Source: Pecten maximus (lineage: Eukaryota). From it: DNA of 64,000 bases. The stretch spans positions 33,232,001 through 33,296,000 of the forward strand of contig NC_047030.1 of NCBI RefSeq assembly GCF_902652985.1, written 5' to 3'. Every line of letters starts with the position of its first letter. Within the stretch, counting starts at the first letter, position 1. A program made the translations under genes and the position numbers. The notes beneath the pieces are model-generated. The model was not told where the DNA came from. It did not search any database and was given only the letters and a program-made list of their open reading frames with translations. Shown in pieces: positions 1 to 64,000 of this stretch.

Positions 1-117
1 AAAAAAAAAAAAGATGCTGCTTGCTAGAAACGAAGTTAAATTATATTTGCTGTCGAACCCGCCGTAACAATTTCTAACAACGGAATCGATCGAACGCGCT
101 CATTATAACCTTCCAAC

Positions 118-3100
118 ATGGCTGCCAGATCGGAGGACGTTCTCGTCGATAAATGGGACAACTGCATTGTGGACACTTCATTGAAAACCGGTGAGAATTC
201 TTAAATTTTCGGGACTCTACTGTTCTATTACCATTAACAGTTGCAGCAAAAATGAATCATTAGATTTGGTATGCTTTTCTGACAGTCAATGTGATAAATT
301 TCTACAGGGTCACCTGTTTTGACGGATGATGCATAGGTGATTGTGGATAAGAATGTGATTTCGTTTTAGCAATAACATGCTTAATTCTAAACGTAAATGA
401 AATAGCAAAACATGCCATTGACAGTCTGATAGTAATTTGAGATATATGATATATATTTCATACCAGAAAAACAAGTCTAAAACAGGTCGGGGAGTACTCA
501 AGAGGCCGCTGGTCGGCCCTTTTTTCTATCGGCAGTATCGGATATGATTTTGCCGACTGCGTTACACGGCGCCTGTCAAAAGTATCTCGCCCTGTAAAAC
601 CTTTAACATTGTTGGAGTAATGTAAATATATATATATCATACATGTATATATTTGTCACTTGAAATGTGGAATGATAGTTGGAATTTGACTTCTGGACCT
701 GTAAATTGTTTTATAATTAAATGCGGAGGAAATTCGGTCTACCCACAGGTACTTCGGGTCAGAAACTAAATTTGATAATAACATTGTCTAATTTTAATTT
801 GTGACATCATTTCTTGTCTGTGTATGCACCGATACAACATTGGAATTGATTATAAAAGTGCTTAAAAAAAACCCACCTGTTTCTGGTTATAAAATTGATA
901 GTATAGTTTTAACATCCTGTAAGTGAAATTCAAAGATTACAGGAATGTCTTGTGCACTGTAATGCATTATATTTTGCAACCATATTATTATTTTCATTAA
1001 AAGTCTCATTATTTGTTATAATGCCAACCAGTTAAGCTAAAGGCACCTGTCATAAGTTTATTGTCCTGTAATCCTATAATTTTGTTTATATTTTTGTTGA
1101 AACTTTATAGTGAACAATATTGAGACAGTTGCGTTGTAGTAATAAAGAAATACATATATAAGAACTTCAAATTATTAATATTATCAAATACATGTAGATA
1201 TTTGATCTCATCAGTAATAACTTATTTAGTATACCTTTCTATGTATCTATAGATATAAAAGTAAACAGTTTATACATGTGTAGGTCACCTAACTATAGTT
1301 TAGCCAGACTACTGTTAGGAATTTTCCTTGGTGGGTACTAGACCTGCTTATTAGGGAAGGATAGGTCACTGCTTTCAGCCCCAAAGAGGGCCAGATATTT
1401 TCCCTGTCTCCTTCTATCAAATAAGGTGAAACTGACGTCATTTAACTTGTTGATTTCTGTCCTTCAGTTTCCGGGGCACTCATTGGAGGACTGTTATCAC
1501 TGACAAGATTTGGACAAACTAAAGGTAGGGATGGCTTGAGACCATTGGGTCAACTTTAAAAAGATGCTACATAGCCGACAGCAATTGTACACAAGCTGGT
1601 AAAAAATCCATAAAAAAGCACCTACTCAATTGAACTACATGTATAGATGTACATATCAACAACAAATGAAAAAAAAAATAGAACAGTGTCTAAATAATGG
1701 TTACTTATGAATTTACCAAAAATTACAAATACAAAACATAGATATATGGAGCACGATAAAATTTCTTTGAAATACAATTCATTATTTATTAAATTTAAAA
1801 TACAAAATTAGAAGCTCGAAATCGAATAATTTTAGGTTGGCAATAACATAAAGTATTTAACTTTTGGTATTATATAAATTATATACATTCTGTACTACAG
1901 CCTATTACTGTTTTTGATAAAAACTCTTTGTCAGGGATGAAGTGCCTTAATAGCTTGGGTATGTGTACATGTATATGTGATAATTACTGATGTGCAAATT
2001 AATAAATTGTTGTATGTTGCTATTGTAGCAAATTTATTAAAATACAAATCTCCTTTGAAATTTTGGTAAAGTATGCTGTTACACAATGCCCTCCTCATTA
2101 AAAGCAGCTTGCTCAATTTTCCAAGTAGAAGGAATAAAAGTACTTTAATTAGTTCTTTCTCAATGTTCATAAATAAAAGTATTTATGAAAATGTGAAACT
2201 ACTTGGCAAGCTAAGACTCCTAAAAATAAAACCTTAATATGCGATTGATTATGCATTCTTTAATCAGGTGGATCAAGATGGTCAATTTTTTTCTTCACTG
2301 GTGTTGGACTTGGGATGGGAATGGCCAACTGCAACAATGAATTCAAATATCCAAATCTCTTGAAGCTGAAACAGGTGAGCTACATTAAAGTAATATTGGT
2401 TTACGAGGTGCTCACAATCAATCTGTTATTGCCCAGAAATACTTGTCTGCCATTAAATTTGGGATACCTGTAGGTTGGAAATTCAAGGATGTTTCTTTGT
2501 TGAATTAAGATCTTTACTTTTTGTAGTGTGAACTTTGTGGTAATATTTAGTGATAATGTATTTTGACAATATGTTCTATGGTAGGTGTCATACCCTCATG
2601 CATTATGGAGAATCTTATATCTAGCTATTTGTAATTGTTATTTCAAGAAGTTGTCATTGAACATTCAGAATAATGTCGTTAGCTATTGGCTGATCAACCA
2701 AAGTATTACCCAGGACCAATTTAATATCAAACATTTCTTCGTGGATGTCATGCAACTGATGAAGATATGAATTCATTTTATTACAATGTATATCAGCATG
2801 AGTACTATATTGACACTGAAAGATCTGGTCTGGTAGGACATGGAGACATACTAAATGTATTGTATCGTGGCTTTTTCTCAATGGTTTCGGATGGGGCCTT
2901 TTTTGTCTTATCTTGGGAAGAATATTTGTGAATTGGGGGGAAAAATCTGAGTTGATTGCAAATTTGTGGAATTTAGCTTTAATTTGAAATAATTTTAATT
3001 GGGAATGGGGCCCAGTGATAGCCCAGACAGCCCAGAGAAAAAGCCTTGTGTATATATGTTTGTTTGATTACTTCAATGACTACACAGGCAAAATGTCTTC

Positions 3101-3878
3101 ATGTCAATTTGACCTGAAAACAAAATTGACCTGAAATTTACCTGAAAATGACCTGAAAATGAGGTCAATTTCACATGAAGAAATGTTCAGGTCAATTTCA
3201 GGTCATTTTCAGGTCAAATCTTCATATGAAATTGAGGTGAAATTTTTTATGTCACTTTCAGGTCAATTTGACCTGAAAAAGTCTTCATGTCAATTTGAGG
3301 TAAATTTCAGGTCAAATTGACATGAAAATATCTTGATATGAATTCAGGTCAAATTCATGTAAAGAAATTGACCTGAATATATGACATGAAATTGACCTGA
3401 ATTTGACCTGAAATTTTTTTATATCAAATTTAGGTTAATTTCAGATCAAATTCAGGTCAATTTCAGGTCAAATTCAGGTCAATTTCTTGAAATGAATGGA
3501 CTAATCTGCTCTATTCAGGTCAATTTGACATGGGAATCTTGACCTGACCTGAATTGACCTGAATTGACATGAAGACATTTTGCCTGTGTATCATAAAGAA
3601 GTTAATCAAAAGAAGGATGTACACTGCAACTTTTCCTGATGCCCTATCCATTCCTTTTTTTTCAGCAGAATTTGTTGAAATGAAAATAGGTGATTATAGG
3701 TAACAGGCAAATTCCAAGATACAAGCCATTTTCATTATGTAAAAATTGTAAATAAAAAAGAAGTATTTTGGAAGAAAGATCCTTATTATTAAATGGTTGA
3801 TGTTCTAGGACTCATAATAGTGCTATACTTAATAATAAGATTAATTTCTCTTATTTTCAGGATGCAAAAACATCATAG
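118..3878 (+). CDS. MICOS10: MICOS complex subunit Mic10, 4 coding exons (118-190, 1468-1524, 2268-2374, 3861-3878), about 84 aa
   Basis: Spliced translation MAARSEDVLVDKWDNCIVDTSLKTVSGALIGGLLSLTRFGQTKGGSRWSIFFFTGVGLGMGMANCNNEFKYPNLLKLKQDAKTS*. It has the Mic10 KWDxC motif, two Gly-rich TM segments and GxGxGMxxxNC. All introns are GT-AG with consistent phase. Not in the ORF track because the exons are short. Confidence 0.92.
2869..3045. mobile_element. possible small MITE in MICOS10 intron 3
   Basis: 11-bp inverted ends GGCTTTTTCTC ... GAGAAAAAGCC; no clear TSD. Confidence 0.35.
3081..3590. mobile_element. non-autonomous DNA transposon (MITE/foldback-like)
   Basis: 29-bp perfect inverted ends TACACAGGCAAAATGTCTTCATGTCAATT (TA may be the TSD, giving CAC...GTG termini). 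The interior consists of many TTGACCTGAA/TTCAGGTCAA motifs in both orientations. Confidence 0.85.
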
Positions 3879-4556
3879 TGATGGAAGTGCTTAGAAGTGT
3901 CAACATTTTTTTTAATGGATGAGAAAGAGTTGTTGTGAGAAGCGACTTTTTGTGAAAGAATTTTCCAAATGCTAGTGATTGTGATTTCATCTCTAATGGA
4001 CCATTTTATGATGCAGAGTTGACGTTTTCAGGAGTTACTTCCCTTGTATCTGTGAAAAGGTGAAAAAATTAGTCCACACCAAACAATTCGCCTTGGAATA
4101 GGATCAACAACAAATAGAAAAATGAAGTGGAAATCATATTCTAGTATTCTTATTGTATAATAAACCTTGTTATATTTAAAATATGATGTAATTGTATGTT
4201 TCAGTGTAATGAAAGTTAATGTAGGGCTCTTTAAATATTTCATGATCATGACTAAGTACATCTGCACTACAGATGGAGTAAACCCTCTTTACAATGTCAC
4301 ATTCAACAGCAGAAAAGTCAATCTTGGCGATATGGAGAACATAGCAATAAAATAAGAACTAATGTGATCTTTACAAAAAATATATATTGATAACATAATA
4401 ATACACTAGAAAAAATAACAGGAATTTTTTTTGTTATAATTTTTTGATAATAGGAAGAGACAGAAAAGAGAAGTACCACATTATGTAAATTGTTATATGT
4501 GTTATATGTGACCAATACAAACTTGATATAAAGAGTATAAATCATGTTTCACTTAA

Positions 4557-4760
4557 TTTTTAGCTCACCTTGTGAAGGATACCAATGATCTTTTGTCATA
4601 GCACATCGTTATCTGTCTCGTGTCCATCTTGCATGTGCAAACATTTCCTTAAATTAGTCCTGAATGGCTGATTTGAATGTGATTATATGGTGAAGGAGGC
4701 TCACTGCTGTATAGATAGGTGATCTTGTTACACCAGTACTGAGATATATAAATCTTCATT
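4557..4760 (+). mobile_element. truncated Helentron/HINE-like element 5' end
   Basis: Starts TTTTTAGCTCACCT, followed by a GTC-rich segment, like the better preserved copies nearby. The right boundary is approximate. Confidence 0.4.
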
Positions 4761-5469
4761 CTGTATATCTTTATGGATTTTAAGCAGACGTTGTGGCCCA
4801 AAATTACAAAAAAAAAAAAAGAACTGCATATCATTTTTGCATTTCTCTAACCATTTTTAAACTCTTTATTTTATAAAACACTGGGAAATTCTTAATATTT
4901 GTCCAAAACAAGATTTCATAATTTTTCAAGAAAAAAATTGTATCTTAAACAAAATAGGTCAATAATATCCGTAATGAACAAGGGGATCAAACATATTTTA
5001 TCACCTACTGGAGTATTTCAATGACTTGTTCCTCTCCCTCTGCCCCTGGGTAGTCAGATTGTTTGAGTCTCCTTGATCAAATAATGATCTGAACCAAATT
5101 TTATCAAAGAGAAAATTCAGTCAACTAACAGCCTTACTCAGGACCAGGTATTGGAGTTGATACTGGTATAGCATGTTGTGGATGTCCATTATGACCAGTT
5201 TACAGCATTTCTGAAGCCGACGAAATTATTTAATTGTACATCTCGCCCTTCTACTAGGAAAAAATTATATAGCAGTGAGTTTTTATCTCGGCTTACTGCT
5301 TTTTTCCTTGTCACTTTCAATCTAAAATATCAGATACCACAATCTCTATCTTAAAAAATCACAAAATATCTAGATCTATGAACAAATTATAATGATACCT
5401 GCACTTTATGTAAATATAAATAAAGTATTTTATGGTTGTTTGATTCTTCAAGCTGAATGAAATGAGACT

Positions 5470-6562
5470 CTAAAGCTAACCTGAAAAAAGCTTCCATTTC
5501 CTTTTGTCTGGTAGCATGCGTCGTGCAGTGTGCATTATGCACTGTGAGTCCTAAACTATTGACATTTTTGACTTTTCAATAATCAAGAGGCAAAGAGTCA
5601 TGGTACTGGGCCAGTAGCATGCTGAGATGAAGTGTTGTTCAAATGAATGACCTTGACCTACTTTCAAGGTCAGGAGTGAAATGTAATATGTTGAAATCTG
5701 TAAATGACTTCTTTCATTTAGCATGAGGGCCAGAGTCATGATATCTGGCCAGTAGCAGACTAAGATGAAAGGCTACTATATATGTCTGCTCGACCTTGAC
5801 TCACATTCAAGGTTACAGGTGTCAAATATATTGAATTTTAAAACCATTTCTTCTCATCTACCAGCCATATACAGTACTGATATTAGGCTCGTAACATGTT
5901 GGGATAAAGGGCTACCAAAGTTAATCATATGAATGACCTTAGCCTTCTATGTAAAATATGTTAAAAATCTGTAAAGGACTTCTTCTCGTCAACTTAGAGG
6001 CACAGAGTCATGATATTGGGCAAGTAGCAGGCTATAATGAGGGGTTACGACGTTTGTTTAAATGAGTGACCTTGACCTACTTTCATTGTCAAAGGTGTCA
6101 AATGTATTCAAATCGTTAAACAATTTCTTATTAAATAAGATGTCCAAAGTCATGGAATTGGGCTAGTATCATGTCGGGATGAAGTGCTATCAAAGTTGTC
6201 AAAATCAATGTCCTTTCAAGGTCACACAGATTAAATATATTAATAGATAAGACAAAAAAAACATTCGCAATAATCAAGAGGCATAATATTGGACATGTCG
6301 GTATGAAGTTCACAAAGGTCAAATGTGTTAAAATTTTTAACCGACTTCTCAATAACCAAGAGGTCCAAGGTCAAGATATTGGGCCATGGTTGGATAACAG
6401 ACTGAACATGCACACAGTTTGTTTGATTATATGACCTCGACTTATCTTGAAAGTCACACTGGTAGAATCCGTTAAATTCTTAATTTAAAGAATAAAGAAA
6501 AACATTAAATATCAATCTGTATATCAGAACGCAGGTGACTGTTAAGACCCATGGGCCTCTTC
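5470..6562 (+). mobile_element. Helentron/HINE-like non-autonomous element with internal tandem array
   Basis: About six diverged internal repeats containing TGACCTTGACCTACTTTCAAGGTCA. The 3' end is CAGGTGAC followed by the short hairpin GACCCATGGGCC and a T-rich flank. Confidence 0.65.
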
Positions 6563-6594
6563 TTTTCTTTTGAATGTTGACATTTTGTCGTCTC

Positions 6595-7370
6595 TTATTA
6601 GGTCATCTAACGATGACCTATAGCCATCGTGCTTCGTCCGTCCGACGTCGGTAAACTTTTCACATTTTAAACTTCTAATCCAGTTCTACCAATGGGATTG
6701 AGCTGAAACTTGCCAGAAATGATCCTGAGACGATCCTGAACAAGTGTTGTTATTTTTCGGGCCGATCCGAAATCCAAGATGGCCGCCATAGCCGCCATCT
6801 TGAAAAACACATCTTAAACTTCTTCTCAAGTTCTACAAATGGGATTGAGCTGAAACTTGCCAGAAATGATCCTGAGACGATCCTGAGCATGTGTTGTTAT
6901 TTTTCGGGTCGATCTGAAATCTAAAATGGCCGTCGTAGCCGCCATCTTCAAAAACACATTTTAAACTTCTTCTCTGGTTCCACTGGTGCCATTGAGCTTG
7001 AAATTGGTGATAATGTTAAGGAAGGGGAGCCAACAAAGTGTTTTTATTTTTCGGCCTTGTAAAAACTTTGACATGGCAGCCACGGCGGCCATTTTGTCAC
7101 ATGCTTGCGCAATCATGGTTTTCCTGAACGACACCTATTTCAAACTTCTTCTCAAATTCCACCAGTGGTATTCAGCTCTTATAGCTTACCAGAAATGATC
7201 CTGAGATAGTCATGATCAAGTGTTGTAATTTTTCGGGTTGATCCAAACTCCAAGATGGCCACCATGGCCGACAGTGCCACTATACTCGCTACAGAGAATG
7301 CATACTAAAATAGTATACGGGTCTTTAATTTAGAGTCAGATGACCGTTAAGGCCCTTGGGCCTCTTGTTT
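6595..7370 (+). mobile_element. Helentron/HINE-like (pearl-like) element with about 147-bp internal repeats
   Basis: 5' TTATTAGGTCATCT with a short hairpin, then a CGTC-type microsatellite. Repeats start near 6670, 6816, 6963 and 7142. The 3' end has the inverted subterminal AGATGACC and the terminal hairpin AGGCCCTTGGGCCT-CTTGTTT. Confidence 0.8.
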
Positions 7371-7746
7371 GAAATGCTGACATGTCTTTGGACTTGTATC
7401 TTTGGAGTTGGAATTTTACTTCACACAACTGCAGTGTGTTACATATGAGTCATTGAATATCGATTGGTATTCACATGTGATATATCCTCTATATACATTC
7501 GCGAGTTAAGCTGTTTCAAAACAAGCCATGTTGATTGATAAATGCGACCACTAGAAAAGATGAAGTTTTATTAACAAAATGCGATTTAAAGACAATATGG
7601 ATTTTTTTTTTTAGAAATTATGTCCTGGAAAAATTCACATTTGGTGACGTAAACTTTATAACTTCGTCATACATACATTTTCAACTCTGACAATAACATA
7701 TACTGAATTATTATGTACATACAAACGATAAAGAACGCTATGATTG

Positions 7747-10700
7747 CTACCCATGACAAAGGCCCAATATGTGGGTTTTGAATTCCAGAAACAACAATGG
7801 TATGTCTAGTAAGAAAAGGCCACCAAAAACCACAGTGAGTAGAGAGGCGCCCATGTAACCCATGGCAGCGGATGATTTGCGGGAATCTTCGGCACACGTG
7901 ATACGGCGCCTTGACGACGACAGCGCCCTCCTATTAACTGACGTTTTCTTCTTCAAACTGTCCAGATTTTCTTGTAACTCCTTTGTAATATTTATTGTAT
8001 TGATGATGTAGTTGGAACAGGAACAAGGGCTGCAGTATGGGTTGCCGGCATAGCAACTTGAGTCTGAAAGACAATGTGATCATTACAACAATATATTTAA
8101 TCAATAACAGCAAAGTAAGATCAATGGGATAATTACAATATAATTACTTAATTAATAACATTTAAGTGAGAACAATGTGATCATTACAACAATATATTTA
8201 ATCAATAACAGCAAAGTAAGATCAATGGGATAATTACAATATAATTATTTAATTAATAACATTTAAGTGAGAACAATGTTATCATTACAACAATATATTT
8301 AATCAATAACAACAAATTGAGAACAATGTTATCATTACAACAATATATTCAATCAATAACAACAAAGTGAAAACAATGGGATAATTACAACAGTATATTT
8401 AATCAATAACAGCAAAGTGAGAGATGGCTGATGAAGACCTACCCTACCCTCTTATCAATCAAATGAATCTCTTCAGGGGATCATGAGATATAATTTGTAG
8501 ATGTACTTTTTGAAAGTTGCCAAGCGGGATCTTTGGCATTGACCTTGACCAATGAAGAACAAAATCTGATGTGCTTGTAGAATTTTATGCGGTAATGTTA
8601 AAGTGAGTATATGAACATATATATGACCTGTACACAAGTTTTGTTTTTTTTATTTCAAAAGTTGACAAGTGTGACATTTAACTTTTCGACCTTGATTGGA
8701 CAGCATGATCAAGTCAGGTATAAGAGGTGTGAAACTTGATGATGTGATGTTATGATGCACTTATAAACTAAATCTGCTCAGGTGACCATGAGATATTGTG
8801 TACACAAGGTTTATGGCGAATGGATGGACGGCCTAACGTATACGCACACACCCTGATGCACAAATTGATTACTATATAACCCACCACCCACCACACCCAT
8901 GTTATAAAATATATCCCCCAATTTTAGCAGCGAAGAAACTTGGCGATCGACACGAATTCACTTTTAGAACTCGAATATAAGCCATCAAAGGAATCATGGA
9001 ATTTTGTACACTACAGTAGTCTAACCCACTAGCTCTCCTGAGTCTTTTATTTGTGAAGTAAAATGTTTAGGTGGGGCAGAAATAATAATATAATTCACCT
9101 AAAAGGAGGAAACTATACTGTATATATTATGTCGCAACAAGCTGTGTAGATTTTAAATCTAGATAAAATTACGTTTTAATAAGTTTACGATAAAAATACA
9201 ACGCACGTTTTTAAAGGTAAACGTGAAAATAAATTGCATTTACGTCAAAGAAAAGTTCTAACTCAAAACTGCAGAATCATTTTTAGCTCACTGGTTACGA
9301 GTAAATGTGAGCTAATGCTGTACCCCCAGCTTCCGCGTCGGCGTCGGCGTCCCATCTCACTATAAATGTTTTTGAAAGCTGGTAAGTCCAAAAGTATACA
9401 CCTCACACCCTTCGAATTTGGTTTATACATTTATACATGTAAGAGGTCTAGGAGTGATTTTATCGCAAAATAATGCAGAAAACAATGTGATATTTTCGCA
9501 TTTTACCATTTTCTGACCTGATTTTTTTGGCACCAAAACCTGCGTTTTTGGAAAACTTGTAAGTTCATACCTTTCTAATTTGGTTTATGCATCCATTAGA
9601 GTATAAGGAGTGATATTTTGTGACGTACAATTTTAAGATGACATGCTTATTCATATGTGCTTAAAAAATGAGTGCGTAGTGTTGTTAACAAAAGTAACTG
9701 TTATCTGTAAACAAGAAATACTTATCGCATCCTCAATACAGAATTTCAACTCGTATCAATGTCAATGGCGTTTTGCACAAGTTGTTTTGGGAAAATGTAT
9801 TAAAAGGTTGGAAAAAGAGGAACAGGGGTTCCGGAAGAATAAGAATTCAGAGCTTCAACGAAAGCATAAACATAAATAGATACAATTTTTAAAAAGTAAA
9901 TAAATAACAAAACAATGGTTAAATCTGGATAACGTGATATAATCTTACCTCCCACTTCACACTTTGAACAGATGACACCATTATCTGCGGATGTGTCACA
10001 AAGGGAAGTTGCCCAGGTACCTGTTCCGTCTATCAACACACACCTGTGACTAGATTGTGTTGTGTTTAAACCATTTGCCCAATCCTGGATATCTCCGAAA
10101 GATGTTTTCAATTGTCGACTACTATTATGTACTTTATAGTTCAAAAAGAAATTTAGGAACCTGCAATAACAAGTATAAAAGTCATGGTTACATCTTGTAA
10201 TTAATGACGTGTAAAATAACTCCGTTTTAGGTCACCTGAGCGAACCCCGGTGACCTTTTCCAATGCGTCTTCGTCCGTCGCCGTCAATAGTCCGTCATTC
10301 ATCGTTCATCGTTAGATAGCATTTTGACATTATCAACTTAAAAAAAAAAAAAAAAAAAAAATCCTTAACCAATTTTGATGAAATTTACTGAAATTTCAAA
10401 AGTCTTCTCAAGACCCAAATATGGTAGAATCAAATTGAAGGAAAGGTCATTAACTTTTTTTTTTAATTGTTAAATGGCTCCTGGATTTCATGTCTCCTCG
10501 TGGGGAGAAGCTTAACTTTACTATTTCAAATCTTATATATGCAAGAACTGTTTAGAATTAAAAAAAACATAGAAGATAGTAACATGTTAACGACTAAGGT
10601 AATTATAAGGCAAATGGGCCTCCTGTTTCATCTTTATGGGGCGTATCCCACTCGTGAAAACGTATTCTTCGTTGTAGGCATACGAAATAAAGGGAAAGTA

Positions 10701-13700
10701 TAAAACGTGACTTAAGCGACAATATGTTAACTATTTCTGACCGTAGGTATCTGTATTCTGACAAAATAAAACAAGAGCCTATTATGTTGCAATGTTTGAA
10801 GTATTACGGACGGTCATTTTGTATTAACCTTTGCACTGGGCAAATTCAATACAGATACAGTACACGTAGAAAGAAGCATTTAAATATCTGCATGATGAAG
10901 TACCTTATTTATTGCTTTGTTTATTCTCTAAATATATTGTATTGTGCGGTCGCTTACCTGCCCGATATAAGATCTTTCACAACCGCGTTGGCACCTGCAT
11001 CAGGTATGATGGGTAAATGACCTCCACTATGTGTACAGAAATCGGAGGCCAGCTGCTGTTTCCCTGTGAGGGTAGCTTCGTCCATTGCCCAGTAACAGAT
11101 AACCTTCCCTTGGTGGTTGTACCGTACCGCAGACGGAGGACACACTGATTGTGTTGTTGTTGTCCCAGCAGTTGTTGTTGTTGTCGATTCTGGGGAGGAT
11201 ATGGTTGTCTCTTGATGTGTGGTGATCGGGTTTGGTTGTTGTGCAGTGGTTTTCATCTGTGTGAGTTGGGGAATGCTGGTGGTATTTGTTGGATGCGGGA
11301 CGTTCACATTGGGTGCCGTAGGAGGTGTGGCAGTTTTGTTTACTGTCGGAGTGGTCGGATTCGAAGTCGATTGCGGGGTGCTGGTGGTATTTAGAATTGG
11401 GGTGATCTGATTGGTTGCCGATGGTGTGGTGCTAGCGGTATTTGAAATTGGGTTTGTCTGATTGGTTGCCAATGGTGTGGTGCTGGCGGTATTTGAAATT
11501 GGGTTTGTCTGATTGGTTGCCAATGGTGTGGTGCTGGCGGTATTTGAAATTGGGGTCGTCTGATTCGGTGCCGATGGCGTGGTGCTGGCAGTATTTGAAG
11601 TCAGCATTGTCGGTTTTGTTGTTGAATCCGAAGTGTTCACGGTATTTTGAGTTGTTAATGTCTGATTTGCCTGATGATGTGCGTGAGTTGTCATTGGCGT
11701 TGTTTGCGAAGTATTGGTCGTATTTATAGTCGAGATGGGCAAATTCGAAGGTTGTGGCACGGTTACCATATTCGTATGACCGCCAGGCTTACCTGTTAAC
11801 TGGATGACGTTCGTCGTATTGGGAGGGGGAGACATGGGCGTCGAGTTTGGTGATTGCGGGGAAGTCGTTGAACTTTCTTGCGTTTAAAAAAACAAAACAA
11901 ACGATGATTGATAAATTGCGAGAACTGATAGGTATTGCGGGACGCATAGCATCTTGTCATCAATGTTAACTTTTAAACATTTTCTTCAATTCCATATTAC
12001 GTGACTCGTAAAACTATATTTGTGATGGTCTTAATTATGCAGATACACCAACAGTTTAAGCTATGGATATGAAATTGTGAATATGTTTTACATTTGTTTT
12101 GGATTATCCAAGTTTTTTTTTTTTTTTTTTTTAGCAATAACATTCCATCGCCGGAAAAAATAAGATAGAAATTCTTGAAAATAGTACTTCATAAATGTTG
12201 TTTTCTTTCATACCTTGACAAACTGTGAATGGTTCTACGCATCCATTTGATAGTGGATGTTCATCCTGTCCACAAATCTGCAACAAACAATACCGGCTAT
12301 ATTTATTATAAACATACAACATGCGATGGTTTTAAATAGCTGTTGACCGTGAAATGGAATCTTACAAGATATCGAACTTCTGTAAACTGCATACCTGTCT
12401 GAAATTGTTTTCTAATGATGCTACATCACCAACAAAAGAAATTTATGTACGATTGACTGTTTGTGGTAAAGTAAATATGAAATGCTTTACGCTTTTACCA
12501 TAATCGAAAGGCTAAAAGCTTATCTTTCCATTATAAAGTTCAAAATAAATAAATGATTAATTGCATCCCGCGGGAAAATATCTTGTACTCTGTACTTCGC
12601 CTGTAACTTTCTGTCTTTCAAGAAATCATAAGTTTTCATATATTGGTTTGATTAAATACATGTTTATCATGAGTGCCATTTTATGCAATTTGTAATGAGC
12701 AGTGTATACGCTTTTTGCGGTTTAGCATCTTTAAGGCATCTTTAACGAGTATCGACTGTCAATAAAATGATTAAGGAACTTAAATATCGTATAGTTCATT
12801 TGAGGAAGCATTTAGGGAAATATGGTATATGCATATACTTAAATTCAAGATAACTTCGTTCGGTGAAAACTTCCATAACCTGCTATTGGCATGTCGGATA
12901 TTGTCAATAGTACAAGGTTTAAACACGCGGAATATTACCCAATCAAAGCATCGTCTGTTTTATTTGACATAGATTAGTTGTAAATAGATCACATGTAACG
13001 AAATAACGTATGATATTTTCATTTGCCTTACATATTTAGCGAGAGAAGCTATTTTTGTATGTTAACAGGGATTTGTTATCGGTATGATGATGATGAGTTG
13101 GTGAAAAAAAGATTCGTTTATTATCAATTCAATTATAAGTATACACCGCGCCATCATCAATTTGATGACGGAAACGGATTACGCCAAGATAACACTGCAA
13201 AGGGCGGTGACACATTCAGTATAAAGCGCGTGTGTACTTTTTGTAAGTTGGAAAGTACAGATGTATTTTCTCGAAAATTGAAGACGCACGTAGGATATTT
13301 TCAAGAAAGTAGTTTTTTTCTAAACGTGAAAATGTTAAATCAACGGTTTATATTCAGAGGATGATACATGTTTTGCACATGCGATAAACATATATTAGAA
13401 TTATATATGTTGTATATCATTAAAGCATTTACTCTAAATATAAAAAAAAAGCGAATACCTGGTATATGACATACAGAAGAACGACAACAGGATCTTCTAA
13501 AAGACAATTATCTTCATTTGTTTTAGCAAAGAAGATTTATAGAACCATGATGTCTCAAATCTAGCCTAAGTATACATACCGTAAATTGCCTTGTTGTTTT
13601 CCTGCCGAGAGATGTGATAAAAAGTCTTTCATTAATATCTACACTCCACATATATCCACCGAAGGTATATCCGTCATCTGTTTTTAAATGTTGGATCGAG

Positions 13701-25400: not shown

Positions 25401-27419
25401 TCCTGTGTATATATCCTGTGTATGTATCCTGTGCATATATCCTGTGTATATATCCTGTGTATATATCCTTTGTATGTATCCTGTGTATGTATCCTGTGTA
25501 TGTATCCTGTGTATATATCCTTTATATATCCTGTGTGTATATCCTGTGTGTATATCCTGTGTATGTATCCTGTGTATGTATCCTGTGTATGTATCCTGTG
25601 TATATATCCTGTGTATGTATCCTGTGTATATATCCTGTGTGTATATCCTGTGTATATAGCACGAGGTACCAATGTTAGCATCCCGACAACCAAATACATT
25701 CCTTGAACTCACAGTACATGTACTTAATTATAAGCTATGTTTGTTTACTTAGTATGCAAACAGTGATTAACACTGACGTATCATACGTTACTACAATACA
25801 CTAGGCTTCTCGTACTGAACGTGTGGAAATGTCCCGTTTCTCCACATTATTGATTTTAGTAGAGAATATAAACGCCCTGAACACGTATGCATATCAGCAA
25901 TGATATAACAATTTAATCGTTTTCGTTTTTCCGATTCATTTAATTTATTTAAAACTTGATGTTGTTTGTTGTTATTTTTCCTAAACATTACGAAATAGCT
26001 GCATCATAACAGAGAAAAGTAATATTATAATTACGGGATAGTGCTACACTTTATATAAGATACTATTGAAGATAAAAGAAAAGGAAAGTAATTGAATGGG
26101 GACAATATGGGCTTTCGTAGTTTGTTATCGTACAAATAACGGCTTGATGATTATCTTTAGCTCAAGGAACATGCTTTATACAATTTACCTAGCACACATA
26201 AAGTGTTTATTCAAACCAGGAGATGCAGCATGTGCTGAAGACCTTGAACGGGAGAGCTATCTTTAGGCGACATTAGATAGGTTTCGAATGGCACTTCTAT
26301 ACAAAATAATCTATAACGAAATTGTTGATTTTAACGTCATGCCACAGAATGATAGCATTTGTGACGTACTTGGGTGATTTACTTAAGCATTGATGTCATT
26401 TATTTTAGTTTCATCGGGGTATGAAAAAAAAAATTGTTTGTAAACTTCTGTAAGAATCCACTACGCGCAACGCTTATAATTAAATTTTGAAAATAATTTT
26501 CTAATCTAAAACATGCTTTATGTACAATTTTACTGGTTTTATATGGGATTCCTTTTCTCAAATCAATACGCAACGTCAATTTTCGTATTGTGACGTCACA
26601 TTTTTCGCGCCATTCCCGGAATTTGTTGCATAGTGGTATAAAAAAAGATCTCAACCAATCAGAAAGCCGCATTCTGCGTACAAATAATGGAAAATTAATT
26701 ATTGTTTAATGAATAGATAATGGAGTTGAGAGAAAATAGATAACTTTTTGAAATTTCACAAGTACATTGTCGGTAAATTGTATATATATGTTATATAATT
26801 AGATTATTTTTGATAGCGTCGAAATTCTTCTTTCGGAAAAGGGAGGCGTACAGATTGAAACAAGTTAGTAGAAAATGTATATACATATTTGAATTGTACA
26901 ACTTTGGTATATTTCAACACGTTAGTATATCTTGATGAATTTATGAAAATGCATTTTATGTCACATATGCTACATGTAACAGCATGAGCAGGCATAAGAA
27001 CATTAGCAAGAAATATCACATACATGCAAACACGCAATGCCTTGTAAATGCATTCTTCTAATTACATGTTGACGTCGCTTTTGTTTTTTGTTTAATAATG
27101 TTTGTTTCCGTTTTTTTCTTTAGTTACTTCATAATTCCTTTGTAATAAAACATATTCTGTATTTTGTTATCCACTTAAGTCGTTTGAAATTGATCGACCG
27201 TAAACTGTAACAAATGAAAAAAATGCTAATGGTGATATACAGTACGTACCAAGGGGCGGGTCCATACGGTCCTTTATGCTGTACCGAGAGGTTGAATCTG
27301 GGATTAAATGGATACGTCATACTGTTAAATTCCAAATCATATGAGAGATCAACAATTCTCCTACTGTCAACCGGCATAATTGTCACCATCGCCGAACAAA
27401 CCAACATTAAACCAACCAT
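22470..27419 (-). CDS. cyclase-family metal-dependent hydrolase (kynurenine formamidase KynB/isatin hydrolase-like), copy A. Exons 27419-27250 and 23154-22470
   Basis: Signal peptide MVGLMLVCSAMVTIMPVDS, then RIVDLSY, the HTGTHVDSPNHF family motif, HFPG, GVDTPS, PVH, IENVAN and GASGAPAR. A phase-2 GT-AG intron joins P-W-L-Q. The intron spans an assembly gap. Confidence 0.9.
24161..24336. other. assembly gap
   Basis: Run of N. Confidence 1.
24390..25657. repeat. 13-bp minisatellite (TATCCTGTGTATR)n, about 97 units, in the cyclase A intron
   Basis: Directly visible. It explains the 13-aa periodic ORFs on both strands. Confidence 0.97.
26383..26698 (-). mobile_element. non-autonomous Crypton-like element retaining the outer arm of a terminal palindrome
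   Basis: TTAA at both ends. The body is homologous, in inverted orientation, to 28053-28350. On the minus strand it ends TGACATCAATGCTTAAGTAAA, the same last bases as the element ending at 62226. Confidence 0.6.
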
Positions 27420-28052
27420 TTCTGCGTCGTCCCAGGTTTCCTATTTCGATCAGTTTGGTTTGAAAAGAAAGTTCAAATCACCCAAATTTCCGCAGGAGAC
27501 CACACTGGTGTAGTTGTTGGCAAAAGAGCAAAGGTTTAACATACAATACATAAATAACGTGTGTTTTCTTACAGAAATGTCAAGCCCAATGCGAATAATC
27601 TACGGTAATGATGGTACTCTTGGAGTAAAGACGTGGGGAATGTGCACAATATACCCACAAAAACACTGTCCCTCTTCTGATATTTATAAAGAAGCAGATA
27701 TCAAATCCATATATAAAACAAATCATAACTATATATACAACATATCATAATTTTGGCGAATTGAATGCATATAATAAATTGGCATCGCTATTCATTCTAT
27801 TGAGGAACCATCCTTTTTTTAAAATTTTTTATTATTATTATTATTATTTTTATTTTTTTTTGAAAATGCATTTCGTTCATACCATAATAGGTCAAACTAT
27901 GTTTTCGTCTACATCAAACCAATGCGATTGTTGTTGCCAAAATAAAATCGATGAGCTACCGGAAGAAGTCCATGTTAACGCTATAATCACACGTGACAGG
28001 AAAACGTCAAGAATGGACTCATAAGATATAAGCTCTCACACGCTACCTCTTT

Positions 28053-28423
28053 GTTTTCCATTGTTTGTAAGCAGAATGCAGCTCTCTGATTGGTTGAGAT
28101 TTTTGTTTCATACAACTATAATTATTTTTTTTTTGTTTTCATGGTTAATACTTAAATGTGATTGGTCGAAAAATTCTTTTCATTCTTCTATGAAAGAAAT
28201 TCGAGAATGGCGCGAAAGATGTGACGTCACAATACGACAATTGACGTTGCGTATTGATTTGAGAAAAAGAATCCCATTTAAAACCAGTAAAATTGTACAT
28301 AAAACATTTTTAAATTAGAAAATCATTTTCAAAAATTAATTATAAGCGTTGATGTCAATTTTTTTTTTAGTTTCATCGGGGTATGAAACAAATTTTGTTT
28401 GCAAACTTCTGTAAGAATCCGCG
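28053..28423 (+). mobile_element. second copy of the same non-autonomous element, retaining the inner arm of the palindrome
   Basis: Shares GCAGAATGC..CT.TCTGATTGGTTGAGAT and GTGACGTCACAATACGA.AATTGACGTTGCGTATTGATTTGAGAAAA with the 26383-26698 copy. It stops at AAGAATCCGCG. Confidence 0.6.
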
Positions 28424-29226
28424 AACTTTTGTCTCCAAAGACGGACACGGATTTCTTATCGATCATATGTTGATTGAAAATGGCAAAAGTGATTGTGTAG
28501 GCGATTGGATATTTTGCTTTATAAGTACCAATTGTATCAATACCGTCAATGGTTCAGTAGACTCAGATTTGACACAACCGGTGATGCTTTTCAGCTTAAA
28601 GTAAAAAAAGCACCTTGAAAAGTGACCTTGACCTTGACTCTACATGGTTATACAATGATTCAGCTAAAGAAACATCAGCCAAACCTTGCTATGAACTGAT
28701 TGACAAAAAGGACACTGGGCGACAGGGAAGGTCGATGCCAAAATCAATTAGTCATCTGTGTAAAGAAAGCAACTTAAAAATTGCTGAACGAGCTGTAAGA
28801 ATAAAAACAAATTCTCAATCAAGAAACATCTTTACAGCGTTATTCTGGTTTGCATTGCAATGCGAAAGTGATTTCTCTCGAAAGAGTCAACATGTACCTA
28901 AGGTAAATCTAACAGGAAAATACTAAATGCATTCTCCAAAAGTTAGTGTGCACGAAGTCTCGCGCATTTTTAAACATGTAAAATGCACAAAATTTACATG
29001 TTATAGCTTTGCTGGGAAAGATGCCACAAAATGATATTTTCGATGCTTCATCTGGCCTAATCCCCTTTTCTTGTCCTCATTGGTTCCATAGAAGTTCAGC
29101 AACAAACTACAAAACTAATATTACAGTACATACATATATAAGTATATATGGGAATATACCACCGCAAATAAATATATTCCAGCTTAATCTAAACCTCAAG
29201 TTGACTTTAGCTCACAAATGTCACTG

Positions 29227-29359
29227 NNNNNNNNNNNNNNNNNNNNNNNNNNNNNNNNNNNNNNNNNNNNNNNNNNNNNNNNNNNNNNNNNNNNNNNNNN
29301 NNNNNNNNNNNNNNNNNNNNNNNNNNNNNNNNNNNNNNNNNNNNNNNNNNNNNNNNNNN
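29227..29359. other. assembly gap
   Basis: Run of N. Confidence 1.
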
Positions 29360-29974
29360 ATAAATAATATATTTTCAAATTGACAAATATCTTAATTTCA
29401 ACTTGGCATAATTTACTATACTATGTGGCTTAAGTTAACAAAAAATGCAGTGTTCGTGAGTTGGGTGCAAAAACGAAAAGTCTGTGTAGCACTTCAGTAT
29501 GCATATACATGTATCCCCAAGGTATTAGCCTTCGTGCCGCATATTTTGTCGGATATTAACATAGCCGGAGTGTCTGTATATATCTCACACGTAACACATG
29601 CTGAATTAACGTACGGGGCTCGACTTGTCCAGGAAGGTTTTCCTGAGATAACATAAATATTCTGTCTTATTTCAATATGGTGCAGTATTAAGTGCATAGA
29701 GCTACGATCCTGTGAATCAAACAGGTTGAAATGTTACAGCCGGTTAATTCTACACAGAGCAAATTTTAGGACGGGTTATATTATTCACATTTCTGTAAAC
29801 ATATAAGAACACGCATGTGCACTGCAGAGCATTAGCTATACGGTCTTCGGTATTGCTATCTCCAACGTCAAGTGCGGCAGTCTCGTGTGAAAAGAAAACT
29901 AAATTGTCGCATAACCCTTTGTCAATGCAACATATTTTCCAAAATACATTCCAACGGATCTTTAACGTACAGAT

Positions 29975-32900
29975 ATGGAGGCTGGAGGAATGGTTGGATT
30001 GATGTTGATTTTGTCGGCTATGGTTACGATTATACCAGTGGAGAGTCGGAGGATTGTCGATCTTTCCTACGATATGGACAACAATGCTTTGACGTATCCC
30101 AATAATCCTCGCTTCAACCTTACCCTCGTACATGAGGGATCCTACGGACCTGTCCCATGGTAAGTATCTCAGTTACCTTGTCAATTTTCTTTTAATCAAG
30201 AATATTTAGGCTAAGCCTAATGAAATGCCAAAAATAGATCGAAGTGGGATTAAGCGATTTTAGACATTGCATGAATACGATATTGGGTCCAGATAAATAT
30301 GCTTATCATTTTTTATTAATGTATGTAAACTATATTTATTCTACAACAATTGCGAAACAAGTTATATCAACTTATATTAATCACTTTCGATGGCCCTGAT
30401 GGAAGCGCGCGAGGGGTCTTACTGTCTGAAGAGACTGGAGTAACCGGGGAAAACCCACATGGTCGAGCAGGTGACTTCATATCTTTTCACGTCCAATCGA
30501 GGAATCAAACTCCAACAAGCAAAACATTAAAATGCGCATGATGTTAACAGACATTAATGGGGATTTTTCATTTGTATACAATGAGGGCTGATTACTGGTG
30601 CTTTAGCGCAGATTGAGAACGCGCCAAAGCCAAGTTACAGAGAAGTTTGTCGCGTTTAAAAAACCTTTACAACGGACCAACACGCCAAAAACAACATTTT
30701 ACCTAACCATCACACCATAATATAAATAATGCAGAGTCGAGTCAAATTAAGAATATCTCGTCGAAACATTAGCATTAGCTCATGAAAAATTAGCAAAAAA
30801 CATGTTTTAATACGTAAAGGAAAGGAGGAATGGCTCATAGGTATAAATTCACATACAATGTATTAGTAGATTGTGTGCAAACTATCGATACAAAAATGCG
30901 AACTAAAAACTTTAATATTTATTTCAATAATTTTCTGCAAATTATAAACAAATTCAGCCCTATATTAAGTACATATTACTTTAATGTCTGATGATCACAG
31001 CCAATTAAAATCAATTTGATACGAATACAATAAATAAATAAATCAATAGATTCCGCCGAAAATATTTTGACATTTATTTTTTTAAGAAGTGACCTACATT
31101 TATTGCGTGTATTTCAAATCATAAGTAGTAAATATACATATATCAATATCATCTTCTCACTGTTCAAACACAGGAAATAAGAAATTAACATTCGCTACTT
31201 TTTCCTATTCAGGAACACATTAATTGAAACAAATTGCACATTGCATGATGTCCTTTCGCTCAACTCGTTAAAATTATGCATCAATTATCACCCTTTCATT
31301 CACATAGATCAATGTAAATATCAAATAATAAGACTTAAGCCCAAAAATATATCAACTATAGACTTTTTATATATAAGAACATAATTTGACTGTTTAATAC
31401 AATTGGGCTACAATGGTAACATTCCGATATGATTAAACATAATGTTCATTTTTCAACAAACTACAAACACACCCACAATGTACAAAGAAATCTTCTTTTG
31501 TGAGAAGTTAGGCAATCTACAATGACTGTTACTACATTGTTTGGTTGATAACACGTTTTCGCGGGTATACATATGTCTTTTTTGAAACTATGCTTTATAT
31601 CACAGCTGCTGTACCTAATTATGCTGACTCTATCCATATCCTATGCTATATATCTGTACACTATGCGTGCATTGTAGAAGTATAGTAGACGTAAGAATCT
31701 AGGTCATTCGGAATCCTGCAGGCGGCCAACATGTTTATCTGACGGATAGAGTGAATCTATGTCCAGATGTTGGAAATATGTCAACACTTACTTATCCAAA
31801 ACATGTTATATATGAAACCTGTTGATCTATTATAATATGTTATAAATATAGATCCGAATGTAGGCCCCCAAGTCAAAAGAATATACTCTATGGGAAGATG
31901 ACTTAAGAAGTCTGCATATCCTTAAGTTATATGTTATTAAAACATCAGATTGTACACGTGAAGGTCTGGGGTCAAAATTGGTAGGTGAGAAAAAAAGAAA
32001 TGGAAAAAAAATATTGTTAAAAGTAATACGAATTTAATATTCGAGTAAAGTTTTTATTCATTTTGCCTGAAAATAACGCAGCCGTCTTAGTCTATACGTG
32101 CAATATTCAGTAACTGATATAGAATTGGTTATTGATTATTTTCCGTCAAAATATATATTTAACATCTCGTTCTGCACATTTAACGGTAAACGGTCTAGAT
32201 TACTAACAATGAAAATGGGGCTTTATTCAGTCATATTTACTCTTCTCCAAAATGACTGGTTTTATATTCAATGTACTGTGCAAAGGGTCCCCATACCATT
32301 CTTAATATATTTCAAATGTGCCCTAATTCACTAGTTTCTTTAGTCAGAATCATGGTTACATTATTACATTGGTGTTCTTGTTATTTTGTTGTTGTTGTTG
32401 TTTTTTTTTATTTTATTTTATTTTTTTTTTTTTTTGTTTATACAAAAATAAGGCAAATTTTCTTTCTTGAATTCAAAGGAAAATCTAATGATGCAAACAC
32501 AATCTAGAGGGGAAGAGTTCACTTTCTTTTTATCGCCGTAGTAAGATGTATCTTCATTTTCATAGATATCAATATGTATCAACATTTTACCATGTATTCC
32601 CAGACAGCTTATCAATATTTTTCTCCTGTAAAGGAGTAAACAAACAGTCGGATGAACTTAAGTTGAAATATATTTCCCTTTTGTAACGCATCGCTCTACT
32701 GAACGTTTGCTTCCTCAGTAATATTTTTCGCCGCGTTCTCATGAAGGGATTAAATATAAGTTAAAATTAATTGCTTTGCAATTGTTGTAAAATAACTGTT
32801 TTGATATTATACTTCTTTATATATTCATAGGCTGCAGTTTGGAAATGTGGAGTTCGGTGTACACACTGGCACGCACATCGATTCTCCGAACCACTTCGTT

Positions 32901-33515
32901 AAGGGGGGTCTACAGGCACATCAGATCAGTATGGAACGGTTAATGGGGCCAGGGGTGGTCATCAATGTCAAGGCCAAGGTCGTTCAAAACATAGACTATG
33001 AGATCACTGACAAAGACTTTATGGCTTGGGAGGAAGAAAACGGTCCAATTCCTAAGGGCGCCATTGTACTAATGAACTCTGGCTGGGGTGCAAGATATCC
33101 TGATTTTGAGCGAGTCTTTAATTCTTCAACATACAAACAGGACCATTCATCTCTTCATTTTCCAGGATTTCACGCGAATGCTGCTCAATGGCTAGTCAAC
33201 AAACGACATATATATGCAATCGGAGTTGATACACCCTCGGCTGACAACGGCAGAAGCTCTTCTTTTCCTGTCCATCAAATTGTAATGAAAGAAAATATCC
33301 TTATTATTGAAAACGTTGCAAATATGGACAAACTTCCAAGCAGTGGATCATACATTTATCTCCCCATGCTCAAGTTCAAAGGAGCGTCAGGTGCGCCTGC
33401 GCGTATGTTCGCCGCCATTGAAGACGAGGGAGACAGAACAAACAGTGCAACAGCCTTCGTCTCTCACGTTTCGGCTGTTGGATGTTTGCTCGTGCTAAAA
33501 CGCCTACTTATCTAA
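29975..33515 (+). CDS. cyclase-family metal-dependent hydrolase, copy B. Exons 29975-30159 and 32831-33515
   Basis: Signal peptide, RRIVDLSY, HTGTHIDSPNHF, GVDTPS, PVH and IENVAN. The intron has the same position and phase as in copy A. Hydrophobic C-terminus. Confidence 0.93.
30355..30520 (-). mobile_element. V-domain-like SINE relic in the cyclase B intron
   Basis: GGAGTAACCGGGGAAAACCCAC is the reverse of the V-SINE core GTGGGTTTTCTCCGGGTACTCC. Confidence 0.55.
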
Positions 33516-34436
33516 GTTGAGCATACTTTTGTTGTATTACAGTGATGAACCATTTAAGTTTCACGGAAATATTCAACCCTCTTATAGATGTGTTGTATGT
33601 TCAAATGAGGACCCTTTAGCTGGACGCGGATATGTATTGATATATATATATCTAGATATATGATATTTCATAGTTATTCAAAGCCATGATAATTAGTCTG
33701 CCGTTAATTTGGTTGATCATATTAATAAATACTTACGACCAGTGTTCTTTTCAAATGAGCTTCATTGAATAAAGATGAGAAAGAATACCGAAATATAAAT
33801 AAAACGTGAATTCTAACTGGAAATATATTAAACTAACATTAACCACGTCTGACTCCAAATCTTCCATCTGTGGCCTTACCAAGAAAATTATTTGGAATAT
33901 AAGGGTTTGACAGCAATAGAAAAAGACCCAAGGTCATAGAAAATACTCAATGATTAAATACTATAAATCAGTTTTATTCATATTCATGGTTATACTCTCG
34001 GAGAGTCAATCGCAAATTCAGACACCTTCTTAAAATTTGTACGGAAATAACAACTCTTGATGGCATCCTTGTTGATTTAGTCGTAATCATAACTCTGATT
34101 TTATTAGAATTTCTGTTTATTTTGTTTGATACATACCATAAACCATTTAACCACAAACTACTAACTATATATTTAATGCTGATATCTTTAGAACTCATTC
34201 CTGTATTGCTGGCAAAAATGCCGTCATTTAGATATACAGCAAGAGGTCCGAAGTTGGAGGTCAACACATGTGCCATAATAAATAAATAGAGCTGGAGAAT
34301 CCCGATGCTATTTCTATGTTGCAATGGTGCTAAATGCTTTAGATAGTAGAATTCAAAGCATTGTTGTTATTTACAAAATAAACAGTAGGAAAATCGGAGA
34401 CGTCACCGCTGGGACGACTACCAATTAGTATACAAG

Positions 34437-34916
34437 TGTAGACCAGGGTTATACCTGTGGTATAACACCCTACGTGTATGTGTTGTGTGAGCGAGATACG
34501 TGAGTAGTGGTCACACGTGTGTGTATGTGTTGGAATGTGAAAGCGTCCGACTGACCGTTGACAGACGGACTGTATGACTTAGCACGCGTTTTTCCCATCA
34601 CACCCCAACTGGTTTTCCCTCCTATTTTCCGCCTAACTATGACTCGGCGCCGGCACTTTCACCAGTCCGGACGTGCTTATGATAGATACTTGCATGGTTG
34701 CGAGACCATTGTCAGACATCTACTACTTGGGCCTGGGACGCCTGGTAAGTTATACACGCGTGAATGGTTTGTACTTTCGTTTCTGTGTACAGTCCGTTTC
34801 GTAAATGTCTGTATTCGTCGTTGTATTGTTTCTGTTTTAGGTTTCCTGTACGTCGAATAAATTATATCTGGAAGAATCTACGGCTGTTGTGTCTTGTATA
34901 ACGACCACACCCTACA
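34437..34916 (+). mobile_element. solo LTR, 480 bp (probably Gypsy-type)
   Basis: TGTAG...CTACA inverted ends, a 4-bp TSD CAAG on both sides (34433-34436 and 34917-34920), AATAAA at 34856, and higher GC than the flanks. Confidence 0.85.
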
Positions 34917-37900
34917 CAAGTAACAAAGCGTAACATGACAATCTGCAAATACATGTCTTGGCTATTGTCTTATCATCTTTCCAGACTGCCATCGAAATGC
35001 AATTATGATAATAATAAATCTTTGAAAGCTGCAACGCACAGAGGGACGAATAGCTGATCAATGTGAATGGAAACATTTTCAAAAATAGTTACATGTAGCT
35101 GATTCGTAAGCAGAATAAATTCAAAGTAATTATGTATCTTCAATGTTTATTGACTTGTGTTCCGGAAATAATGACTTTCAAAAATTAAAATATTTATGAT
35201 ATCAGATAATACATAGCATAATGCTTATTGAATTATCAGGTAATTGATCATCCGATGCAATATTTAATATTGTCTCCATGTCCGTTTTACTCAAGTCAAC
35301 ATGTACGTCCATTTCATTATATTTTTTTTTCAAAACGATTCTTAACAGGCCTCAGTATCCCCAATCACTGAGGCAATATTTTGGAAATAATATTCGTTTC
35401 GGTTTTAAAATTTAAAACCCGAGAATTAAATTACAATGTGTTAAATAGTGACACTGCAGCATAAATGTACATTTAAGGTATGTATGTAACACAATTTAGA
35501 TATCAAATTTGATATGGAACTCATTTACTAGAGTGATGTGGTACAAGTTTGTCGATGCACACGTGTTATCGCACATGTGCAAGGTATGGATTTTAGAAAG
35601 AGTATGTTCTAAGCAGCGACAATCTAAAATTAAAATAGAAAAAAAATATAGATAATCAGACCTTTGATAACAAATTGAAAGCACAATTAACAAAATAAAA
35701 TTATGATATAATATATCACATGATTCTAACCCACGAAAATATTATATGTCAAAATTTCTATAAACATTGTTGTTTTAACGATTAAACGTTATCCTGACAG
35801 GTCAATGAGACATCTACAGAAGAATGCAAACATGGAAAGCAGCTACGAGTCCAAAGTCATTCAAGGTCATTGGGTTATCTCACTAAATTGGACTGATCCA
35901 CATTTATATCAATAAACACTTATATATTGATATAACCACAATCAGTATACTGCTACAAGTAATGTATTCCTAAAATAGACTTTCCATTGATATAATTATA
36001 ATGATTGTTGTATAGTAGTTATGAAAACGGTAAGGTTGTATGATATACCACCAGCCCAGTCAATGTCCTTTTGCTGCATTCAAAGTATCAAAACAAGATG
36101 GCATAACGATATTCACGTTTGATAGGCTTACTCTGGCTTCGAACTTTTTGTAAAGATAGACTGAACAATTTCTTTTATCAGTATAGAAAATTACTACCAA
36201 TCTTCTATAAAAATCTATTATCAACAACATGTAATACAATACTTCAAGTTGAGTTGGAGCTACTGTCTCTAATACGTTATGACACGGTGAGATTTATAAA
36301 ATCCATGCTTAACTCGTTGAATAAGAACATGTTTATGCTAATCAGATATCATGTTGCATTTAAATCAATGACAAATAACCTAAATTACTGATGGGTATAT
36401 TTTATTAGTCATAATATTTCGATCTAGGTTTTTGTGATATCTGTTTTCGTCAGGCACAATGATTCCTTTAAATGTTGATTGATTGTATATATCCTGAGAA
36501 TACAACGTTTATTTAAAATGCTGAACATTTGGCAACGCGGTGTGCATACAGCATATTTTATGTTTTTCCCCGAACGATGATTGGACCATGTATTTAAGAA
36601 AGTTTATATGTGTATATCATTACAACTGGCTGTATGGGTAAACAGGTTCTAATTTAATGTAACATCTGTGAGGTAACATCTGATAATTGTCAAACGAGCC
36701 AATGTTCAACGCTAGAATGTCAAAAGTACAGCTACGTAATAGGCAAGCGCACATCTACTGTTCTACCACAAGCTTAATGTTAAGTAAGGCATATTTATTT
36801 TTTATCAGGATTTTCTCTTTATTTTCTTATTTTTTTTTTTTGTTGGGGTGGGGGCTTTTTGGTTCTTTCTTTGTTTTTGTTTAACGTCCCATTAACAACA
36901 GGGCCATTTTAGGACGTGCCAGGTTTTGGATGTCAAATTATAGATGAAATTTATTTGTATATGGATATTAGTCATCTATTGGTGAAACCGGAGAACAACA
37001 TGTTCCCTTGCCGTCCGTCCGCCTTGCCGTCCGGGTGTCTGTCACTCCGTCCACTCAGTTTTCCGTTCTGTTTTTGAAAGTTTGTAGTAACTTCAGTATG
37101 AGTTACTACATATCAAGTTTGAGGTTAAGGGGTTATAGATCAAGGGCAAGGACAATACTGTTTTTTTTAACAATACACAACATGCTTGTTGTTACATATC
37201 CAACATTTTTTTGCTTAAACTCTGGACATTACCCTGTAAAATATAGCTTGGTAAAAGTTTATATTTCAGTTAATATAATTTGTTCTCTTGCTCATGTTGC
37301 GTGTACAATTGCATAAAAACCTGTGTAGCTCTCACACTGAAAATGAGATTGCGATACATGGTTCATATTTCGTTTGTTTGATATCAAATTATAGTCATAT
37401 TATAAATAATTTATGAAATTCAACGATTCGTTTTTAAAGGTGCACGTTCTCTTTTATAAATAACATGATTCACGGCTGAGAGCACGACATACCTAATTTT
37501 GTATTATGTGTGTTCTGCACACCATATTCTATCATAATTTAAATATTGAGTATGTGAAAATAAATGTATCAATTGTCATAGGGAAATGGTAACTCCCAAT
37601 CAAAATACCAGTGACATTCGAATCTAATTACCTGGACCTTTAATTTTGTAACCATAGTGTTAAATAATCAGATTCTTAGCAGACCTTTCCCTTAAATCCC
37701 CCCCCCCCTTCAAAGAAAAAAAGGAGGAAGGGGGGGGGGGGGGGGGGGGGAGAGAAAACAAACCAAAGCAGACCCCATTATTTTTTCTACAGTGAACAGT
37801 ATGGAAAATGAAGTCTGGTAATTTGTGTAAAATGACTTAATTTGACATCACTGGCCAGGCTTAAGACAGGTTTTTAGCTTTTTGTTGTTGTTGTCATTTC

Positions 37901-38939
37901 CTGTCCTTATGGGCAGGGTATAAACAGTATATGTTTGGGTACTTTATTAGGCAGAATAAAAAAGTATCCGAAGGATGGCCATTCGATGGGATGATCATCA
38001 TTAATATAAAAAAAAGTTTGATAAATGCTTTCTGAAACAAAATTGGTGGTATTTGAGGCCAAAAAAAAAACCCCGTTGTTTACCCCGGTGATAGGGCTGA
38101 GGTAGACTGGGGTCACGTACACTTGTAAATGACACCACTAGTGTAATTTATTGATATTTTAACTATTTAGACTAAATTCATTGAACTTAATCTCTTTTTT
38201 TGGTAGAAGGCGAGTACTTTCAATGCAAGAAGGGTGTGTTTTTATAGGGGTATAAAAAGTATCCGGATGTTTTTTTTTCTGACTAAAAAGTATCCGGTTA
38301 TCTTTTTTAAGGGAATATATATTTTGCATGACACTGGGCCTGAACAAATCTCACATACAGCGAACGATTAAGGAAACTTAAGCTTCCAACATCATCCTAT
38401 CGGCTAAGGGGACTAATGATCGAATTAATGGACTATACAACAAGAAATTTTGTAAAAACGCGCGTCAAACTATGAAAATATCGCAGAGAAACAGCGAAAG
38501 AGGAACTCTAATAGAATATATCCCAAGCGAGCACCATCAACAACAAGAAAACATACTTTTCCACTGCAATAAGAACAACACACTTCTAGAACCTGAAGCT
38601 GTCACATCTGCAACAAGGCCATTGTAAAAACATATCGTCCACAACTATACAGCTTAAATAACAATATAGATCAATGTAATATACCAGACTGAAATTTAAT
38701 ATCAATGTATTAATTCCTAATTGTGTTAATATAGATGTTCTGAATGTAGTAATATCAGTATTTGGACTCTGGTATAGAGGACTATAGAAGTCCTGCACCA
38801 GAAATAAACTTACTTTATAACATATTTTGCATCGTTGCTGATGAAACTGAATTGAGTGAACTATGTCCTTACCTTCAATACATATATGTATTTATATATA
38901 TATATGGATATATATGGGGCAAAGAAGTAATTCAAACAG

Positions 38940-41560
38940 TGTAAACAATAAGGTTTGTTAAATTTTCGAGGCAATCCGCCCCTTTATCAAAACACAAAAA
39001 ATCACAAATACAATCACATAATATATATAAGAAGTACTGAAAATACAATATAATACAATAAGAATAATAATTAATGTTTTAGTAACTGGAGAAACCACAA
39101 TGAACCCTTCGGCAAACGTGGGCCGAAGGCGGATACTAGCGTGACTGCATCATGTTCAAACACTAGAACGCTATGCGACCAACGGCAGAGATATTTTGAA
39201 TTCCCCCGCACGTGAAAGTATTCCGAAGAGTTCAAAGACGATTCGTCCCTAAACACTGCTAGTGGACGACATTGCATTTATATAAAAAATGTTGCATTAT
39301 CGTCTCTACAGTGATTGATTAAATATCGTGTACAAAGTCTGAAAAACTTTAGAAAAATATGTGTTAGATCATAAGAATTATAGAGCACACGTGTGAAAAA
39401 ACTGCTACAAATATTTATCAAGACTGAAAATATAAGAAATACGAATGCCGAAGTGTCCCTACAGGACGCTACGGGAAACAGACGATTCGGACCAACTCGG
39501 ACCAAGATGCTGCTGCATGATGGCGGGAGGCGACTAAATGTGAGTCTCAAAGAGCAACAATGAATAGATGCCCCAACAAGTACAGCAATTATGAAAAATT
39601 TAACAAATTGAATAATTAACTACATGAATTGTCAGATATAATGGTCAGATGGAGAGTATATCCAGAAGACGTCTTTAACGTTCGTTCATACCCCGAGGGT
39701 AGCAGGTTTGGAGATTGGTGATCCAGTATCTTTCTCTGGAACGACGTTTAGTTTCATTCCAGGTAGGACAGTGATCAATGGCGACCACCTGCATATCCTT
39801 CCAACTGTGACTAGGTAAATTGAAATGCCTTGCCACAGGAAAGTCTGGTCTGTTTTGCTTGATGGAGCAACGGTGATTGTTGATTCTGATGTTGAGCTTT
39901 GTGCTGGTTTCTCCAACATACTGCATTTTGCATTTTTTTGCAGGAGAGGAGATATACAACATTGGCTGATGTGCATGTCAGTGTTTGTAAAATGTGATAA
40001 ACACGGTTGTTTATTTCACATTTAAACGTGTCTGTGGACTCAGTGTATGGGCACAATTTGCACGTTTTTTTGCTGCATGTGTTGAAGGAGCCTGTTGTAA
40101 CGACAGAGGCAGATGAATGTAATTTGCTGCTCACCACCAGATCTCTTACATTTTTTGGTCTACGATAGGCCAATAACGGTGGTTCTGGAAAGATCCGTTT
40201 GAGTGCAGCTGACGACTCGATGATGCGCCAATGATTATGTAAAATGGAAGAAATAGACGGCAAGTTAGGATGGAACGTGACAACACAAGGGACCCTTTGT
40301 GTCGGAGTTCTGACTTTGTATTCTAGAAGGCTGGCTCTGTCAAGTACCCTGACTTTGTCTAGTTCCCGATCTATCAAAGTAGATTTATATCCTCTAGCAA
40401 GAAGGTGTGATTTAAGTTCTGAGCATCGACGTTCGAAGACTGTATCATCGGACACTATCCGTCGGATACGTAGAGCTTGGGAATAGGGAATGCTCTTCGT
40501 GGTGTGTGAGGGATGACAGCTGGACGGGCGGAGATACTGGTGCGTGTCAGTTGGTTTGGAATAGAGGTCTGTGTTTATTTTCCCGTCAAGTAAGGTTGAA
40601 CTGGTGTCTAGAAATGTGTTAGTTTCCGTGGAGACCTCTGCAGTGAATTTGATTGTTGGATGGAACGTGTTTGCGTGATCTATAAATTCATCGAGTGATG
40701 TCCGGTTCGAAGTCCATTTGATTTCAATATCATCGATGAATCTGAGCCAGCTGAATGGCTTAATTGGAGCAGATGCTAAAAGTTGGGATTCAAGATGTCC
40801 CATGAATACATTAGCATATGAAGGAGCCATCTTAGTGCCCATAGCTGTACCACTGACCTGCAAGTAGTTTTCATTGTTAAACTGGAAGTTGTTGAGTGTG
40901 AGGACAAGTGTAAGTAATTCTACTAGACTATCAGTCGATGGGTGCTTATAACCACGGCGTTCCCATGCCTCCCGACAAGCATTAATGCCGTCCGCATGAG
41001 GGATGTTTGTGTAAAGAGAGATGACGTCCATTGTAACTAGCAGAGTACCTTCTGGTATGTTGCTGGATGGTGTTTTATTAAGATAATCGGTGGTATCTTT
41101 TATGTAAGATGGTAGATTTTCAACAATTGGTCGAAGATGGAAATCGACGAATTTAGAAATTTTCTCCGTCGGATGGCCTATAGAGTTGATAATAGGTCTA
41201 CCCGGGTTTCCAGGTTGATGGATCTTAGGAAGGAGATAGAATTTCCCTGATAGAGCATTTACGGGACGCAGGAAACTAGCGGTATCTGCGTCTATATCCC
41301 CCTTGTTGAGTATTCTATCGATGGCCTCATTGATTAGTTTGGCGTGTTCTTGCGTCGGGTCCCTATCAAGTTTGCGATAGAACGTCTCGTTGGTAAGCTG
41401 ACGGTTAGCCTCATTGATGTTATCACCCCTGTTCATAATAACCACTGCAGAACCCTTATCTGCTGGCTTGATAACAATCTCCGCATTATGCTTGAGTGCT
41501 TTGAGTGCCTGGCGTTCTGATGGCGACAGGTGGCGACGTTCTGATGGCGTTCTGATGGCG
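38940..41560 (-). mobile_element. Penelope-like retroelement (RT + GIY-YIG endonuclease), 5'-truncated. Coding region about 41530-39675 with one homopolymer frameshift at 39933-39939
   Basis: Motifs IKPADKG, FYLLPKIH..PGRPI, MDVISLYTNIPH, GTAMGTKMAPSYAN, RFIDD, FLD, LYSKPTD and SIPYSQALRIRRI. A Cys-rich linker CSKKTCKLC leads to NVVY..C..C..QYVGET..RINNHR..RERYWI..GMN. The 3' boundary is inferred from the ribozyme. Confidence 0.93.
38956..38994 (-). ncRNA. minimal type I hammerhead ribozyme, U3/A8 variant, downstream of the Penelope-like ORF
   Basis: Minus strand: TGTT-TTGATAA-A-GGGGC-GGATT-GCCTC-GAA-AATT-T-AACA. This gives stem I TGTT/AACA, core UUGAUAA in place of CUGANGA, a 5-bp stem II, GAAA and a palindromic AATT stem III. 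Confidence 0.65.
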
Positions 41561-41980
41561 AAATATATCTATAGATATATAGATATATTTACATTACGCT
41601 TTCATCTTGTAAACATTTAAACAACTGTTTTACGGTTGTGTTTCATTATATGATCAAATGCAAAATTTACAGACTGGAAAAACCGCGGGGAGCATTCATC
41701 AGTTCCAATGATAATCCTATTATGTGGCTGTATTAACGGGTTACAATATACTCCCCAACAGTGTACACCCGATCATGGGTAAACATACATCCGGGTACCT
41801 TGGTAGACCGCATGGCGACAGATGTCACTGGCTTGTGAGCGTAGTTGATGACATACACATGCAACACATCATCAGAATCAACAACGCCAGACTAGACTTA
41901 ATCAATCGTTTTAAGAATATACACTGAGAAACTCAGTGAACGATACAACCTCCATAATAGTTCCAAAAGGCAAAAAGAAG

Positions 41981-44900
41981 ATGCCAAATCAGGCCCGCGG
42001 AAACTGGTCTAACCCACTGGAATTTCTTTTCTCGTGTATTGGAGTCACTGTTGGACTCGGAAACATCTGGAGGTTTCCGTATATTTGTTTCAAAAATGGT
42101 GGAGGTAAGTTTAATATTACATTTAAATTACATGTGCTCGATTTATAGTGTATGTGCATGTCTGTAATACATTATTTTTTCTGAAAATCATTTTATTAAA
42201 TCTGAATGATAATTGACATCCTTCGGTCTGGATCTTTTTTGGAGTAGTTGTAACGCAAATAACGACGATTTATGATGAATTTTATGACGGCTGTAGCTTG
42301 ATTTAACAATTAAACTACATGTATTTGATTTATAGTTTATGTGAATGTTTTAGGTACCTTTCTGATAGTCCTACCCACATATGTGTTCGTGCGATCTAGG
42401 GGCGTCCTTACAGTATAATCCACCTATACATCCCTACATTGAAAGTGTCTTCGTCACAGTCATATCCTCACATTGCTTTCCTTTATAAGAGATGCTTTTT
42501 TATCATTTTTGTCTAATCAACATAGTATTACATATTACATACGTTTCAGGTGCTTTCCGCACAGTCAAATTCACACCCATACGTTTCAGGTGCTTTTCGC
42601 ACAGTCAAATTCACACCTATGATGTACTTTTAGGTGCTTCCCTTGCAGGCTACGTTTTATGAATCTCTGTAGTTTGTCAATCTAATCCACATTTATCAAC
42701 GACTTAAGCGCTTATTCACTTACATGTTCCTTTGTTTCAGGTGCCTTTCTCATTCCGTATTTCCTGTTTCTGTTTCTCATTGGCACGCCGTGTGTTTTCC
42801 TACAGTTTTCCTATGCGCAATACTCGAATCTCGGACCGGGAAACATTTGGGAATGTTGCCCGTTGTTTAGAGGTATACTGACTTATATTAAATGAATGAT
42901 GTGGTCATTGCATTTCATTTTTTTTTATTTTCTTTACCAATAATCACAAACGTATAATATACAAAAGTATATGTTATGTCGTATCGTTATTATAAACAGG
43001 CTGAAAAAAAACATTGCTTTTATGCAGGCGTTGGCTACGGAATGATGACCCTGACGTTTATAGTTGGAATGTATTATGCAGCCATCTTGTCTTGGATACT
43101 CTACTATTTTGGATACTCTTTTTCATCCACTATTCCCTGGGCAACGTGTGATCATGAATGGAACACCGCAATATGTTTCACTAGAACCCGGGTGGCTCTC
43201 AACGGAAGCAGAAATAGTTACATTTCAATAAACAACACAACTTCTGATTTCGATGGCTACATTAACATCACACGGAAAACTCCAGCTGAAGAGTTTTGGG
43301 AGTAAGTAAACTGTTGTAATATATTCTTTAGAAAATTGAATTCATATCTGAGTACAAATCAATGATGATGTCTTATAGAAATCTAATGATTACGCTTTTA
43401 GATGTTTACGGTATTATTATGATGTGATCAATTTACAGTTTATGTATGAGCTCCATATCAAGATTCTCTGAGCGTAGTCTGGGATCAACAAGTTTGACGA
43501 ATTATGAGTGTCCTTCTCAGTCTATTCGTTTCCAAACGCCCATAATGCCTGTATTTGCAAAGCTACACAATTTGTTTTCACATTCGCTAATGGCACAAAA
43601 AGTTCCTAACAAATTTGTTGTTACACCTACGTAAGGATGCTACAATGTACAATTAGAACTCTCTTGCTCCGAAGCACACAGAAAAGGCATCCAGACACAT
43701 ATTTTTTTACTGTACTGGCGCTATTGGAATATTTCATCACAGCCGAATGAAAATGTATCATCTTACATGAACATAACGATGGCAATTCACTCACCCAGTG
43801 AATGAAGGGTTTACTAGAGCCTTTCCCTCATTTTGTTGAGGAAGTTGTTTTCAAGCGATTTCACTACTCCTGTGAAGGTATTGGTTACTGTAGCCGCGCC
43901 TTTCTAGGCGAGGAAGATGTTAATAGAGGATTCGTGCGAACCTCTAGAGATAGGGTCTACTAGAAACTTCGACTTACTCTGACGGGAAAGTGTTTAATAG
44001 ACCAGTCAACTAACCATGTAAAGTGTTTACTAGACTGATACTCTGCCTTATCATCTAGTGAGTATTTGGTACTAGACCCTTCTTCTAACCGTGTGGAGGA
44101 CACGTTAACTAGAGCCTGCGTCTCCCATTATGATGTTGCTCTTCACCTCACCCTGTGGTGGTTGTTTACACCAGAGCCCTCGCCTCATCCTGTGGAAGTA
44201 GTTTTTTCTAGAACCGTTGTATCATCATATGGAGGACATTTCCACTAGAGCCTTCCCTCACGTAGTGTGGGGACCAAGATTCTTTATTCCTTGTTCATTT
44301 GTGTCTTTCCACTATTGGTTGTATGATGAATTGATGGGTTCCACTTGACATCCATATTGACTTGCAGAATCAACTGCACACATACTTGCCTCGGGAGTGA
44401 CACAAACTTTCATGTTTTAACATTAAACTCATTCGCATATGCTAAGATGACTTGGTTTTCTGCTTTACTGATAAAGGTATTACTGATTACAGAAACAATG
44501 TTCTGCAACTGACCGAAGGTATCCAAACACTAGGAACGATTCGCTGGGAGCTATTACTAGGGGAATTGGCCACCTCCATCGTCATCTTTCTTTGTCTTTT
44601 CAAAGGAATTCACTCCTCAGGAAAGGTATCGTTAGAAACTTCAACACATTCTAGAAACTTATACTACAGCATACTATTTGGATACGTACGTATTACTTTT
44701 CTTTTTCAAGTACTGTTGCTGTGCACCCCGAAACATTCAGTAAAAACGTTAGTGCGAACAGCAACGTCATCTTTTGTCATTTCCCAATCATGCTCATATA
44801 TACATAAACTCGAAAACAAATGTTGATTTATAAACTTGGCCTTTATTTCCCGTCGTCAGGTGATGTACGTGATGGCCACAATTCCCTACGTGTTCCTCAC

Positions 44901-47900
44901 AGCTCTGTTGATCCGGGGTTTTACGCTCCCAGGGTCCTTACAGGGACTCAAGTACTACATGGTGCCTCGATGGGAGGAACTCCTCAAATTATCAGTAAAT
45001 ATCCATCACTTCTCTCTGACTTCCAAACTGATTATTCAAATATGTGTCTGTCGTCAAAGTCCAAATAAATTCAATAATGCTTAGTGTTGTGTTGCACAGG
45101 TTTGGGTGGATGCCGCAGCACAGACATTCTACTCTCTAAGTCTGCCTTCTGGAGCTCTGATCGTATTGGCCAGCCACAACAAATTCCACAACAACATTTA
45201 TAGGTAGCGTTATCGAGCTTACTCATGTTTCATTTTTATAGGCGAAATCTTTATTGTGCCATCACAAATTATACTTTATTAACTTTGAATACACACCAGG
45301 CTGCTTTATACCATATTACTCCCCTTTCACCGCATTTGATTGGAAACAGCAGCTAGATTCTTCCTTTTAAACCATGTATGGTTTTAATATATGTTAGTGT
45401 ATGTATATGCCAATCAACTTAGTAGGAAAACTAGTTGGTCTGGTAACTTTAAGTTTATGGACGTCTATTCTTCTCATTACTTAGGTGAATAGCCTCAATA
45501 GAAAGCGACATAGTTACCATATTTCAATGGTATGCTAGTTAAACATACATGTAAATAAAATAATTCACTACACTTTTATTAAATCAGAATATTTATGTAG
45601 GCTTGGACACCGTGTTGCCAAAGTTCGTAAACTAACGTTAACCCTTCTCAGCGAAACACCCCGTGATGAATTTTTGACAACAAGATTTATTTTTAACAAT
45701 ATAATAAGTAAATATACAGTATATATCGACGCAGAAGTGCATAGATATGTCTACATATTCATATTCTGTTCTCATTTTATCAATGTTGGGTTAGAATTAC
45801 GGTTTTGATAATGTGGTGGATTTTTTTTAAATCTCAAAATGGAAATCAAATACATAGCAAATCATTTTTATTTTTATTTAATTAATTTGTTAACATTGAT
45901 GTTTAGACTGAAACTGAAAAAAAAGTAATAATAATCATTTATGAATATTTCATACGCATGATTACAGTAGATAATACAGGATAATTCAGAATGCAATACT
46001 ATAAGAAAAAATATACCTAATATATATATATAAATATGTATATTTGTTACAGGGATGCTATAATAATCCCGATGTTTGATGCCTTCACCAGCTGGTTCGC
46101 TGGATGCGTTATATTTGTAACACTCGGATACATGGCGCAGAAGGCCAACCTGTCAATGGAGGATGTAATCGATCAGGGTATTTAAGTACATTATCACTAC
46201 ATCACAATAATATCAAGGATTTGTTTTGATGTCACCAAGGAACAGTGTATCTAATTAGTGTATCACTATGAGATAAGGGTATTAACACTTTTATCAGTAC
46301 GGAGTCGATATAGAGACGCTATAACAATTGTTGCATAAGTCAAATAGCTAAAAGCTGAAAATAATAGAATATGATAATTGTATTTTAAGGTCCTGGCGTG
46401 GCGTTCATAGTATACCCAGAGGCCTTGTCTACTCTGCAGCTCCCTCAACTATGGTCTGCTCTCTTCTTCCTTATGTTGTTTACAGTGGGATTGGACTCGC
46501 AGGTAAAATGTCCAAGACTTCTTATCAAACATCGGAGTGTGTGATAAAAAAATAAATAAAATGTTACAATATTAATGCAGAAAAAAAAATATTAAGCGAC
46601 ATAATAATTACCTACCAATTTAAACATGATATTACTTTAATAGAATCTTATGTTCTTGATGGTTAAGTGCGGGTGAATCGCTTACTGCCGCGAAAAGAAT
46701 GCAAGCCTACATACCATTTATCCTATCATGTTTCTAATTCATGTAAGTACAAACGATCAAGGCACTGTAATACACAGTTTAACATATGTTTTGTTGACTT
46801 GTTACTCCTTTTACATTGGTTTGGTTTAGCATTGTTTAACGTCCAATCAACAGCTAAGGTCATTAAAGGAAGGCCTCCCCTGTGTCCTTGTGTTCGAAAT
46901 GTATGCGTGATGTGTATGCGTATGTGGTTTAGGAGGCTGCGGTATTTTTGTGTTTGGCTCCATGTGATAGAGCGGAGATGATGCCGACTTTATAGTGCTA
47001 CCTCACAGAAGCATACTGCAGGACACCCCACCCGTCCACATTATACTGACAATAGGCGAACCAATCATCACACTCCCATAAGGCTGAGCGGCACGCTCAT
47101 TTGTTGTGAATTGTGCGTTATTTTTATGATGTTATTTGTTGTTGGCAGATTGTTCAAATCCAAATCCTGTACACAGGACTAACAGACAAATGGCCGAGTA
47201 CATTCGGCCGTCATGGACTATTGACTCTAGCTGTCATTCTAGTGATATCCGGGGTATGCGGTATAGTATTCGTCACGCAGGTTTGTACCTCAGATTATCA
47301 ATTACCTATTACATTGGAATTGTATATATGATGTTTTAGTTGTCCAAAAGAAGTCAAAAATTAGGTTGCAAGAAATATATTGTGTTTATAAAAACACAAG
47401 AACAACTGATTTATTTCAATTTTTAAAATTGCCAGTTTTTGTCCGTTGGAATAAAATATCTTTGGCACATTTTGACCATTCGCTTCAAAATTAAAGATTA
47501 TAGTCTTTTTCATAAAATTTAGAAGAAAAAAGAACTCAATTTTTCCTGAATGAAAATGTACATTTGTATACTGTTTTTAAAAAAAAACCTGTTTACTAGA
47601 GTTATCAGTAGATTTCAGCGTTTTGGTAATTTGAACCCTTCAAATATTCCCCCTTTTTTCAACATTTAGTCGCACGTATCTGTCGATCGATATTAAATCA
47701 ATTAGACCCTTTTTAGCTACATATGCTTATGTCTTCAGATGGCAATGCTATTCTGAAACACCAGAGGATTCCCAGAAACACAGTACAAAGTAGTATTTAA
47801 CTATTTAATAACATAAAGGTAGTAATCTTTGGGAACGATTGTTCAAACATGTACGAAATTGAAATGGTTCTATGAAAATGAGGAAACTAAAATATTCGTT

Positions 47901-50900
47901 AAACAGAATTATTGTACCTTGGTCTTATATTAACTTTATAAAGAAAACATTACAGATCAGACATTAAGATCAAGGACGAAATTGGTTTTTTGCCCTTAAT
48001 AATGTTTGTAAAAACATATTTTAATATTGAATCTCGTCTTGTTGCTAGTTGTATTGATATCACAAAAACGCAGATTGGGATACATCATAACACATTAAAG
48101 GGCAAAAGAAAATCAACAAATATGGTTTTTATATGGATAAATTAGCAAGAAATTTTAAATATCAAATAAATCTAAAAGTTTCTGGAGATGATGTAACGGT
48201 GTGAAATTTCTATCATCAATTGTGATGATTCAATTTAATTACTGATTAATCGAAAAGATACACGACGGAAGTTTTCAATTTTGACAAAACGATAGGATTG
48301 TAAAATATATGGTGGTTTCATTTCATATATACAGCGTACACTGCTGTATTCGTGTACGATGAAATATCGATTTGTATTCAAGAAATGTCAATTCGTGTTA
48401 AAATATATATTGATTTGTATTAAAAAACAAGGCTAAGTGAATATTCGAAAACTGTTTCATGGGTAAACAATAGTGACAACTGTTTTGATTGACTGACAAA
48501 AATCATAGCGGATGGAAGAACCGTCAAGTACGGAACTGAAGTGACAAGTTAATTACCATATATATATTTGTTTTATAGCAACGACAAAATAAGACGGTTA
48601 GGCAATATGCAGTTCTTCAAATTGTTACCGTTGGTAAAAGATAATTTGCATCTACCATTTGTTAGTATTTGTTTGTTTGTTTGTTTATGTTTTACGGCCC
48701 ATCGACAACTAGGGTCATTCAGGGCCAAACAGTATACTAACATGTTTTATTTTTAAAGTTAAAATCAGATAAAATTTGTCATTTTTAAAAGCATCCGTAT
48801 TGTATATTTAGATCATTATGATAAAAAAGTTGGTTAAAAATGGTAAAATATATACATGTACGAATAGATTATGTGAAATAATATGTACGAATAGATTATG
48901 TGGAGTTTACCATTTGTTAATGTGATACATCGCTAAAATGATTAAAAGTACACATTGTATTTTTTTTTTTTTTTTGCGATATCACTCCAAAACTCAGTCT
49001 AAAAATCTCTAGACAAGGACGTCTTTTTGAAAGACAAATACGCATTTCGTGCAACCGTAACGTTGATTAGAGGAACCGTGTCACACCTTTTGTATGACCC
49101 TATGATTTATTGTTTTGTTTTCATGTTTTGTTTTTCCTATGTAAAACCGCCACTAGGAATATACATTTCAGAAGAGAATACATGTCGCATGTTAAATAAG
49201 AAATAAGAAATAAAAAATATGCATCAATTGATAACTAATCAAACGGTGGTTGATAGATACGGTTTATCCAATGTTAACATTTCACTGTACATATAATCCT
49301 TGATTTGTATGGAATAACTCCCATCGTCTTGCCTAACATTTGATAAAATGGTCAAATAACCGAAATAGAAAAGAATCAAGTTACATATGTAACAAATAAG
49401 TGATATAAATAAGTATTTGAAATTAGTAATATAACAAATAAATAATGTAAAACAGAATGATAAATGATATAGGCTGGGAGGTCATTTGACATATTTCTTA
49501 CTAGATCAGCTGTAGATACCTTTTGTTGTACTTGACGACATTTATTTATAGTCTGTAGCGATATTTTTGTATTATTCACATTAGGGTGGTATGTACGTAG
49601 TACAGCTGACAGACTGGTACCTTTCGAGTGTGTCAATCCTGTTACTAGTAGGGACGGAAGTTATTGTTTTAGCCTGGATATACGGTACGTAGTATATATA
49701 CAATTTTAAACAACTTCAAAAAATCATATCGGAGTAGAAAACCGATGGCCCATCAACGGTCGACTATTAAGACTTATCTTTGTCTAAAAACATTTTGACA
49801 ATTGTAATAATTATATATGAATGTCTTCGTGAGCTTATGGCATCGCATGATGAGACACGAATATGTCCAGTGAATGTAATGCAGTCGTCATGGACAAGGT
49901 GAATCAGTCCAGTAATTTGTTGAAATTGGTGGCAAAAACTGGTAGAATCGATCAGCTAAACTATGCAGAGACGTACATTAGACGATTTGTTGACTACATT
50001 ATAATACATTATAAGTATACGAACCATTTTTCATCAAATCTGTCGTATCATTACTCAAATGTACTCCAACGAATTATCTCAAGTATTCCTTTTGGGCTCG
50101 CTTCTTCAACTCGTTAGGATCAAGACCCATATTTTGTACATAATTAACTGTTCAATTAAAGGATACTTCAGACCAAATCTTGACCAGGTCCTAGCTCCTG
50201 TCATTCCTACAGAAGAAGAATGAATTTAAAGGCTTTGGCATAATCCCGTATTAGACCAGGCCCCTCATGACCCTGTGGATCAAAACGATCGTTGATATAA
50301 TTGCTTCTTCTTCATCCGAGGAATGCTTAAAACCAAATGTTTACATCAACGAAATGTTCTAAATAATTTGCTAGATTTGCCTTTTTAGGTCATGAAAATT
50401 TGATGGACGACGGACGAAAGACTACCTTTACGTCAGTTCACTGACTATTCAGATCCGGCTAGCTAATAAAATTTATACGAATTTCCGGTCATAATGCTAT
50501 AGCCGGAAATAGAAATAATTTAATCAAATACACGACTAGGAAAATGAAGTTTAGAAGCAACAATTTCGGTTTTCTTTCTTTGGTGTCAGTGCAGTTGACC
50601 GGTTTCCGTGTTGAATTAATCGTTATGGCAGTATGATTGACTATTAACAGGTACCGACCGTCTCTATAAGGACATTGAGGAAATGATTGGCTACCAACCT
50701 AATAAGCTATGGAAGGTACTCTGGAAGTTCGTCACACCGTTTCTCTGTGTTGTGAGTATACATTGTAGCCGTTACTCAATAATATATGTTTGTTAGACAA
50801 TTTTTAATACAAATCGCATGCCCTAACATGTCGAAAATTTGGTATGGTCACCTTGAACATCTTGTAACTGAGGAATCCCTTGTACACGCGGCACCATTGT

Positions 50901-51494
50901 CAAAATATCCGCTGAAAACCTGTTGGAAATGGGTGGACTGGATCAAATGTCACATGCGTTTTCTCCTCTAGGCATTGTGGCTGATAGGTGTCATCAATCA
51001 CCAGCCTGTGTCCTATGGCTCTACATCCTTCCCTGCCTGGTCTATAGGAATAGGATGGATTATCGCTGTCCTTCCACTGATACCCATACCGGTGACATTG
51101 TTTCTCACTCTGAAGCGTCAGCAAGGTAGTCTAAGGGAGGTAATATATGTTTTTTACCTACAATATATCAACATTATTAGTAACATGTATAGATTCAGAA
51201 AATATGTTCGTGTTGACCAATAGGCTTTGATTTCATGATGTTTATAACATCCGTCACCTTGGCATTATCCATAAATACTTCAAAATATTACCATTACGCG
51301 ATGCATTTCCAAGCATGTATGAACATCACAGAACGCAATCGAGCGCATTCCTTGCTTATATTTACATGAACTATTATCAAATGTCTGTTCTGTTTCAGAG
51401 ATTTGATAAATCAGTGAAGCCAACAAAACAATGGAAGCCTGCAGTTTCATCATTCCCTGATGATCAGGAAGTTGAGATGCAACTTTATGAATAA
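41981..51494 (+). CDS. SLC6 (sodium:neurotransmitter symporter family) amino-acid-type transporter, 13 coding exons: 41981-42104, 42741-42872, 43028-43301, 44493-44625, 44860-44994, 45100-45203, 46053-46177, 46390-46502, 47149-47280, 49585-49684, 50651-50751, 50972-51139, 51399-51494 (1737 nt, 578 aa)
   Basis: [87 protein letters not shown] and GGMY. All introns are GT-AG and the frame is open. An additional upstream exon cannot be excluded. Confidence 0.93.
43800..44270. repeat. highly degenerate tandem repeat in SLC6 intron 3
   Basis: TTTACTAGAGCC..C.CCTCA.CCTGTG-like motif recurring about every 40 bp. Confidence 0.5.
46820..47095 (-). mobile_element. Meta-domain-like SINE relic
   Basis: TTTAACGTCC..TCAACAGC tail shared with the 51899 SINE, plus TTTATAGTGCTA.CTCAC and CACATTATACTGACA segments. 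Confidence 0.55.
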
Positions 51495-51898
51495 GATAGC
51501 TTTATATGATTGACGGACGATTTGTTTGTTTTCATTTAACGGCCCCTCGACAGCTGAAATCATTTATGTGGTGATTGGTGATTGATTCGATAACTTATAA
51601 TGAACAAATATATGGCAGGTGAAGACAAAATTGGATAAATTTTTCATTTTTAAAAGCATTTTTATAGTATATTTACATCATCAAAATGAATATTGGGTAA
51701 AAAAGATGGATAACGCATTAATGAGTTGGAGTATGTTATATATATATATATATATATATCGCCAGAGAGAGTAAGATAGGTAAAAGGACATCATAGTCTA
51801 TAGAATAGATCGATGTTTTTCAAATATCTAAATAATGCATTCGAATCAAAGGATCTTAATAGAGTTTCTATTTCCGGGACTCGATAGTAATTATCACT

Positions 51899-52121
51899 GG
51901 GACTGCAGTGGCCAAGTGGTTAAGGTGTATCGACACTTTATCATTAGCCCTCCACCTCTTTGTTGCGAGTTCGAAACCTACGTGGGGCAGTTGCCAGGTA
52001 CTAACCGTAGGCATCTGTTTTTTTTTCTCCGGGTACTCCGGCTTTCCTCCACCTCCAAAACCTGGTATGTCATTAAATGATCCTAGCTGTTGATATGACG
52101 TTAAACAAAAACAAACAAACA
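51899..52121 (+). mobile_element. tRNA-derived V-type SINE, near full length
   Basis: A box TGGCCAAGTGG, B box GAGTTCGAAAC, V core TTCTCCGGGTACTCCGGCTTTCCTCCACC, and tail GACGTTAAAC followed by (CAAA)n. Inverted tail fragments occur near 36870, 48670 and 51525. Confidence 0.8.
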
Positions 52122-52418
52122 CAATTATCACGAATGTGCATAAATTTGAAACGTTCTGTAGGAAAAATTCCCACTGTAAATAGAGTGTGATATGCATGGA
52201 ATGTCGGTTGATTGTCTCGTTTTAAAACGAACGAATGAGTAGGACATGTATGTTCTGTGAGGAGCCGGGAGAAGGCAAATTCCTTTGTAAGATTTTTCCT
52301 ACTATTTATTGTTCGTCTCGAGGGACCAATGCTGTTGCAACTTACCTTGACTGTACAATTAACATTAAATATGAAGATTGTAGTTTGATATTTGTTTGTT
52401 GGTGATTTAAAGCATTTG

Positions 52419-52941
52419 TACGGTGGCTGATTAAGTACATGCAATGATTTTTTTTTCTAAGTTAGGGCCTAAGATAGCTATGTTAGGGCCCTAGGTTATT
52501 ATGTTATTGCCCAAGATAGCTATGTTAGGGCCCTAGGTTACAATGTTAGAGCCCTAAGATAGCAATGTTAGGGCCATAGGTTACTATGTTAGGGCTCTTG
52601 ATTACTAAGTTAGGGCCCTAAGATAGCTATGTTAGGGTCCTAGGTTACTAAGTTAGGGCCCTAAGATAGCTATGTTAGGGCCCTAGGTTACTATGTTAGG
52701 GACCCAAGATAGCTAGGTTAGGGCCCTAGGTTACTATGTTAGGGCCCTAAGATAGCTAGGTTAGGGCCCTAGGTTACTATGTTAAGGCCCTAGGTTACTA
52801 TGTTAGGGCCCTAAGATAGCTATGTTAAGGCCCTAGGTTACTATGTTAGGGCCCTAAGATAGCTATGTTAGGGCCCTAGGTTACTAAGTTAGGGCCCTAA
52901 CATAGAAAAAAATCTTTGCATGTCCTTAATCCGCCATCGTA
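52419..52941. mobile_element. MITE with about 50-bp TIRs, TA ends and an internal 21/22-bp tandem array
   Basis: The left end TACGGTGGCTGATTAAGTACATGCAATGATTTTTTTTTCT matches the reverse complement of the right end AGAAAAAAATCTTTGCATGTCCTTAATCCGCCATCGTA. The array alternates GTTAGGGCCCTAAGATAGCTAT and GTTAGGGCCCTAGGTTACTAT. Confidence 0.85.
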
Positions 52942-53421
52942 CATTTGTCTTTTGTCTCCTGGTCAACAAGTTCATTGCCTTCAATTCAGACATAGCTCAG
53001 AATCAGAAGTAAACTAATTTTGCGTTTATCAAAGATACGAGATAGTTGAACAAAATGGTTCTGTACGAGAGTGTTTTTAAGATATCGTAACTGTAAATTT
53101 TGATGAAGAGACAGAGAGTCAGACCAAATGATTGTTTTTTAAATGTAGTGTAGGATGCTTGATCACAGTAACATTGTTGTCATGCTGTTCACTGTCGTCA
53201 ATAGGAACGAAATATATGGCCAGTTTGCAGTTCAAGGCAGGAAGCCTATTGGTCCGTGTTACAGATTTAGGCGTGGTGTGATGGCAGGTCACTTGACTGT
53301 ATTGACGGCTGGGATAGAATCCGATTGTGCTGGTCAGCACCCTGCCTTTAATTTTCGTTGGTGTGTCTTTTTTGTTGATTTTGATTTTGTTGGTACTAAT
53401 GATGATGCTACCTGTTTGGTA

Positions 53422-56400
53422 GATAGTTTCGGAGGTTATTCAGCGAGACCGATTCTCTGGTAATGATATGGCTAAACATATGTCATTTAAATTCATATAT
53501 TGTCGATGGAGCCGGGCTTCGACTATGACTAGTCAATGTGGTTCTTCGACATCAGACACAAGGATTTGCTTAAAGCACTGAAATACTTTCTTTTAATTTG
53601 GGGTTTTGTGATCAGATTTGTATTGGTCTATCTAAACCTTCCTCCAATATCATCACTCTGTATGTGACGTGACGTACATGAGGGATATAGATGGATTTTA
53701 CTACGCGTGAGCGTATTGTTGTGAGAATAAGGGATAGTCATTTGTGAGATGCAGTTAGATTCAAATTAACAATATCAAAAAGCAAGTCAGACTGAAGAGG
53801 GTTCTCCAGAAACAGCTCACAGATGTTAGAATGATTATGGTACGAGTCTTACAATAAGTAGTACGCGATCTTGAAGCTGTGATGTACATGTAATGGTCTG
53901 GAACTGAGAAAAGTAGCATAAGTTTATCTCATGTGACTCTGACTTCGATATTTAAGGTATGCTGTTCAAAAAGTCTTTTATAATGTATAATCAGCAACAT
54001 GAATAATTATGCTTTATTTTATTTTACGTGCCTCTGTTATGGTGTTACATTGTTAGATTGGTGAAGTCCATGTTAAACTCGAAGCATAAGAACATTGTTT
54101 TCCTAAACAGAGATCACGGCACCTTTAAATGGATGATAATTAACCCAAATTACTCTAGTGTATCTTATAGTAGGTTTGTATCTTTTTTCGACAGTCCCAA
54201 CGATTCCTTTAAATGTTGATTTAATCTATATTAAGACCAAGGAATACAACATTTATTAAATATGTCGAAAATTTAGTGACAATATAGTTTATATACAGCA
54301 TATCTTTTTTTTTTTTTTTTTTATTTATTTTATTTTTAAGACATTATCAATACATAAATATATAAAAGTCACACACACAAACGCACATCGATTCCAGTAT
54401 GACTGGTTTGTTATCAACATATAGTCTTAATATCATCTTCAATGTCATCATTACTTATATTTTTCATCATCATAGTCTCTTCATCCCACTTAAACATTAA
54501 AATATACAGCATATCTTATATATATATTTCCGAACAATGATTTGATCATGTATTGTAGTAAGTATAGATGTGTATTCATTATAACTGGCGTTATGATTAA
54601 ACATGTTTTAATTTTAAGGTAAAATTTGTGAGGCACCATCTAATAAATGTCAAACGAGCCAGTTTTCAATGCTAGAAAGTCGACAGTGGAAAAGTGCACA
54701 CGGTTTATATTTTAATTTATGGAAATATATTCTGTTGCATATGTTGCGTGTGCAATTGCATAACAACCTACGCAATTCTCACCTGAACCTGATACAGTGG
54801 TAGATGGTTTAAGTTCTGTTTATTTGCTATTGAATTCAAGTCACATCATTAAAATGAATTAAAATATTTAAAGGTGCACGCTCTTTCTTTAAAATGGCAT
54901 GATTTAGACCCAGGGTACGATAGATGTAATTTTGTATTGTGTGTACTATATATACAAAATGGTGGTGAAGTGTGTTCTGTGTACCATACTCTGTCATAAT
55001 TGGAAGACTATCAATCATATGTATTATTACTGTGTGTATCAGATGATAGATGTATATATTTAAAAATAGTATTGGGTAATAATAAATTCCAATCAAGAGA
55101 CCAATGGGTTCTTTTTTCACTCTTTGTTATCGGTATCATATACGAATGATGGTATTTATGGCGAACGCAGCAATATAGCATCAACCGGAAGTCTGTTATT
55201 TTGACAGCACCCTTTTTACCTGAAAATATCTCTACATACACCATTGATCGCTTTGATTTATAAAGTCAAGATCCATATCGAGGATAGAGAAATAAAATAA
55301 ATTGATTCTGATCCTTGATTATGTATATATTGATTGATTTTTGCATAGAACATAACTTGTCATATTCCCTTAAAATCCTGCATTCAAATTTTTTTTTTTT
55401 GAACGGCCTTGTTTTGTTAATAATGCAGGTCACCACTGTCGTCAATGAATAGAAAAAAATGCATACATGTGATTACTGTCCCATACTTAGCATTTCCATG
55501 GCATTAACTTGCAAAACATGTTTGGGTATGTTTACTTGTGCAGTTTATTTTTCCAAAATATGGAAATATATTCAGTAGCACGTGTTGCGTGTATAATTAC
55601 ACACCTACCTATTGAATAATTGCACGAACACTACGATAGGTTCAGACGATAGATGGTACGTATATCATATCTTCTCTGTTAAACTAAAGTTATATACACA
55701 CATTTCAAAACATTAAAGCGAGCGAAATCGTCAATAACACTAGGCATATAAAGAAGAAGAAGTAAACACCTTTTTATTCTTTTTTATTATTATTATTTAG
55801 TTTAATCGTGAAGTTAATTATCATGTAAACATGATTTGGATACACAAATTCTACGTGGTAAAAATGGATTTATGCAAATTAGTAAAAAGTTACGATATTT
55901 ATCTTGGCCTTTGACCCTGTTACCTTTACGTCTGACTCAGTGATATTGTCTATTGGTCAGTTGACCAAATGCTTAATTCTGACTAACATTGTTTCATGGA
56001 AGATCAGTGAAAAGGTACAAAAAATATCTTGACCTTTGACTCAGTGACCTTGATTATTAACCTAGCAAATCTTAACTCCTTGTTTACTTCTGACCAGTAT
56101 TGCTTCAAAATGTTCCTAAGTGAAATGATAGAAAATGAAACTTGGCATCTTAACCAGTATCCTTGATATTTGTTCAATTTAATCATTGTTTAATCCAACA
56201 AGCTTGACTTCATGGTGTCATCACAAACTGTTCATCAGCAAAGATAGAAAATACAACAGACATTTCCCCATTTGACCTTGACTTTCTTATCTAGTTCCGC
56301 CATGTTTTCTCGACGTGTTATAAGAACATATTCATAAGCAAACAAATACATATCTGTCCTGGACCTTTCGATCTAATGACCTTGATCTGTCGTTATGTTA

Positions 56401-59400
56401 CCATAGTGTTCACTTTTATATACATACTAAACTTCTTGACCACGTTTCATGCAAATCGGCCAATAAATGCTATCAATATCAGCCGAGAACAAAATGATAG
56501 ATTGACGTCCTTGTGTATGTCAGCTTTTATCGTGTCGAGAACATCTTTTCTTTAAATTGGGCAAGAAGCGTGCAATTTTGTGTGTACACCAGTTGCATTA
56601 ATCAACGTTCAGTGCCTTAGATTTAAAACATAAACTTTTCCTTATTGACAGAGCTATCTCCACTTGTTCAAATGTCTATTGTCCACCACCTGCCAACCCG
56701 TCATATCGACTTTTTTGTGTTACACGCAAGGGATAAGATTTCATTTGTGCGCAGTTACGTTTCGGTGCATCGAGAACATAACATACTTGTATTCCGATAC
56801 ACAGGACATGATATACGAAAACTGACATCACCAACTATAATGATAGTTTCGGAGGTTATTCAGCGAGACCGATTCTCTGGTAATGATATGGCTAAACATA
56901 TGTCATTTAAATTCATATATTGTCGATGGAGCCGGGCTTCGACTATGACTAGTCAATGTGGTTCTTCGACATCAGACACAAGGATTTGCTTAAAGCACTG
57001 AAATACTTTCTTTTAATTTGGGGTTTTGTGATCAGATTTGTATTGGTCTATCTAAACCTTCCTCCAATATCATCACTCTGTATGTGACGTGACGTACATG
57101 AGGGATATAGATGGATTTTACTACGCGTGAGCGTATTGTTGTGAGAATAAGGGATAGTCATTTGTGAGATGCAGTTAGATTCAAATTAACAATATCAAAA
57201 AGCAAGTCAGACTGAAGAGGGTTCTCCAGAAACAGCTCACAGATGTTAGAATGATTATGGTACGAGTCTTACAATAAGTAGTACGCGATCTTGAAGCTGT
57301 GATGTACATGTAATGGTCTGGAACTGAGAAAAGTAGCATAAGTTTATCTCATGTGACTCTGACTTCGATATTTAAGGTATGCTGTTCAAAAAGTCTTTTA
57401 TAATGTATAATCAGCAACATGTATAATTATGCTTTATTTTATTTTACGTGCCTCTGTTATGGTGTTACATTGTTAGATTGGTGAAGTCCATGTTAAACTC
57501 GAAGCATAAGAACATTGTTTTCCTAAACAGAGATCACGGCACCTTTAAATGGATGATAATTAACCCAAATTACTCTAGTGTATCTTATAGTAGGTTTGTA
57601 TCTTTTTTCGACAGTCCCAACGATTCCTTTAAATGCTGATTTAATCTATATTAAGACCAAGGAATACAACATTTATTAAATATGTCGAAAATTTAGTGAC
57701 AATATAGTTTATATACAGCATATCTTTTTTTTTTTTTTTTTATATTTATTTTATTTTTAAGACATTATCAATACATAAATATATAAAAGTCACACACACA
57801 AACGCACATCGATTCCAGTATGACTGGTTTGTTATCAACATATAGTCTTAATATCATCTTCAATGTCATCATTACTTATATTTTTCATCATCATAGTCTC
57901 TTCATCCCACTTAAACATTAAAATATACAGCATATCTTATATATATATTTCCGAACGATGATTTGATCATGTATTGTAGTAAGTATAGATGTGTATTCAT
58001 TATAACTGGCGTTATGATTAAACATGTTTTAATTTTAAGGTAAAATTTGTGAGGCACCATCTAATAAATGTCAAACGAGCCAGTTTTCAATGCTAGAAAG
58101 TCGACAGTGGAAAAGTGCACATGGTTTATATTTTAATTTATGGAAATATATTCTGTTGCATATGTTGCGTGTGCAATTGCATAACAACCTACGCAATTCT
58201 CACCTGAACCTGATACAGTGGTAGATGGTTTAAGTTCTGTTTATTTGCTATTGAATTCAAGTCACATCATTAAAATGAATTAAAATATTTAAAGGTGCAC
58301 GCTCTTTCTTTAAAATGGCATGATTTAGACCCAGGGTACGATAGATGTAATTCTGTATTGTGTGTACTATATATATACAAAATGGTGGTGAAGTGTGTTC
58401 TGTGTACCATACTCTGTCATAATTGGAAGACTATCAATCATATGTATTATTACTGTGTGTATCAGATGATAGATGTATATATTTAAAAATAGTATTGGGT
58501 AATAGTAAATTCCAATCAAGAGGCCAGTGGGTTCTATTTTCACTCTTTGTTATCGGTATCATATACGAATGATGGTATTTATGGCGAACGCAGCAATATA
58601 GCATCAACCGGAAGTCTGTTATTTTGACAGCACCCTTTTTATCTGCAAATATCTCTACATACACCATTGATCGCTTTGATTGATAAAGTCAAGATCCATA
58701 TCGAGGATAGAGAAATAAGATAAATTGATTCTGATCCTTGATTATGTATATATTGATTGATTTTTGCATTTAACATAACTTGTCATATTCCCTTAAAATC
58801 CTGCATTCAAATTTTTTTTTTGAACGGCCTTGTTTTGTTAATAATGCAGGTCACCACTGTCGTCAATGAATAGAAAAAAATGCATACATGTGATTACTGT
58901 CCCATACTTAGCATTTCCATGGCATTAACTTGCAAAACATGTTTGGGTATGTTTACTTGTGCAGTTTATTTTTCCAAAATATGGAAATATATTCAGTAGC
59001 ACGTGTTACGTGTATAATTACACACCTACCTATTGAATAATTGCACGAACCCTACGATAGGTTCAGACGATAGATGGTACGTATATCATATGTTCTCTGT
59101 TAAACTAAAGTTATATACACACATTTCAAAACATTAAAGCGAGCGAAATCGTCAATAACACTAGGCATATAAAGAAGAAGAAGTAAACACCATTTTATTC
59201 TTTTTTATTATTATTATTTAGTTTAATCGTGAAGTTAATTATCATGTAAACATGATTTGGATACACAAATTCTACGTGGTAAAAATGGATTTATGCAAAT
59301 TAGTAAAAAGTTACGATATTTACCTTGGCCTTTGACCCTGTTACCTTTACGTCTGACTCAGTGATATTGTCTATTGGACAGTTGACCAAATGCTTAATTC

Positions 59401-60262
59401 TGACTAACATTGTTTCATGGAAGATCAGTGAAAAGGTACAAAAAATATCTTGACCTTTGACTCAGTGACCTTGATTATTAACCTAGCAAATCTTAACTCC
59501 TTGTTTACTTCTGACCAGTATTGCTTCAAAATGTTCGTAAGTGAAATGATAGAAAATGAAACTTGGCATCTTAACCAGTATCCTTGATATTTGTTCAATT
59601 TAATCATTGTTTAATCCAACAAGCTTGACTTCATGGTGTCATCACAAACTGTTCATCAGCAAAGATAGAAAATACAACAGACATTTCCCCATGTGACCTT
59701 GACTTTCTGATCTAGTTCCGCCATGTTTTCTCGACGTGTTATAAGAACATATTCATAAGTAAACAAATACATATTTGTCCTGGACCTTTCGATCTAATGA
59801 CCTTGATCTTTCGTTATGTTACCATAGTGTTCACTTTTATATACTAAACTTCTTGACCACGTTTCATGCAAATCGGTCAATAAATACTATCAATATCAGC
59901 CGAGAACAAAATGGTAGATTGACGTCCTTGTGTATGTCAGCTTTTATCGTGTCGAGAACATCTTTTCTTTAAATTGGGCAAGAAGCGTGAAATTTTGTGT
60001 GTACATCCAGTTGCATTAATCAACGTTCAGTGCCTTAGATTTAAAACATAAACTTTTCCTTATTGACAGAGCTATCTCCACTTGTTCAAATGTCTATTGT
60101 CCACCACCTGCCAACCCGTCATATCGACTTTTTTTGTGTTACACGCAAGGGATAAGATTTCATTTGTGCGCAGTTACGTTTCGGTGCATCGAGAACATAA
60201 CATACTTGTATTCCGATACATAGGACATGATATACGAAAACTGACATCACCAACTATAATGA
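53422..60262. repeat. near-identical tandem duplication, 3420-bp unit (53422-56841 and 56842-60262)
   Basis: Both units start GATAGTTTCGGAGG and end CACCAACTATAAT. There is GA microhomology at the junction and only scattered differences. Confidence 0.95.
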
Positions 60263-60947
60263 CCTTACATATGATTAACTGTATAGATATTCATGTTGTT
60301 GATATGAAGTATTCCACCATAAAAATGGAGTTTAATTGCGAATTAGCTTGCGTAACAGTTCTCCAAGTGAAACAAGTTACATTGTTTTTCGCTAGATTTG
60401 CGTAACGGATTACAATTCGTAGTATTTTCTGGTTCGTTGTCATTGGCTAGCACTTTGAAATGACTTCTTTGATGTGTTTAATTTTTGGCAAATACATTCT
60501 AAACCAGATGATTTCAGTTGGCTTAAGTTACATTTGTTGGGACCATAATGATTGTCAGGTGAAACATGATTGTTTTGAGTTTTGAGGGTTTTTTTTTGAC
60601 AAGATCCCTAAAATACCAAATACCCTAAATCGTTCTATTTTAACTAAAATGACTAATTATACTGGTTGGATAAATTTCCCTTGCTGGGATTGCCTCATAA
60701 TTGAGAGACAGTCTAAGGGTATGATTTTGGAACAAAATACCTTCTATAGAACACACCACTTTTAATTAAAGGCTCGTAATCAGTGTCGTATTGTAATTTA
60801 TACTCACATATGTTTTACAAGTTAATGTTTACCAAAGCCTAATGTACTGGTGAATAAAATACAGGTTTCAAGTTTCAACCTTCTGTTATTGTTATCGGAA
60901 TCATAATCACTCGGGTGTTTAGACCAACGCGATGTTTTGAGTTTTTT

Positions 60948-62226
60948 TTAAATATATTTACATTTGGATGGCAAAGCCATGATATAAACAAACTAAACGA
61001 ATTTGCAGTCTATGAGAGTATAACTGACACCCAAAGCGTGACGACATTCTATGCATAACTGACACCCAAATCGTGCATTCGGGTGTTATTCATACGCGAC
61101 CGGATCCCCCGGAACTACTTGCAACCAATGTAAACAAATGGCATCTTATCATTGCTCATCATGCTATCGGATAGAGTACGAGACCAGAAAACAAATCTTA
61201 AAATGTAAAACGAAAATAAAGGTAAGAATGGTTAACAATCACGAAAATGGAAATAAAACAAGATTTAATAAACACATATGTTGACAGATATTTGTTCCGG
61301 GGCCAGAGTGGAAAATCATTACACACCACATTGTTTGCGCGCCACCGCCATCCAGTGTTTGAATGACAAAAATTTTGAAACCCGACACATCATGTTTATG
61401 TCAAATCATAAGAACGAGGCTTCTCTCCGGTCGTATAATAGAACAGTTTCTTCTTCACAAAAGAAAGCATCAAGTGGTGCCCGTCACAAGCAACGTTGTC
61501 GCTGAAGCTCGTCTAACTCCCTCGGCCACTGTCACTTCTTACATTGGTCGTATCCCTGACACCGGTGCTGTTGTAGCTACTATAAACTGTAATCAGGTTT
61601 CCATGCAATCAAAGAACATGTTTACATCTGGTTTTTTGGCGAATTCCACTTTCTCCCACTGCACATTCAACTTTCATAGCTAAACTCTGTCAATGCTGTC
61701 AGCCGTTGCGTGCGCGTGGTGACGGGTGAAATTTCCATCCGCATAATTGTTCCGGATGGTAAATTAAAAAAAAATCCGAAATCGTTAATAAACTGAATAA
61801 TTCATCCGTATATTCTGAAATACTGACTACCAATATTATTGATATTGTTATTAAAATATCTGATGATGTTTTCAGTATTTTTTTAATTATTTCCATGCAC
61901 TATTTTTTTTTATTTTTTTTTGCCAATCAGCACGTGAATCACAATAGGCTGTTCAATTTGTTGACCTCTGACAACGGAAACGTCGGTAAAAGTCAGATTT
62001 CAAATTATAATGAAAATTAAAGTTGAAATCGAAAAGAAACTAATATAGAAAACGTAAATATAAGCATTAAACTGTCTTTTTATGGATTATATGGTCTATA
62101 TAGATGCCAGAGCTTTGCAGACAATCATTTCATAATGCGCTAGCGCGCATTATGAAAATTGTCTGCAAAGCTCTGGCATCTATATAGACCATATAATCCA
62201 TAAAAAGACAGTTTAATGCTTAAGTA
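60948..62226 (+). mobile_element. internally deleted Crypton-like (tyrosine recombinase) element
   Basis: ORF 61278-61505 contains HYTPHCLRAT..IMFMSNHKNEASLRSY, matching the H-x-L-R...H...Y C-terminal half of a tyrosine recombinase. A frameshifted tail ends FSHCTFNFH. TTAA occurs at both putative ends and there is a long terminal palindrome. The left end is tentative. Confidence 0.8.
62061..62222. repeat. 162-bp palindrome (arms of 80 and 78 bp, 4-nt loop TAGC, one 2-nt bulge)
   Basis: TAAGCATTAAACTGTC...CATAATGCGC-TAGC-GCGCATTATG...GACAGTTTAATGCTTA. Confidence 0.97.
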
Positions 62227-62444
62227 AACGGCAAAGATGTAAAAATGCAAAAATCTAATAACTCCTGAGTTCCAAACGTTTTCGATGTTTATTGTGCTCG
62301 GGCTCTTGGTAAAAATCTGCCAATCTCAAAACGCAAAACATGTTTTTGACATTTTATAATTTCATTTTATTAATAACCTAAAAAATCTAAATTTTGATGT
62401 TGTGGTTTAAAAACCGTATAGAGACAAATTACGATCTCATCATA

Positions 62445-63024
62445 CTAAATACATTCATTCGAGAGGCTTAAGCAAAGAAGGCACACCTTGTAGCCGTGTT
62501 CTGCCATGTTGAAAAGGCCTATGATGCAACTTTGCAATATGGCATCATGAAAGATCATCATAGGTGGAAACATCCTCAATTTCATATTAATACCCATCAG
62601 ATATGAGTCCCACGGTGTGGAATCCTATCAGCTTACCTGATTTGTCTTAAAATCAACGATATGATAAAGAGTCTTGGTCAGACAACAGAAGGGTCGTTAT
62701 TCATGAATGACTTTTTGATCTGTTACAGATATAAGAACATGAACACGATGGAAAAATGAATTCAGCACTCCAAACTGTGTGCATGCATTTCTGCAAAAAC
62801 GAAAAGCACACAATGACCCAAATCTTACATATGATGGCACAAAAACCTCTGTCGTCGACAAATTAAATTTCTTCGTGATTTATTTTATGCTCTCTTCATA
62901 CCACTCAAAATTTATCTAAATGATTAGTGTTCCAAGGCGTTAAACATTATACAGATCCTATCTCATACAGATTGGGAAGTGGACCATGAAATGATTTTGC
63001 GTATCTATACATCACTTATTCGAG
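62445..63024 (+). mobile_element. degraded non-LTR retrotransposon RT fragment (I/Nimb-like)
   Basis: Broken frames give HLVAVFCHVEKAYDATLQYGIMKD, GSLFMNDFLICYRYKNMNTME, KTVCMHFC and CSKALNIIQILSHTDWEVDHEMILRIYTSLIR. These resemble DLEKAYD, LFVDD and WGAD..LYRSLIR of I-group RTs. Confidence 0.75.
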
Positions 63025-63399
63025 AGTCGGGAGTTTTTCAACTAATCAAAATTCGAACACTCAAAACCTACTTTGAACAAGTGTTCAACCCAAAATACAA
63101 AAACGGACTTACGCAAAAAAAAAAAAAAAAAAAATTGATATCCGAATTTCATATTTTCTTCAAAACTTCAACATAAAATTGACAAACATAACGGGACTTG
63201 ATACATCTCCTGCTCACCCATAGCAATGGTCACATTTAAACATATACCTGCCGATGTGTGTGTTATTAATATGCTGGAATAAACAACTTACTGACTGAAT
63301 AACCTCCAATGTAGTTGTTCCTCGGGAGCATTAATCAGGACTACTGATATTTTTTCCTGTCGGTGTACTATCTGGTTAAAATGTTCCCCACAACTGTGT

Positions 63400-63570
63400 G
63401 CACATGATCATGAGTAACCATCCATATTGAATAAGGTGGTTGCCCACACGGCTACACACTTTCATGTGTAACCATCCATCCGGGATCCCATGATGGTCCA
63501 TACGGCTACACACTATCATGTGTAACCATCCATCCGGGATACCATGGTGGTCCACACGGCTAGACACTTT
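63400..63570. repeat. 54-bp tandem repeat, about 3 copies, upstream of the second SLC6
   Basis: CGGCTA recurs at 63449, 63503 and 63557 within near-identical units. Confidence 0.85.
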
Positions 63571-63717
63571 ACTTGCTGGTGAGAGGAAGTGAAATCGTAG
63601 GTGAAATACAAGTGCAATTAACACGCAATAAGAACCATTATCAACAGACTAGGCTTAGTTAGTCGTTACAAGTGATTGACATAACTTCTAAACCAGTTTC
63701 GAAGAAGCAGACAGAAG

Positions 63718-63841
63718 ATGCCAAATCAGGCCCGCGGAAACTGGTCCAACCGACTTGAATTTCTTTTCTCGTGTATTGGAGTCACTGTTGGACTCGGAAA
63801 CATCTGGAGGTTTCCTTATATCTGTTACAAAAATGGTGGAG
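63718..63841 (+). CDS. first coding exon of a tandem SLC6 paralog; the gene continues beyond the window
   Basis: [41 protein letters not shown]|gtaagt. The exon and the following intron sequence closely match 41981-42260. Confidence 0.9.
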
Positions 63842-64000
63842 GTAAGTTTAATATTACATTTAATTTACATGTGCTCGATTTACAGTGTGTGTGCATGTCT
63901 GTAATACATTTTTTTTCTGCAAATCATTTTATTATATCTGAATGGTAATTGACTTCCCTTTGGTCTGGATCTTTTTTTGAGTAGTTGTAACGCAAATAAT

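Follow-up and report, generated by a model that had tools for sequence, protein, structure and literature searches.

The window, by which we mean the whole 64,000-nucleotide stretch of DNA analysed here, contains in its 26-28 kb region two non-coding elements, each of which keeps the opposite half of one kind of terminal hairpin. The question raised by this locus is whether the two complementary halves carry a meaning, as a preliminary description made from the sequence alone had supposed, and what the complete hairpin is for. We show here that the end architecture is real and general, and that the opposite-halves pattern is ordinary decay.

Two broken copies in the 26-28 kb region

The bodies of copies 1 and 2 (Table 1) are inverted (88.7% identity across 195 nt); in both copies the arm segment is found on the plus strand (28343-28420 against 26384-26459, 87% over 79 nt), exactly as previously described. 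On the minus strand copy 1 reads body, TAAGCGTT, loop remnant, right arm and AATGCTTAA; the earlier reading as body, loop remnant and arm therefore stands, with the correction that 8 nt of left arm are kept and that the tip is inverted. Copy 2 reads body, left arm and GCG, with unrelated sequence beyond. The bases GTAAA, which had been taken as part of the conserved end, follow AATGCTTAA in only 3 of 108 junctions and are target DNA.

Table 1. Positions of the element features discussed in the text
Feature	Position	Strand	Remark
Copy 1, non-autonomous element, subfamily A1, 320 bp	26383..26702	-	left arm mostly deleted, tip inverted
Copy 1 right arm, the 3' end of the element, finishing AATGCTTAA	26383..26459	-	
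Copy 1 deletion joint, 8 nt of left arm and inverted loop	26460..26476	-	
ICR-like segment of copy 1, complementary to the 5' terminus	26476..26488	-	
Copy 1 5' terminus ATAATTAATTTT	26691..26702	-	
A1 5' fragment hosting copy 2, 64 nt	28054..28117	+	
Copy 2, non-autonomous element, subfamily A2	28118..28423	+	right arm and end lost from hairpin tip
Copy 2 internal complement of the 5' terminus	28331..28343	+	
Copy 2 left arm	28343..28422	+	
Family B element, 1.27 kb, derived by deletion from a DUF3504 recombinase element of ~2.7 kb	60954..62223	+	
C-terminal tyrosine-recombinase fragment (H-x-x-R, H, Y)	61275..61499	+	frameshifted
Family B internal segment complementary to the 5' terminus of the element (ATATTTACATTT at 60954)	62049..62061	+	
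Family B intact terminal palindrome	62061..62223	+	antisense loop C-GCTA-G, 2-nt bulge near tip

The body of copy 1 is 94.9% identical with its best other copy and that of copy 2 97.3%, and a boundary was also seen at 26702, matching the 5' end of copy 1. Copy 2 is nested inside an A1 fragment, and the same A2-in-A1 joint recurs at 3 further places; the rest of the host A1 copy was probably removed by the deletion in copy 2. Short-read contigs of the runs X1 (28393-28800) and X5 (28395-28560) extend without a gap from the arm of copy 2 into the flank with an arm-side overlap of 29-31 letters, and an X5 contig (26434-26490) spans the deletion joint of copy 1 with 35 and 22 letters on either side, the overlaps at both joints being at or below the 31-letter bridging threshold. 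Since both deletion joints are present in contigs of other runs, the arm loss in copies 1 and 2 is probably biological rather than an assembly error. A reading of the two copies as a single composite element with long inverted repeats is not supported: they belong to different subfamilies and have separate ends. Depth between them is single-copy.

A2 copies are found repeatedly inside family-A copies at one T|ATG site (window 28110-28125; loci L144, L303, L351 and L028), which is the junction of the A1 and A2 5' parts with the shared body, and insertion of A2 at this site may have been the origin of the two subfamilies. On either side of the region lies one of a pair of paralogous ORFs of ~240 aa, both lacking introns and inverted relative to each other (22470-23204, minus; 32805-33515, plus), which we take to resemble cyclase/kynurenine formamidase; a partial third copy lies near 19.7-20.2 kb. 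The window also holds a 585-aa reverse-transcriptase-like frame at 39811-41568 (minus), presumably Penelope-like from its appearance, recent tandem duplications of 91-100% identity at 53400-59400 (~3.42 kb period) and 17600-22900 (~2.6 kb), a 13-bp minisatellite at 24290-25660, and a 21/22-bp satellite with a palindromic core at 52446-52960.

Decay of the family-A hairpin

Copies 1 and 2 belong to family A, a non-coding family of ~385 bp with at least 964 copies, this being the number of genome matches to a 24-nt body motif (control 0) in the 918 Mb assembly that contains the window. The family ends in GCTTAA, and its intact palindrome measures ~158 bp. The palindrome which had been reconstructed by combining copies 1 and 2 does exist in the genome, and was complete in 15 of the 26 right ends examined (30 loci, of which 4 were skipped by the exact anchor). 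Hairpin integrity was read in the first 70 of the 964 body-motif matches in genome order: 37 copies span at least 145 nt from left arm to right end, establishing the full two-arm palindrome as the family form, while 15 are internally deleted, 16 lack the right-end motif and 2 lack the internal segment. When a stricter window of 148-172 nt was applied, the hairpin was intact in 32/70 copies as against 51/70 for the equally long 5' body. Breakpoints vary between copies and, read by eye, many begin at the tip; inverted tips were seen by eye in about 2/70.

About half of all copies thus have broken hairpins with varied breakpoints, and the meaning formerly attached to the opposite halves is not supported. 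Because one-armed copies are routine, a left-armed and a right-armed neighbour need no special cause, and the complementary halves in copies 1 and 2 are chance. Local inversion of one single arm was likewise rejected as an explanation, full two-arm copies being common. In a few cases (L139, L283 and L306) family D elements are inserted into the arms of family-A hairpins, at T|ATGAAAC.

A terminus shared with recombinase-coding elements

A genome scan for TATAAGCRTT-N130-160-AAYGCTTAA gave 1,186 matches as against 0 for the control; the first 100 matches listed comprise at least seven arm types, and the shared terminus also bounds DUF3504 tyrosine-recombinase elements, that is, elements of CryptonA type. 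The proposal of a functional recombinase site was therefore right in that the terminus is common to a wide family and tied to tyrosine-recombinase elements; it was too simple in that the unit consists of the hairpin together with an adjacent 12-15-nt complement of the 5' end. The palindrome at 62061-62222, which had been put forward as a case of conserved structure with divergent sequence, is real, with 65-nt arms that are 100% complementary and without detectable kinship to the family-A arm (z 1.2). Kinship is seen with the arms found in families C, D and E (z 4.5-5.2). The element that carries the palindrome is itself an internally deleted derivative, and its recombinase fragment matches Phage_integrase at E 2.5e-5, below the curated cut-off.

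Full family-B copies of ~2.7 kb encode a DUF3504 recombinase (in L151, PF12012 at E 2e-10 and 41.4 bits against a cut-off of 29.7), as does family E, whereas family A is non-coding. The catalytic R, H-x-x-R, H and Y are intact in L151, L152, L154, L156, L157 and L158. In structure prediction the full recombinase ORFs adopt a Cre-like fold, and a fold search with the model placed Cre first, with no integron integrase among the matches listed; a PDB sequence search returned XerA at E 0.65 and a chance match only. Among the frames of at least 150 aa listed in L151-L154 we found the recombinase exon and an upstream exon, and no reverse transcriptase or DDE transposase. In L151 (916-3700), three further frames lie ahead of the full family-B copy; we take them to resemble genes of Polinton type for a minor capsid protein, a major capsid protein and a cysteine protease.

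The DUF3504 search scored 150 of 327 candidates, and 53 recombinase loci, one of them a family-B metagenome contig, were examined. A palindrome of 90-260 bp follows the ORF at a distance of 250-1300 nt in 32 of the 53, compared with 7 of 52 upstream control windows; the other 21 showed no full palindrome, some of them having partial ones and some perhaps being truncated. Palindromes occur in both deep clades of a quick recombinase tree built from the proteins of this genome only, with the ends GCTTAA in one and CTAT or TTAT in the other. Two scans of viral sequences for relatives gave no matches, a metagenome scan gave one contig (94% identity), and a scan of prokaryote genomes also gave one (L352). 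This last contig encodes a 50%-identical recombinase, lacks DNA similarity to the other loci examined and has the same layout of internal complement, palindrome and antisense CGAG blocks; as it is a single copy its exact ends are not fixable. L352, assigned to a bacterial genome bin, holds an animal-type Crypton element and is probably host DNA.

No recombinase ORF with family-A ends was found among the coding elements examined, so that the case for a recombinase acting in trans on family A comes from the termini and target which the elements share. Between families A and B the terminal 8-9 nt, the geometry and the target agree, while arm and 5' sequence differ, and family A is a probable non-autonomous partner of CryptonA-type elements. 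It might instead be of Helitron2/Helentron type, moved by an HUH Rep-helicase and merely resembling the recombinase elements, as the failure to find an autonomous partner would allow. We consider this very improbable: family A shares TAAGCRTT...AATGCTTAA with the recombinase-coding families B and E, as well as their arm length, bulge, loop type, joint offset and W|NTR target, and the 3' repeat, which in Helitron2 lies 20-30 bp from the end, lies here at ~160 bp.

The internal complement and the joint

An intact element consists of a 5' end of 12-15 nt, a body, the complement of the 5' end and a palindrome of ~160 bp. The 12-15 nt that immediately precede the left arm are the reverse complement of the 5' terminus in all 14 families counted, a set to which R, X and Z do not belong. 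Across the 14 families 162 of 182 positions pair, whereas shuffled pairings of 5' ends and complements gave a mean of 96 and a maximum of 141 in 100,000. The two segments covary between families, although the 5' ends of B, E, C, D and W are matched by the complement of some other family as well as by their own, or better.

The joint between elements arranged head to tail corresponds to the internal complement with 2 nt added, and these 2 extra nt are present in families A, B, P, Q, Y, AA and V. As the 5' end and the internal segment are reverse-complementary, the internal segment is the complement of the circle joint. A natural full copy folds computationally into a dumbbell in which the 5' TT is unpaired. 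For the predicted family-A joint there are 12 occurrences as against none for the control, 11 of which run on into a family-A body; such head-to-tail arrays are no proof of circles, because each element end recreates the target.

Insertion without duplication

At 20 of 28 informative loci the empty repeat unit equals the exact left flank joined to the right flank; this set was obtained after removal of 7 trivial tandem rows, and three of its loci come from one satellite array. Clean insertion was also seen at 4 of 5 loci of the second clade. Insertion takes place at W|NTR with nothing duplicated or lost, and duplications of 3-8 nt are seen at 1-3 of 108 junctions. In families A and B, respectively, the W of the target is present in 43/44 and 51/51 cases, the T in 38/44 and 48/51 and the R in 44/44 and 51/51. 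The exact-match empty sites include five in which the first target base is other than A. A 2-bp AT duplication was considered and dropped, since sites starting with G, T or C receive insertions alike.

These data bear on the classical Crypton route, in which a double-stranded circle would be inserted and excised by two Cre-like exchanges and the palindrome would serve as a cruciform protein-binding or replication signal and not as a substrate. The Cre-like protein models are what this route would lead one to expect, the circle joint A|ATA agrees with the W|NTR consensus, and in Chlamydomonas a CryptonF has been described to recombine at a shared CAYCG and to excise cleanly (PMC9977147). However, there is no 4-6-bp direct repeat, target homology amounts to about one base, and no carried-over donor bases were found at the junctions; in addition, in a duplex model a covarying 5'-end complement that is 2 nt out of register would be superfluous. 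We therefore regard the classical route as unlikely.

Strand asymmetry and hairpin tips

In 23 family hairpins we counted 26 tandem GA/AG mismatches on the antisense strand versus 1 on the sense strand; by folding, 12 families have GA on the antisense strand only, 1 shows the reverse and 10 show neither, the families being related so that strand and family counts are not independent. The antisense loops are of the form cGNAg/cGNNAg in 11 of the 23, including A and B, and cTTg/cTNTg in 7, and are unclear in 5, which include all 3 of the hairpins that were mis-centred. CTTG loops are stable in DNA. Hairpins of the sequence GCGNAGC/GCGNNAGC are reported as extra-stable DNA mini-hairpins (PMC13037366) and the CGAG block as a stable DNA motif (PMC10085684). 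The loop and a bulge of 2-3 nt are present in families A and B, but tandem GA is not. Family A has a G.T wobble on the sense strand, and its nearest-neighbour energy slightly favours the sense strand (antisense -98.8 versus sense -100.0 kcal/mol). Overall, G.T outnumbers A.C by 23 to 11 (p 0.058). The sole exception to the strand rule is family U (L214:5804-5972), with a stable loop on the antisense strand and the tip GA pair on the sense strand.

The features favouring one strand point to a folded single strand as the putative substrate, and not to a loxP-like duplex site. Stable loops may nucleate cruciforms, a point which speaks for the classical Crypton route; a cruciform folds both strands, however, so that no preference for one strand would be expected from it. 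The fold might also act at the level of RNA, in a DIRS-like manner with reverse transcriptase supplied in trans, to which we give hardly any credence. While GA and GU pairs form in RNA too and the layout parallels the internal complementary region of DIRS (PMC8969392, PMC6681497), the strand favoured here runs antisense to the gene, recombinase frames are the only ones among the frames listed for full-length elements of B and E, and the RNA counterparts of the stable DNA mini-hairpins are described as far less stable (PMC13037366).

With patterns that exclude family A, 260 canonical and 28 inverted tips were counted. Obligatory flip/flop isomers were rejected on these numbers. In one family several copies carry an identical inverted tip (L247, L249, L251-L253, L256, L259 and L261), and the inverted-tip isomer of that family may have transposed. 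It has also to be asked whether the palindrome is a replication device, acting by a rolling hairpin, by telomere-resolvase-like cutting of the tip or by 2-micron-like inversion between the internal site and the joint. Tip inversions do occur, copy 1 being one of them, the internal segment repeats the circle joint in inverted form, and tandem arrays exist, all of which such a device could explain. Even so, it appears improbable to us, as the inverted tips are far from one half of the total, the tip sequences differ between clades, and the swapped markers among those listed lie near the tip with the outer ends unswapped. Host template switching would swap markers near the tip and leave the outer ends.

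A proposed single-strand mechanism

From the sequence features set out above we consider it reasonably probable that A-type and DUF3504 elements move as a folded single strand, the recombinase cutting and rejoining one strand at a time. According to this model the antisense strand would be exposed, either as lagging-strand template or through a cruciform nucleated by the tip loop, and would fold into a dumbbell in which the palindrome forms a single long stem. The other element end would pair beside this stem, so that both element/host joints would come to lie at a single nick that leaves an end of 2 nt unpaired. Acting in trans, the recombinase would then cleave both joints on the antisense strand, giving a closed single-stranded circle which would enter another YAN|W site by one strand exchange, and replication would make the second strand, as with integron cassettes. 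With 3'-phosphotyrosine chemistry the conserved YAN would be on the enzyme-bound side and the unpaired 2 nt the free 5' end, and a free, unpaired 5' end would fit the near absence of target homology. Once inserted, the palindrome would be a fragile site for the host, and arms would be lost from the tip, giving rise to window copies 1 and 2. Folded single-strand substrates have a precedent in attC recombination (PMC3458562).

More tentatively, we suggest that animal DUF3504 Cryptons may be single-strand recombinase transposons whose homology-free, scarless insertion is resolved by replication, and that their end design may be ancestral to the ITR/ICR arrangement of DIRS. For animal Cryptons terminal repeats have so far been denied and the mechanism drawn by analogy, as far as the available text of the literature searched goes. 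The end rule found here, consisting of 5' end, internal complement, long hairpin, 2-nt offset and W|NTR, delimits elements in any genome and supplies exact substrates for testing. If the single-strand model is true, integron-type chemistry would extend to animals, a small scarless insertion system would be at hand, and there would be a lead on the DNA structures once recognised by the Crypton-derived vertebrate proteins ZMYM, QRICH1 and KCTD1.

Comparison with known systems

The elements of families B and E show the CryptonA features tested: recombinase-only coding, DUF3504 above cut-off, intact catalytic residues, a length of 2.2-2.8 kb, abundant short derivatives and no target duplication (PMC3212892). 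Animal Cryptons have been reported to be without terminal repeats (PMC3212892, Kojima and Jurka 2011), and no terminal repeats were found in fungal CryptonA (PMC13465315), whereas what sets the ends here is a long palindrome at the 3' side together with a complement of the 5' end inside the element. An end structure of this kind was not described in the available text of the literature searched on Crypton/Eulor termini and Crypton excision (Repbase/Dfam entries lying outside this scope), and was absent from the examined text of PMC3212892, PMC13465315, PMC5753468, PMC3627910, PMC9977147, PMC8969392, PMC6681497, PMC13037366, PMC10085684 and PMC3458562. The palindrome itself may already be known to repeat curators. 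Annotation as hairpins exists for some ancient vertebrate repeats that were subsequently assigned to Crypton.

CryptonF and CryptonS, according to the Goodwin model, likewise use a tyrosine recombinase and gain copies by precise integration, but have terminal direct repeats of 4-6 bp that match the target, as compared with homology of ~1 base here (PMC9977147). Helitron2/Helentron elements share the asymmetric inverted repeats, the 3' hairpin and the lack of duplication, and differ in having an HUH enzyme, a short hairpin and other end bases (PMC3627910). In our elements an asymmetric terminal inverted repeat of 8-15 bp does lie upstream of the 3' hairpin; however, the coding elements with these ends encode a recombinase and not a Rep/helicase.

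In DIRS, as here, an internal region is the complement of the first part of the left end and the last part of the right end, and a tyrosine recombinase is present. The DIRS hallmarks of an RT/RNase H ORF and long ITRs are not seen in the B and E elements, whose listed frames include no reverse transcriptase; in addition, the left end here is only 12-15 nt, and the right-hand part is a local 80-bp stem. With integron attC sites our elements share an imperfect palindrome, strand-specific unpaired features and a tyrosine recombinase, as well as single-strand exchange, which for our elements is predicted from sequence asymmetry (PMC3458562). The integron system is prokaryotic, whereas the elements described here code for the enzyme themselves and have a 5' end that folds back to pair next to the hairpin.
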